DNA of 62,000 nt, from NCBI GenBank assembly GCA_951406725.2, contig OX597815.1, forward strand, positions 35,670,001 through 35,732,000, given 5' to 3'. A model generated the notes under the pieces. That model ran no database searches, was not told the DNA's origin, and was given only the letters and a program-made list of their open reading frames with translations. Of this stretch, positions 1 to 62,000 are shown piece after piece. Source of the stretch: Octopus vulgaris. Its lineage: Eukaryota. Both the position numbers and the translations under genes were made by a program. Numbering within the stretch: position 1 is the stretch's first letter; each line of letters opens with the position of its first letter.

Positions 1-355
1 CACTGTTAAGAATAGTTCTGTAGGCCTGCAGCTGGTCCGGAAGTAATTTAGGCTCATTTTCAACAATGTACTTTGAAAGCGCTTGAGTGTCGTAGGTTGT
101 TTCACGAATGACAGCAGTGGGAAGGCTATTTGACCTTGACCTGAATGCTTATGGCAGGCCATACGTCGACAATTCATTTCCACCCAGTTTATCAATTCTG
201 TCTTCAACGTCAATGAGTGTTTTGTTATAGATTTCATTGCTGATACCCTCCATGTCAGGATAGAGCAGTTGAGCTTGGCGCTGAAGGGGACAATGTTTTT
301 GAGATTCCGGTTCGAATGTAAGGCAGGATTGAAAGTGTTCCCAACAGTTATTAGT
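1..355 (-). mobile_element. Helitron Rep/helicase fragment (linker before the PIF1-like helicase), continues beyond window start
   Basis: Manual minus-frame translation: ...EIYNKTLIDVEDRIDKLGGNELSTYGLP*...IRETTYDTQALSKYIVENEPKLLPDQLQAYRTILNS. This resembles the Helitron segment preceding helicase Walker A. One in-frame stop. Confidence 0.7.
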
Positions 356-427
356 TGTAGTGGTAGAGTGTTTATGCCGAATATGTACGTATGTATATAT
401 ATGTATGCATGCCTGTATATATGTACA

Positions 428-560
428 AAATCCACTGAGAAGGCTTTTGATGGTCTGAAGCTACAGCAGAAGACACATGCCAAGTCACCACACAGTGGGA
501 CCGAACCCAGGACCATGTGTTTGGAACGTAGTTTGTTACCACACAGCCACACCTGCCCCT
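428..560 (-). mobile_element. SINE family A, diverged 5' half
   Basis: Matches the reverse complement of the family-A head seen intact at 27884-28045. Confidence 0.75.
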
Positions 561-1658
561 ACGTATGTGTGTGTGTGTGCGTGTGTGTTATGGGTAGATA
601 TGTTATGCATGTATATATGTGTATATATATGTGTACATATTACATGTACATCTATATATATACATCTACACATAAAATACAAAATACAAAGTTATATCAT
701 GATATCGCTAGTGATAACAATACTCAAAATATATAACAGACTGGAATTGTAGGCCCGTCTCTTGCAATTTCGATCAATTGGATCTTGTCCTCCCTCTTGT
801 ATAGAAGTGTACGGCTGCAGCGAAATTCAATTTTGGACTTTCTTCTTTCGAAGGCATTTTAACAAAAATGCTTCCGTAAAGACAGTGAAAATATTGTCAA
901 TTACCCCAAACAGGGACATAATTCAATTTTTAAACAATAACCAAAGCCCCTTCTCCGAAAGGGGGAGGGTTACGGTTTACAATTATTTAACAAATGCAAC
1001 ACAACAACGTTTCCCTGACGAGGAACCAACAAACGTGATTACAATAGTCAAACAGTAATAATAATAACAACAAACCTTTTTAATTTATCCCCATTTATGT
1101 GAAACCGCTTATTCAAGTTCAAGTCATTGATGCAATTTTATACGAATTGCTAATACACACACACACACACACACACACACATAATAAGAGTGAAAAATTG
1201 AATATTAATTTGATTAATATGAATTGAAAACCAGTGGTGTAGCATATAAGACCATAGCGGATCTTCCTCTAGCAAAAAGGATGACAACTATTAATGGCTC
1301 ATCCCTGTTATATAATACTTTCACTTTAATAGTTTCACACTTGCAAAGAGAAAGTGTGGTGGTAATAGCAGGAGTAAACCACTTGAAATGAGAGAGGCAA
1401 ATCGTAAAATATTGAGTTTTCTTGAATTTTTGCTTAATTGAGGGTCAAACTGAAAAAATTTATATGCCATGACCCAATCGAATCTACTTCGAAAAATCAT
1501 AGGTAAATTCCAATTGAAAAAAATCTATATTGTAGAATTGTATTAAAAAGGAACATGGGAACAGGCAGAGAAAATCTGCCTTTTATCATAAGATATATAT
1601 ATATATATATACACACACACACGCACATACACACATATATATATACATATAGACAGAC

Positions 1659-1741
<83 letters not shown>

Positions 1742-2284
1742 GCATGTCTGACAGTCTTTAAAACATGAAATTGCCTCTATACGGTCACTCCAGTTAGATT
1801 AAGTCACTTTTGTTTTCCTTATATCACAATTTTTTATATCATTTATATCATTATATCATTTTTTGAATATACCTATTTATTGAATAATGCTTCTAGTAAT
1901 ATATTAAACGGTCATAGTCATGCCTTTTGCATCCTGCTCACTCAGAACCGACCTTGAACTAAACCACAAAACCAACGTCATAGGTAAACCATTAAGTGCA
2001 AAGTAACAATGCATTGCTATAAGTCTTTCCGTATCTACTCAGAATCCGGAACTCTTACACGGAACTTAGCTAATCGTACTCCATGAACTATTTAGATTTC
2101 TTTTAAGTTTTTTCTTTTTAGTTATTATTAAAGTATCAGATTTATTGTTATCATTGTTTAAAAAGAATATTATGTTTAGAGAATCATGCAAAGTATTCTT
2201 ATGTACATTAAAGTACACTAGGATATAGTTTTATTTGTCGTTTCTTTGTTTCCGAATTTTCCATCAAAACCCCGTTTTCAAAGA

Positions 2285-2486
2285 GAAGGTGTAACTGTGT
2301 CGTTAGAAGTTTGTTTCCTTACCACATGGTTCCAGATTCAGTTCCACTGCATGGTGCTTTGGGCAAGTGTCTTCTACTATAGCCCCGGCCGATCGCAACA
2401 ACATAGCAAAAAAAAAAACAAGAACAACAACGGGTGTCTTTCGACTAATATGGACAAGCAAAACTGAGCTGGCGTGTAAAGTAGAA

Positions 2487-2544
<58 letters not shown>

Positions 2545-2935
2545 CCACTACACTCACGGAGTGGTTGGCGTTAGGAAGGGCATCCAGCCGTAGAAACATT
2601 GCCATATCAGACTGGGCCTGGCGCAGCCTTCTGGCTTCCCAGACCCCAGTTGAACCGTCCAACCCATGCTAGCATGGAAAGCGAACGCTAAATGATGATG
2701 GTGATGATGATGATGATAAGCGCATGTGTGTATGTTTTTGTGTCTGTTCCCCACCATCGCTTGAAAACAGATGTTGGTTTGTTTGTGTCCACCTAACTTA
2801 GTGGTTCGACAAAGTAACTGATAGAATAAGTACCAGGCTTTAAAAACAAGACCTGGAACTGATTCGTTCGGCTAATACACTTCAAGGCGGTGTCTCAGCA
2901 TAGTCCAGTCCAATGAATGAAACAAATGAAAGATA
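2285..2935 (+). mobile_element. SINE family A halves (about 2285-2395 and 2722-2935) separated by (TA)n and a family-C SINE tail (about 2545-2712)
   Basis: Head piece GGGCAAGTGTCTTCTACTATAGCC. 3' piece GATAGAATAAGTACCAGG...GAAACAAATG. The middle piece GGCGTTAGGAAGGGCATCCAGC...AACCCATGCTAGC(ATG)n is shared with 35750-35885. Confidence 0.7.
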
Positions 2936-3733
2936 AAAAGCGGTACGTAGAAAGGAAAGTGAATCAGACGAATCAACAAACAGACGAACAACTCAACCCG
3001 GATGTCGAGTGATCCGCTTCAAAAGATTTCATTCTAATCAGCAAGCACTCATATACTTCCTGCTAAGCAGAGTGAACGAATCAACAGTAAGTTCCCGCGA
3101 TCAAGAAATAAATGAATGAACATACTTTGGTCATCGATGATTAGTCGGAATATTTTGATTAATCTGTTTCGGCGATATTTGAAGCAAAATTTGAACAAAT
3201 TTGAAGGCCAAAACAATGCATTTATTATATAGACCCGTTGATTGGCTTTCTTTCTCTTTATTTAATTTTTTTAGCCTGATTTCCAATCACAAAGATCCCC
3301 TTTCCATCGAGTTCATTTTTTTGGTCTTTGTTGCCATACACATTCGGTAGCTTTCTTACAACGGGGTCTAATGCTCTTAGCTTAGACTTTTTGGGGGCAA
3401 CCAGATCGAACTGTTTCAAGTGTAACTGCTCGAAACGGTCGTGACCTCAGTTACTTGACGAAAGAAGGCCACGAGTGACCCGTCTTATAAAGAGACAGGG
3501 GTTTAAAGTTTGAGGTAGAGAAGAGATAAAAGTAACCCGGAAAGAGAGGGTTATAGGTATGGAAGTAGTGAGGGCAGGTAAAGGTATTCAGACCGAAAAG
3601 TTTTTATAAGTTGTAGTGTTACAGGTGCTATTGTATGTATGATTTTATAGTTTCTAGGGGATATGTGATTTTGTCGAAAGGAGACTTACATAAAGTCATT
3701 AAAAATATACATAACATGATCAGTGGGTTAGAA

Positions 3734-3934
3734 CAGTGGTTTTCAACCAGGGTTCCGCCAGTACAGTGCAGTGGTTCCGCAAGAAGTTACAAAACTGCTA
3801 AAATCGGCAGGGATTTTTAAGTCTCCTGTGCAGATATGTGTGCATAAGACTATTAAATTATTGCACAGGGGTTCATCGAGCCAGTGGAATGTTTCCTTGG
3901 GGTTCCGCTCCAGCAAAAAGTTTGAAAAGCACTG
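3734..3934. mobile_element. hAT-type (Charlie-like) MITE, 201 bp
   Basis: TIRs CAGTGGTTTTCAA / TTGAAAAGCACTG. Exact 8-bp TSD GGTTAGAA at 3726-3733 and 3935-3942. Confidence 0.9.
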
Positions 3935-4254
3935 GGTTAGAACATAGAAAGTTAAGTAGTGTAATCAACAAAAGAGGATGAAGTCAGACTAACCAGTCAG
4001 GGGTTATCATGAGATAGTATTATATATAGCACACCACATACCATAACACATAGTTTATAACATATGCAATTCAATTTAATTCACCATATAACATAATATC
4101 CCATGATTTTATTATATTTACAACGGATACGACACCAACATTAATTCCCTCCTTCAAAGTTCAAGTATGGCACCTGTAATCGTTAGTTTCGAAAATACTT
4201 AAATATACGGGTGACGCTATGCATGCATGATACCCTTAAGTGGAGTTGGTATCT

Positions 4255-5420
4255 CTGGGTGCATGAACTAAATGGGATCTCCCTAACAAGAAGCTCACAT
4301 GGACCGGCCTGTGGAGATTGGAATCTTTGCACATCTTCCTGCTATAGCTGGTATATGACACACTCCCGACACAAACAAACCTGCACAGATGGGGTTTGCG
4401 AGAAGACCAGCTGTGTAGACTTTGTGGAAAAAGGGGGCACTCTGGCACACATTTTGGCAGGGTGCAGAATAGTACTTTCTCAACGCAGATATAAATGGCG
4501 CCACGATAGGGTGCTTGCAACACTTGCTCATACCATGGAGCATGAAAGGCGCAAGAAACATCATCACCAAGGGAATGCAACAGCAGCAATTAATTCCATG
4601 AAAGAGGGAGAGAGACCAGTAAAGTCAGCAAAAACAATACATACCTTGCTGCAAGGATCTCAACCATGGGATATGAAAGTGGGCTTAAGGAAGAGATTGC
4701 ACTTTCCCCAGTTTGTCCATACAACCCTGAGGCCAAATGTGGTCCTGTGGTCTGAAAAGTCCAAGAAAGTTATCGTAATTGAACTAACAGTCCCGTGGAA
4801 AGTAGGGTAGGATGAGGCCCATGAACAGAAGCGTGCCAGATATGAGAGCCTTCTGCAGAATTGCAGGGAGAAGGGATGACAGGTATGGCTTTTCACAGTT
4901 GAGGTTGACTGTAGGGAATTCCCTACTCAGTCGACATGGATGATGCTTACAACAATTGGAACGAGAGGTAAGGAGCAAAGCGTGGCTGTGCGCAGGATGG
5001 GAGAGGTAGCTGAAACAGCCCCTTGTTGGCTTTGGAGTAAGAGAGAAGAGTTAAGCTGGAAGCCAGAACGAAATGAGGAGCAGTGACTTGGTCACCTCTC
5101 TAACCCACCAGCGGAAGGGTGTTACAGTGCAGGTTCGAAACACCCGATGAATGTTGGATACCTATTTCTTTATTACCCACAAGGGGCTAAACACAGAGGG
5201 GACAAACAAGGACAGACATAGGTATTAAGTCGATTACATCGACCCCAGTGCGTAACTGGTACTTAATTTATCGACCCCGAAAGGATGAAAAGCAAAGTCG
5301 ACCTCGGCGGAATTCGAACTCACAACGTAACGCAGACGAAATACCGCTAAGCATTTCGCCCGGCGTGCTAACGTTTCTGCCAGCTCGCCGCCTTAATGTT
5401 GGATACCGTCTGACAACATC
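4255..5420 (+). mobile_element. Decayed HERO-like non-LTR retrotransposon 3' end (CCHC finger + restriction-like endonuclease + 3' UTR)
   Basis: Frameshifted translation: VYDTLPTQTNLHRWGLREDQLCRLCGKRGTLAHILAGC...RYKWRHDRVL...LRPNVVLWSEKSKKVIVIELTVPW. Stops and frameshifts present. A SINE is inserted in the 3' UTR. Confidence 0.85.
5163..5394 (-). mobile_element. SINE family B (tRNA head, B1 tail), full length
   Basis: Full unit flanked by a 13-bp TSD AATGTTGGATACC at 5150-5162 and 5395-5407. Confidence 0.95.
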
Positions 5421-5507
5421 AGTTCCTCTTGGCTAAGGCTCCATTCACTTTGGTGAATGGATAAAGCACCTCCTTATAAGTGTTATTAACATACATACGC
5501 ATAATAT

Positions 5508-5567
<60 letters not shown>

Positions 5568-5568
5568 G

Positions 5569-5672
<104 letters not shown>

Positions 5673-5794
5673 GAGAAAGAGAGAGAGAGAGAGAGAGCGT
5701 TCCAGACCTATGCCGAAATTCTTCAAATGTTGAAAATCCTGGATTCACGACGGTAACACCGTTGTAGGGATTATACACGTATATAAACAATATA

Positions 5795-6307
5795 TCTATA
5801 TATATAAAACTGTAGTTGTGTGAGTGTCTGTCCCCTTCGATTTAGATTCCTAACTACTCCCACATTTTGCGGTGCAGTTTAACCAAATTTGGGTATCTTA
5901 TAGTCGTGATTCATATCGAGCCCGTCTGAGTATTAGCGCGCATCTACGATGAGTCTACGATTTTAAAAATAATTTAACATCATTTTTTATTCCATTTTAA
6001 TGCATAATTTTTCGTGTGTCGATGGCGGCGGAGTTGGCGTCCATGGTCACACCTGCACCTGTTTTCTTCTCCCCCTTCTTCCCTCCCTCGTGAAGCTGTG
6101 GGGAAGGGAATGTAAGGAAATCAACGTCGTAAAGCGTTGTCAAGGAGACCAGCGTTCTTTTAGAACAACGACTTCATGGCTTGAAGACACCAAAACAGAA
6201 ATGGCTAAGAAAGCCCGAATTGGCATCCATAAGGGAAGTAACTCTCTAAAAATGCTTATATAGTTATTTCCCTTACAAACCCGAGCAACGCCGGGCGATA
6301 CTGCTAG
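5795..6307 (+). mobile_element. Non-autonomous Helitron
   Basis: Starts TC (TCTATATATATAAAA) after an A. Ends with hairpin CCCGAGCAACGCCGGG (6280-6295) then CTAG (6304-6307) before a T. These are the canonical Helitron termini and A/T target. Confidence 0.85.
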
Positions 6308-6455
6308 TACAAGTATATAAATCGATTATCTTACATCGTCACTTGAATGGTTCTGTAGCTGTTTGAATACTCAGTGACGATTTCCGTCCTGGAGGGAACT
6401 GCGTCAGGCAGCTCCTACACCCGGACGGAAACCGTGCTGCGTGTCAGTGACCAAC

Positions 6456-6527
<72 letters not shown>

Positions 6528-6893
6528 ATGTATGTATGTATGTATGTATGTATGAATGGATTTGCCTTTTATCCATTCGGATTCAGTACCGAAAAACATA
6601 ATGTGTGTCTTGCCAAGGAGGCGGCAGGTTAGCAGAACTGTAAGGACGTCGGACCGGTTGCTTTGCAGTATTTATTCCGGCTCTTTGCGTTCTGAGTTCA
6701 GATCCCACCGTGGCCTACTTGGGTGATAGGTTTTAACTCGTCATTTGGTCCAACACCACCATTTGGTATTTCCGGTGACTTTAGCGGAGTCTTATCTGTT
6801 GCAAGCATACGGAACAGGCTTCCGTTGTGGGGATCGTTTCCACCAGTCTCGGACTCCTTCCCACCTGAACAAAACATGCACACACACACACAT

Positions 6894-6935
<42 letters not shown>

Positions 6936-6938
<3 letters not shown>

Positions 6939-7923
6939 CATTCATACTTTGAATTTGGTGATACTAGCTGTGGCTTCTAGCTCGCTCTGATACTGAGTTG
7001 AGTTGGTGCCTTCTAGTATCTCAAAATTCAATATTCAATCATTCATGATTGTTAGTATCCTGCGCTGATGAAAGAAGAAGTCTGGGTAAAGTAGAGTTAT
7101 CTAATTCTTATGATTTCCTAAGACTTGATCTCGAAACGTACGTCCGTAGGTGACTTAAAACTGTATGATAGATTGCCGTTAATTCATTCTCTTTTACCTG
7201 TTTGTGTTTGCCTTTCAAATGCTGTGCCTTTACTGTGATCTCCCTTTTAGTAGAAGAAATAGCTATAATCTCTTTGACTGCTATTTCTAAATTCGGTGTG
7301 TGGTAAGGCAATTCGTTGCTAAACCCTTAATTGCTTAGTATTACTTAAATTTTCCTCGAATGAGGCTTTTACATGCCGAAGACTACTTGGTGTAATTGAT
7401 AATTGTTCCAAATTAATTAATTTCACCCTTCATTGTTACTCATAAACCATATTCATCCCAGTAAATGACCACAGCACTTTGTCCTGGCTACACGCGGGTG
7501 GGAAGGGACTGGTGACACAAGCTTTCATTCATACTTTGAATTTGGTGATACTAGCTGTGGCTTCTAGCTCGCTCTGATACTGAGTTGAGTTGGTGCCTTC
7601 TAGTATCTCAAAATTCAATATTCAATCATTCATGATTGTTAGTATTCTGCGCTGATGAAAGAAGAAGTCTGGGTAAAGTAGAGTTATCTAATTCTTATGA
7701 TTTCCTAAGACTTGATCTCGAAACGTACGTCCGTAGGTGACTTAAAACTGTATGATAGATTGCCGTTAATTCATTCTCTTTTACCTGTTTGTGTTTGCCT
7801 TTCAAATGCTGTGCCTTTACTGTGATCTCCCTTTTAGTAGAAGAATAGCTATAATCTCTTTGACTGCTATTTCTAAATTCGGTGTGTGGTAAGGCAATTC
7901 GTTGCTAAACCCTTAATTGCTTA

Positions 7924-7927
<4 letters not shown>
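6936..7927. repeat. About 405-bp direct repeat pair with 181-bp spacer, embedded in (TA)n
   Basis: 6936-7341 and 7523-7927 differ by one substitution and one 1-bp indel that I could see. (TA)n on both flanks. Confidence 0.95.
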
Positions 7928-7961
<34 letters not shown>

Positions 7962-7966
<5 letters not shown>

Positions 7967-8075
7967 GTACGTCAAAGTCGATCTCGGCGAAATTTGAACT
8001 CAAAACGTAAAGACAGAAGAAATACAGTTAAGCATTTCACCCGACGCGCTAACGTTTCTGCCAGCTCACCGCCTT
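7962..8075 (-). mobile_element. SINE family B, 5' part
   Basis: CAAAGTCGATCTCGGCGAAATTTGAACTC...CTGCCAGCTCACCGCCTT. Confidence 0.8.
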
Positions 8076-8534
8076 AGAAAGTAAAAGTTGATATTTTCTT
8101 TATTCTTATAGCTAAAGCGTTACTCCCTTACTTTTACTGACAGGAAATTTCGTAACATTTTACCTCATAACTATTTTTCTACTAAATATTGTTCAATGCG
8201 ACTAGTGATTCTGAATTTCTCATGCATTTTTCTATCATTTAAGCCCAAGAAAGGTATACTTTTAATTCAAATTTAAATAGTTTATGTTAATTGAAGGTGA
8301 ATAGGTGCCTTACTACTCCCCTTGAGGTCGTAGATATTTTGACGTTACTTTTTTTTCTACTGAACCAAATCTTAAACTATTTATGCCAAAGTGTAGCTGA
8401 GGAAGTGTCCTCTTTAAAACTATTAAGTTTGCAATTTAGTTGAGAACTGAATTAGTGAAGTTTGGAAGCTGCTGTGATTGACGAAATGGTGCACTTAAGA
8501 ATATATTCAACCACTACCGTGGTTGAATGATACA

Positions 8535-8566
8535 TGTATATGCATATACATACATGCATACATATA

Positions 8567-8622
<56 letters not shown>

Positions 8623-8702
8623 TATGTATATACATACATATATATATATATACATATATACATACAAATATATATGTGTGTATGTATATATACATACATA
8701 CA

Positions 8703-8735
<33 letters not shown>

Positions 8736-8767
8736 GCATACATACATATATGTGTATATATATATAC

Positions 8768-8812
<45 letters not shown>

Positions 8813-8832
8813 TGTATATATGCATACCTACA

Positions 8833-8870
<38 letters not shown>
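8535..8870. repeat. Compound (TA)n/(CATA)n microsatellite
   Basis: Direct inspection. It generates six spurious YI-rich ORFs. Confidence 0.95.
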
Positions 8871-8874
<4 letters not shown>

Positions 8875-8959
8875 TGTTGGTTGCGCTCAGCGCACGACAA
8901 TTAATTATTCCCTTCAGGTTTCGGCTATTATAGTTAATCGTGTTAAATTCACACTGTCA

Positions 8960-9250
8960 CGTGTTCATAAGGGGTCCTGTGCCGTCAGAGATGGGCTATT
9001 AAGTAATACACAGAGTGCATCAATAATGACAGAAGAGTATATGGGCTTGAACATAGTATTCCTTTATTTTGTCTGTTACGTATGTTTCAGTATACGGTAA
9101 CACATGATGTCACACTATAGTTGCAATCCATAGATGCACCTAAGGGGAACATGCATGAGTAAACACATCTTCAGACACATAACCGAGAAATGCAAGCCAC
9201 AAATATGCATTAACCAAGTTTAGATCCTTGAGAGGTACAAGGCTAAAGGA
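8960..9250 (+). pseudogene. Highly decayed CR1/L2-group LINE 3' coding remnant
   Basis: Aligns with 42460-42660 (TGTTTCAGTAT.CGG.AACACAT.A..TCACACTAT). VIHRVHQ resembles the 'IERVQRR' region of LINE ORF2. Confidence 0.45.
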
Positions 9251-9966
9251 GGAGTGTCCGGGAGGATCATGATCCCCACAGCAACAAATGTGAACTAGTC
9301 TTGGTAAGAACAGACCGAACTATAGAGTAGGAGACCTAACTATAAAAGGATATAGACTCGAATTTAATATGACAAATGCATTAATGAATATATCTAATAA
9401 AGTTGCACAAGGTCTGACATATTAGTAGAACACCCGAATTCATTTACTCAGACGCCTTTTTTCTTGTGCAACGTGGCGCAGGGTGAGCAGTCAATAACAA
9501 CAAAATGACAAGATTTTGAAAATTCAGTTTTGTTTCCAATTTTTGTACCAGGATAACTTCTTATCACTAAGATGAAACTATATAAAACTATATATATTCT
9601 GAACATATACCTAATGGTGAGTATAAAAATCTAAAAAATACAGCATTTGGAACTACTCTAAATATGAAGTTTTATCCCCTGAAAATGAGTCAAAATTAAA
9701 TTCTCACTATGGTAGGTAGTTCAGAACTGCGAAAATCGATTAGAAAAACTTTAGAACCTGGAAATGGCTATACAAAAATTACGAAGTGATTGATCAATGG
9801 GACCTCATACATTTATAATATCTTTATAGATTCAGGGGGGGGGGGGGCGAAAAGAAGAAAGATTCTTCTAGTCTCATATTGAGAGTTGATGGGTCAACCA
9901 TAAAAGTTTTCTTAGACCATATTTTGCCTCCAAAGTTGAATAACAATTAGTAAAACGAGTAAAATG

Positions 9967-10240
9967 TCAAACATAACATAGAAAGCGAAATAAATCAAAA
10001 ACAGTTCGCCAGGTTAATACGTATGATATCAAACTTTGTAAATGTTTAATATCATTGCATGAAATATTATTGAAACGATTAGTTATGTTTCCAAAAGAAG
10101 GATCGACGTTTTTACAATTATGTCTTTTACTGAAATCCAACAAATATTTTTTTAGCCAGAAAAATTGACTGGCGGAGCCTTTAGGACGAAAGAACTTTAC
10201 ACTAATATCAGAGTGTTCAGCTGAAACATAATTGCCACTC
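9967..10240 (-). pseudogene. Possible DNA-transposon-derived coding remnant
   Basis: SDISVKFFRPKGSASQFFW resembles a C-terminal segment I recall from animal transposon-associated ORFs. Recognition from memory only. Confidence 0.25.
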
Positions 10241-11449
10241 CGAAGTACCAATCATTATCGTACCGACACACATAGTTATCTTGTAGTGGCTGTCCTCATG
10301 AATGATTTCCAGATACAAGACTCGTGGATATGTCATTATATATTCACTAGAATGACCTTTTTTTTTTCAGTCAGGTACTCGTCGAGCAAAATGCATGGCA
10401 GTGTTGCGTCCGTCTTCACGTTCTGAATCAATATGTTTTTGGGGTCAATAAAATAAGTATCAGTAGAGTACTGGAATTGATGTAATCGACTTACCCCTCC
10501 CCAAAAATTGCTGGCCTTGTGCCAAAATTTCAAACCGATGGAACCCACCGTGGGGATCGCCTCATCACCTACCTTCAATAAAGCAGTGTTCCTTTATCTA
10601 ATGGCCGACATTTTATGTCTGTCTTTGTATTGTCCTCCCTCATCCTTCGCTCTGTTGGCAAATAAAAGAAATTGTTATTGTTGTAGTCGTCGTTGTCGTT
10701 GTTGTTGTTGTTGTTGTTACTACAGTTGCTGCTACTGTTATTGTTATAACAGCCCTAGGAAGTCTCCCTCTTTTCGGGAATTTTGGTTATAATTGTATAT
10801 TGTTAGTTTTGTTTTTACTTTTTACATGCCTCTTTTATAACTCCGCATTGCATTGTCTGATACTCTCCCCAATGCTTTTCGTGAACCCTTAAGGGTTAGA
10901 GTGAGAGAGCAATGCATCCCATCTAAGTAACATTGGGGTACAAATATACGAAGCCCAATATACCTACTATGACTACCCGTCTGATAAGGGCACACCAGGC
11001 ACATACATCACAACCATATGTGAGCGACATGGTGATCTTATACCAGGACAAACAGCGCATGACCTTGTAGATGGGGCCCAGTTACAATTTTCTTCAGATT
11101 GAGTAGTGCATGCCGCACAAAAGGTCCCTGAATAAGGTTTGTTTAAGGATGATGAACAAAACGCCCATGTTTCCAGAGGTGAATTATTCAAACCCCGAAG
11201 AATTCCTCTCAACACATGGCTATGATGCTCCCTCACTACATCTGCTCGTGATCAGAGATGCGCATATCGTCAGCCACTAAAGGACAGGCTCAACTGGTTA
11301 AGGTCAAGCAACTGACAAATTTGTGGTATTGAGCAGAATATCTGCTGTAACCCTTCTTTTATACAGAGACAAAACATTTACATGATGGCACTTCCAATCA
11401 ATTATGATCAAAAGCCATGAGAGCCTCTACCTGGTACTGCATTAGGGCA

Positions 11450-11997
<548 letters not shown>

Positions 11998-12792
11998 CGC
12001 AGAGGTCGAATTTGTCTTTTATTCTTTCGCAGTCGATGAAATAAGTACCAGTTGCGTACTGGGATCGATGTAAATGGCTAGCCCCTTGCTACAAAATTTT
12101 AGACTTTGTGCCTACAGTAGAAAAGAGTGTTGTTGTTGTTGTTGTTGTTGTAGTTCCTACTGCAGTTGCTGCAGTGCCTACTGCAGCTGCTCTTATTTGT
12201 ACTTAAGCATATATACGCGCATACTAGCACACACGCATACTCATACATACTCTGATGCACTCACAAACTAATACGCAAATACTCACATGACTGTATGTAG
12301 GAGTGTAAATAATTTGTCTGAAGTGTACAGACGATTCCGCTATATTATCTGCATAAAATGCTCCTACTCCGCTTGGTGGTGCTAAGTCCTAAAAAATAAC
12401 TTCAGTAACAAATAGCTTACTGTGTCCACAATGAAAACAAGGTGTGTAAATCATACTAAATTCTAAACCCTCATCTCCACTCTAAGTCGATGTTAAGAGA
12501 CTAATAAAAACTCATTGTTCTATGAAGTGCAGTTAAGTCCAAATTTTTATCTATACGAATATCTATCCATTTGGTTTGTCAGCTGACTGGTTAGTTAAGT
12601 ACCTACGTACCTATTTATCTATCTATCTGTCAATTTATCTATCTATTAATCTTGCTAGCTAGCAAGTTGTCTGCCTGTCTGTCTGTACGTGCGTATGTAC
12701 GCACGTATGTATGAATGTATGTGTGTGTATTTGTATACACACACTTGCACGCACGTTTCTTTCTATGTTAAATTATAATAAAAACAATTTTA

Positions 12793-12977
12793 GGATCTTT
12801 TCGGTTTGAACGGCAGTTTTTTAAAATAATTTCCACATAACTAAACACTTTTAAACTTCGTATACCCTAACCCTAAAACAGATTGAAATGCAATAGATCG
12901 ATAGTAGGGTCATAATTATGGGTGACAAATTCATATGACACCGCTAGAAAAAACTGCCGTTCAAACCGAAAAGATCC
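12793..12977. mobile_element. 185-bp MITE with perfect 30-bp TIRs and 8-bp TSD
   Basis: TIR GGATCTTTTCGGTTTGAACGGCAGTTTTTT at 12793-12822, reverse complement at 12948-12977. TSD CAATTTTA at 12785-12792 and 12978-12985. Confidence 0.92.
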
Positions 12978-13229
12978 CAATTTTACATTAAACTGAAGGA
13001 TTACTCGATACTTTTGTAGAGTACAAATCTATTATTCCTCAACAAGAATAGTATTGACTGTAACTTTGAAGTTTCGGCCAAATAAGCCATCATTGGGCGT
13101 ATGATGGCTTAATCATTGTCAATACTATTCTTATAAAAGAATTCTCTCTTTCTCTCGATTAGATCTAATTACCTTTTGGTTATACACTTTTTATATGCAT
13201 CTGTATTGACTTTCTCTCTAACAATGCCT

Positions 13230-14125
13230 TTCCCTATATATTGCCCTTATGTAATTCTTTTCCCCAAATGAATTGCACTCCATACAGTGCAGTGACGTCC
13301 AATTCGAGGTCTGGTATAACTCTCAATTCCAAAGTTTGGTGCCAGCCCTCCAGTATCTTCCACACATATATTACTGCATACCTCTCTCTTCTCCGCTTCT
13401 GGGAGTAGAGTCATAACTATTTCAGTCTCTCCCAGTAGCTCAGCTGATGTAATCTTCCTTGTGTAGCATCACTGAACCGCCTCAAGTTCTGCTATTAATC
13501 TGACACTGTAAGGTGACCACAGTTGACAACAGTAGTCCAGATGGCTGAGTTTCCTGGTCTCTTGTTCTGAAGGTTTTCAGAATCCATCCAGCCATTCGCC
13601 AGCATAGTGCCACCATCGTTGCTCATATCAGTCCCAAGATCATGCACCGTATGTGATTCTACGACTGCCGCTCCTTTTCGTTCAAAGTATCATTGTTGAG
13701 ACTTCTGAGTACCAATTAACTGGTAGTGGAGGGTTTGGAATTTGCCTGCATTAAATTGCATGTTGCTGTCCTCAGCCCATTTATATATGGCATCTAGGTC
13801 TTTCTGTAGGGGATTAACATCAGAAGGTTCCTTGACTGCTTGTACTACTTTTGTGTTGTCGGCATAGCTTAGTAAGTGTGGCTGTCTGTGTAACTGATGG
13901 CATATCTAAAAGATCCACCATAAACAGTAGCAACCCCAACACAATTCCCGGAGACACTCCACTTTCTATTACTATCTCCTTGGAGAGGGTTCCGTTCGCT
14001 GCTACAGCCTCGTTTCTGTCTTTAAAGAAGCCAAGCAACCACTCTCTGAGTCTGCGACTTATCGTCCCGTGATCAACCTTATAAAAGGCCTTTCCAAAGT
14101 CGACATGTATGACATCCATGTGTGA
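13230..14125 (-). mobile_element. Decayed CR1/L2-group LINE RT fragment
   Basis: DVIHVDFGKAFYKVDHG...SGVSPGIVLGLLLF, plus frameshifted downstream motifs (...WERLK...RRRERYAVIYVWKILEGLAPN). Confidence 0.85.
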
Positions 14126-14137
14126 GCGATTCATATG

Positions 14138-14236
<99 letters not shown>

Positions 14237-14431
14237 ATATATATACATATATATAATAATAATATTAGGGAGTAAATCCAAACTTACATGGAAAAATTAG
14301 ATTTAGGATTAAAGTTTATATATTCCGTGTATTCTAAATGTATCTTAATGAAAACGTTATTGTCTTTTGTACACCCTAATGATTTTGCATGCAAAGTATT
14401 TAATATGCAAAATTATATACTCACTTTTAGA

Positions 14432-14903
<472 letters not shown>

Positions 14904-15146
14904 TTATATATATTTCGAAATTTTTATTTTGTTTGTGAAATGGAACAATTGTTGGTGAATATATTGTTTAATTCATAAATTAATTTGTATCCATTAGATC
15001 TGTTTTCAAACTCGATAATAATGTTTGATATTTTACCATATTTTATATAATATATTCATTGAAAAGAATGTCTTCAAAATTCAGTATATTAAACAAATGT
15101 ATCTTGGATAAATATCCCTAAATAGCCTCACTGTGACTATATATAC

Positions 15147-15219
<73 letters not shown>

Positions 15220-15220
15220 C

Positions 15221-15305
<85 letters not shown>

Positions 15306-15310
<5 letters not shown>

Positions 15311-15470
15311 TTTAAGCAGCAGAAAATTCAACAAAATCTGTTACTCTGAGTTTCTCGTTGAGTAACAGATTTTGTTGAATTTTCTGCTGCTTAAAATAAA
15401 GCATATTACTCTACCACTGGTATTTGAGTACTCTTTTTTCCACCTTGTTTCACATTTATGTGTTTACTCC

Positions 15471-15475
<5 letters not shown>
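15306..15475. repeat. Short (TA)n-embedded element with perfect 41-bp inverted repeat
   Basis: 15306-15346 is the exact reverse complement of 15360-15400, with a 13-nt spacer. Confidence 0.9.
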
Positions 15476-15510
<35 letters not shown>

Positions 15511-15582
15511 GTATATATATATGTATATATATATATATATGTATATATATGTATATAGATATATATATATATATATATATAT

Positions 15583-18500
15583 ATACTTTGATACTTTGAT
15601 ACTTTGATAGGTTTCGGCCATTATTGGCCCAGGCCATGTCTAACTTAATAGCACCACCTGGTGAAGTCTTTCAAGTCAGAATTTGGGCACTATGGCCCAC
15701 TCAAGTAGAGAGTTATTGTTTGCAGAGACATATCCGGGTGTAGGGGGTTTATCCGGGATTTCTTGAAAGAATCTGTCCAAAGACTTCTTGAACCCTATAG
15801 GGTCAGTTTCTGTTTTAATGTGTTTTGGTGTAATGTTAAAGAGAGCGGGGCCAATTGAGGTGAAATAATTGTGCCGTATTGTTGTTATGAGATGAGAGTG
15901 CGATTTTTGTTTTGGGCGGATGGCACGGGGCCCAAGCCTTGGATGTACCTTAAAGGTGATGCCAACATCATTTGGGCAATGCTGATGGAATATTTTCCAC
16001 ATCATGCAGATGATGTAGCGCTCACGACGACGTTGGAGAGAATAGAGTTTTAGCTTTTCTAGTCGACCCCAATAGTCGAGGCCTGTCATGCCATCTATCT
16101 TTTTTGTGATTGCCCTTTGAGGTGCTTCAACTTTTATGATACCTTGTATTGTGTGGGGAGACCACAGTGGACAACAGTATTCAAGGTGGGGTCGGACAAA
16201 AGTGGAGAAGAGAAGGATAATGGTGTGGATATCTCTCGACTGGAAAGTTCTGAGAATCCAGGAACACATTCTGCGGGCCATGTCAACTTTGGTGTTTATA
16301 TGAGTGGCCCAGCTTACGTTGTTGTCCACAATTACTCCCAAGTCTCTGATGTTGTTGGACGCCGCGAGAGTTTCACCTGAAGGAAGGGAGTATGGGAGTT
16401 TCAGGGCATCCTCTTTTCCAAAGTGGATTAGCTCAAATTTATCCTCGTTCAGCAGCATATTGTTTTTTTCTGCCCATTGGATAACAGCCAGTAGATCTGA
16501 CTGAAGGCATGTCCGGTCACCCGCCTCATTTATGACCTTCTGTAGCTTGGAGTCATCTGCAAAGATTTTTATGTTGCTGTGCTTGATGATGTCATTAATG
16601 TCATTAATGTAAATGATGAAAAGAAGTGGGCCCAGCACAGTGCCTTGCGGAACGCCACTACTGACTTTGGCTGGGCTTGATTTTACCCCTTCAACTACAA
16701 CATGTTGAGATCTGTCTGTCAGGAAACACTTAATCCATTTCAGTAACTTTCCAGAGACACCAATGTTGGATAGTTTTTTCAATAGGATCTTGTGATCGAC
16801 CCTGTCGAAGGCCTTACTGAAATCAAGGTAGATGACATCGGTGTTGGAGCCCTCTCCCAAAGCTCTCAAAATGTCCTCAAAGTGATGCAGGAGCTGCGTT
16901 AGGCAGTCCCTTCCATTACGGAACCCATGTTGGTTGGAGATCAGCCGTCTGTTGCTTTCCAGAAATTGGGTTATTCGAGATCTCACCACCCTCTCAAATA
17001 CCTTGATGATATGAGAGGTGAGTGAGATCGGACGGTAATTCACTGCAAGGGACTTGTTTCCCTTTTTGAAAACTGGGACAACAGACTGGGACAGAAGGTT
17101 TTTTGGAATATAGCCAGCATCCAGTGAGTTTCTCCACAGATTAGCAAGGGGAGATGCAAGTTGGTGTCGACACACCTTCAGGACACAAGCAGGGAACCTA
17201 TCGGGGCCTACTGCTGAATTGTGTTTTATTTCGTTTATCGCCGCTAAGACATCAGGGGCACTAAATGTTATGTCCGATATAGTGTGTTGGGGGTTGACAT
17301 CACTGATACAGCCCAGATCGGCCATATCAGGATTGCTGAAAACAGAGCAGTATTGTTTCTGCAGTATCTCGGCCATGGATTTGGCATTATCTTGGAGAGT
17401 GCCAGTTTCGTCAATTAGAGGGCCTACAGTGGAGACAGTGACCCTGCGTTTCCTCGCAAATGAAAAGAACACTTTGGGGTTGAGTTTGATTTTTTCAATG
17501 GCCCACTTCTCCTCAGCTGATCTTTGGTTATTGATGAGGGTCTTCATGCATTGTTGGAGGTTATATTTTTTGGATTCAAGCAGTGCGATAGCCGTCGAAT
17601 GTGTGTGCTGCTGTTGGCAGTACTTTAGTTTGTTAATTTTTTTGTTTGTTCTTTTTATTTTTCTGATAATGGTTTTTCTGTTTTGGGGGATTCTGCACTT
17701 TTTGTTCACAGGTCTTGGTGGGGAGTGTTTTGCACATATGTCTGTGACGGTGTCTACAAAGATCTGCCAAGATGTTTTATGGTTGGTGGAGATGTGTGTA
17801 TGTGTAAAGGACCAGTCAACATTTGATAGCTCGTTCCTGATTGCATCCCAGTTGGCTTTATGGAGATCCATGTTGTCAAATGGGTGGGCTGGAGGAAGGT
17901 CACTAGGATTAGCTTTCGGCTGGTGGAATTTCATGTTACAGAGAACCATGTCATGGTCTGAAAGAAGGGTTTTTTCCACTGTAACGTTATGTATAGTGTT
18001 AGTGTGGTTACTAAACACTAGGTCCAAAATGTTCTGATGTCTTGTTGGTGCAAGGACAAGTTGGGACAAGAAAAACTCATTCGTAAAGTCGAAAAGTGAC
18101 TCTGCTGCTTCTTTGTCAGCGGTTGAGGCGGGAGTGCTTGGTTTCAAACAGTTTGTAGTCCAGTCAACACAGGGTAGATTGAAGTCTCCCATCATGAGTA
18201 TGTTGCTAGAATGGCACTGTTGAATAAAGCACTTAATGCTGTTGAGGCATTCTTTAAAGCACAGTATGGGTGTTTGGGGCGGCCTATAGAGCCCAATTAC
18301 TGTCAGGTCATTGGCTTTGTTGTGCACGGTGACTGATTCACAGTAGCCGTTGGAGAATATACTATTTCCATCTGCCGTAAATGAATCATGCAGGAAAATG
18401 GCAGTTCCACCCTTCCTCCTGCCGATACGATCCGCGCGGATGGTTGTGAAATTCTTCACTCTCACTTCGGCTTCCAAGTGGGAGTTGTCAAGGTGGGTCT

Positions 18501-18905
18501 CAGTGAGAATGAAGAAAGGGATGTGGTGTGAATGGTTACCAACCCAGTCTTCAATGAATTGGACCTTCCATTTTTGTGCATTGATGGAAGGGCTGACACC
18601 TTGTGCATTGAGTAGGAATGTGGAGGTTAGTGTAGTGGCTGGTTTTGACTGTTGCAGGGGGCTTGGATTTTGTGTGTGTGTTAGTGGCAGCAATGTGGGG
18701 AATTGGTGCACTGGGGTAATAGCATAGGATGGTGTTGAGTGATGGCTAGAATGTTTTTGTGTATCTCTTTTGCCATGTTCAACATGGCTAAAAAGAATTT
18801 TCCTGCTTAGGGAGCAGTTTTTGGCTGGAGGTGTGGTTGCACTGTTGGATAGGGTTGTAGTTTCCACTTTTGTTGTTGTTGTTTTTGTGTCTTCCTGAAA
18901 AGACA
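15583..18905 (-). mobile_element. Young 5'-truncated CR1/L2-group LINE in a (TA)n tract
   Basis: Uninterrupted ORF2, short 3' UTR and (ATCAAAGT)3 tail (plus-strand ATACTTTG x3 at 15583-15606). Both ends abut (TA)n. Confidence 0.95.
15676..18900 (-). CDS. LINE ORF2p: APE endonuclease + reverse transcriptase, no internal stops
   Basis: APE motifs LNAQG, TETHL, GLYRPP, MGDFN, ILDLVF, LSDH. RT motifs [39 protein letters not shown]...W.P. The 'M' start in the ORF track lies inside the microsatellite. Confidence 0.93.
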
Positions 18906-19045
18906 CATATATATATACATATATATACATATACATATAAATATATATATATATACATACATATACATATATATACATATATATATATATATATATTGTA
19001 TACATATATATATATGTATATATATTATATATATATATATATATG

Positions 19046-19077
<32 letters not shown>

Positions 19078-19083
19078 TGTGTG

Positions 19084-19131
<48 letters not shown>

Positions 19132-19134
<3 letters not shown>

Positions 19135-19282
19135 GACGGGCTTCTTTCAGTTTCCGTCAACCAAATCGGTCGGCGCGAGGCTATAGTAGTAGACACTTGC
19201 CCAAGGTGCCACGCGGTGGGACTGAACACGGAACCATGTGGCTAGTAAGCAAGCTACTTACCACATAGCCACTCCTGCGCCT
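19132..19282 (-). mobile_element. SINE family A, 5' half ending at (TA)n
   Basis: ACGACGGGCTTCTTTCAG...CCACTCCTGCGCC. Confidence 0.85.
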
Positions 19283-19303
19283 TACCACACAACCACTCCT
19301 CTC

Positions 19304-19335
<32 letters not shown>

Positions 19336-19992
19336 TGTGTGTGTATGTGTGTGTGTGTATGTGTGTGTGTGTGTGTATTTCTATGTATGTATCTACATAT
19401 ATATATATGTATGTATGTATGTATGTATTATGTATGTATGTATGCATATGTGTATATGTGTCTATATATATATATATACATACACACATAAATACATACA
19501 TACATAATACTTACCTACATACATACGTACGTACGTACGTACGTACATACATACATACATAAATACATACATACATAAATACATACATACATACATACAT
19601 ACATACATACATACATACATACATACATACATACATACATACATACACACACTCATACCTCGGTATTACAGACCACCCTTTAACGAATTCCTGAAGCAGC
19701 GGACAAAAGCAAAGCGTATCAACAACGCCGCTTCACCATCCATGGGAAGTCTGATTTTAAATTAAAAATGTTGAATTTACTGTATTATAGTCTATATTTA
19801 CAGTGTACAGGTATTTTACATTGTCAGATTGGATAGCGTACTTGATTAAAAGTATAGTACTGTATTTATTCCTGTCTTTCGTAATGTGATTGTTGATATT
19901 AGCCACTCCTAACGTAACCTAACCGTAGTGTCGGTACCTACGGACAATCGGCTTCATCGGACCGGTGTTTCCCCCTTTTAATCCGTAGTACC

Positions 19993-20220
19993 TATTTCTT
20001 TACTACCCACAAGGGGCTAAACACAGACGGGACAAACAAGGACAGAAAAACAGATTAAGTCGATTACATCGATCCCAGTGCGTAACTGGTACTTATTTAA
20101 TCGAACCCGAAAGGATGAAAGGCAAAGTCGACCTCGGCGGAATTTGAACTCAGAACGTAACGGCAGACGAAATACCGCTAAACATTTCGCCCGGCGTGCT
20201 AACGTTTCTGCAATCTCGCC
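19993..20220 (-). mobile_element. SINE family B (B1 tail)
   Basis: TSD CCGTAGTACC at 19983-19992 and 20219-20228. Confidence 0.92.
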
Positions 20221-20384
20221 GTAGTACCGCGATATGAGTGTATATGTGTGTGTGTATGTATGTATGAATCCATATCGATATGCATATACATAGTATATAT
20301 GTATAAATACATTGGTCGATATTTACGAAGAAGGAAGCGAGTATTCAATATATTATAAAATATATTATATGTACAAAGCAACCA

Positions 20385-20585
20385 GCGGGCAGAATTGTTA
20401 GCACGCCGGGCATAATGCTTAGCGGCGTTTCATCCATCTTTATGTTGTGAGTGCAAATTCGGTTGAAGTCGGCTTTACCTTTAATCCTTTTGATGTCGAT
20501 AAAATAAGTTAAGCACCGGTGTTAATTTAATCAATTTGCTCCCTCTTGAAATTGCTAGTCTTGTGCCAAAATTTGAAACTAATAT

Positions 20586-20632
<47 letters not shown>

Positions 20633-20950
20633 CGTTGTTATTATGCAAAAGTGTTGTAAGTCCAAAGCATTGCTTTCCCAGAAAACGAAAAAATAGTTTT
20701 ACTATTCCATAGCAATACCTATTTTTTTACTACCCACAAGGGGATAAACACAGAGGGGACAAACAAGGACAGACAAACGGATTAAGTCGATTATATCGAC
20801 ACCAGTGCGTAACTGGTACTTATTTAATCGACCCCGAAAGGATGAAAGGCAAAGTCGAACTCGGCGGAATTTGAACTCAGAACGTAGCGGCAGACGAAAT
20901 ACCGGTAAGCATTTCGCCCGGCGTGCTAACGTTTCTGCCAGCTCACCGTT
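20385..20950. mobile_element. SINE B2 (+, about 20385-20585) and SINE B1 (-, about 20718-20950)
   Basis: Both match the family-B body GCCTTTCATCCTTTCGGGGTCGATAAA or its reverse complement, with different tails. Confidence 0.85.
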
Positions 20951-21136
20951 GTACTACACTTCGGCAATTTTTGATATCTTGGCATCTGAAGCAGCTGGAG
21001 TCATGATAGTCTGACCAAAAGAACCGGCTATTGTAAGCAAGAATAAATATTGAAAACAATGCATTTGGCGAAATTTGGACATACGACAGTTTCACATAAT
21101 AGCAACGATATATATGTGTGTGTGTAAGTATATGCT

Positions 21137-21213
<77 letters not shown>

Positions 21214-21920
21214 ATATATATGCATATATATGTGCGTGAGTGCGTCTATCTGTGCGTGTGTGTGTGTATGCGTGTGTGTTGAACGATGTGTAGAATATTT
21301 ATAATGCATATATCAACTTATAATTTCTAGTGCCTATATTTACATACATACATACACACATACATACATACATACATACATACATACATACATACATACA
21401 TACATACATACAAACAAAGTTAATACTCTGTGATATAAGGTAACGATATGATACCTGAGGTTTAGCCTTTCTGAAAGCAGACTATCCTTCAAGGAATGAA
21501 TTAAAAGAAAGAAACTTGCGCTGTGGCCTTAATGCCTTTTTCCATCACCCTATGCAGCCGTATATACGAAATCCCCATGTGAAGTAAATTTACGCAACGA
21601 AATCGAAGTAAAATTGCCGCGTTATTCGAAAACGGATATTCATTATTATTGATTGGATAGTAAAGTCGATGAAGTAATCAAAAATATTCGGTAATCTAGT
21701 TCAAGCGTTAGAATAACTAAAGTGTAAATAAATCCTTGACCGTATTCAATGAGCGGGTTTTTACACAAATATAACAGTACAGTTCTTAATACCTGTTCTG
21801 AAGGTAATATACCCGTGTAATTACATATCCGCATAAATTTTAATATTTGAATTCTTTCTGCTAGTAATAAATTCCTGTCGTCTCTGTTGTGTGTAATGTT
21901 TGTTGTTACGGCGCATTCAA

Positions 21921-22062
21921 TGACGTCAATTTGCGTTGGAGGTGCGGCTTCTTAATAAAAACGGAGGGGTGGAGCTTAGCCATATACGGCTGAAGTGGGA
22001 AATTAAACTGAAATGAGATCAGACAGCTATATAAGCTATCACGGCGTTACGAAACTTTATTC
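21921..22062 (+). promoter_or_regulatory. Candidate cAMP-responsive core promoter: CRE, CArG-like box, TATA, Inr
   Basis: TGACGTCA 21921-21928. CCATATACGG 21980-21989 (one mismatch to CC(A/T)6GG). TATATAAG 22028-22035. Inr-like TTATTC with its A at 22059, 31 nt after the TATA start. No ATG between 22059 and the ORF ATG. Confidence 0.65.
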
Positions 22063-22306
22063 TGAAACTTTGACACTCACCAACGAAGTACACAGTGAAA
22101 TAGTGAAATATCTGAAGTGAGAAACACTCGACTTATAAATTCAAATCGAGGAACTTTTTAAAACTAAACTAAACGAAAGAAGGTACAGTGAAATATTTAT
22201 TTGAACTTTCATCTAATTTCATACAGACTTCGCTCAGCAATATTGCATAATATCGTCGCTGCCCTGTGAATTTTCTTACCAAACAAATTATTTCTATTTC
22301 ATCAAC

Positions 22307-22933
22307 ATGCTTGATAACGAAGTATATTTGAAATACGGACCCTACCGTCGCATTCGCAGAAATGCTTTGGCCAATATAATGGAAGGGTTAAATCAAGAAG
22401 CCGTTAACTGGCTGTCGAAAAATATTGCACATCAGTCCAATTCGGTTGACCATCGATGTGAGAAATATACTGATGATGAAAGTAACGTTAGTGGTGATGA
22501 AGGCGACGATGAAAATGAGAATGATGATGACGACGACGATGACGATGCCGGAGGCGTTGAAACCGTCGAAGAAAAAAAAGATGGGAAATATCTGGCTATA
22601 GATGAAGAGAAATCCGTGTTAAATCAGGAAAATAATGAAGGCATTACCTGCCAGAACGATTCTGAATTAAACAAGGCGGATTGTTTCAGACGTCTGAGTT
22701 CACCTATGGAATGTCGATTCCAGTCGTCATTTGCGGCGATCCGGCGGAATGCTTTACACAATTTATTGGAAACATTAACACCAGCCGAAATCTCAACACT
22801 TGGCAAGTTGTATCAGTTGCAACATTCTGTGAAGGACTTAACTTTAGAACAAGAGCGATTCGATCACTTGGTGACACCTGTTCAATACCCATACATTGAG
22901 ACATATTTCGACAAATATTTAACCCAAGTATGA
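22307..22933 (+). CDS. Intronless 208-aa acidic protein with two PKI-like pseudosubstrate motifs (candidate tandem PKA inhibitor)
   Basis: Non-repeat ORF with CAACATG start context. Internal repeat IRRNAL.N..E.L (R17-L21 and R146-L150), Asp/Glu linker, RRLS, NES-like L168-L180, C-terminal TQV. That it is a real CDS is better supported than its function. Confidence 0.8.
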   Translation: MLDNEVYLKYGPYRRIRRNALANIMEGLNQEAVNWLSKNIAHQSNSVDHRCEKYTDDESNVSGDEGDDENENDDDDDDDDAGGVETVEEKKDGKYLAIDEEKSVLNQENNEGITCQNDSELNKADCFRRLSSPMECRFQSSFAAIRRNALHNLLETLTPAEISTLGKLYQLQHSVKDLTLEQERFDHLVTPVQYPYIETYFDKYLTQV

Positions 22934-23526
22934 TTGAAGATATTGCAACAAACGGAAGAGAAAATAAAATCATTTTAAATGTTTTAAAATGCCGAGAAAA
23001 AAAAACTGAAGCATGCGTTTCTATGAAAATTCCTTATCGGTCAAAATTTCTGAAATGAGCAGAAAGAAGAAAGAAATTATACCAAGTAGGGCGAAATGAG
23101 ATAGAACAGGATTTTGTCCATAGAAACAAAGCAACGAACAAACCTTTTTCACTAAAATCTCTGCTCATAAAAAGCAGACGACCGATTGAATGGGCTTACA
23201 GAAAATATGTATGGTGAGCAGAGATTGTGCATATGTTATGCATTTTGTGTTTTCTCAATTAGCATGCAGTTTTGTTTTGATTAATTTATATATTTTCTGC
23301 GTGCGAAATATTTGATGACTAACAATTTGTTAACGAGAAATAATGGATAAGAAGCATAAAATGTTTCGAAGTAAACTCTATATTGTTCAAAAGGAAAAAA
23401 GAAAAAAAAAACGAACAAAGAAAAGAAAATGGAAGAAAAAAGATCGACTAACCCGTATTGAATGAGAGACGAAAGAATTTCTTTTTGAATTTTTTTTTAA
23501 CTGGAATGCTTACATAATTCGTTCGC

Positions 23527-23829
23527 TTATTTATTTACCAAAAGACTCCGAAATATCGAGTAAGAAGATTACCTGTTAAAAACTGAACATTAGAGACAAG
23601 TGTGTTCTTCTGATACACACGCTTGCACACAAAACATTTGTAAACCAGACATGTGTATTGGAACTTACTTTTAAAAAGATACCAAAGCATAAACATTTTC
23701 TCCCGTTTGTGTATCATATCTGATATGTCATACAATGATATATATATATGTTATGTGCCACATAAAACAAAGTTTATTGTAACACTCACTCACACAAACG
23801 CACACACACATTAACTAAACATGAATAAA
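23527..23829 (+). promoter_or_regulatory. AU-rich element and candidate poly(A) signal of the 22307 gene
   Basis: TTATTTATTTA 23527-23537. AATAAA 23824-23829, and a proximal one at 22963-22968. Confidence 0.4.
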
Positions 23830-24076
23830 CAAGTCGCTCTCAGCCGAAGACAACTACTTACTTCAACAGGTAGTTATAATCAACATCATTCTCCCTCTCA
23901 CTCTCACTCTCTCTCTCTCCACTTATATTTTATTTATTTATTTATGTTATAAACATTATATCGCATTCGATGTAAATTTTGTCATCCCTTTATTATCATT
24001 TAAAACAAACACGTACATGAACAATATATATATACATACATATATACATATATATGTGTATGTATATATTATATAT

Positions 24077-24151
<75 letters not shown>

Positions 24152-24269
24152 TATATTATATTATATTATACATACATACATATATTCATACATTCATACA
24201 TACATTGTAATATTTAGGGATGATAATTCGTTTTAGTCGAAAATCTAACGTCATCTTCAGCCAGTATAT

Positions 24270-24300
<31 letters not shown>

Positions 24301-24438
24301 CATACATACATACACAGCATATTCATTTTTTTTTAAAGCTAGTTACTGACTCAGTGATTCGCCCGATGTTGTTCGAGCATTCGTATCGAGCGAGTCAACT
24401 GCTAAACAGCAACGGAGGGAATCACTATTTTCATACAA

Positions 24439-24540
<102 letters not shown>

Positions 24541-25715
24541 GTGTGTGTGTGTGTACAACAAATAGTTTAGAAACACTTCATTAAAACTTATTTATATTTT
24601 TGGTTCACTTTTTTTTTCATAACGCAAACTCCCATTTTTAACTGTGTAGTTTCATGTATCATCTGTATCAGCATATATATATATATATATACACGTATTT
24701 ATATGTATATATGTATGTACTGTATGTATTGTAAACTCAAATTAGACCCACAAAGTGTACTGGTGCCATATCCAGAACTGTGCTGATATCACACACACGG
24801 AAATCCTATACCATGGTGATAATAATATATATTTCTTAAAAGAAAACTGTCATGTACCCACTAATCATCACCTCATCATCAGGAAGTTTTACACTTAATA
24901 ACATTTTTACAATGAGGCTGTGCTTAATGTCTTAAAATAATGTCTTGGTTAAATCTGTTTTGTACAACAAACGACGAAATAAAACACATGGTTGATACGA
25001 ACTAAATTTATCGGTTTTTGTCATTTTTGTTGAACGAAATTTGCAATAGCTGTCTCTCGGAGTCCCCCACAACTCACAGGAAACGAAAAGAATAATTTTT
25101 ACTCCCTTCAGTATTGTTGTGGTCTCACACAACAGAAATTACGACACTGGAATTTTTTTCACCTAAAATCTCAATTTTTTTTTAATATACTTGTTTTCCC
25201 CTTCACCACCACTATTTCCGTACACTTTTCGTTACCCATCTGTATGAGGTTTCGAGAGACAGCTATTCCAAAGATCCAGCTTCCGTTATTGAATTTTTCT
25301 TTACAAAACATCGTAAAAAATAAAACATGTACCGACTAGAGGAATAAGGAATTTCAAGAAGTTTTGAAAACAATATATTCGATCTTCAGTAACTGACAAC
25401 ACACTTCAACAAAGAATTATTGCTGTTATGTGATTTACCAACCAGTTTATATGAGAAAATATCCCATTGTTCACGGAAACCCGTTACGAAGAAATTTTTC
25501 ACACGTGAAAACAGAATTTGGGGAGGTGAATAATTATAATTCTTTAAAATGTAGTTTATTTTCTTTTATTTTCCTGGTCAGGTATAAAAGCCACAGATGT
25601 ATTTCGAAAATCAGGGGTTTACTTACGTTATGTCTAAAGGGAGATGTTATGCGAATGACGTTACTGACCCACCAAGCAATACCATTTTTTTCTCTTTTAT
25701 TCCTTTACTTGTTTC

Positions 25716-25905
25716 TTTTATTCTTTTACCGGAGACCCGCCTTGAAGAGTATTAGTCGAAGAAATCGACCCCTGGACTTGTTCTTCGTAAGCCTTGTACT
25801 TATTCTATCGGTCTCTTTTGTCAAACCGCTATGTTACGGGGACGTAAACACACCAACCTCGATTATCAAGCGATGGTGTGAGGATAAACATAAACACAAA
25901 CACAT

Positions 25906-25937
<32 letters not shown>

Positions 25938-26145
25938 TTATATGAATATATATAGAGATATATATACATATATATATACATATACTCGATGGGTTTCTTT
26001 TAGTTTCTGTCTACCAAATCCATTCACAAGGCTTTAGTCGGCCCAAGGCTGTAGTAAAAGACACTTGCCCAATGTGCCACGCAGTGGGACTGAACCCGAA
26101 AACATATGGTTGGGAAGCAAGCTTCTAACCACACAGCCACACCTG
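25716..26145 (-). mobile_element. SINE family A, full length
   Basis: Family-A consensus with internal (CA)n(TA)n. Confidence 0.88.
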
Positions 26146-26605
26146 CAACACCAAACTTTTTTTCCCCGTGGCTCTGCGCTGAAATTAGCTTACGTGCAAA
26201 TTTGGTCTTTCTTTGCAAAGTATTTATGCAAGTATTTATGTGAGTAACCATTTTTAATTTAAAAGAAAAAATTCAATTTTACCTTGAAAACCCTGTGCGC
26301 GCACATTTTTTTAGCACATGTTGTAAAACACGTCCTGGGTATGTAAGATTGAGGTAGTGCTTAGCGTGGGAACTCGTGGGACAATAGGTGTGTCGAGAAA
26401 CGGAAAGACGAGTGAGTCAGGAGTCCTCAAGCAGAGGTGGCACGAACCCAAGAGCCCCGATGAGCAGATATTACTTTAGTAGCAGTCAAAAATGTGACTA
26501 AAGGCAACAAAATGTCTGTGGGAAAGAGACGATGGACGACTTCATCAAGTCACCCGAGGGTGTTCCATGTGTGAAAAAAACAACGATATTCTGTCACCCA
26601 TAGAT

Positions 26606-26639
<34 letters not shown>

Positions 26640-26642
<3 letters not shown>

Positions 26643-27140
26643 AGTGGCTAAGCCAGAATAATGTTTTCGCCACTTGACCCTTCTAACCTCTTCTGTTTCA
26701 CCAATAGCTAGAACAGAGACTTCCAACGAAATTTATTGTTCTCAACAATATGTCTATCCTTCGGGCTAGTTTTGGATAGTTATAAAAACAAGAACTCCGT
26801 AAGCCAAAGTCCCTTTAACAAGGAAAAGCAGGCGTCATTTTTCTGTGTAGTAGCCGAATTGAAAGAGACAGTATGGGTGACGCGTGGAAGAAGAATTGAG
26901 ACAGGCAACTTTACCTCCGGGCACAGGTTGATTAGTTTGTTTTTTTTAACTACCACCTGTCCAGAAAGATCAGTCTGGAGAAAAGGTGCCTACCTCAAAG
27001 GACATTTGAGAAAAGATGGACAACTGTCCTAAGGAAGTTGAGAGTGAATGGGGCTGCGCTAGTGTAGCCGGTCTGAGCAGAAAAGAAGAAGAAAAAATAA
27101 CAAAAGAAAAGTTATAAAGTGGAAAAAAAGAAAAAAAAGA
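26640..27140 (+). mobile_element. L1/Tx1-like LINE 3' fragment
   Basis: PFNKEKQASFFCVVAELKETVWVTR..., then frameshifted FNYHLSRKISLEKRCL...FEKRWTTV. Homologous to the 37286-37519 ORF. A-rich end. Confidence 0.7.
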
Positions 27141-27556
27141 CGGCGGATCGAACACGAACCCGAAAAATATTTCATCGTTTAATTTTAAAATTCATTTCGA
27201 TTTTATTGTATTGTGTAAATTCAACGATTTCATTATATCCGATTTTTAGACGAACTAAGTAATGTATAACCCCAGCCCCTAAATGTTTTTAGTTTTGTCC
27301 TTCTGCTGTCCCCTCTGTGTCATGGCCTGTTTGCCAAATAAAAGAAATTAGTTAGTGAGAGCGACCATCAGTGAGTGTGAACGGTCGACCACAAACAAGC
27401 AGGCAACCAAACGGCCAGAGGGAGAAAGAAAGTTACAATCAGCGACTATGCGAGACAACTTCCCTCGATCTCTCACTTTTACTAGCTCACTTTCTTTTCT
27501 CTGTAACATTACCTTATCTCTATCTATATACTACTATGAGAACGTGTACACACATA

Positions 27557-27791
27557 CCTATTTCTTTACTACCCACAAGGAGCTAAACATAGAGTGGACA
27601 AACAAGGACAGGCAAACGGGTTAAGTCGATTATATCGACCCCAGTGCGTTACTGGTACTTATTTAATCGACCCCGAAAGGATGAAAGGCAAAGTCGACCT
27701 CGGCGGAATTTGAACTCATAACGTAACGGCAGACGAAATACCGCTAAGCATTTCGCCCGGCGTGCTAACGTTTCTGCCAGTTCGCCGCCTT
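27557..27791 (-). mobile_element. SINE family B (B1 tail)
   Basis: Full consensus, with short flanking ATACC on both sides. Confidence 0.92.
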
Positions 27792-27883
27792 ATATACCGG
27801 CCGAAATTAACTCTTTTTTACCTCACATGCTTTTCCATTTACTAATTATACATACCAACCCACCGTGGTTTTGAATATATATA

Positions 27884-28298
27884 GGCGCAGGAGTGGCTGT
27901 GTGGTAAGTAGCTTGCTAACCAACCACATGGTTCCGGGTTCAGTCCCACTGCGTGGCATCTTGGGCAAGTGTCTTCTGCTATAGCCCCGGGCCGACCAAA
28001 GCCTTGTGAGTGGATTTGGTAGACGGAAACTGAAAGAAGCCTGTCGTATATATGTATATATATATATGTGTGTGTGTATGTGTTTGTGTGTCTGTGTTTG
28101 TCCCCCTAGCATTGCTTGACAACCGATGCTGGAGTGTTTACGTCCCCGTTACTTAGCGGTTCGGCAAAAGATACCGATAGAGTAAGTACTGGGCTTACAA
28201 AGAATAAGTCCTGGGGTCGATTTGCTCGACTAAAAGGCGGTGCTCCAGCATGGCCGCAGTCAAATGACTGAAACAAGTAAAAGAGTAAAAGAGTAAAG
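27884..28298 (+). mobile_element. SINE family A reference copy (tRNA head, internal microsatellite, TAAAAGAG-type tail)
   Basis: A-box-like GAGTGGCTGTGTGG, B-box GGTTCAGTCCC, internal (TA)n(TG)n, tail AAGTAAAAGAGTAAAAGAGTAAA. Confidence 0.93.
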
Positions 28299-28380
28299 TA
28301 ACGGTAAATAGAAATCTCTTTACAACTTCATTCGCTGTTCTTCAACATGCATTTGCAACTGAAAACATTACCTTTACATG

Positions 28381-28614
28381 TTCTTTTACTTATTTCAGTC
28401 ATTTGACTGCGGCCATGCTGTAGCACCGCCTTCAGTTGAGCAAATCGACCCTAGGTCTTATTCTTTGTAAGCCTAGTACTTATCCTATCGGTCACTTTGC
28501 CGAACCGCTAAGTTACGGAGACGTAAACACAACAGCATCGGTTGTCAAGCGATGTTGTGGGGACAAACACATACACACAAACATACACAGACATACACAG
28601 ATATATATACACAA

Positions 28615-28674
<60 letters not shown>

Positions 28675-28829
28675 GGCGGGCTTCTTTCAGTTTCTGTCTA
28701 CTAAATCCACTCACAAGGCTTCGGTCGGCCCGAGGCTATAATAGAAGACATTTGCCCAAGATGCCACGCAGTGGGACTGAACCTGGAACCATATGATTGG
28801 TAAACAAGCTATTTATCACACATCCACTC
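28381..28829 (-). mobile_element. SINE family A, full length, tail-to-tail with the previous copy
   Basis: Reverse complement of the family-A consensus. Confidence 0.9.
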
Positions 28830-28844
28830 ATATATATATATATA

Positions 28845-29030
28845 GGGAGAATTCACGAAAAAAACAAAAGACGAAGACAGATGGTGTAGAAAACTAATAG
28901 ATGTATTAGTATAACCCTCGGGAATTGAAAAAGTCTTTTACGTTTCGAGCCTACGCTCTTCCATAGAAAGGAACACAGAAAGAAACAAGGAGAGAAAAAA
29001 ATGTGTGTAGTGGCTAACGATCAATCATGG
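28845..29030 (-). mobile_element. Penelope-like short element (subfamily a) with degenerate hammerhead
   Basis: Minus strand CTTT-CTATGGA-A-GAGC GTAG GCTC-GAAA-CGT-A-AAAG at 28935-28970. (TA)n on both flanks. Confidence 0.7.
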
Positions 29031-29033
29031 TGA

Positions 29034-29070
<37 letters not shown>

Positions 29071-29072
<2 letters not shown>

Positions 29073-30347
29073 CATAAGGGACTAAAGCCATCTGAATATG
29101 GCTAGGGACAGGGCAGGGTGGTGGGGGTGTTACTGTTGCATTTAGCCCCAGGCGAACATCGACGTCACCAGAAAGGCTCGACACCGTCACGGTGCCCTAA
29201 ACCTGCAAAGGGAGGTAATTCCCCGATGAAGCGGAAACCACACACGGACCATGGTTTCAAGGTGTATTGCCTATCATCGGCGTGTGGTAGGCCTCCGCTT
29301 CCTCGACGAATTCTCACTATGCAGGATTTCTTATATAGATTTTCAAGCAAAATACATTTGCTGATTTCGAAAATCTGTTCGAAAGCAATAATAATTCTCT
29401 AAAAGGGATATAGACAGTAACTGCTCGATAACATAAGGGACTAAAGCCATCTGAATATGGCTAGGGACAGGGCAGGGTGGTGGGGGTGTTACTGTTGCAT
29501 TTAGCCCCAGGCGAACATCGACGTCACCAGAAAGGCTCGACACCGTCACGGTGCCCTAAACCTGCAAAGGGAGGTAATTCCCCGATGAAGCGGAAACCAC
29601 ACACGGACCATGGTTTCAAGGTGTATTGCCTATCATCGGCGTGTGGTAGGCCTCCGCTTCCTCGACGAATTCTCACTATGCAGGATTTCTTATATAGATT
29701 TTCAAGCAAAATACATTTGCTGATTTCGAAAATCTGTTCGAAAGCAATAATAATTCTCTAAAAGGGATATAGACAGTAACTGCTCGATAACATAAGGGAC
29801 TAAAGCCATCTGAATATGGCTAGGGACAGGGCAGGGTGGTGGGGGTGTTACTGTTGCATTTAGCCCCAGGCGAACATCGACGTAACACCCCCACCACCCT
29901 GCCCTGTCCCTAGCCATATTCAGATGGCTTTAGTCCCTTATGTTATCGAGCAGTTACTGTCTATATCCCTTTTAGAGAATTATTATTGCTTTCGAACAGA
30001 TTTTCGAAATCAGCAAATGTATTTTGCTTGAAAATCTATATAAGAAATCCTGCATAGTGAGAATTCGTTGAGGAAGCGGAGGCCTACCACACGCCGATGA
30101 TAGGCAATACACCTTGAAACCATGGTCCGTGTGTGGTTTCCGCTTCATCGGGGAATTACCTCCCTTTGCAGGTTTAGGGCACCGTGACGGTGTCGAGCCT
30201 TTCTGGTGACGTCGATGTTCGCCTGGGGCTAAATGCAACAGTAACACCCCCACCACCCTGCCCTGTCCCTAGCCATATTCAGATGGCTTTAGTCCCTTAT
30301 GTTATCGAGCAGTTACTGTCTATATCCCTTTTAGAGAATTATTATTG

Positions 30348-30349
<2 letters not shown>
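29071..30349. repeat. 359-bp unit in tandem (2.26 copies) followed by an inverted arm (1.3 copies), in (TA)n
   Basis: Units at 29071-29429 and 29430-29788, partial to 29883, inverted arm 29883-30349. Confidence 0.97.
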
Positions 30350-30397
<48 letters not shown>

Positions 30398-30754
30398 GAG
30401 TAAAAAATTGTTAAATGATTTATTACCAGTGGTCTTCATGTACAATAAAAGTTATAAGACGCAAAATATTTGTTTTTAGAGTGTATAAATTACACGAGGA
30501 GAAAACCATCTTACATGCTGGAAAGGGCTGTCGCAATCTAAACCACGAATAAAATTCTTAAAGCACATTGCTTGTGTGCACTAGAATGAATAAAAATTCA
30601 GTAAACCTTATACTCATGAGTTTCATTATTAAGAATTTATTTCGTGGTTTGGGTTGTGACTGCCCTTTCCAACATTTAAGAAGCCCTATCGATGGTCGTT
30701 TCTTAGTGTATTTATACGCTCTTATAAACATGTATATATATATATATATATATA

Positions 30755-30928
30755 CGCTAGCCACTACACATTTTTTATTTTCTCTCCTTGTTTCTTTCTG
30801 TGTTCCTTTCTGTGGAAGAGCGTAGGCTCGAAACGTTAAAGACTTTTTCATTTCCCGAGCATTATACTAATACAGCTGTTTGTTGTCTACACCACCTGTC
30901 TTCGTCTGGGAATTCCCCCTATATGTAT

Positions 30929-30982
<54 letters not shown>

Positions 30983-31024
30983 ATATATATAGGGGGAATT
31001 CCCAGACGAAGACAGGTGGTGTAG

Positions 31025-31030
<6 letters not shown>
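30755..31030 (+). mobile_element. Penelope-like short element (subfamily a) with inverted duplication of its 3' end
   Basis: Hammerhead-like motif at 30806-30841 (core CTGTGGA). 30881-30920 is repeated inverted at 30990-31030 across a microsatellite. Confidence 0.75.
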
Positions 31031-31103
<73 letters not shown>

Positions 31104-31212
31104 GCAGTATGAAACTTTGAGTAACGATGTTTTCACCTAAAGCTACACACATATTTTCGTTTACTTGCTTCAGTCATTTTATAGCGGCCATGCTGGGGCA
31201 CCACAATTGACT

Positions 31213-31459
31213 CAGTGGTTCTCAACCAGTTTTTGCCCATGTCCACCTTTGATTCTTGTTTTACTCTGCTGGACTTCCAAAGTCATTCAATGTATATTTT
31301 AGAAAATCCCACTGTAGTGGGATTTTTTAAAAATTAAATATCATTAGGAGCTGTATAAAAAGAAAGCAAAATATTTTGTGCATTGTAGAAGTATAAGGAA
31401 TTTATTGCAGATAAATTTTAACAGCAAAATCTTATATGGACCCTGGTTGACAACCACTG
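31213..31459. mobile_element. hAT-type MITE inserted in an old SINE A 3' half
   Basis: TIRs CAGTGGTTCTCAACCAG / CTGGTTGACAACCACTG. TSD not preserved. Confidence 0.8.
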
Positions 31460-31555
31460 CTTTAGCTGAACAAAATGACCCCTGTACTTCTTTCAGGTTT
31501 GATATTCATTCTATCGTTGTCTTTTTCTCGAATATATAAGTTATGAGAAGATATG

Positions 31556-31850
31556 TTTCTTTATTAGCCACACAGGGCTGCACACAGACGGGACAGATTA
31601 CAAAGTAGAGCTTTTCTTTTTGGGGGAAAAAAAAAAGAAAGGTGGGGTAGGTTTTCGATCAAAAGGGATCGTAAAAGGGAAAGAAGAAGAAAAAAGGAAA
31701 AAAAGGAAAAGAAACAAAAGAAAAAAAAGCGATCAATAAGGATCGTGTATCACAGTGTCATGATGTAAAGTGTAAAGGGAGAAGCAGATAAGGTTTATCC
31801 GTGGGAAGAAAAGCCTACGGAAAAGACCACGGTAACCTCGGTCAGTATTG
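31556..31850 (-). mobile_element. Probable L1/Tx1-like LINE 3' UTR
   Basis: Its terminal 40 nt match the SINE B1 tail at 34/40 by my alignment. The body is unrelated to SINE B. Tx1 assignment is inferred from the shared tail with 37019-37079. Confidence 0.5.
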
Positions 31851-32862
31851 TTACATGTTACCACATTTGTTTGCAAGTAGGTAACCCTCTGTTTTAAATT
31901 TCCGGTTCATAGGATTATGCTCAAGGTGGCTTCGTCATTCATACGTGCCATCCTTGCTACATTCACCCATCTTTTTTTAAAACATTCGCTAGACAAAACT
32001 TGCCTCTCTACTCTCACTTTCCTTTTCAAGTGATACGAGAAGATGAACAAATCTAACACTGGTTGTTAAGTGGTGGTTGAGGCGGGGGAGAGGGCAAGCA
32101 CTGACGCACGTGCAAATATATACGAAGGGCTTCCACGCAGTTTCTAAATTCGCTTACTAGAAATTAGTTTGAATGTATGTGTTTGTGCGTGTGCGCACGT
32201 TTGTGATCCACATTTACTGAAGGCGGAACTAATTTTTCCACTAGAAAAATGAAATTTTCCTGGAAATTAAGCATTCAAAGTGAAACACTTGCTTCCAACT
32301 AAATCCTGTGTTACACTTAATCAGCTGACTTTACCAGGAAATATCAATATGTTCTTATTCTCTGTAACAGTGACTACACTCCTATTCTATATAATAGCAA
32401 CGACATGACAATTCTAATGACTTGATACTTTTAGATAACAGCCACTTGAAAGTATTATGTAGCCACTAGGCCTGCTAGAAATTGTAGCCGAATCGCCCCC
32501 AGATCCAAGCCTGCCGTCTTAAATAAGAAAAGGTCTCATTTGATTATGTAGTCCTAGTTATCCCTAAAAAGACCAGGTGATCACAGCTGGAATTTCTTTG
32601 ATCATAAGACTACGTTAGGACTTTGATCATAGGACTACGTTATTAGGACTGAGATAGAGCTACATGCCTACGAAAACAAGGAGTGTTTACAAAGGCTTCA
32701 TCATAGAATGTATTTAATTTCAATGAATGAATATCATAGACTTTTAAGAAAGTTGAAGTAAAACATAAACAAAAAGCTGTTATTTTCTAACAAATAGCTT
32801 TCCTGTTATAGAAATTGATGTCTATATTCTGTAGAATAAATTCGGTATTGGGGGAGTATTTC

Positions 32863-32918
<56 letters not shown>

Positions 32919-33026
32919 TCATAATTAATCAATATAGGGTGGCAAAAAAATTTTGTAGAATTCTTTTGCCACCAGCGGCCTAGTAGGAAAAAATTAAAAT
33001 AGTCATAGACCATTTTTAAGTTCAAC

Positions 33027-33265
33027 ATCAACAATAAAGGAACGGCCATAATAGGCCATTCACCCACTAGAAATAACAGCCAAAGCTTCAACCGCAAATA
33101 AAAGTTAATTCAGTAAACCAGGAGAAAATTTAAAAAACATTTACCCTGTAAATGTTTTTTAAATTTTCTCCTGGTTTACTGAATTAACTTTTATTTGCGG
33201 TTGAAGCTTTGGCTGTTATTTCTAGTGGGTGAATGGCCTATTATGGCCGTTCCTTTATTGTTGAT
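33027..33265. repeat. Perfect 118-bp palindrome, 3-nt spacer
   Basis: 33027-33144 is the reverse complement of 33148-33265, with spacer CCT. The right arm ends in (TA)n. Confidence 0.95.
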
Positions 33266-33296
33266 ATATATATATATATATATATTCTTTTTTCTT

Positions 33297-33522
33297 CTTT
33301 TATTTGTTTCAGTCATTTTACTGTGGCCATGCTGGAGCACCGCCTTTAGTCGAGCAAATCGACACCAGGACTTATTCTTTGTAAGCCTAGTACTTACTCT
33401 ATCGGACTCTTTTGCCGAACCGCTAAGTTACAGGGACATAAACACACCAGGATCGGTTGTCAAGCTATGTTGGGGGGACAAACACAGACACACAAACATA
33501 CACACACACACACACACACACA

Positions 33523-33569
<47 letters not shown>

Positions 33570-33737
33570 TATATATATGCATATATACGACGGGTTTCTT
33601 TGAGCTTACGTCTACCTAATCCACTCACAAGGCTTTGGTCGGCCCGAGGCTATAGTAGAAGACACTTGCCCAAGGTGTCACGCAGTGGGACTGAACCCGG
33701 AACCATGTGGTTGGTATGCAAGCTACTTACCACACAG

Positions 33738-33740
<3 letters not shown>
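33297..33740 (-). mobile_element. SINE family A, full length
   Basis: Family-A consensus. Confidence 0.9.
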
Positions 33741-33785
<45 letters not shown>

Positions 33786-33794
33786 ATTATTATT

Positions 33795-33924
33795 ATTAAT
33801 ATTTAGCAGAAGCAACAGAGTGACTCAAGGTCTGAGAGTTTCGTGCGTCTGCACTGTTTGATAAGTACCAACGCACGAAACACTGGGACCTTGAGTCACT
33901 TTGTTGCTTCTGCTAAATATTAAT
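33795..33924. mobile_element. 130-bp hairpin MITE-like element
   Basis: 38-bp arms (33795-33832 / 33887-33924, 1 mismatch) plus inner TTTCGTGCGT / ACGCACGAAA. Confidence 0.75.
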
Positions 33925-33990
33925 AAAAATATACATATATTTTGGGCTTTGTTTGCACCAACATACCTACATAACTATATGCAGTGTATG

Positions 33991-34060
<70 letters not shown>

Positions 34061-34074
34061 ACAGTTAATAATGC

Positions 34075-34268
34075 GTATCGTTGGCGATTTTTTCCTCCGT
34101 CTTCCCTTCCTTGGATCTTTCCTTTTCCTATGTTTCTGACGAAGAGCTCCGCTCGAAACGTTAAATCCTCCTTCTTTGTTTCCTTTCCTGAGTGTTCAAT
34201 AACACTATATATATTCCACGACCTCGCGTTGTTGTGTTTTCTCTTTGTGTTTTCATGTTTGGATTAAC
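34075..34268 (+). mobile_element. Penelope-like short element (subfamily b) in (TA)n
   Basis: Same element as 53769-53960 and 54982-55170. Carries a hammerhead core. Confidence 0.75.
34132..34166 (+). ncRNA. Short-stem-III (dimer-type) hammerhead ribozyme motif
   Basis: GTTT-CTGACGA-A-GAGC(TCC)GCTC-GAAA-CGT-T-AAAT: intact CUGANGA and GAAA core, palindromic ACGU helix III, short helix I. Confidence 0.7.
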
Positions 34269-34300
34269 TATATATATATATATATATATACACACACATA

Positions 34301-34454
34301 GGCGCAGGAGTGGCCGTGTGGTAAGTAGCTTGCTTACCAGCCACGTGGCACCTTGGGCAAGTGTCTTCTCCTATAGCTTCGGGCCGGCCAAAGCCTTTTG
34401 AGTGAATTTGGTAGACGGAAACTGAAAGAAGCTCGTCGTATATATGTATATATA

Positions 34455-34527
<73 letters not shown>

Positions 34528-34656
34528 TTGTGTGTCTGTGTTTGTCCCCCAACATCGATAGACAACCGATGCTGGTGTGTTTACGTTCATATCACTTAGC
34601 GGTTCGGCAAAAGGACCCGATAGAATAAGTACTAGGATTATATATATATATATATA

Positions 34657-34697
<41 letters not shown>

Positions 34698-34892
34698 GTA
34701 TATATACATATACATACATATACAGGCGTAGGACTGGCTGTGGCTGTGTGGTAAGTAGCTTCCATACCAACCACATGATTCCGTGTTCAGTCCCACTGCG
34801 TGGTATGTTGGGCAAGTGTCTTCTACTATAGCCTCGGGCCGACCAAAGCCTTGCGAGTGGATTTGGTAGACGGAAACTGAAAGAAGCCCGTC

Positions 34893-34893
<1 letters not shown>
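34301..34893 (+). mobile_element. Two SINE A copies (34301-34637 lacking its 3' end; 34725-34893 5' half)
   Basis: Family-A heads. Both terminate in (TA)n. Confidence 0.88.
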
Positions 34894-34928
<35 letters not shown>

Positions 34929-35177
34929 CTGTATGAGTTAGATAGAGGTTGAGAAACCAACTAAGGGATAGCACCTATCCAGTACACTGCTGGTAGTAGT
35001 CTACGCAATTATTCATATCCAAGTACTAGTTATTGTATGCCAATCTTGCAATTGGGCATTATATATGGGTGGGGATAACAAGTGGTTTACCCTTGATTTA
35101 TACGGCAAATAAGAAAACGGAGGGAATATAAAATCGACAGACAGACATCATATCCTCGCTGTTTTCTTATGTATGTG

Positions 35178-35256
<79 letters not shown>

Positions 35257-35529
35257 GTGTGTGTGTGTATATATAAGAGTTACGGAATGGAGTAGGTAAC
35301 ATCCAGGCTACATATGTTTCATAGCGGACGGAACTTCAGAAGTGGTATTCCACCGGCTACCTCTCAGGCCAGGGATATCATGACTAAATTAAAGGTTACA
35401 TTGTCGTAACAAGGACGTACATGCTGACGCATGGAAGATTCAATCAGAATGTGTAGAGAGCATAGTATGAGAGGAGTATATAAATTTAGGGAGAAATAGG
35501 TATACTTATTCCTCCCTGCATTTATCTAC

Positions 35530-35885
35530 TCCTCTCAAACCGTGGATGATCTTTACCAGCGTCGCCTTACTGGCACTTGTGTCGGTGGCACATGAAAAAA
35601 CATTCGAACGAGGTCGTTGCCAGTGCCGCTGGACTGGCTCCTGTGCAGGTGACACGTAAAAAAAAAACACCATTTGAGCGTGGCTGTTGCCAGTACCGCC
35701 TGACTGGTCCTCGTGCAAGTGGCACCTAAAAGCACCCACTGCACTCTCGGAGTGGTTGGCGTTAGGAAGGGCATCCAGCTGTAGAAACTCTGCCGGATCA
35801 AGATTGGAGCCTGGTGCAGCCATCTGGTTCGCCAGTCCTCAGTCAAATCGTCCAACCCATGCTAGCGGACGTTAAACGATGATGA
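35530..35885 (+). mobile_element. SINE family C with RTE-type (GAT)n tail
   Basis: GAGTGGTTGGCGTTAGGAAGGGCATCCAGC...AACCCATGCTAGCGGACGTTAAACGATGATG. Shared with 2545-2712. Confidence 0.75.
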
Positions 35886-35905
35886 TCATCATCATGATGA
35901 TCATG

Positions 35906-35986
<81 letters not shown>

Positions 35987-36224
35987 CTGAAGTACTCAAA
36001 ACCATAAACGGGTAAGTTTATCGGGGAAATACACTTTACACGGGAATTTGAAATAGCGAACATGTTTTATTGAGATCATAACTTGTTTACAGGTCACAGC
36101 CATTTTCAGTACATTTTTCATAAATATAGTGTATTGTTACATTTGGGGATGGTCTTCTTTTGTCAATTAAACACGATTCATTTGATCAAATACATGAAAA
36201 GTAAGCGTTTCTAGGCAGGGAAGG

Positions 36225-36259
36225 ACGGAGGAAGGAAGGAAGGAAGGAAGGAAGGAAGG

Positions 36260-36315
<56 letters not shown>

Positions 36316-36340
36316 GGATGGATGGATGGATGGATGGATG

Positions 36341-36421
<81 letters not shown>

Positions 36422-36466
36422 GTATGTAGGTAAGTAGGTAGGTAGGTAGGTAGGTAGGTAGGTAGG

Positions 36467-36545
<79 letters not shown>
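36225..36545. repeat. Compound tetranucleotide microsatellite (GGAA-GATA-GATG-GATA-GGTA-GATA)
   Basis: Direct inspection. Confidence 0.95.
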
Positions 36546-36546
<1 letters not shown>

Positions 36547-37018
36547 GGTCAACGGTTAAAGTCCAACACTGGATAGCTCATGGAAATTGTAAATTTAAGA
36601 GAAATCAAGTAACAACGGGAAAATGCTGAAATTACATACACGTACCCATAACTTATTGCTTTCCCAATAATTCCTTCCGATGTTTTTTCAGCTAAATTAA
36701 ATAATTACTATGACGTTAGTAATCATTGAAATAAGGAATTATGTGACGTCAATACGAGCCTGCCTTTATTAATCATTTCAGAGTTAAATACACATAAAGA
36801 ATAGAGACATTCTTTCTGCTGATTATATTATTGGTAAGGCAAAGCAGTTGGTTGAATCGATCCGTGAATCCATATGAACACTTTTGTTGCCATTCAATAC
36901 CGTATTAACCGAGTAACAATACCGTATTAACCGTGTGCGCTGGGCTTTTCATTTTCAGCAGCAGCGCGTTAAATGCTTTTATCACTCTTTTTTTTTAATC
37001 TTTAACTGGTTTCAGTCA

Positions 37019-37525
37019 GTTTCTTTATTAACTATAAGGTTTTTAAAAAAGAGGGGACGATAGGAGGACAGACAAAACAAACATTGGAGTCAGGGTTTCG
37101 AATGAGACGAAACGTATGAATAAACAAACAATTAAAATACATACAATTAAATGAGAATGAGTGATTAACAAAAAATGAAGCGGTGGACGCGGTCGACCCC
37201 ACAAACCATATACTCACACTGAAGACTTTGCTTTCTCCTTTTTATATTCTCGTTTAAACAGGTTCTTTCACTCGTAATATACTTGCTATATACTTCCATC
37301 TTTTACGAAACACACTTCGCGACAGGCATTTTTTTCTCCGGCCTTATTTTCCGTTTTCATGTGGAAAACGAAAAAGTCGATTAGCTCGAGACTGGAGATG
37401 AACATGCCTGTTGCAATTCCTTTCACTCTCGTCTTCCATACTACCTCTTTCGCAACAGCAACTATCGAAAGAAAACAGGCTCGGTCCTCCCTATTCAGGG
37501 AGGTCGGGGCTGCGGCCACGTTGGG
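37019..37525 (-). mobile_element. L1/Tx1-like LINE 3' end (ORF2 C-terminus + 3' UTR)
   Basis: SLNREDRACFLSIVAVAKEVVWKTRVKG..., homologous to 26736-27032. The UTR ends in AATAAAGAAA. Confidence 0.72.
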
Positions 37526-37529
37526 GCGT

Positions 37530-38442
<913 letters not shown>

Positions 38443-39134
38443 TCATATCGTACCTTTAAGATTCGTTGGATATTTAAAGTTGATTCAATACTCAGACGAC
38501 ACTTCAAATTAAACGCTTGCAAGCTACCAATTCCGATTCAATGATTCTGCACTTGTTCTTTTACGATAATATGAATCCAGTGCAGCTTTATAATTAGGGT
38601 GGTGTGTCAAGGAAGTGTATTTAACGTGTGCATCTTATTTAAGCACTATTATGAATTCGTGCAACATAATATTTAAGTCTTGAGTTCTTAGATGTGGTTT
38701 TTGAACGAAATCGAGGTCTGTAGAAGATGAGTTCACCCATTCAAATTCGTCAAAGTTTACCACGTCTAAGTCGCACGGTTAACTTCCTAAATGTTTCAAA
38801 TTCATCAACCACCAGGTAAATATCAAGTTCTGGAGTAAAACAACAAACAGTGTAACGAGTATAATCCTTTTATTCATATCGATTATTCCTTCTCTCAAGT
38901 ACCACCCTTATCACCTTTACAAGCTGATCCTCATATATTCATCCTTAAACCCTTTATAAGAGGTTTTGGCCTTCACAATAGCTTAATGTGGTCCTATTCT
39001 CATTAGTTCCTTATATACAAATATCGCACTTATGAAAGCCGAGCAAACAGTAAATGATTTACAGTGGATAATAGTATTCTTATATTGACACAAATCAATA
39101 AATTTGCAGGAGTAGAATCTAATAGATTTAATCT

Positions 39135-39670
39135 ACTCAGAAGATGAAGTTGGTCAAAAAAGCAGACTCGCTATTTTCAATTCGGTTTTCGTGGCTATCC
39201 TCACCTATGATCATGTTTGTTGAGTAATGACCGAAAAAAATACGATCGCGAATACAAACGGTCAAAATGAGATTCCTCCGGGGGAGCTCTAGAGTAACCT
39301 TACTCGACAAGGGGCGTAGCTCGGAGATGGTGAGTCTATCCGGATCAAGCTGCAATTTCTCCTTACTGAGAGGTTGCAGTTCCAGTACTGCGGAGAAGTG
39401 ATTGGAATATCGCAGGAAAGAGTCGCAAGACGGATTCGTCAAGCCAAGACAACCGGCAGAAGACCTATAAGTAAATGAAAAATGATATGGTTGGATAATA
39501 TTCATAACCTCAGTTGGCTGCGATTGGGAATCCTGCCGGAAAGTGTAATAAAAGTCACTTCTGATAGGATCCTATGGAGGTGTTTGAGGACTCTATCCCC
39601 CACGGCCCTCCTAGAAATAGAGGGCGGAGAAGATGGATGAATGGATGGACGGACGGGCGGACGGATGAAT
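39135..39670 (+). mobile_element. Decayed RTE-clade (Expander/Rex3-like) LINE 3' end
   Basis: LAIFNSVFVAILTYDHVC*VMTEKIRSRIQTVKMRFL..., ending in a (GATG)n/(GACG)n tail. Confidence 0.85.
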
Positions 39671-40377
39671 TAATAGTATTTTATAACCATATTATTCATT
39701 AATGCTGCACTTATTGCCACCCAGTAATTGTTTCTATGCGATGCAGTGTTATAATTGTAACAATTTGGTCATGTAATTGTTATATATTACTTACAAATGT
39801 AACGGATACCGTGCTTATTAGTATTGATAATAGATTAGTTAAAACTTCATTAGACAGTGTGATACACACCTAATGAATGAACAGAAGGTAAAAATAAATT
39901 CTTAGAGATTTTATTCATGTCATAATTCATCTTGTTAGAGATAGCGTGCGGAGGCTGTTGTTGCTGTTGTTGATGTTAAGCAATAAGACGGGTGAGGGTG
40001 ATTAGGTGATGGTCTACGGTTTAGGGACGGGAGACCCCAGACCTTGAAAAAAAAAACAAAAAGCTTTGGTCGTCTTGTTGTAGTCGAGGGCTCTTCGTTG
40101 ACGCCCGACATCACTGGAAGGTGGCCCTCGAAATCGCTGGAAATGGAGATCTCCAGGTCCAAATTCTAGGACGGCGCGTGCGGAGGCTGTAGTAGTCGGC
40201 TGTTTTACAGTGATAAGAGAATGATAGTAATGAGTTGCATAACTTTTGGCAATGTTTCTGTCAGATGTAGGAACCAGAAAGAGATAGGCGTTCTAGGAAA
40301 AGATAGACACGCGAGAAAGAGATATACATGTTCATTTGCCGAAGTGTCAGACAATAGAGAGAAGCATGTTCCTCTGG

Positions 40378-40610
40378 CGTGGAGGCGCGTGGCTTAGTGG
40401 TTAGGGTGTCAGCATCATGGTCGTAAGATTGTGGTTTTGATTCCTGGACCAGGCGACGCGTAGTTTTCTTGAGCAAAACACTTCGTTTCACGTTCCTCCA
40501 GTCCACTGGCAAAAATGAGTAACGCTGCGATGGACTGGCGTCCCCCGTCCAGCTGGGGAACACATACGCCATTGAAACCAGGAAACCGGGCCCGTGAACC
40601 TGGTTAGGCT
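40378..40610 (+). mobile_element. SINE family D (tRNA head, V-domain-like core)
   Basis: GGAGGCGCGTGGCTTAGTGGTTAGGGTG head and GCGATGGACTGGCGTCCCCCGTCCAG core. Confidence 0.75.
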
Positions 40611-41552
40611 TTATTTATTTTTTTAATGTTCCTCTGGCAAAGTGCCAAGTGAAAGAAGAAATGTTCCTCGGGTAAGATGCCAAGCAAACCAGAGAGAAAA
40701 GATTTTGTTTGGGTTCAGTATTTACACATGTTCGAAAGTTAAAAATAAGTCGGGAAGACAAAGGTGAATGTGTTTATCTGTATTGAACACGATTTAACTT
40801 AAGATGCTCAGGAAAAGAATAGTACTTATCTAAGTTGAACGGATTATGAAAGCTGACTCTCATAAATTTCCAAGTTCGAATGCCGAAAACAATGGAAAGT
40901 AGCTTACAGAAAAATTTAGACTAAGGTTTTGATTGCTGGCTAAGAATCTAGGAAACCAATCGTTTGAAGTCTCTCTGATGTCCAACCTGTTTCTGTATCT
41001 CTTTTATTGTTTAGTTCCAGATTAGTTCCAAACAGGAGACATGTGAGCAAAAGCGTTTCAGCCATGACCACTTCGTCTTTATTCCATACTTTTTTTTTCA
41101 GTAATAGTGTATCTAGAACTCTATTATCTTCATTTTTGTTTTAAGACGTTAGAGTGTTATATGCGAGATATTTAGCTGTTATTTGTAGCAAATCGAGCCA
41201 CTGCATAGATGCCTTCTTTTTAACTGTTATTTCTGTGATTATGTGCTTTTAAGTTCTCTATACTTGATAGGAAATGTAGATCTATATTTGAATCAGAGGA
41301 TTCTCCTTGCAGGACGAAGCTAAAAATAGCTCGGTGATATTTGACCGGCTATTACCGTCTTATCGGAAGTGTCTACATGTATTCAATTAAAAAAAAAAAA
41401 ACACAAGTAATTAACTGCAAATGAAACATACGAGTAATACGAGTAATTTTCATATTTGCTTTTTGGTATGTTCACTGGCTACATATAATGTTAATTTATA
41501 ACTAAGTACTGACACAGCAGGGTGTGGATTAATTGTTTATTAGTCTGTATAT

Positions 41553-41602
<50 letters not shown>

Positions 41603-42299
41603 ATGCGTGTGTGTGTGTGTGTGCTTTGGGTGTGGGTGTTGGGTGCATTCAGCTTCACTGCATAAATAGATCTGTGTCATGAGATTTTATACCACATCCG
41701 TTTGTTTCGTAGTCTTTGAATCGAGTTATCATAAAACATCTCCACAATAATTGTTTTCTTACAAAGATATAATAATGCTTAAGGTTTATATCAGAGGGAG
41801 AATGAGAATATGTGGCGTTCATGCTTGTTTTAAAAGTACTAATGAAAGTAGATCTGAAATGATGACAACAGAGACACGAAAATGCGTCGAGGACACGTTA
41901 AACTAAGGCTACGCAGTCAAGTTAAAGTAAACGTAATTAATAAAACGTGATGGGTTTATCCCTACCAACAGACTGCACATTCTGATCTCTAAAATATGGC
42001 CGGAAAATGTCATCTGAAAACTTGACCCAATAAATCCTGTATTCGCAACTATCTAAAGAAAACGACTTTTCCCAAGCTATAAGATCCCACAAAGTGAAAT
42101 CTAAAAATACGGGATTTAAACTACGAACGTTCATCGCTAACTAAGGAATATCAGAACGATGGAGGTCAAATAGTTATAAAATGTATAGTCGTTAGCGATC
42201 GACAGCGTCGTGTGTGTGATGGACTCTCCCGTCGAAAACAACGAATGAATGCTCAGCTTTTGCCGAAGGATCTACACAAATGATTTCTTTATAGTGATC

Positions 42300-42755
42300 A
42301 AATGTTCTTGCCGCACATTAGCTCATTCTCTCCATCAAATCGACGTTGTCTGAACAGGTACACTGTGGACCACGTAGGTTTCAGCCCTAATATTAAACAT
42401 ATTAAACTCCTGCCTTCGCTTGTACACTCAGGTTGTCCGAATCCGAAGGTTGACTTTGACGTAATACAAAGGGCACAGCAAAGATAAGAAGAAAGAACAT
42501 GGGCGCAACTTGGTACTCCATTATTTCTCTTGTTGCATGTTTCAGTATTCGGCAACACATAACTTCACACTATGGATACAACCAACAGATACAGCTTATA
42601 CGCTCAGCATGGAGCAAACACATCGTCAGACACTTGAAACAATTGGAATAAAGGAATACCAAGTTATGACCTTGGTCTTTTCTCTTTGGTAGTGCTAATA
42701 AGTTCAGGTAGAGCTATTAGGTTAGACATGACCTTGGCCAATCTTCGGCCGAAAC
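42300..42755 (+). mobile_element. Decayed CR1/L2-group LINE 3' end
   Basis: 42706-42755 matches the 3' UTR of the intact LINE (about 43/51 nt by manual alignment). CPNPKVDFDVIQRAQQR resembles P..K.D...IERVQRR. Confidence 0.65.
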
Positions 42756-42809
42756 ACATATACATATATATACATAGTGAAAATTTACAAAAGACAAAAA
42801 ACGAAGACG

Positions 42810-42867
<58 letters not shown>

Positions 42868-43507
42868 TATACATAGTGAAAAATTACAAAAAACAAAACA
42901 CGAAGACGGGTATATATATATATATATCATTTAACTACGGTAGTAGTTGAATAATATCCTTAAGGCCGCAATTAACTCACACGCAGCATTTTTCAGAGTT
43001 TGTTGCTAATTCTATGCTCAACCAAATTGAAAACTGTTAACATTTTTGAAGACAACTGGTCCCTAGCTACAAGTCTGCCCTCTCCACGATACCGATGTTC
43101 ATCGAAGGAAGACAGCGCCATCTGGAGTCGAGATTGTTTCGCATTTGTGTTGTCACAGACATTACTATCAGAACCCGAAGAGTCGCCACAGGTACTGTAG
43201 GGCATCTTGCCCGATCCTCTTGAATTGCTGCTTTATTATTGACCCCGAAAGGACGAACGGTAAAGTTGACCTCAGTGGGGTTTGAGTGAACTCATAGAGC
43301 AGAAAGGCAGAATGAAAACCACGTGACATATCATCCAACGCGCTAACGACTCAGCTACTAAGCAAACAATTGACAGAGTCGTTAGCTACTTCCGTCTAAA
43401 TTCCCAACACGAAAGTTGTTTAAAATTACCTTGAGAAATTGTTTGCGCGTCACACAATTACAATTCCTGTCTTTATTATCCACGAAGTTGTTGCTGAGAA
43501 ATCAGTC

Positions 43508-43588
<81 letters not shown>

Positions 43589-43740
43589 ATTGTTCTTTAA
43601 GCCGACGTTTATCTAGGTTAAGCAATCCTATGATCGAAGACACTCTCACCATATTTAGGATATCTCGGACATCACCAATTGAACCGCCTTTGTTCAAGGT
43701 GATGGGTACATGTATAAATACATACGTACATACATACATG

Positions 43741-44595
43741 CAAGGTCTGACCAACAAGTATCCGGACTGTTGCTGTAGTAACGACGCTAAAGCACGGAGT
43801 GTGAAACGGCTTGGCATAGATTGACCTTGAACTCTGCTGTACATGAGCATTAAGTTTTAACGCCCTAGCTCACTTCTGCTGTTTGCAGCAATGCTTGGAA
43901 GGAACGTGTGTAACGTGTGATCATCGCATTGACCATGACAGAGAAAGCTGAGCAGAGAATCTGCATCAAATTTTACCAAAAGCTTGGCGATACCGGCTCA
44001 GAGGACTAGGCAAAATTTTCAAAAAGTTTTCATTGTTCTCAACACAATCAAGGAGATCTTGTGCAACTGAAACCCGAGTGTCTTTTTGGGCAGCTGAAAG
44101 CAGTTTTGGCACAAATATCACAGACATGCGTCTCATACCCAAATCTTCAGTGATAATGGACTGGACCGAACCGTAACTAATCTGCATATCTTCTGATAAC
44201 ACACGGATGGTGATTCGACGATTTCCCTTCACAGCTGCATGCACATCTGCGATATTTTTGTCTGTTCTGCTGGTTGCGGGTCTTCCAGAACGTTCATCAA
44301 TATCGACATTTTTTTCGGCCATCTTCAAAACGTCTGAATCACTCGTACATTTGTGTACGGTTCATACACTTCCCTCCATACACTTTCTGCAAGTTTGAGC
44401 AGGCCTCTGAGCAGGTATTGCCATGAAAGCTCTCTCTGTCATAGTCAATGCGACGATCACACGCTACACACCTTCCTTCCAAGTATTGAACATGCACAGC
44501 AGAGTTCAAGGTTAATCTGTGCCAAGTGATTTCAATCTGCGTACTTTAGCTTCGTTACTATGGCAACAGTCTGGATACTTATTGATCAGGTCTCA
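43741..44595. mobile_element. Mariner-derived element made of two inverted 5' ends
   Basis: Left arm: TIR + MTEKAEQRICIKFYQKLG. Right arm (minus): TIR + HTH region ...DERSGRPATS...RRITIRVL...FVPKLL. TA after 44595. No DDD domain. Confidence 0.88.
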
Positions 44596-44623
44596 TACAT
44601 ACATACATACATACGCGCGCACA

Positions 44624-44670
<47 letters not shown>

Positions 44671-44689
44671 TGGCTGTCACTCGATTTCG

Positions 44690-45022
44690 AGCAATGCCAT
44701 CTCTTGATTGTTCTCTAAAACAGGAGTAGCATAGATGTGACTTTTCAGTTTTACTAGAGACTCTTTTGCTGAACGGCTAAGTTACGGGGCTGTAAACAAA
44801 CGAGTACCGGTTGTCAAGTGGTTACTGGGGTAAACACAAATACACACACACATACATGCATATATATATATATATATATGATGGGCTTCTTTCAGTTTCC
44901 GCCTACTAAATCCACTCACAACGCTTTGGTCGGAGCGAGACTACAGTAGAAGAAACTCCTCCTAGGTGTCACGTAGTGGGATTGAACCTGAAACCATGCG
45001 GTTGAGAAGTAAGCTTTTTTTT
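44690..45022 (-). mobile_element. SINE family A, diverged
   Basis: Family-A consensus. Confidence 0.8.
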
Positions 45023-45604
45023 ACCGTACACTCACGCCTCTGTATGTGTGCGCGCACGTGTGTGTGTGTGTGTGTGTGCGTGAGTGTGTTTTTTTATCTT
45101 TTCGGCAAGGGAGAAGGTAGAGTCCATGGACTGTAAAAGTGCCACCGACACTGATGTAAGGGACGAAGGGAGAAAGGGATTTTGTATCTTCAAACTGAAG
45201 ATCTAGCGCCTGAATGCTTGCAACAAAGTGGACTCCATTAAGGGAACCTAAGTTGACAGACAATGGTGCTGAAACTCAGCGGCAAATTCAAGTACAAACA
45301 TGAGTATGCATGTATATATATTTATGTATGCAAGCATGGATACATGTATACATGTAGGTATGAATGCGTGTATGTATTCATGTAAGCATTATGTATGCGT
45401 TTATGTATGTATGCACACATGTATGCATGTATGTATGTATGTATGTATGTATGTATGTATGTATGTATGGTATGTATGTATGTATGTATGCACACACATG
45501 TATGCATGTATGTATGTATGTGTTTATGTAGGTATGTATGCATGTATATATGTATGTGTTTATGTAAGTATGTATGCATGTATATATGTATGCACGTATG
45601 AATA

Positions 45605-45640
<36 letters not shown>

Positions 45641-46339
45641 TGTACGTACGTATGTCTGTATGTATGTATGTATGTATGTATGTATGTATGTATGTATGGA
45701 GTATGGAGCTCATTATTTCTTGAATCTGTGTTAGACTCTACAGTATACGATAGACAGACATTGCCTTGACCTTAGTCTGCACAATTTTACTCCACTATTA
45801 CTATAACTGCATAACGAAACAAAAGACCAAGTTCTGCTAAACTAAAATATTATAATTATCACACCATACGTTACACTAGTTTACTTCAATATCCGTATTT
45901 CTCTTTCAAATATTTACATTTTAATTTAGTGCTATGCCTTAAACACAAAGATTACAACTGGCTGTTTTTTTCGTACAATGTAGTAGTTTCTTTATTCTTT
46001 TGTTCTTGCTCCACTCATTACTAATTGTTATGGCACACTTCTTTGAAATTTCTATTGTTTAAGTTACATGGCTTGGCTTTTATCTAGTTACCGTCGTAGA
46101 AGAAATTTGGCTGCGGAGAAAAAATAAATCATTAAACCGTTCCTTAGAGTTATTTTTCCCGGCACAAAAGCGAATAAATACATATGTTAAAAAAAAAAGG
46201 AATAAAAAACTGTTATTTATTTAGTTTGTTGTGACCTTGTATTGTTTTATTTTCCAGTTCAATCCTACATGTTTTCCATGATGTCATTTTACTTTGTGTT
46301 CTAATTTGTTACTTATTTACTTCTATATTTTTGTTCAAA

Positions 46340-47342
46340 GGAAGGCGGCGAGCTGGCAGAAACGATAGCACGCCGGGCGAGGTGCTGAGCGGTGTTTCGT
46401 CTGCCGTTACGTTCTGAGTTCAAATTCCGCTGAGGTCGACTTTGCCTTTCATCCATTCGGGGTCGATAAATTAAGTACCAGTTACGCACTAGGGTCGATG
46501 TAATTGGCCTAATCCGTTTGTCTGTCCTTGTTTGTCCCCTCTATGTTTAGCCCCTTGTAGGCAATAAAGAAATAAGAAACGTTAGCACGCCGGGTAAAAT
46601 GCTTAGCAGTATTTCGTCTGCCGCTACGTTCTGAGTTTAAATTCCGCCGAGGTCGGCTTTGCCTTTCATCCTTTCGGGGTCGATAAATTAAGTATCAGTT
46701 ACGCACTGGGGTCGATGTAATCGACTTAATCCCTTTGTCTCTCCTTGTTTGTCCCTCTGTGTTTAGCCCCTTCTGGGTAGTAAAGAAATAGGTATTTCGT
46801 CTGTCGTAACGTTTTGAGTTCAAATTCTGCCAAGGTCGACTTTGCCTTTCATCCTCTCGGAGTCGATTAAATAAGTACCAGTTACGCACTGGGGTCGATA
46901 TAATCGACTTAATCCCTTTGTCTCTCCTTGTTTGTCCCCTCTGTGTTTAGCCCCTTCTGGGTAGTAAAGAAATAGGTATTTCGTTTGTCGTTACGTTCTG
47001 AGTTCAAATTCCGCCGAGGTCGACTTTGCCTTTCATCCTCTCGGGGTCGATTAAATAAGTACCAGTTACGCACTGGGGTCGGTATAATCGACTTAATCTG
47101 TTTGTCTCTCCTTGTTTGTCCCCTCTGTGTTTAGCCCCTTGTGGGTAGTAAAGAAATAGGTATTTCGTCTGTCGTTACGCTCTGAGTTCAAATTCTGCCG
47201 AGGTCGACTTTGTCTTTCATCCTTTCGGGGTAGATAAATAAAGTACCAGTTTCGCAATTGGGTCGTTGTAATCGACTTAATCCTTTTGTATGTCCTTGTT
47301 TGTCCCCTCTATGTTTAGCCCCTTGTGAATAATAAAGAAATA
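46340..47342 (+). mobile_element. Head-to-tail pentamer of SINE B inside one TSD
   Basis: One full unit, one head-trimmed unit and three ~184-bp units. TSD TATATTTTTGTTCAAA at 46324-46339 and 47343-47358. Confidence 0.93.
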
Positions 47343-47575
47343 TATATTTTTGTTCAAATTTTAATTTATTTTATTTTTTTCTTGGATTTAATGATTGTAT
47401 ATGACCCTAGGTTAGTTCGGATCGAACGGATTTATGATCAAAAATATTCCAACTGCAAGAGCACCGACACTTTTTTCTCAGATATTGTTTATCCTTGGCT
47501 TACCTTATTTAATGTATCCTTCCTCGCATGGCTTTTAAGATAATAGGCAAGATCGGCGCGGGCAGGATGTTATCT

Positions 47576-47808
47576 ATTTCTTTACTACCCACAAGGGGCT
47601 AAACACAGAGGGGACAAACACATACAGACAAACGGATTAAGTCGATTACATCGACCCCAGTGCGTAACTGGTACTTAATTTATCGACCCCGAAAGGATGA
47701 AAGGCAAAGTCGACCTCGGCGGAATTTGAACTCAGAACGTAGCGGCAGATGAAATACGATTACGCATTTCGCCCGGCGTGCCAACGTTTCCGCCAGCTCG
47801 CCGCCTTC
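47576..47808 (-). mobile_element. SINE family B (B1 tail)
   Basis: Degenerate TSD CGGGCAGGATGTTATCT / CGGGAGGATTTTATCT. Confidence 0.9.
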
Positions 47809-48189
47809 CGGGAGGATTTTATCTCCAGCAAGTCGAACGACAACGTTGAGGTTCCTTCGAGGGCTCTGCTTTTTTTTTTGTTGATGTTCTTTTCATTAAT
47901 TTTGTTTTACAGTTATTTTACGACAGACGAGCCTAATATTCTTAGTCATGATCATTCTGTCTAGAGACAAATTCATATATTCTATTAAAATATATTTCAA
48001 TAGAATACATGTCACGAGGACTTTTTTCAGCTATTATTTTTTCCACTATAACTATTCCACTATGTAAAAAGTCCGACTCGGTGCAGTCACCAAAGTGGAA
48101 ACACTAAAACTAATGTTTTTAAAGTTAATAATTGACAAAATAACACATCATAGCTTTTTAATATTGTTTTAAATATGCTATGCCGGGCA

Positions 48190-48365
48190 AAATGCTTGGC
48201 GACATTTCCTCCGCCTTTACAATCTAAGTTCAAATTCCGCCAAGGTCGACTTTGCCTTTCTTCCTTTCCGGGTCGATAAAATAAGTACTAGTCGAGCACT
48301 GGGTGAATCTAATTGATTTAACTCCTCCTCCGAAATTTCTGGTCCTGCGCAAAAATTTGAAATTA
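48190..48365 (+). mobile_element. SINE B2-tail variant
   Basis: Family-B body with CTCCTCCGAAATTTCTGGTCCTGCGCAAAAATTTGAA tail. Confidence 0.75.
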
Positions 48366-49154
48366 ATATTTTAAAATATGCCGTTGTTTTTTTTTTTAAT
48401 AAAATTTTCATTAAATATCTAGTATATTTATACAATGATACAATTTTTCCGCTGTTACGAACAATAGCCGTAGATACACCCCTGAGCACACCCTGAGCAA
48501 GATACACCCCTCACTCCAAAACCTTTCAATATATTGAACTTAGTGTTTGTATCACAAATCATTAGCATACGAAGGAAGTAAAGTGGAAGAATTGTGTTTT
48601 TGTGAATAACAAAAGCTTGCCGAGAGTAATACGTAGACCACACATCCTGTTTGAATGATTTATTATTTTTTATAGTATTTAGCATGCTCAAATAGGAAAT
48701 AAGAGAGATATATAATGGTTTCGAATTTAGACACATGACCGAGAAGTTTAAGAGGAGAAATTAATCAATTCCATCAACTCCATTACATGACCGATACTTT
48801 ATTTTAATGACTTCTTAAAGTTGATAGGCAAGGTTGACCTCGACGAATCTGGACTCAGAACATGAAACTGGTGTGTACCGAAAAGTATATAATGAATGGA
48901 AACACAATAGGTTGTGATACAAGGGTGGAAACACGTGTCAGTATAGGAGAGACGTCTGGAAATTCTCCAAATTTTCTTGGCTATGACACTCCAATGATCC
49001 GGTTAGTGCGCACGCACACACCCGCCCACCCAAACACGCATACACAAAATTTAACATTAAAGATAAAGATGAATTCCGCGTACGTCGCTGCTCAGTGGAG
49101 CCAAATCAATCTATAAGTTATCCCCAAAATAAGAGAAGCCGTTCATTCTTTTTA

Positions 49155-49186
<32 letters not shown>

Positions 49187-49191
<5 letters not shown>

Positions 49192-49553
49192 TAGTATATT
49201 TTTTATATCGTGCTTTCACTTCACTACCGAGCGCAGCTCTGTGTGCCTTAGGTATGTGCTGTGATTTGTTGTGATGCTCTAATGGTTATTGTATGGAAAG
49301 TGTTCTGCGTAGGATGTGTGCAGTGCCTAGTAGTGCAATTTTCTGTATGTTATATGTGTTTGTAAGTCCTGGTGTTTTTGTTATGTATTTGTCTGAATAT
49401 TTTTTTATCATGCCTAATGCACCTACTATGATAGGAATTGTTTCTGTTTTTAGATTCCACATTCTGGTTACTTCTATTTCCAGGTCTTTGTATTTTGAGA
49501 GTTTCTCCATTTCTTTTAGAGACACGTTGTCATCTGCCGGTATTGATACATCA

Positions 49554-49555
<2 letters not shown>
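49187..49555 (-). mobile_element. Dong/R4-like non-LTR 3' fragment 1 (RLE C-terminus)
   Basis: IDVSIPADDNVSLKEMEKLSKYKDL...IPIIVGALG...QKIALLGTAHILRRTL*. Flanked by (TAA)n. Confidence 0.88.
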
Positions 49556-49597
<42 letters not shown>

Positions 49598-49611
49598 CAT
49601 TATTATTATTT

Positions 49612-49839
49612 CTTTTTGTCACAGGTTTTGTTGGAACTCCTGCAGTCTTGTATGCGTAGCGGGTTTGCTACTAGCAGCATACAGTACCATGCTATCCGTT
49701 CTTTTCAGCTATCTAATACTTTCTTGATTATTCTGATCGTGCCAAGGAGACAAACCTTTTATATCAGTTCTACAGGACACTCTATTCCAATTTCCTTGAT
49801 ATCCCTCTTGATTCTTTCTGATACTGTTCCCAAGGACCC

Positions 49840-49840
<1 letters not shown>
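49612..49840 (-). mobile_element. Dong/R4-like non-LTR 3' fragment 2
   Basis: GSLGTVSERIKRDIKEIGIECPVELI*KVCLLGTIRIIKKVLDS*, then 3' UTR and (TAA)n. Confidence 0.8.
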
Positions 49841-49915
<75 letters not shown>

Positions 49916-49916
<1 letters not shown>

Positions 49917-50900
49917 GACGTCGCACAGTATACAATATCGTGAGGTTGTTGATTGGAGATTTCTGTCTACTGGGGGTTTTACTGTTTGTCAAGTCATAAC
50001 AAGGACCTCAGACAGACAGTACTTTACGCAATATGCGTGCAGTTCCAAGTAATGCTGACTTTTGCAATGCATCAAGATTGTAGGGTATTTCTAAGGGTTT
50101 CAGATATCTTTTCAGGCTGGGTGGTATTGAACCCAATGCTCCAATGACAATAGGGATAGACTTTATGTTTGACTCTCGTAGCTGCCACATCTTAGCGATC
50201 TCAATTCTCAGGTCTCCATATTTATCACCTTTTCTCTTTCTTTCAGGATGATATGTTGATCCCCTGGCACTGCCACGTTCATTATTAGGCACTCTTGTTT
50301 GTCTCTCCTAAAGGTTAATATATCCGATCCTCGGTGCTCTAACACCTTGTCTGTCTGGAAATCAAAGTCCCAGAGGATTTTTGCCTTCCCCTTTTCGTCC
50401 ATTACCTTTTTTGGTGTATGTTGGTACCAAGCACCCGTAACCTCATATCCATACTTACGGCATAGTAGCCAGTGGAGGTTTGGGGCTACCTTGTTGTGTC
50501 TATGCTTGTACTCTTTCTGCGTAAGACTTTCACAAGCACTAACAATGTGAGTCACGCTTTTGAACCGCTTCCCACATATTTTGCCGAGGATCGATGCACT
50601 CGTATGGTATATATTCTTTTTCACTGAGTTGGTATTCAATGCATGGTCCTGGACAGCGATGATTAAGCTTTCAGTATTCTTTTTTAGGTCACCCTTGTTG
50701 AGCCACTTCCATGATGCTTCCTGGTCTTTTAATTTGTTGGTTTCACGGTGGAACTGACCATGTAATTCCATACGGAGTAGAGTTTCTTCTTTCTCATTGG
50801 CTGTCCTTGATCGGAATTCATGAGCGCTTCCAAGTTCATTTTTGTTTACTCCTTCTGCACCAGCAGCATATTATATCCAGGCCATGCATAAGTTTTTTGG
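49916..50900 (-). mobile_element. Dong/R4-like non-LTR 3' fragment 3 (CCHC + RLE)
   Basis: LHGQF...TESLIIAVQDHAL...CGKRFKSVTHIVSAC...YKHRHNKV...KILWDFDFQTDK..., frameshifted to ...IVIGALG...QKSALLGTARILRKVL*. Confidence 0.9.
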
Positions 50901-51098
50901 TACCGTTTACAGTTCTTCATTATAACCTTGATGAAATAACCGAAATACAACTACTTCAACAAAAAATAACTTCCAAAATACAGAATTTTATCAACAACGC
51001 TTAGAGTAAAAGATGTTTTGTGACACATTCTACTAGTATACGAAGTTTGAAAGTGTTTATATATATATATATACATACATATATAAACGCACATGACC

Positions 51099-51171
<73 letters not shown>

Positions 51172-52017
51172 CGTGTGCACAAGCATGTGGCTGTGCAATA
51201 AGAAGTTTGCTCCTCAACCACATGGCTCCAGGTACCGTCCCACGGCGTGACACCTCGATCAGATGTCTTCTACTGTTGCAACGGTTAAACCAAAGCGCTG
51301 TGGGCGGATTTGGTAGGCGGAAATTGAAGGAAACCCATCATACAAATATATATATTTATATATATATCCCGAGGAAGGTCTTAGGGTTTCCGCAGCCACC
51401 TACCCTTCGTGCCCAAGTCAATATAGACTTGTACAGCTTACGGAAAAGAGCTGTCTCCATAAAAGCGTCACCAGGGTGGACCGTCTCTCCCCGCCTGCCT
51501 TCGCTACTGATGCATGCACGCGCACATACATACAAACATATATACATACTTGCATACATACATACATACATACATACATACATACATACCTGTAAAGGCA
51601 GATATACACACATATATACACACACATACATACATACGTGCATACATACAGACAAACCTTCGTATACACACACACACACATACACATATATATAGGCAAA
51701 AATATACACACATACACGCATACATACATGCATATATACACACATACACACATACATACTTACATACATACATACACATACATACACAAATACATACAAA
51801 CAGCCATACGTATATGCATGTATACATACACACATACATACATACATAATTCATACATACATACATACATACATACATACATACATACATACATACATAC
51901 ATACATACATACATACATGCATACATATCCAATCCATCACTGGAACTGTATTTGTGTTTGTACGTATGCAATTATGCATGTATATGTGTTTGTGTGTATG
52001 TATATTTTTTTAATTCT

Positions 52018-52270
52018 ATTATTTGTTTCAGTCATTTGACTGTGGCCATGCTGGAGCACTGCCTTTAGTCAAGCAAAACGACCCCCCAGGATTTATTCTT
52101 TGTAAGCCTAGTACTTATTCTATTGGTTTCTCTTGCCGAAACGCTAAGTGACGGGGACGTAAACACACCAGCATCGATTGTCAGGCGATGTTGAGGGGGG
52201 TGCAAACACAGACACACAAACATATGCATACACACACACACACGCACACACATACACACACACAAATACA

Positions 52271-52328
<58 letters not shown>

Positions 52329-52490
52329 CGACGAGCTTCTTTCAGTTTCCGTCTACCAAATCCACTCACAAGGCTTTGGTCGGTACAAGGCTATAGTAGA
52401 AGACACTTGCCCAAGGTGCTACGCAGTGGGACTGAACCCGGAACCATATGGTTGGTAAGGTAGCTACTTACCACACAGCCACGTGCCTAT
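52018..52490 (-). mobile_element. SINE family A, full length
   Basis: Family-A consensus. Confidence 0.9.
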
Positions 52491-52512
52491 ATATATAGAG
52501 AGATAGATAGAT

Positions 52513-52599
<87 letters not shown>

Positions 52600-53711
52600 C
52601 ACACACATATATATGTACATGTATATGTATATATATATATATATAAATTAAAAATACACACACACTCATGTATGCATGTATGTATGTATGTATGTATGTA
52701 TGTATGTATGTATGTATGTATGTGTGTATGTATGTATGTATGTATGTATGTAAAACTTTCCAGAAGTTTATCATTTACGTATATGAGCATGTCTAGACAT
52801 ACAGCTATATGCATGAGAATACATATATAAAGCAAAATATACAAATCTGCTCACACACACACACACATACATACATACATACATACATACATACATACAT
52901 ACATACATACATACATACATACAATCATACATACATACAATCATACATACATACATACATACATACATACATACATACATACATACATACATACATACAT
53001 ACATACATACATACATACATACATACCCTGTTGTTGATATCGAAATGTCAATGAAAGAGCCTTGAATCTAGGTTAGAAGTCGGCTCCTTTTCTATTCGCA
53101 AGAAATCTTGAAATATAACTGAATAATGACATACGTAACATAACATAACACGAACAATTTTATTGATTTCGGACGACAGCTCTCTAACAATCAGGCAAAA
53201 GTTCAGAGTATACAGTGCGTGAATCTTACGTCATCAATTATTCGACAAATAACAAAAATCTTTTCTAAGCAGATGAACAAACATCCGTGAGAAGTTTTTA
53301 AACCGCAAATACTTAATACACAGTAGTAGATAAAAAGGTGCAGTAATTTTTCTGTGAAAATTACGACATAATTATTTTCACTGCTTTTATATTGTAGAAG
53401 TGGGAAAATCTTAACATGAAGGCTAGAATTTCCACGCGCACTCGAATGTATGTATGTATGTATGTATGTATGTATGTATGTATGTATGTATGTATGTATG
53501 TATGTATGTATGTATGTATGTATGTATGTATGTATGTATGTATGTATGTATGTATAAATGTATGTATGTATGTATGTATGTATGTATGTATGTATGTATG
53601 TATGTATGTATGTGTGTGTATGTATGTGTGTATATATATGTTTTTATGTATTAATGTATATGTTTGTACGCACGTATATATCTGTCAGTATATATCTATG
53701 TCTGTCATATA

Positions 53712-53773
<62 letters not shown>

Positions 53774-53871
53774 ATCCAAACATGAAAACACAAAGGGAAA
53801 ACACAACAACGCGAGGACGTGGAACAAATATAGTGTTATGGGACGCGTAGGAAAGGAAAGAAAGAAAGAGG

Positions 53872-53905
53872 ATTTAACGTTTCGAGCGGATCTCTTCGTC
53901 AGAAA
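53872..53905 (-). ncRNA. Short-stem-III hammerhead motif
   Basis: Minus strand GTTT-CTGACGA-A-GAG(ATCCG)CTC-GAAA-CGT-T-AAAT. Confidence 0.62.
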
Positions 53906-54017
53906 CGCAGAAAAAGGAAAAGTCCAGGGGAAATCGCCAACGATACACACGCGGTCACACATATATATATATATATATAAATATATAAATGTATATATAT
54001 ATATATATATGAATATA

Positions 54018-54099
<82 letters not shown>

Positions 54100-54263
54100 C
54101 ATGTATTTGTGTTTATATGTACGTATGCATTTATGTATGTATCTATGTGTTTGTGTGTGTCTATGTATATATACACACACACACATATACATATATACAT
54201 ATTAAATACACAGACACAGGCACACACACATATTTGGAGATTCTACGATCGACGCGTGTCGTA

Positions 54264-54310
<47 letters not shown>

Positions 54311-54327
54311 TATGTATGTATGTATAC

Positions 54328-54380
<53 letters not shown>

Positions 54381-54381
54381 T

Positions 54382-54496
<115 letters not shown>

Positions 54497-54946
54497 TAGG
54501 GTGGGCGAAAAGTCACGCACTAAAACATTTGATATTTAATTTCTATTGCGTTATTGTTAGTGACACTTTCTCTGTCCTCACGTTGAGTTCAAATCCCGCC
54601 TTGACCGACTTTGCCTTTCATCCTCTCAGGGCAAATAAAATAAGTATATATGTATGTATACTTTATTAAAATGCATGTATGTACGTATGAATATATGTAT
54701 GTATGTATGTATGACTGTATGTATGTATGTATGCATGCATGCATGTATGTATGTATGTATGTATGTATGTACGTATGTATGTATGTATGTATGTATGTAT
54801 GTATGTATGTATGTATGTATGTATGTATGTATGTATGTATGTATGTATGTATGTATGTATGTGTATATATATATGTTTTTATGTATATGTGTATATGTTT
54901 GTACGCACGTATATATCTGTCAGTATATGTCTATGTCCGTCATATA

Positions 54947-54986
<40 letters not shown>

Positions 54987-55084
54987 ATCCAAACATGAAA
55001 ACACAAAGGGAAAACACAACAACGCGAGGACGTGGAACAAATATAGTGTTATGGGACGCACAGGAAAGGAAAGAATGAAGGAGG

Positions 55085-55118
55085 ATTTAACGTTTCGAGC
55101 GGAGCTCTTCGTCAGAAA
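55085..55118 (-). ncRNA. Short-stem-III hammerhead motif
   Basis: Core identical to 34132-34166. Confidence 0.68.
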
Positions 55119-55168
55119 CATAGAAAAAGGAAAAGTCCAGGGGAAATCGCCAACGATACACACGCGGT

Positions 55169-55310
<142 letters not shown>

Positions 55311-55472
55311 CATTGATTTGTGTTTATATGTACGTATGCATTTATGTATGTATTTATGTGTTTGTGTGTCTATGTATATATACACACACACACACATACA
55401 TATATACATATTAAATACACAGACACAGGCACACACACATATTTGGAGATTCTACGATCGACGCGTGTTGTA

Positions 55473-55545
<73 letters not shown>

Positions 55546-55602
55546 TATGTATGTATACATATATATATATATATAAATATATATATAAAAAAAAATATAT
55601 AT

Positions 55603-55689
<87 letters not shown>

Positions 55690-56026
55690 TAGGGTGGGCG
55701 AAAAGTCACGCACTAAAACATTTGATATTTCATTTCTATTGCATTATTGTTAGTGACACTTTCTCTGTCCTCACGTTGAGTTCAAATCCCGCCTTGACCG
55801 ACTTTGCCTTTCATCCTCTCAGGGCAAATAAAATAAGTATCAGTCAAGCTCTTGTGCCCATAGTAGAAAGAACTATTATTCTCCATCTCGTTCATTATAT
55901 ACAAGTATGTGTGACTTCATCTTTATTTTATTTATCTTATTCAATTTTAGGAAAATTGAAGCACGATTTTAACAATTCCGGAGTGTATTGAAATTATTTT
56001 GTGCGTGATCTTTTACCAAGCCTGTA

Positions 56027-56375
<349 letters not shown>

Positions 56376-56391
56376 CGAACTATGTAAAGGT

Positions 56392-57560
56392 ATAGTTACT
56401 TTGTGGTTAATACCTTGGACCAATCTATAACGGACTTGCTATTGCCCTTTATCCGTAAATCTAATTCCCTATCTAACTTGTTTAGAATAGAATCTAAGAT
56501 ACTCTTACTAATAATTCCAATTTCCAGCTTTGCTGGGTGAATTAGTCTGCATTTGTGGTTTCTACTAAAATTGGCTTTGTGGTCCATTAGGGTAATAAAG
56601 GGCAGACGTAGGGGAAAGTATTCGATCCTATCACTAACTTTAAGGTTGGTAGCGATTTCGATATTCATCTCTTTATATCAGTTAGTACATACATACATAT
56701 ATACATACATACATACATACATACATACATACATACATACATACATACATACATACATACAAACATACATACAAACATACATGCATGCATGCATACATAC
56801 ATACAAACATACATACAAACATGCATACATACATACATACGTACAAACATACAAACATACATACAAACATACATGCATACATACATACATACATACATAC
56901 ATACATACATACATACATACGTACGTACGTACGTACATACATACATACATACATACATACGTACATACGTACATACAAACATACATACATACATACATAC
57001 ATGCATGCATACATACATACATACATACATACATACATACATACATACATACATACATACATACGTACATACGTACATACAAACATACATACATACATAC
57101 ATACATGCATGCATACATACATACATACATACATACATACATACATACGTCCGTACGTACGTACATACATACATACATACATACATACATACAAACATAC
57201 ATACATACATACATACATACATACATACATACATACATACATACATACGTACGTACGTACATACATACATACATACATACATACATACATACATACATAC
57301 ATACATACATACATACATACATACATACATACATACATACATACATACATACATACATACATACATACATACATACATACATACATACATACATACATAC
57401 ATACATACATACATACATACATACATACATACATACGTACATACATACATAAGTTAGTATTTGCTTTTTTATAAGTGTCTGTAATGTTAGAAAGTAGTCG
57501 TTTGTAAAGATTTTTTTCTACAGCATGGAGGTCTTTTGTTTTGTGGGGCTTCACGAAAAT
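56392..57560 (-). mobile_element. Penelope-like RT fragment interrupted by a ~765-bp (CATA)n tract
   Basis: NLYKRLLSNITDTYKKANTNL, then the tract, then ...PFITLMDHKANFSRNHKCRLIHPAKLEIGIISKSILD, resembling the PLE RT 'ITLKDHK.NF.....CRLINP.KSEIG.ISK' block. Confidence 0.8.
56686..57450. repeat. Long imperfect (CATA)n microsatellite
   Basis: Direct inspection. Source of the 200-300 aa HTYI/MYVC ORFs. Confidence 0.97.
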
Positions 57561-57579
57561 CTTATTCCGTCAAGATAGA

Positions 57580-57606
57580 CTGTGTGTGTTTGTGTGTGTG
57601 TGTTTT

Positions 57607-57655
<49 letters not shown>

Positions 57656-57668
57656 TTGTGTGTGTGTT

Positions 57669-57725
<57 letters not shown>

Positions 57726-57737
57726 GTTTGTGTGTTT

Positions 57738-57771
<34 letters not shown>

Positions 57772-57838
57772 TTGTTTGTGTGTGTGTGTTTGCGTGCGTG
57801 TATGTTTGTTTGTGTGTGTGTGTTTGTGTGTGTGTGTT

Positions 57839-57898
<60 letters not shown>

Positions 57899-57910
57899 TG
57901 TGTGTGCGCG

Positions 57911-57970
<60 letters not shown>

Positions 57971-57978
57971 TGTGTGTG
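57580..57978. repeat. Imperfect (TG)n tract with TTTG interruptions
   Basis: Direct inspection. Confidence 0.95.
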
Positions 57979-58403
57979 CGTAACGACAAAGATTTAAATA
58001 TAAATGTCATAATGCAGAGGAGAAATGATTAAGAAACAATATTTGATTGATTATTAATATGGCCTTTTATTAAGATTGATCGTAATATAAGTCGTTACAA
58101 CATAAAATTAACGACGTCGTCGCGTCATTGTGTGTGCTCAAGTTATTTGTTTGTTGCAGTGATGTATTTTCTGTAGCTTCTCTGCGACTACCGCGCAGAA
58201 AGACAAACGAATAACTGTTTTTATAATTAGAGACACTGATAATTCTATTATCATGCATCACTCTTTGATTAGAGACCGGCCGTTGCCCTTGGTTTGGCGT
58301 CGCATTTACTAAAGAAAAAGACTGCCATAGGTTTTTGTTTTTAGAATGTTGCTAATTAAAATAGGTCAAGCTAAAAACAATAGATTTAAGATTTGCTTGA
58401 CTC

Positions 58404-58446
<43 letters not shown>

Positions 58447-58451
<5 letters not shown>

Positions 58452-58853
58452 TCTTTTACTTGTTTCAGTCATTTGACTGCGGCCATGCTGGAGCACCGCC
58501 TTTAATCGAGAAACTCGACCCCGGGACTTATTCTTTTGAAAGCCCAGTACTTATTCTATCGGTCTCTTTTGCCGAACCGCTAAGTAACGGGGACATAAAC
58601 ACACCAGCATCGGTTGTCAAGCAATGCTAGGGGGACAAACACAGACACACAAACACACACACGCATATATATATATATACATATATACGACGGGCTTCTT
58701 TCAGTTTCCGTTTACCAAATCCACTCACAAGGCTTTGGTCGGCCCGAGGCTATAGTAGAAGACACTTGCTCAAGGTGCCACGCAGTGGGACTGAACCCGG
58801 AACCATGTGGTTGGTAAACAAGCTACTTACCACACAACCACTCCTGCGCCTAT
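58447..58853 (-). mobile_element. SINE family A, full length, short internal microsatellite
   Basis: Near-consensus copy. Confidence 0.92.
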
Positions 58854-60515
58854 ACATACATACATACATAAGTTAGTATTTGCTTTTTTATAAGTGTCTG
58901 TAATATTAGAAAGAAGTCGTTTGTAAAGAGCTGGTCATAAAGAGAAGTCGTTTGTAATGCTGGTCATAAATAAAGTGAGAAGACTCTTTAGTTTAAGTCA
59001 AGACAGCTGTGAGTTTGCAAATATATGAGTTAGTATGTACATACATGAAGGTTCATATGCGGATATCACATCATCTGTGTCCAAACACTTGCGCCCTATC
59101 GTCTCAGTCTGCACAACAACTAAACCGGGATGGTGCTACGTCTACATCGCATCCCAAAAAAGGACCACTCGAATGAATGGAATGAAGTCGTTCATCAACA
59201 CACACCAGTCTTTAACCTTCACACGTACTGGTCTCCATGTTATGCTTTTTCTATCATTATTACAATAGTAATCTTGAAATCTCTCAATGCACATATTTTC
59301 CCCCTTGCAGCTGTCTACTTTTAACTGTCGTTGAAGACTATAGGAACAGTCGCTTTCCAGCCGCCACAAAAACAGCATACGGCTATGCCTGTATTTGACA
59401 AGCTCTTATATAACCAACCAAGAAGTCAACGTCTGTTTGTTGTCATTCACTGTTGTGTATCTGCAACCGAAATTCTTGATTCGCACACAGCCCTGCAAAC
59501 TAGAGCTACAGGTTAGAAACGAATCGCCTCTCGAAATATTGGAAGCACTGTGATTTAATTGGTAGCTTTCTGTTAAGTTTAATTTATCTTGTTATAACCA
59601 AAAGACAAGAATCTTGAACATCCAGGGACTTATGAAACCATCCACACAAACACACACGCACATAATTATACTTTGTCTAATTTTATTGTAAATTTAGCAA
59701 AGTTTTGCGAAAAATAACTTCATTACGTAACATAGATTTAACCAGCTCCGGGGCGATGGAAGACAAAGCTCAACATTCATGCAGGATTTAAAAATCAGTG
59801 TATGGATAAATAAACTAAATTGCTAAGGCACTGAACTGCTGACTTATTGATTACGAGTACAATCCCTCGGTAGATATTGCCTGCAAGACAATTCTACATT
59901 GAATCAGCTCACTTTGCTGTTACCCGGTATTTCTTGGTAAATAACGAACGAGTGAGTAAGATTAGAGTGTTAATCGCCGAGGAATTTGTTGATTGTTTGC
60001 TTGATGTTTAGGAGACCGGATGTAGATATCAGCCCTATTGGCTTGTGGTCGAGTTACTCGCATTGACAAACCGATCTTTCCCATTATATGTAATTAACTC
60101 TTTAGCTTACCCTATCAAATTTAATAATGCTTTTTTATTTACATTGTTTTGATTTAATCCTGCATTTATCTCACAGCTTCGAGATTTTAATGATGTAATT
60201 GTTTTTATTTTTAGAACGACACTGTAGGTAGGTGTGAGAGGCCTGATCTGGTCGGTTTGAACATAAAAGGCTGAATCTGACCAGTTAAAATGCTAGAGGT
60301 ATAAAAGTACTCAGAATCAAATATTTTTGACCATGGGAAAACAACACAACAGAAGTGGAGATATTCGAGCCATTCATTTGACGTTTCGACAAATTAGTCC
60401 GCAACTTTATCGATTCGGCCAACAAATTTCAGTTCTCATAAAAATCCAGTTAATCTGCATGACTGCATTGCATCGAGAATCAAAATCACGAAATTTTCTT
60501 AAGTAGTGTAGTGAT

Positions 60516-60853
60516 ATTCTTTTCTACTCTAGGAACAAGGCCCGAAATTTTGGGGGAGGGGGCCAGTCGATTAGATCGACTCCAGTACACAACTGGTACT
60601 TCATTTATCGACCCCGAAAGGATGAAAGGCAAAAGAGCGTAAAGACAGACGAAATGCCGCTAAGCATTTCACCCGGCGTGCTAACGATTCTGACTGCTCG
60701 CCGCCTTAAAAAATGTGTATATTTTTTTCTACTCTATGCCTGAAATTTGTGGGGAGGCGGCCAGTCGATTAGATCGACTCCAGTACACAACTGGTACTTA
60801 ATTTATCGACCCCGAAAGGATGAAAGGCAAAAGTCGACCTCGGCGGTATTTGA
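60516..60853 (-). mobile_element. SINE B2 dimer inside one TSD
   Basis: TSD AAGTAGTGTAGTGAT at 60501-60515 and 60854-60868. Confidence 0.85.
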
Positions 60854-61483
60854 AAGTAGTGTAGTGATGTCTTAAGTATGTAGTGGATGTAGCGATGGAG
60901 ATAGTAGTGGTATTGGAAGTGGTTGTGATGGTGGTGGTAGTGGTAGTTATAGTAGTAGTGGTGGAAGATGTAGTTGTAGTAGTGATTGTTGATTTTGTGT
61001 AAACCAGGGCAGACCTGATTGATAACACCTATAATCAAAGGCATTCCAGCTACATGAAATGATTATATGCACCAAGTGAGTAGCATAAACACAAAATAGT
61101 ATTAATTGAAATGACCCCTTATTTTAAGTTCTATTATCCATCTTGTAGGTAGTTAAGTTCTTCCTTTGTTGACTTCTAGAAGGACGGATGCAAGAAAGAA
61201 ATATAAAGAGTAAAATAATTTGAACAAGTAGAGAGGCTGAAAGTTGTGTAGTCGCACGCTGACAAGTCATACATGAAGTGAGAAAAATAGAGATGTGGTC
61301 TTTTTGGTCAGGGGCCAAGTGAAGGAGGTAAGAACCGAATTTGGGTTCCTTACTTATATTTTCTAACGAAATTAGGTCAGGCTAAATAAAGGATTTGGAT
61401 CTTTACCTTTTGACCTACAGATTTAAATAATAATTTTTTGTAACTAAACACCTTCAAACTCCGTATAGTGGTAGAATGTGTCA

Positions 61484-62000
61484 TATAAAACACCATTACC
61501 TCTTAGCGTTTTTGAGAAAAGTTTATGTTTACAAAGTTATTTCGTGTTGAAATTCTCGTATTTCGCTAATTTCAACCAATCAATGACGTGTATTCAGCTG
61601 AATAAAATTACTACCGTTGTTTGTCAACAACAACTATCGGCGGCGTATTTTTCATTTGTCACTGTTATTTATGACATTGTTCGTGCGTTTGTACTGGTTT
61701 TAGCTTTAAGGTTTTAGGATTAGGGTTAGGGTTTTAGGGTTAGGGTTAGGTTTTTAGAGTTAGGGTTAAGGTTTTAGGGTTAGGGTTTGGGTTTTAGAGT
61801 TAGGGTTGTAATAAATAACAGTGACAAACGAAATATGCACCGCCGGAAGTTCTTGTTGACAAACAACAGCAGTAATTTTATTCAGCTGAATACACGTCAT
61901 TGATTGGTTGAAATTACCGAAATACGAGAACTTCAACACGAAATAATTTTGTAAACATAAACCTTTCTCAAAAACACTAAGAGTAAATGGTATTTTTATA
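61484..62000. mobile_element. Foldback element with ~190-bp inverted arms and a telomere-like core; truncated by the window end
   Basis: Arms at 61484-61676 and 61807-62000. The core has degenerate (TTAGGG)n/(TTTTAGGG)n at about 61710-61806. Confidence 0.88.

What the first reader, a model, noticed from the sequence alone, without database searches (positions are those of the whole stretch)
21921..22306. Immediate-early-type promoter directly upstream of the PKI-like ORF: a cAMP negative-feedback loop
Seen: perfect palindromic CRE TGACGTCA (21921), CArG-like CCATATACGG (21980), TATATAAG (22028) and an Inr-like TTA+1TTC exactly 31 nt downstream (22059). The following 248-nt leader has no ATG, where several would be expected by chance in AT-rich DNA. 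A bZIP-like TTACGCAA lies at 21590. Established: a proximal CRE plus TATA typifies cAMP/CREB-inducible genes, and cAMP-PKA-CREB signalling underlies long-term plasticity in molluscan neurons. Inference: PKA activates CREB, which induces this intronless gene, whose product shuts off PKA.
Basis: partly seen in the sequence, partly recalled or inferred. Interest (0 to 1): 0.85.

Follow-up and report, generated by a model that had tools for sequence, protein, structure and literature searches.

The report
Conserved CRE/SRE/TATA promoter, PKI-like gene
In the octopus genome, a small intronless gene whose product looks like a PKA inhibitor sits behind a promoter of the type that cAMP and neuronal activity switch on; cuttlefish keep the same layout, so this is a credible but untested self-limiting brake on cAMP signalling.

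Summary
The window is Octopus vulgaris chromosome OX597815.1. Each motif alone occurs at chance frequency. The evidence is conservation. The same CRE, GT/GC box, CArG, TATA and Inr blocks survive in Argonauta, where flanking DNA has randomised. A CRE-CArG pair with the same 59-nt spacing, plus a TATA box, is kept in cuttlefish. Six of the eight full CREs in 144 kb of cephalopod loci lie in promoters of this gene family. An octopus RNA contig starts about 12 nt after the predicted start site and is collinear with the genome, so the gene is intronless. The ORF (22307-22933) belongs to a two-paralogue, apparently coleoid-restricted family. Every member has two invariant RRNA[L/M] motifs. Their best matches in PDB and Pfam are PKI, below curated thresholds. 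CREB/SRF binding, inducibility and PKA inhibition were not testable. The ATG-free leader and the TTACGCAA site add little. Verdict: a real, deeply conserved stimulus-type promoter on a PKI-like gene; the feedback loop is plausible and directly testable.

The parts
21590..21597 (+). TTACGCAA (C/EBP/PAR-bZIP-like site)
   Evidence: Present. Conserved only in the close octopod L003, where the whole upstream region is about 79% identical. Absent from the Argonauta and cuttlefish promoters. No support as a functional element.
21921..21928 (.). Full palindromic CRE TGACGTCA
   Evidence: Conserved in all six group-A genomic loci and in both group-B loci; one group-B locus has two copies. 6 of 8 full CREs in 144 kb lie in these promoters. 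The background chance of at least one CRE in 300 nt is 0.004.
21937..21947 (+). Conserved block TGGAGGTGCGG, factor unknown
   Evidence: Identical in O. vulgaris, L003 and Argonauta. Cuttlefish have a related TGAGGGAGC at the same relative position.
21964..21979 (+). GT/GC box GAGGGGTGGAGCTTAG (Sp/KLF-like), abutting the CArG
   Evidence: GGGGTGG in Octopus and GGGGCGG in Argonauta. This is the peak of Octopus-Argonauta identity, 0.80-0.85.
21980..21989 (.). CArG-like box CCATATACGG (SRF-site type), one mismatch
   Evidence: Perfect CC(A/T)6GG at the homologous position in L003 (CCATATATGG), Argonauta (CCTTTTATGG), Sepia (CCTTATATGG) and ERZ21867824 (CCTTATTTGG). CRE-to-CArG spacing is 59 nt in 5 of 6 loci and 67 nt in Argonauta.
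22028..22035 (+). TATA box TATATAAG
   Evidence: CTATATAA is conserved in L003 and Argonauta. Cuttlefish group-A loci and one of the two group-B loci also have a TATATAA[AG].
22057..22063 (+). Initiator-like TTA(+1)TTCT; predicted start site A at 22059
   Evidence: 31 nt after the TATA box. Argonauta has TCATTC at TATA+32. The octopus RNA contig L002 starts at about window position 22070.
22059..22306 (+). Predicted unspliced 5' UTR (248 nt)
   Evidence: No ATG. The RNA contig L002 is collinear through it. An in-frame stop lies at 22214.
22186..22205 (+). Conserved 5'-UTR block CAGTGAAATATTTATTTGAA, function unknown
   Evidence: Octopus-Argonauta identity peaks at 0.85 here, against a UTR average of 0.41. 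A similar CAGTGGAAATTTATTTC sits in the ERZ21867824 leader.
22307..22933 (+). Intronless ORF, 208 aa, tandem PKI-like protein (group A), C-terminal -TQV
   Evidence: Orthologues: O. bimaculoides 94%, two other octopods 81-85%, Argonauta 60%, Sepia 33-38% identical.
22355..22369 (+). Pseudosubstrate-like motif 1, RRNAL (aa 17-21)
   Evidence: RRNA is invariant in all family members listed. Arg at P-6, as PKI Arg15 (read from the sequence).
22742..22756 (+). Pseudosubstrate-like motif 2, RRNAL (aa 146-150), followed by HNLLETLT
   Evidence: hhalign pairs F138...RRNALHNLL with PKI-alpha F...RRNAIHDIL without gaps. PKI-alpha is the top PDB hit for the motif profile.
22934..23441 (+). 3' UTR, minimum extent
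   Evidence: The RNA contig L002 aligns collinearly for 508 nt past the stop codon. The poly(A) site is not defined.

Best explanation
Window 21921-22063 is the core promoter of an intronless, coleoid-restricted gene. It consists of a full CRE, a GT/GC box abutting a CArG (SRF-type) box 59 nt downstream of the CRE, a TATA box and an initiator.

The proposed mechanism has four steps:
1. cAMP/PKA signalling, probably together with Ca2+/MAPK signalling, activates CREB-family and SRF-family factors.
2. These factors bind the CRE-CArG module and fire the TATA-dependent start site near 22059.
3. The short unspliced mRNA encodes a mostly disordered 208-aa protein with two PKI-type pseudosubstrate motifs (RRNAL).
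4. That protein occupies the substrate cleft of free PKA catalytic subunits and damps the pathway that induced it. This is a delayed negative feedback.

Shown here: the elements, their deep conservation, transcription from about this point, the absence of introns, and motif-level likeness to PKI.

Inferred: which factors bind, inducibility, immediate-early kinetics, and PKA inhibition.
For: - Motifs are present at the stated positions.
- Octopus versus Argonauta footprint: flanks are 0.41-0.43 identical and the core 0.58-0.62. Peaks of 0.75-0.85 lie at the GT-box/CArG, the TATA box and the Inr.
- CRE, CArG and TATA are all present upstream of the orthologue in two Sepia species and in a third decapodiform assembly. 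CRE-CArG spacing is exactly 59 nt, as in Octopus.
- The paralogue (group B) has two full CREs, an inverted CCAAT and TATATAAG in one species. It has one CRE plus an inverted CCAAT in an octopod.
- 6 of 8 full CREs in 144 kb lie in these promoters. The background chance per 300 nt is 0.004.
- The promoter is single-copy, not carried by a transposon.
- Contig L002 comes from an octopus meta-transcriptome (PMC11662614). It starts about 12 nt after the predicted +1 and is collinear with the genome through the 5' UTR, the CDS and 508 nt of 3' UTR.
- Four Sepia contigs, at least one from RNA-seq, start 48 nt after the TATA box and are collinear with the genome.
- In mouse neurons, promoters with a consensus CRE and a TATA box within 300 bp are the ones robustly induced by activity or forskolin (PMC5740062).
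- Every listed family member has exactly two RRNA motifs.
- The motif profile's three best PDB hits are PKI-alpha chains, E = 0.006-0.37.
- Pfam PKI (PF02827) is the top hit for 6 of 6 relatives, E = 5e-4 to 0.26.
- hhalign gives 62% probability and aligns Phe138 with PKI Phe10.
- An RRNAL motif has been shown experimentally to act as a PKA pseudosubstrate in an unrelated microprotein (bioRxiv 10.64898/2026.08.23.746553).
Against: - No binding, induction or kinase data exist for this gene. No paper mentions it.
- All Pfam PKI hits are below the 25-bit gathering score. The window's own ORF gives no PKI hit at all.
- Similarity to PKI is confined to about 14-19 residues.
- AlphaFold2 is low-confidence overall (mean pLDDT 51). 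It places both RRNAL motifs inside helices of moderate confidence (pLDDT 76-81). A pseudosubstrate would be extended.
- No PKI-type nuclear export signal is evident. This was read from the sequence, with no formal scan.
- The O. vulgaris CArG is imperfect.
- Two Sepia contigs (L015, L016), L016 from a documented S. esculenta RNA-seq run, reach 35-82 nt upstream of the TATA box.
- No Logan transcript contig encodes the exact O. vulgaris protein, and O. bimaculoides P0001 is not on record in the contig collection at all. Expression in these species is therefore undocumented here.
- TGACGTCA is also bound by ATF-family stress factors (general knowledge).
Confidence: 0.5

Rival explanations
1. The promoter is real and stimulus-inducible, but the product is not a PKA inhibitor. 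The two RRNAL-x-[ND]-[IL]-[LFM]-E units would then be amphipathic helices of the Phi-xx-Phi-Phi / LxxLL type that dock onto another partner, such as a nuclear receptor or co-activator. Alternatively they are pseudosubstrates for a different basophilic kinase such as PKG or CaMK. In either case there is no cAMP feedback loop.
For: AlphaFold2 predicts two helix-turn-helix units with RRNAL inside the first helix of each, pLDDT 76-81. LHNLL/LHDLL fits LxxLL. Pfam PKI scores stay below threshold. The protein is three times longer than PKI and no PKI-type export signal is evident.
Against: The invariant residues are R-R-N-A, exactly the pseudosubstrate core. The leucines of an LxxLL box are not the invariant ones: motif 1 has L-A-N-I-M. 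PKI is the best hit in both PDB and Pfam, and no other family recurs across all the relatives. The Phe at P-11 and Arg at P-6 positions of PKI are matched (and reading). AlphaFold2 often draws helices for conditionally folding linear motifs (general knowledge).
Confidence: 0.28
2. The CRE-CArG module sets basal, tissue-specific or stress-driven expression, for example through ATF2/Jun, ATF4 or SRF-MRTF. It does not drive a cAMP-induced immediate-early response. The gene would then be a steadily expressed modulator, not a feedback element.
For: TGACGTCA is shared by many bZIP dimers, and many CRE-bearing genes are not cAMP-responsive (PMC5740062; abstract of PMC3671974). The cuttlefish orthologue was assembled from more than 100 sequencing runs, those identified being whole-larva RNA-seq, which implies appreciable unstimulated expression. 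The 3' UTR shows only 3 ATTTA motifs in the 900 nt downstream of the stop codon and no defined destabilising element.
Against: The unresponsive class consists of promoters lacking a TATA box. This one has a conserved consensus TATA 107 nt from a conserved full-site CRE, which is the responsive class. The cuttlefish promoter adds two half-CREs within 65 nt upstream of the TATA box. Short intronless genes with CRE plus SRE are typical of rapid-response genes (general knowledge).
Confidence: 0.2
3. The motif cluster is a chance coincidence in AT-rich DNA, and the ORF is not a gene.
For: Each motif alone occurs at chance frequency in the window. The ORF has no Pfam domain.
Against: The ORF is conserved from Octopus to Sepia, with invariant motif blocks and variable linkers. 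It is transcribed. The promoter elements are conserved as footprints.
Confidence: 0.02

Closest known systems
Vertebrate activity-regulated CRE/TATA promoters with an SRE (c-fos, Egr1, Nr4a1, Dusp1)
   Same: [quoted passage not shown] In the CREB Target Gene database notation this would be an 'FT' site: a conserved full CRE with a TATA box (PMC5740062).
   Different: The downstream gene is different and lineage-restricted. No Ets/TCF site could be identified beside the CArG. The CRE and CArG sit at a fixed 59-nt spacing as one module. Inducibility is untested.
Arc SARE (clustered CREB, MEF2 and SRF sites within about 100 bp) - recalled from memory, not tested
   Same: CREB-type and SRF-type sites are held together in a compact, evolutionarily fixed module.
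   Different: Here the module is promoter-proximal, about 40-110 nt from the TATA box in octopods, not a distal enhancer. No MEF2 consensus was seen between the two sites on reading the sequence.
PKI-alpha/beta/gamma, heat-stable cAMP-dependent protein kinase inhibitors (Pfam PF02827)
   Same: RRNA[I/L] pseudosubstrate followed by H-D/N-[IL]-L. Phe at P-11 in motif 2 and Arg at P-6 in motif 1. A largely disordered protein. PKI is the best hit in PDB and Pfam.
   Different: Two motifs per protein instead of one. 189-251 aa instead of about 76. No evident export signal. Group A ends in a T-x-V motif. Scores fall below the Pfam threshold. Found only in coleoid cephalopods in the searches run here. 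A PKI-alpha search returned only vertebrate proteins among the 120 hits shown.
cAMP-induced negative-feedback genes: ICER from the CREM P2 promoter, PDE4D, SIK1 (general knowledge)
   Same: The logic is the same: a CRE-driven gene whose product shuts down the cAMP/CREB pathway.
   Different: Those act on transcription, on cAMP breakdown or on the CRTC co-activator. This one would act directly on the PKA catalytic subunit.
RRNAL pseudosubstrate of a viral microprotein (bioRxiv 10.64898/2026.08.23.746553)
   Same: The identical RRNAL pentapeptide. Mutating it impaired PKA binding and inhibition.
   Different: An unrelated protein in an unrelated context. It serves only as a precedent that Leu at P+1 is compatible with PKA inhibition.

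Membership tests
cAMP-responsive CRE/TATA promoter class | Consensus full-site CRE (TGACGTCA) proximal to the start site | tested here: met
   CRE at 21921, 138 nt upstream of the predicted +1. Conserved in 8 of 8 genomic loci of the gene family.
cAMP-responsive CRE/TATA promoter class | [quoted passage not shown] | tested here: met
   TATATAAG lies 107 nt downstream in O. vulgaris, 114-128 nt in other octopods and 223-235 nt in decapodiforms. The criterion is taken from PMC5740062.
cAMP-responsive CRE/TATA promoter class | Start site about 30 nt downstream of the TATA box | tested here: inconclusive
   The octopus RNA contig starts 42 nt after the TATA box, and four Sepia contigs start 48 nt after it. 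Two Sepia contigs, L016 from a documented RNA-seq run, extend past the TATA box. There is no cap-mapped data.
cAMP-responsive CRE/TATA promoter class | CREB/CRTC occupancy and induction by cAMP | not testable with these tools
   Needs ChIP or CUT&Tag and stimulation experiments.
Immediate-early gene | Rapid induction that does not depend on protein synthesis | not testable with these tools
   No time-course data were found. The one octopus study of immediate-early genes found here used creb and egr1 only.
Immediate-early gene | Compact, intron-poor transcription unit | tested here: met
   RNA contigs are collinear with the genome in an octopod and in Sepia.
Immediate-early gene | SRF-type CArG box CC(A/T)6GG in the promoter | tested here: inconclusive
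   Perfect in five species. The O. vulgaris copy has one mismatch, CCATATACGG.
PKI (Pfam PF02827) | Score above the Pfam gathering threshold (25 bits) | tested here: not met
   No hit for the window's ORF. Relatives score 12-20.7 bits, though PKI is the top hit for each.
PKI (Pfam PF02827) | Pseudosubstrate R-R-N-A-[I/L/V] | tested here: met
   Two copies, invariant across the family. The PDB profile search returns PKI-alpha first.
PKI (Pfam PF02827) | High-affinity determinants upstream: Phe at P-11 and Arg at P-6 | tested here: inconclusive
   Motif 2 has the Phe but no Arg at P-6. Motif 1 has the Arg but Tyr/Leu where the Phe would be. Group-B motif 1 has both.
PKI (Pfam PF02827) | Leucine-rich nuclear export signal after the pseudosubstrate | tested here: inconclusive
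   The downstream leucine spacing (I-xx-L-xx-L-xx-L) matches no standard export-signal class as read. No predictor was run.
PKI (Pfam PF02827) | Binds and inhibits the free PKA catalytic subunit | not testable with these tools
   Needs a kinase assay, or a multimer structure prediction that these tools do not offer.

The most novel reading that the evidence does not exclude
Coleoid cephalopods carry a lineage-specific pair of genes encoding tandem-pseudosubstrate PKA inhibitors. Both are wired to CREB, and the group-A gene also to SRF, through a module whose 59-nt spacing has been frozen since octopods and cuttlefish diverged. The group-A protein, with its conserved C-terminal T-x-V, is made on demand after neuronal activity. 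It is parked on PDZ scaffolds at synapses and locally switches off PKA. This would be a new class of invertebrate immediate-early gene. It would also be a ready-made promoter or marker for mapping neuronal activity in cephalopod brains.
Probability: 0.25. Interest if true: 0.8.

Novelty: new variant of a known kind. Interest (0 to 1): 0.6.

Why it matters
Work on cephalopod neuroscience lacks validated activity-induced genes. The only octopus study found here relied on creb and egr1 as candidates. A compact promoter of about 140 bp with a conserved CRE-CArG-TATA layout is a concrete candidate for an activity reporter. Its gene is a candidate marker of recent cAMP or activity signalling.

cAMP-PKA-CREB signalling is the textbook route to long-term plasticity in molluscs. 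A PKA inhibitor that is itself CRE-driven would set how long the nuclear PKA signal lasts. The only PKI relatives seen here were vertebrate. A tandem PKI-like family in cephalopods therefore bears on whether PKI is older than thought or was reinvented.

Every step of the proposed loop can be tested with standard assays.

Tried and rejected
- Single-motif enrichment in the window: at chance level. Conservation was used instead.
- ATG-free leader as evidence: P is about 0.02-0.03 in O. vulgaris. Relatives have an in-frame upstream ATG at -60 to -75, and cuttlefish have uORFs. Little weight given.
- TTACGCAA at 21590: conserved only in a close relative. Dropped.
- Promoter carried by a repeat or transposon: no second copy in the window or in other loci.
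- Non-coding RNA features: the Rfam hits are microsatellite look-alikes far below threshold.
- Upstream coding exon: an in-frame stop lies 93 nt upstream of the ATG. Only two AG dinucleotides lie between the stop and the ATG, neither of them conserved, and the RNA contigs are collinear.
- Homologues outside cephalopods: an exhaustive phmmer search and a profile search found only cephalopod-type proteins plus two repetitive false positives.
- Search for invertebrate PKI using PKI-alpha, whose sequence was checked against PDB 3wyg: all 120 hits shown were vertebrate. Uninformative.
- AlphaFold2 of the protein: mean pLDDT 51. Too weak for a fold search, so none was run.
- Literature: searches for the protein accessions found nothing. 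No paper on cAMP-inducible PKI was retrieved.
- PKI-type export signal and an Ets/TCF site next to the CArG: looked for by eye. Neither was convincing.
- Database proteins carrying a 'W' and an extra tail after the true C-terminus (P0006, P0007, P0010, P0012): for P0007 and P0012 the DNA shows a TGA stop at that position, read as Trp by the gene caller; P0006 and P0010 are assumed to be the same. This is not RNA editing. Trimmed ORFs were used in the alignments.

Full report
ORIGIN AND OBSERVATION

The window is Octopus vulgaris chromosome OX597815.1 (assembly GCA_951406725.2). The ORF sits at 35,692,307-35,692,933 of that record. The sequence is typical cephalopod DNA, about 36% G+C and dense in microsatellites. 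It also holds an intact LINE ORF with endonuclease and reverse-transcriptase domains.

- TGACGTCA at 21921-21928.
- CCATATACGG at 21980-21989.
- TATATAAG at 22028-22035.
- TTATTC with its A at 22059, 31 nt after the first T of the TATA box.
- TTACGCAA at 21590.
- ATG at 22307, opening a 208-codon ORF that ends at 22933.

IS IT MORE THAN CHANCE?

Motif by motif, no. In 62 kb, TGACGTCA occurs twice against 0.75 expected. Perfect CArG boxes occur 6 times against 5.3. TATATAAG occurs 12 times against 8.0. The leader 22059-22306 has no ATG where 3.65 are expected. P is 0.02-0.03, and 2-3% of all 248-nt windows here are also ATG-free. That is mildly unusual at best. The region is single-copy, and Rfam finds nothing real in it.

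CONSERVATION IS THE DECISIVE EVIDENCE

The ORF has orthologues in several cephalopods:
- O. bimaculoides, 94% identical.
- Two unnamed octopods known from sequencing-run assemblies, 81% and 85%.
- Argonauta hians, 60%.
- Cuttlefish, 33-38%. The named one is Acanthosepion/Sepia pharaonis. Other contigs come from Sepia esculenta runs.

I fetched the DNA around these genes.

Between O. vulgaris and Argonauta, the upstream flank and the 5' UTR are only 0.41-0.43 identical. That is close to noise for AT-rich DNA. The core 21915-22070 is 0.58-0.62 identical. Discrete peaks of 0.75-0.85 fall on the GT/GC box plus CArG, on the TATA box and on the initiator. The blocks shared with Argonauta are:
- TGACGTCA.
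- TGGAGGTGCGG.
- GAGGGG[T/C]GGAGCTTAGCC-[A/T]T[A/T]TA[C/T]GG.
- CTATATAA.
- CTT[T/C]ATTCT.

O. vulgaris has the only imperfect CArG. The other five loci all have CC(A/T)6GG.

The cuttlefish orthologues keep a full CRE, a perfect CArG exactly 59 nt downstream of it, and a TATATAA[AG]. The 59-nt spacing is the same as in O. vulgaris and the second octopod; Argonauta has 67 nt. Cuttlefish also have two extra half-CREs within 65 nt upstream of the TATA box.

A paralogous gene (group B: starts MTGE..., ends ...HECKA) was examined at two genomic loci. One, in the decapodiform assembly ERZ21867824, has two full CREs, an inverted CCAAT and TATATAAG. The other, in an octopod, has one full CRE plus an inverted CCAAT.

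In total, 6 of the 8 full CREs in 144 kb of cephalopod genomic loci lie in promoters of this family. The background rate gives P = 0.004 for at least one CRE in a 300-nt stretch.

The CRE, CArG, TATA and Inr are therefore under selection, and the promoter is real.

START SITE AND GENE STRUCTURE

Contig L002 encodes the 81%-identical orthologue. It comes from SRR3401912, described in the literature as an octopus meta-transcriptome (PMC11662614). It begins at the equivalent of about window position 22070, some 12 nt after the predicted +1 and 42 nt after the TATA box. It is collinear with the genome through the 5' UTR, the coding region and 508 nt of 3' UTR. The gene is therefore transcribed and intronless over that span.

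In Sepia, four contigs from different runs start at one and the same base, 48 nt after the TATA box. They are collinear with the S. pharaonis genome. One of those runs is documented S. esculenta RNA-seq.

Two other Sepia contigs reach 35 and 82 nt upstream of the TATA box; the run behind the first is documented S. esculenta RNA-seq, the other run was not identified. Start-site usage there may be heterogeneous, or some upstream or unprocessed signal is present.

An in-frame stop lies 93 nt upstream of the ATG.

I rate the predicted start near 22059 as supported but not proven.

The ATG-free leader is not a conserved feature. The other octopods, Argonauta and the cuttlefish all have an in-frame ATG 60-75 nt upstream. 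In O. vulgaris that codon is ATA. Cuttlefish also carry short uORFs.

THE GENE PRODUCT

Pfam gives no significant hit for the window's ORF. The family has two paralogue groups. The exhaustive search, made with the single window protein, and the word-limited profile search both found it only in coleoid cephalopods.

Every listed member has exactly two RRNA[L/M] motifs in homologous 27-residue units, (I/V/T)RRNAL-x-(N/D)-(I/L)-(L/M/F)-E-x-L. The linkers between them are variable and acidic or serine-rich.

Tool-based comparison with PKI gave four results:
- A profile of the 12 motif instances, searched against all PDB chains, returns PKI-alpha as its three best hits (E = 0.006, 0.058 and 0.37). 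Next come chance RRNAL matches in ribosomal protein S7.
- Pfam PKI (PF02827) is the top family for all six relatives tested. E ranges from 5e-4 to 0.26 and scores from 12 to 20.7 bits, always below the 25-bit cut-off.
- hhalign of the family against PKI-alpha gives 62% probability. It pairs FQSSFAAIRRNALHNLLET with FIASGRTGRRNAIHDILVS without gaps. Phe138 therefore falls on PKI Phe10. The PKI-alpha sequence used was checked against PDB 3wyg.
- BLASTP aligns both motifs of a group-B protein to the same PKI segment.

Motif 1 has an Arg at P-6, as PKI Arg15 does. The invariant residues are R-R-N-A, which is what a pseudosubstrate needs. An RRNAL motif has been shown by mutagenesis to mediate PKA binding and inhibition in an unrelated microprotein (bioRxiv 10.64898/2026.08.23.746553).

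Against this reading:
- The scores are sub-threshold and confined to fewer than 20 residues.
- No PKI-type export signal is evident.
- AlphaFold2 (mean pLDDT 51) draws two helix-turn-helix units, pLDDT 76-81, with RRNAL inside a helix.

I conclude that 'works like PKI' is the best reading, at about 0.5-0.55. Membership of the PKI family is not established.

MECHANISM AND RIVALS

[quoted passage not shown] The CArG box adds the SRF input typical of c-fos and Egr1 (general knowledge).

The most likely account is this. Stimulus-activated CREB, with SRF, fires a compact intronless gene. Its product is a tandem pseudosubstrate that clamps free PKA catalytic subunits, giving delayed negative feedback.

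I put the whole chain at about 0.5 as the best explanation on offer. The promoter part alone is at about 0.85. Inducibility is at about 0.6.

The rivals are:
- An inducible gene whose product has another partner, through LxxLL-type helices or another basophilic kinase: 0.28.
- A CRE used for basal or stress-driven (ATF) expression without cAMP induction: 0.2.
- A chance cluster: 0.02, effectively refuted.

The first two overlap the main account, since each disputes a single step of it, so the four figures are not meant to add up to 1.

NOVELTY

The logic is known: a CRE-driven inhibitor of the cAMP pathway, as with ICER, PDE4D and SIK1. The parts are known kinds: a CRE/SRE/TATA promoter and a PKI-like pseudosubstrate.

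What is new is the combination. It is an unannotated, apparently coleoid-specific, two-motif PKI-like family. All database names are 'uncharacterized', 'hypothetical' or 'unnamed', and no literature mentions it. Its CRE-CArG module has kept its spacing across the octopod-decapodiform split.

I file it as a new variant of a known kind, with interest 0.6. It is a well-supported, experimentally tractable hypothesis and not yet a demonstrated mechanism.

Noticed in passing
window 22186-22205: The 5'-UTR block CAGTGAAATATTTATTTGAA is conserved from Octopus to Argonauta (identity 0.85 against a UTR average of 0.41). It recurs as CAGTGGAAATTTATTTC in the leader of the decapodiform orthologue (L009, about 9751-9767). 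It could be a translational or downstream promoter element. Function unknown.
   Followed up: partly
window 22244-22246; L003 997-999; L002 167-169; L007 10001-10003; L024 9926-9928: An in-frame ATG 60-75 nt upstream of the conserved MLDN start is present in every relative, in poor Kozak context. In O. vulgaris it is ATA. The 20-25 extra residues are not conserved in sequence. Possibly an alternative start reached by leaky scanning.
   Followed up: partly
window 22925-22933 (C-terminus): Group-A proteins end in T-x-V: -LTQV in octopods and -ATHV in cuttlefish. That is a class-I PDZ-ligand pattern, conserved despite only 33-38% overall identity. Group-B proteins end in -HECKA.
   Followed up: no
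window 22688-22705 (aa 128-133): RRLSSP lies just upstream of motif 2. RRLS is a PKA-consensus phospho-site in octopods (RRFS in Argonauta). The S-P that follows is nearly invariant across the whole family and could be a proline-directed kinase site.
   Followed up: no
window 36709-36751: The only other full CRE in the window (TGACGTCA at 36744) has a half-CRE, TGACGTTA, 27 nt upstream of it. No ORF or TATA box is nearby. It may be chance or a distal element.
   Followed up: partly
window 15676-19005 (-): An intact 1109-aa LINE ORF with AP-endonuclease and reverse-transcriptase domains (Pfam E = 3e-30). Its 5' end runs into a TA microsatellite.
   Followed up: yes
window 29069-29883 and 46358-47349: Two long-period tandem arrays. 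One is a 359-bp unit in 2.3 copies at 100% identity. The other has 184/217-bp units in 2-4 copies at 88-91% identity.
   Followed up: no
window 61696-61807: An interstitial telomere-like array, (TTAGGG)n interleaved with TTTTAGGG, about 5 copies of a 20-bp unit.
   Followed up: no
L009 about 10015-10025: The group-A orthologue in assembly ERZ21867824 has a 1-nt frame shift relative to Sepia (EAPHRRRR against EAPTDEEG). The two halves are 94% and 77% identical to S. pharaonis when searched separately. It could be an assembly error or a real lesion; this cannot be decided here.
   Followed up: partly
P0006, P0007, P0010, P0012 (database proteins): Several database entries continue past the true C-terminus with a 'W'. 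For P0007 and P0012 the DNA shows the gene caller read the TGA stop as Trp (L009, L010); P0006 and P0010 were not checked against DNA. This is not stop-codon editing. Their stated lengths are inflated.
   Followed up: yes
Logan look-ups: No Logan contig encodes the exact O. vulgaris protein, and the O. bimaculoides protein is not on record in that contig collection. The cuttlefish orthologue and paralogue occur in more than 100 sequencing runs each. This is compatible with low basal expression in Octopus, but it is only absence of evidence.
   Followed up: no

What the first reader, a model, noticed from the sequence alone, without database searches (positions are those of the whole stretch)
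22307..22933. Candidate tandem PKI-like inhibitor of PKA: two RRNAL pseudosubstrate sites in one 208-aa protein
Seen: the only non-repeat ORF has an internal repeat, YRRIRRNALANIMEGL (R17-L21) and FQSSFAAIRRNALHNLLETL (R146-L150), joined by an acidic, probably disordered linker. Established: vertebrate PKI-alpha inhibits the PKA catalytic subunit through RRNAIHDIL, with Ala at P0, Arg at P-2/P-3/P-6 and Phe at P-11. Site 1 here has Arg at P-6 (R14). Site 2 has Phe at P-11 (F138) and continues HNLL versus PKI HDIL. Canonical PKIs are about 70-80 aa with a single site. Inference: this is a bivalent PKI-like protein that could bind two catalytic subunits. I do not recognise it as a named gene.
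Basis: partly seen in the sequence, partly recalled or inferred. Interest (0 to 1): 0.9.

Follow-up and report, generated by a model that had tools for sequence, protein, structure and literature searches.

The report
Two-site PKI-like protein of octopus
An intronless, transcribed octopus gene encodes a disordered acidic 208-residue protein carrying two conserved copies of the short "decoy substrate" sequence that vertebrate PKI proteins use to block protein kinase A, so it is probably a new two-headed inhibitor of that kinase, which has not been tested at the bench.

Summary
The ORF at 22307-22933 (+) encodes 208 aa with RRNAL at residues 17-21 and 146-150. These lie inside a 26-residue internal repeat (score 52 against 21.4±3.8 in shuffles) joined by a linker of net charge -23.

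The gene is real. A TATA box is conserved upstream, an octopus RNA-derived contig is colinear with it, and orthologs exist in four other octopods. dN/dS is 0.07-0.17 in the N block and 0.39-0.58 in the linker.

It belongs to a small family found only in cephalopod-type genomes, with two paralogs that each carry both sites. Site 2 is invariant as RRNALH[DN]LLETLT. The commonest vertebrate PKI-alpha 9-mer is RRNALHDIL.

In a scan of all 24,736 Pfam models, PKI (PF02827) is the recurrent hit, in 8 of 10 family members at 15.5-20.7 bits. That is below the 25-bit cut-off, and the window protein itself is not listed. hhalign gives P of about 1e-6.

With the core cut out, the flanks show no PKI similarity. 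Common ancestry is therefore unproven and convergence is possible.

Best reading (about 0.6): a tandem PKA pseudosubstrate inhibitor, a new variant of a known kind. Binding, inhibition and two-subunit stoichiometry are untested.

The parts
22027..22034 (+). TATA box (CTATATAA) of the putative promoter, about 280 nt upstream of the ATG
   Evidence: Read directly. Conserved at the same place in the ortholog loci L003 and Argonauta L001. The RNA-derived contig L002 begins about 40 nt downstream.
22081..23441 (+). Minimum extent of the intronless transcript (5'UTR, CDS, 3'UTR), inferred from an orthologous octopus RNA contig
   Evidence: L002 (Logan assembly of SRR3401912) aligns colinearly with the window over 1416 columns at 81.6% identity. 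SRR3401912 is described as the octopus meta-transcriptome in PMC11662614.
22307..22933 (+). Coding sequence, 208 aa plus stop. Acidic (pI about 4.5, 24 kDa, net charge -22) and predicted to be disordered
   Evidence: AF2 mean pLDDT 41.8 and 43.4, pTM 0.24 and 0.19. CDS is more conserved than the flanks: 89-91.5% against 77-87%.
22319..22393 (+). Module 1 (residues 5-29): EVYLKYGPYRRIRRNALANIMEGLN. P0 is A20, with R17/R18 at P-3/P-2, R14 at P-6, L21 at P+1, and aromatics at P-13, P-10 and P-7
   Evidence: table. Family pattern R-[RK]-x-R-R-N-A-[LM]-x-[ND]-I-hydrophobic-[ED]. dN/dS of residues 1-50 is 0.07-0.17.
22355..22369 (+). Site 1 core, RRNAL (R17-L21)
   Evidence: Invariant RRNA in all 11 family members examined, with L or M at P+1.
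22457..22678 (+). Acidic low-complexity linker (residues 51-124), net charge -23
   Evidence: for composition. pLDDT 30-37. dN/dS 0.39-0.58 with indels among orthologs. The paralog has a Ser-rich linker in its place.
22688..22702 (+). RRLSS (residues 128-132), a basophilic R-R-x-S phospho-acceptor consensus 15 residues upstream of site 2
   Evidence: Sequence. R129, S131 and S132 are invariant in octopod orthologs. Absent from the type B paralog. A role as a phosphorylation site is inference.
22718..22780 (+). Module 2 (residues 138-158): FQSSFAAIRRNALHNLLETLT. P0 is A149, with R146/R147 at P-3/P-2, F138 at P-11, F142 at P-7 and L150 at P+1
   Evidence: hhalign aligns S141-T158 with PKI-alpha 14-31 (probability 88%, P 2.8e-6). 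RRNALH[DN]LLETLT is invariant in both paralogs.
22742..22756 (+). Site 2 core, RRNAL (R146-L150)
22817..22846 (+). LQHSVKDLTL (residues 171-180). Matches the hydrophobic-x3-hydrophobic-x2-hydrophobic-x-hydrophobic pattern, the same spacing as the PKI-alpha export signal LALKLAGLDI
   Evidence: This is the only match to the pattern in each octopod type A protein, always at the same place. There is none in type B. A role as an export signal is inference.
22886..22930 (+). Invariant C-terminal tail YPYIETYFDKYLTQV (residues 194-208) ending in T-Q-V
   Evidence: Identical in all five octopod sequences. The more distant ortholog ends HFGKFATHV. Function unknown. The PDZ-ligand-like ending is only a resemblance.

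Best explanation
The ORF is a real, expressed, single-exon gene of an Octopus species close to O. bimaculoides. Its product is an intrinsically disordered, acidic protein of about 24 kDa. Its only strongly constrained parts are two copies of a PKI-type pseudosubstrate module, one at the extreme N-terminus and one near the C-terminus, plus a short C-terminal tail.

Inferred mechanism: each module enters the substrate cleft of a free PKA catalytic subunit as PKI(5-24) does. The P-3 and P-2 arginines take the acidic pockets, Ala sits at the phospho-acceptor site so nothing is transferred, and Leu fills the P+1 pocket. Upstream aromatic or hydrophobic residues, and Arg at P-6 in module 1, add affinity.

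Two modules on a flexible acidic tether would allow either capture of two catalytic subunits or higher avidity through rebinding. In the octopod type A proteins a PKI-spaced leucine-rich pattern after module 2 could export the complex from the nucleus, as PKI does.

Shown here: the gene, its transcript, the conservation pattern, the motif-level PKI similarity, the absence of a fold and the absence of any other family match. Inferred: PKA binding, inhibition, stoichiometry and export.

The two-site architecture predates the duplication into two paralogs. Site 1 of type A resembles site 1 of type B, and site 2 of type A resembles site 2 of type B.
For: Gene reality. Orthologs are at 94, 84, 85 and 64% identity in O. 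bimaculoides, two further octopods and Argonauta hians. The coding region is a single exon in Argonauta. An RNA-derived octopus contig is colinear with the window. The TATA box is conserved. dN/dS is 0.07-0.17 for the N block, 0.39-0.58 for the linker, and 0.03-0.07 for the C block in comparisons with Argonauta.

Family. An exhaustive HMMER search of 1.84 billion proteins found only three further true relatives. The type B paralog also occurs in O. bimaculoides (A0A0L8HSK0). All members carry both sites.

PKI likeness. (i) RRNA is invariant at both sites in 11 sequences, followed by [LM]-x-[ND]-[IL]-hydrophobic. (ii) Site 2 is RRNALH[DN]LL, while RRNALHDIL is the commonest 9-mer among 120 vertebrate PKI-alpha clusters (62 of 120). 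(iii) In a scan against all 24,736 Pfam models, PF02827 PKI is the family matched by most members (8 of 10). It is the best-scoring family in 7 of the 8 relatives scanned individually, at 15.5-20.7 bits and E 5e-4 to 0.02. (iv) hhalign of the family against PKI-alpha gives probability 88-91% and P 1e-6 to 3e-6 for site 2, and 74% with P 3e-5 for the N block aligned from Met1. Column shuffles score 8.5-9.1±2 (max 16) against observed scores of 26.8 and 35.8. (v) Module 1 lies at the same place in the protein as the PKI inhibitory segment, with P0 at residue 20 against residue 22. (vi) Several relatives carry the full PKI determinant set at site 1: F at P-11, R at P-6, RR, and a hydrophobic P+1 (P0011, P0016, P0007). 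(vii) The protein is disordered with helical propensity only at the modules, as is established for PKI.

Precedent. An RRNAL motif in EBV BNLF2b binds and inhibits PKA, and mutating it abolishes this (bioRxiv 10.64898/2026.08.23.746553). A PKI motif embedded in the unrelated protein Smoothened is defined by the same hallmarks (10.1101/2021.07.05.451193).
Against: Pfam's curated cut-off of 25 bits is not reached by any member, and the window protein itself gets no PKI listing. My own PKI-alpha HMM gives only 7-17 bits. No PKI peptide was found by sequence search of the PDB.

With the RRNA core removed, the upstream flanks are no more PKI-like than shuffles (P 0.35 and 0.8). Only LHDLL against IHDIL after site 2 keeps a weak signal (P 0.007). 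The evidence therefore rests on roughly nine residues.

The affinity determinants are not fixed. In the window protein site 1 has K at P-11 and site 2 has A at P-6, and the aromatic residue wanders between P-7 and P-13 among relatives.

Conservation at site 2 runs on through ETLT...L..LY, beyond anything in PKI. AF2 draws the cores as helices, at low confidence, whereas PKI binds in an extended form. This would fit a different helical binding function.

No binding or activity data exist. I could not check whether cephalopods also have a canonical short PKI.
Confidence: 0.6

Rival explanations
1. The repeat is an amphipathic-helix interaction module, RRNA-hydrophobic-xx-two hydrophobics-E-x-hydrophobic plus a second short helix. 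It binds some partner other than a kinase, or mediates self-association, and the resemblance to PKI is a chance or superficial match of a short basic-hydrophobic motif.
For: The repeat is 26 residues long, not 5. At site 2 ETLT, L165, L168 and Y169 are invariant in both paralogs, beyond any PKI similarity. AF2 predicts helix-turn-helix-like segments at 12-26/30-43 and 143-155/159-168. The flanks show no PKI similarity once the core is removed. The hydrophobic spacing (+1, +4, +5, +8) is that of many helical ligands, such as LxxLL boxes, the CREB KID alpha-B helix and AKAP-type helices (recalled from memory, not tested).
Against: A generic helix would not need invariant Asn at P-1 and Ala at P0. 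PKI is the recurrent Pfam hit out of 24,736 models. The nine-residue identity with PKI-alpha at site 2 has a composition-based chance of roughly 2e-4 per proteome (my own estimate, not a tool result). No helical-domain family matched. AF2 confidence is low, with pLDDT at or below 66.
Confidence: 0.22
2. It is a pseudosubstrate or docking protein for another basophilic AGC kinase rather than, or in addition to, PKA. Candidates are cGMP-dependent kinase, Akt, S6K, RSK or SGK. Site 1 (R-R-x-R-R-x-A) fits the R-x-R-x-x-S/T type, and the two sites may have different targets.
For: Site 1 has a basic residue at P-5 in every member as well as at P-3 and P-2. Site 2 lacks a P-5 basic residue in type A but has one in type B. 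That PKA and PKG share the R-R-x-S/T-hydrophobic preference is established knowledge.
Against: The specific match is to PKI (RRNA-hydrophobic-H-D-I/L-L), which is selective for PKA. Nothing here tests kinase specificity.
Confidence: 0.1
3. The motifs are degrons or transcription-cofactor boxes: an APC/C D-box (R-x-x-L-x-x-hydrophobic) or a nuclear-receptor LxxLL box. The protein would then be a cell-cycle substrate or inhibitor, or a coregulator.
For: RNALANI and RNALHNL fit R..L..[LIVM], and LH[DN]LL fits LxxLL (sequence; both patterns recalled from memory).
Against: Octopus type B site 1 has M in place of the D-box Leu (RRNAMADIF). Site 1 never fits LxxLL (LANIM, LCNIF, MADIF). Neither pattern explains the invariant first Arg, Asn and Ala. 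These patterns are very common by chance.
Confidence: 0.05
4. Not a functional gene: a chance ORF or a decaying retrocopy.
For: Intronless and surrounded by repeats. One distant ortholog (L006) is interrupted by a frameshift.
Against: The ORF is intact in five octopods and in the paralogs. dN/dS is well below 1 and varies by region. There is an RNA contig, conserved TATA and start context, and the CDS is more conserved than its flanks.
Confidence: 0.02

Closest known systems
Vertebrate cAMP-dependent protein kinase inhibitors PKI-alpha/beta/gamma (Pfam PF02827)
   Same: The pseudosubstrate core RRNA plus a hydrophobic P+1 is shared. Site 2 (RRNALH[DN]LL) differs from the commonest PKI-alpha 9-mer (RRNALHDIL) by one or two conservative changes. 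Module 1 sits at the extreme N-terminus as in PKI. Arg at P-6 (site 1) and Phe at P-11 (site 2) are present. The protein is disordered. In octopod type A there is a pattern spaced like the PKI export signal downstream.
   Different: It is 208 aa rather than about 76 aa and has two sites rather than one. It has a long acidic linker, extra conserved helix-forming sequence after each core, and a conserved C-terminal tail. Pfam scores are below the cut-off and there is no similarity outside the core. Common ancestry is not established.
PKI motifs embedded in unrelated proteins: Smoothened C-tail (Happ et al., 10.1101/2021.07.05.451193) and EBV BNLF2b (10.64898/2026.08.23.746553)
   Same: The hallmarks are the same: Ala at P, Arg at P-2 and P-3, a hydrophobic P+1, and an upstream aromatic residue (P-13 in SMO; Y7 is at P-13 of site 1 here). 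BNLF2b uses exactly RRNAL.
   Different: Those are single motifs in a receptor tail and in a viral microprotein. Here two motifs make up most of the conserved content of a stand-alone cellular protein.
PKA regulatory subunit RI-alpha inhibitor site (RRGAI), with two sites per R dimer
   Same: It is a pseudosubstrate with Ala at P0, and the functional unit is bivalent (established knowledge).
   Different: There are no cAMP-binding domains and no dimerisation/docking domain. Bivalency here lies within one chain. No sequence similarity was found.
Uncharacterized O. bimaculoides proteins A0A0L8HRC2 (ortholog, 94%) and A0A0L8HSK0 (paralog)
   Same: They belong to the same family and have the same two-site architecture.
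   Different: They are not annotated. The sources give no Pfam domain and no name.

Membership tests
PKI family (Pfam PF02827 / cAMP-dependent protein kinase inhibitor) | Score at or above the Pfam gathering cut-off (25 bits) against the PKI model | tested here: not met
   The window protein and its fragments get no PKI listing at E<=10. Eight relatives score 15.5-20.7 bits, E 5e-4 to 0.02, with PKI the best-scoring family in 7 of those 8. My own PKI-alpha HMM gives 7-17 bits.
PKI family (Pfam PF02827 / cAMP-dependent protein kinase inhibitor) | Pseudosubstrate core R-R-N-A-[I/L/V] with Ala at the phospho-acceptor position | tested here: met
   RRNAL is at 17-21 and 146-150. RRNA is invariant at both sites in 11 family sequences, with L or M at P+1. 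PKI-alpha clusters show RRNAL, RRNAI or RRNAV.
PKI family (Pfam PF02827 / cAMP-dependent protein kinase inhibitor) | High-affinity determinants Arg at P-6 and Phe at P-11 upstream of the core | tested here: inconclusive
   In the window protein, site 1 has R14 at P-6 but K at P-11 (Y at P-10 and P-13). Site 2 has F138 at P-11 but A at P-6. Squid-type relatives have both determinants at site 1. Positions drift among members.
PKI family (Pfam PF02827 / cAMP-dependent protein kinase inhibitor) | Small protein of about 70-80 aa with one N-terminal inhibitory segment | tested here: not met
   The protein is 208 aa with two sites. Module 1 is, however, N-terminal like the PKI segment, with P0 at residue 20 against 22.
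PKI family (Pfam PF02827 / cAMP-dependent protein kinase inhibitor) | Sequence similarity beyond the core (evidence of common descent) | tested here: not met
   hhalign with the RRNA core removed gives P 0.35 and 0.8 for the upstream flanks and 0.44 downstream of site 1. Only the region downstream of site 2 reaches P 0.007, over 5 columns.
PKI family (Pfam PF02827 / cAMP-dependent protein kinase inhibitor) | Leucine-rich nuclear export signal downstream of the inhibitory site | tested here: inconclusive
   LQHSVKDLTL (171-180) has the spacing of PKI's LALKLAGLDI and is conserved in octopod type A. It is absent from type B and unclear in the distant type A ortholog. This is a pattern match only.
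PKI family (Pfam PF02827 / cAMP-dependent protein kinase inhibitor) | Nanomolar, MgATP-dependent inhibition of the free PKA catalytic subunit | not testable with these tools
   This needs a kinase assay or binding measurement.
PKA-C pseudosubstrate 'PKI motif' class (as defined for Smoothened, 10.1101/2021.07.05.451193) | Non-phosphorylatable P-site, Arg at P-2 and P-3, hydrophobic P+1 | tested here: met
   Both sites meet this in every family member. The hallmarks are as listed in the paper.
PKA-C pseudosubstrate 'PKI motif' class (as defined for Smoothened, 10.1101/2021.07.05.451193) | Bulky aromatic residue 11-13 positions upstream, and a helix-forming segment N-terminal to the core | tested here: inconclusive
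Y7 is at P-13 of site 1 and F138 at P-11 of site 2.
APC/C D-box degron | R-x-x-L-x-x-[LIVM] in a disordered region, conserved | tested here: inconclusive
   The pattern fits both window sites, but octopus type B site 1 has Met in place of Leu. It does not account for the invariant first Arg, Asn and Ala.
Nuclear-receptor LxxLL box | L-x-x-L-L in an amphipathic helix | tested here: inconclusive
   Site 2, LH[DN]LL, fits in all members. Site 1 does not fit (LANIM, LANIL, LCNIF, MADIF).

The most novel reading that the evidence does not exclude
Coleoid cephalopods carry an old family, with two paralogs, of single-chain two-headed PKA inhibitors. One molecule would capture two catalytic subunits, or one PKA-C plus another basophilic AGC kinase through the more arginine-rich site 1. 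In type A it might also carry the complex out of the nucleus and be tuned by phosphorylation at RRLS131. That would be a stoichiometric sink for PKA-C, a mode of cAMP-pathway control not described in any animal, in a lineage whose learning circuits depend on cAMP/PKA.
Probability: 0.3. Interest if true: 0.75.

Novelty: new variant of a known kind. Interest (0 to 1): 0.6.

Why it matters
PKI proteins are the only known stand-alone, cAMP-independent protein inhibitors of PKA, and all described ones are short with a single site. A stand-alone protein with two PKI-type sites would add a new architecture: built-in bivalency, and possibly 1:2 stoichiometry or avidity. It would show how a nine-residue decoy motif is kept for a very long time while the rest of a disordered protein turns over. 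It would also give cephalopod neurobiology an endogenous handle on PKA signalling. In addition, it illustrates that motif-only families escape domain databases. The O. bimaculoides ortholog and paralog are unannotated, and PKI appears only as a consistent sub-threshold hit.

Tried and rejected
1. Pfam, PDB-sequence and peptide-versus-PDB searches of the window protein and its halves found nothing significant, only poly-Asp matches.

2. The exhaustive HMMER hits P0005, P0006 and P0009 are long, internally repetitive proteins that match by low-complexity repeats. I rejected them as relatives.

3. AF2 was run twice, with alignments of 5 and 10 sequences. Mean pLDDT was 42-43 and pTM 0.19-0.24. 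There is no fold, so I did not run fold search, which is meaningless on such models.

4. A full-text search for 'RRNAL' alone returned only OCR noise and rrnaL genes. Searches for literature on invertebrate PKI gave one sentence, stating that PKI-like proteins occur in many invertebrates, for example C. elegans K09E9.4 (PMC4674680).

5. The type B paralog is not in this window (tblastn).

6. I tested for homology beyond the core by cutting out RRNA. The result was negative.

7. I could not identify the species behind ERZ21867824 or the SRR runs that hold P0011. Calling them a 'non-octopod coleoid' is an inference from divergence only.

8. D-box, LxxLL, AKAP-helix and CREB-KID-like readings were considered from memory. 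None explains the invariant R-R-N-A, and some fail at site 1.

9. A first shuffle control timed out and was repeated with fewer shuffles.

Full report
**1. What is in the sequence**

The window is repeat-rich animal DNA with microsatellites, SINE-like copies and one LINE ORF.

RRNAL occurs at residues 17-21 and 146-150. These are the only RRNA[LIMV] matches in any frame of the 62 kb.

The two copies lie in a longer internal repeat of 26 residues: YRRIRRNALANIMEGLNQEAVNWLSK against FAAIRRNALHNLLETLTPAEISTLGK. Its BLOSUM62 local score is 52, against 21.4±3.8 (max 43) in 2000 shuffles.

Residues 51-124 form an acidic linker with 29 D/E, 6 K and 0 R. The whole protein has a calculated pI of about 4.5 and a mass of about 24 kDa.

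**2. It is a real gene**

A word-indexed search of 5.8 billion proteins found four relatives:
- O. bimaculoides A0A0L8HRC2, 'Uncharacterized protein', 94% identity.
- Two proteins from Logan assemblies, at 84% and 85%.
- A hypothetical protein of Argonauta hians, at 64%.

The window therefore comes from an Octopus species close to O. bimaculoides.

In Argonauta the coding region is one uninterrupted stretch on a 32.7-Mb contig.

Contig L002, from SRR3401912, is colinear with window 22081-23441 without gaps large enough to be an intron. [quoted passage not shown] The ortholog is therefore transcribed, and the mRNA is intronless with about 230 nt of 5'UTR and at least 500 nt of 3'UTR.

A CTATATAA box at 22027-22034 is conserved in two other species, including Argonauta, as is the start context TCAACATGCTT. 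The CDS is more conserved than its flanks: 89-91.5% against 77-87%.

Nei-Gojobori dN/dS varies by region:
- Residues 1-50: 0.07-0.17.
- Linker: 0.39-0.58.
- Residues 125-208: 0.03-0.07 against Argonauta. It is higher, and noisy, between close species.

**3. The family**

An exhaustive HMMER search of 1.84 billion representatives with a profile of the C-terminal 84 residues gave seven hits. Three are repetitive junk. The true ones are P0007 (236 aa), P0010/P0011 (230 aa) and P0008.

P0008 is the C-terminal part of a type A ortholog. Its N-terminal part (MLDNEVTVFQTSYIRVRRNALGNILEGL...) lies in another frame just upstream, separated by a one-base shift in a C run. This is either an assembly error or a pseudogene.

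A region search with P0011 then recovered a second O. bimaculoides protein, A0A0L8HSK0 (251 aa), and a Logan relative.

There are therefore two paralogs. Type A is the window gene, with an acidic linker and the tail ...YPYIETYFDKYLTQV. Type B has a Ser-rich linker and the tail ...FHECKA. Both occur in octopus and in the unidentified, more distant assembly ERZ21867824.

Every member has both sites. Site 1 reads R-[RK]-x-R-R-N-A-[LM]-x-[ND]-I-hydrophobic-[ED] in all members but the L006 ortholog, which has Ile at P-6. Site 2 reads R-R-N-A-L-H-[DN]-L-L-E-T-L-T.

Site 1 of type A resembles site 1 of type B, and the same holds for site 2. The internal duplication therefore predates the gene duplication.

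No relative was detected outside these cephalopod-type sequences.

**4. Comparison with PKI**

It retrieved 100%-identical PF02827 proteins, and 210 hits in all.

Among the 120 clusters listed, the commonest 9-mer is RRNALHDIL (62), followed by RRNAIHDIL (49). Site 2 of the family, RRNALHDLL (RRNALHNLL in the window), differs by one or two conservative changes.

Profile-profile comparison with 12 vertebrate PKI-alpha sequences gave the following:
- Family against PKI: S141-T158 aligns with PKI 14-31, probability 88%, P 2.8e-6.
- C block alone: probability 91%, P 9.4e-7.
- N block: aligns from Met1 over 41 columns, probability 74%, P 2.9e-5.
- Column-shuffled controls: 8.5±1.8 and 9.1±2.0 (max 15-16), against observed scores of 26.8 and 35.8.

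The most independent result is the scan of each family member against all 24,736 Pfam models. PF02827 (PKI) is the family hit by most members (8 of 10). It is the top hit for 7 of the 8 relatives scanned individually, at 15.5-20.7 bits and E 5e-4 to 0.02. For P0007 the match covers site 1 with its upstream segment (residues 10-31 against profile positions 6-27). For P0002 it covers site 2 (residues 137-157 against profile positions 10-30).

These scores are below Pfam's 25-bit cut-off. The window protein and its O. bimaculoides ortholog, which have HNLL rather than HDLL, are not listed at all.

**5. Limits of that similarity**

When the four core columns RRNA are removed, the upstream flanks of both sites are no more PKI-like than shuffles (P 0.35 and 0.8), and neither is the region downstream of site 1 (P 0.44). 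Only LHDLL against IHDIL after site 2 keeps a weak signal (P 0.007 over 5 columns).

The known affinity determinants are only partly present:
- Arg at P-6 is found at site 1 of all members but one, and never at site 2 of type A.
- An aromatic residue at exactly P-11 is found at site 2 of the octopodid type A proteins, at site 2 of squid-type B, and at site 1 of squid-type A and B.
- In the other members the aromatic sits at P-7 to P-13.

Site 2 conservation continues through ETLT...L..LY, which PKI lacks.

AF2 gives no fold (pLDDT 42-43, pTM about 0.2). It shows only modest helical propensity at residues 12-43 and 143-168. That fits a PKI-like disordered ligand, but equally any helical binding motif.

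My conclusion is that the protein meets the definition of a PKA-C pseudosubstrate 'PKI motif' at both sites. Those hallmarks are as listed for Smoothened: Ala at P, Arg at P-2 and P-3, a hydrophobic P+1 and an upstream aromatic. It does not pass the membership test for the PKI family, and descent from PKI is unproven.

**6. Mechanism proposed**

The following is inferred. Each module acts as a decoy substrate in the cleft of the free catalytic subunit. The structural roles are established for PKI(5-24):
- The P-3 and P-2 arginines bind acidic residues of the cleft.
- Ala cannot accept phosphate.
- The P+1 hydrophobic residue fills the P+1 loop pocket.
- The upstream aromatic residue docks on the large lobe.

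That RRNAL specifically can do this has been shown for EBV BNLF2b, where mutating the motif abolishes PKA binding and inhibition.

Two modules on a flexible acidic tether of about 120 residues would allow 1:2 capture or avidity.

Three type A-specific features may add regulation and localisation. All three are pattern matches only:
- An R-R-L-S-S phospho-acceptor consensus at 128-132.
- An export-signal-like pattern LQHSVKDLTL at 171-180, with PKI's spacing.
- An invariant tail ending T-Q-V.

I put the PKA-pseudosubstrate reading at about 0.6.

**7. Rivals**

- A helical interaction module for a non-kinase partner, with the PKI match superficial: about 0.22.
- A pseudosubstrate for another basophilic AGC kinase, since site 1 fits R-x-R-x-x-S/T: about 0.1.
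- A D-box or LxxLL reading: about 0.05. These fail at some sites and do not explain the invariant R-R-N-A.
- Not a gene: about 0.02. This is contradicted by section 2.

**8. Novelty and verdict**

PKI-like proteins are said to occur in many invertebrates (PMC4674680), and PKI motifs have been found embedded in other proteins. The kind is therefore known.

What is new is the architecture and the family: a stand-alone, cephalopod-restricted, two-paralog family. Each member carries two PKI-type sites, it is unannotated in databases, and the sites are the main conserved content of a disordered protein.

I rate it a new variant of a known kind, with interest 0.6. The PKI-like character of both sites holds up well at sequence level. 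Family membership, PKA binding and bivalent capture remain to be shown.

Noticed in passing
window 15676-19005 (-): Apparently intact 1109-aa LINE ORF with endonuclease (Exo_endo_phos_2, PF03372) and reverse transcriptase (RVT_1, E 3e-30) domains, about 3.3 kb upstream of the gene.
   Followed up: partly
window 14737-14850, 27935-28048, 33586-33699, 34793-34895, 52327-52440, 58686-58799 and others: A SINE-like element of about 114 bp is present in at least 10 copies in the window. It is 76-82% identical to copies in the Argonauta locus L001 (16336-16448, 18515-18607), so the repeat family is shared across octopods.
   Followed up: no
L006 9835-10405 (assembly ERZ21867824): The more distant type A ortholog is split into two frames by a single-base shift in a C run near 10018-10021. 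This is either a long-read assembly error or a pseudogene.
   Followed up: partly
P0019 (O. bimaculoides A0A0L8HSK0), P0018, P0011, P0016, P0007; locus L005: A second paralog (type B, 230-251 aa) has the same two-site layout but a Ser-rich linker and the tail ...FHECKA. It is not in this window. P0011 was seen on 109 contigs in many sequencing runs of an unidentified species.
   Followed up: partly
P0010, P0012, P0013, P0014 (Logan): These gene calls run past the stop of P0011, inserting W (HECKA-W...). This is probably a gene-caller artefact, with TGA read as Trp, rather than real longer isoforms.
   Followed up: no
window 22688-22702 and 22817-22846 and 22922-22930: Within the ORF there are three short patterns: an R-R-L-S-S basophilic phospho-acceptor consensus, a leucine-rich pattern with PKI-type export-signal spacing, and a C-terminal T-Q-V. 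All are conserved in octopod orthologs, and all are pattern matches only.
   Followed up: partly
window 43966-44328 (-): A 120-aa ORF that looks by eye like the N-terminal part of a mariner-type transposase. Pfam gave no hit at E<=0.001.
   Followed up: partly
window 56553-57560 and many other places: Very long compound microsatellites with (CATA)/(TACA)/(TG)n-type units produce most of the long ORFs in the window, on both strands.
   Followed up: no
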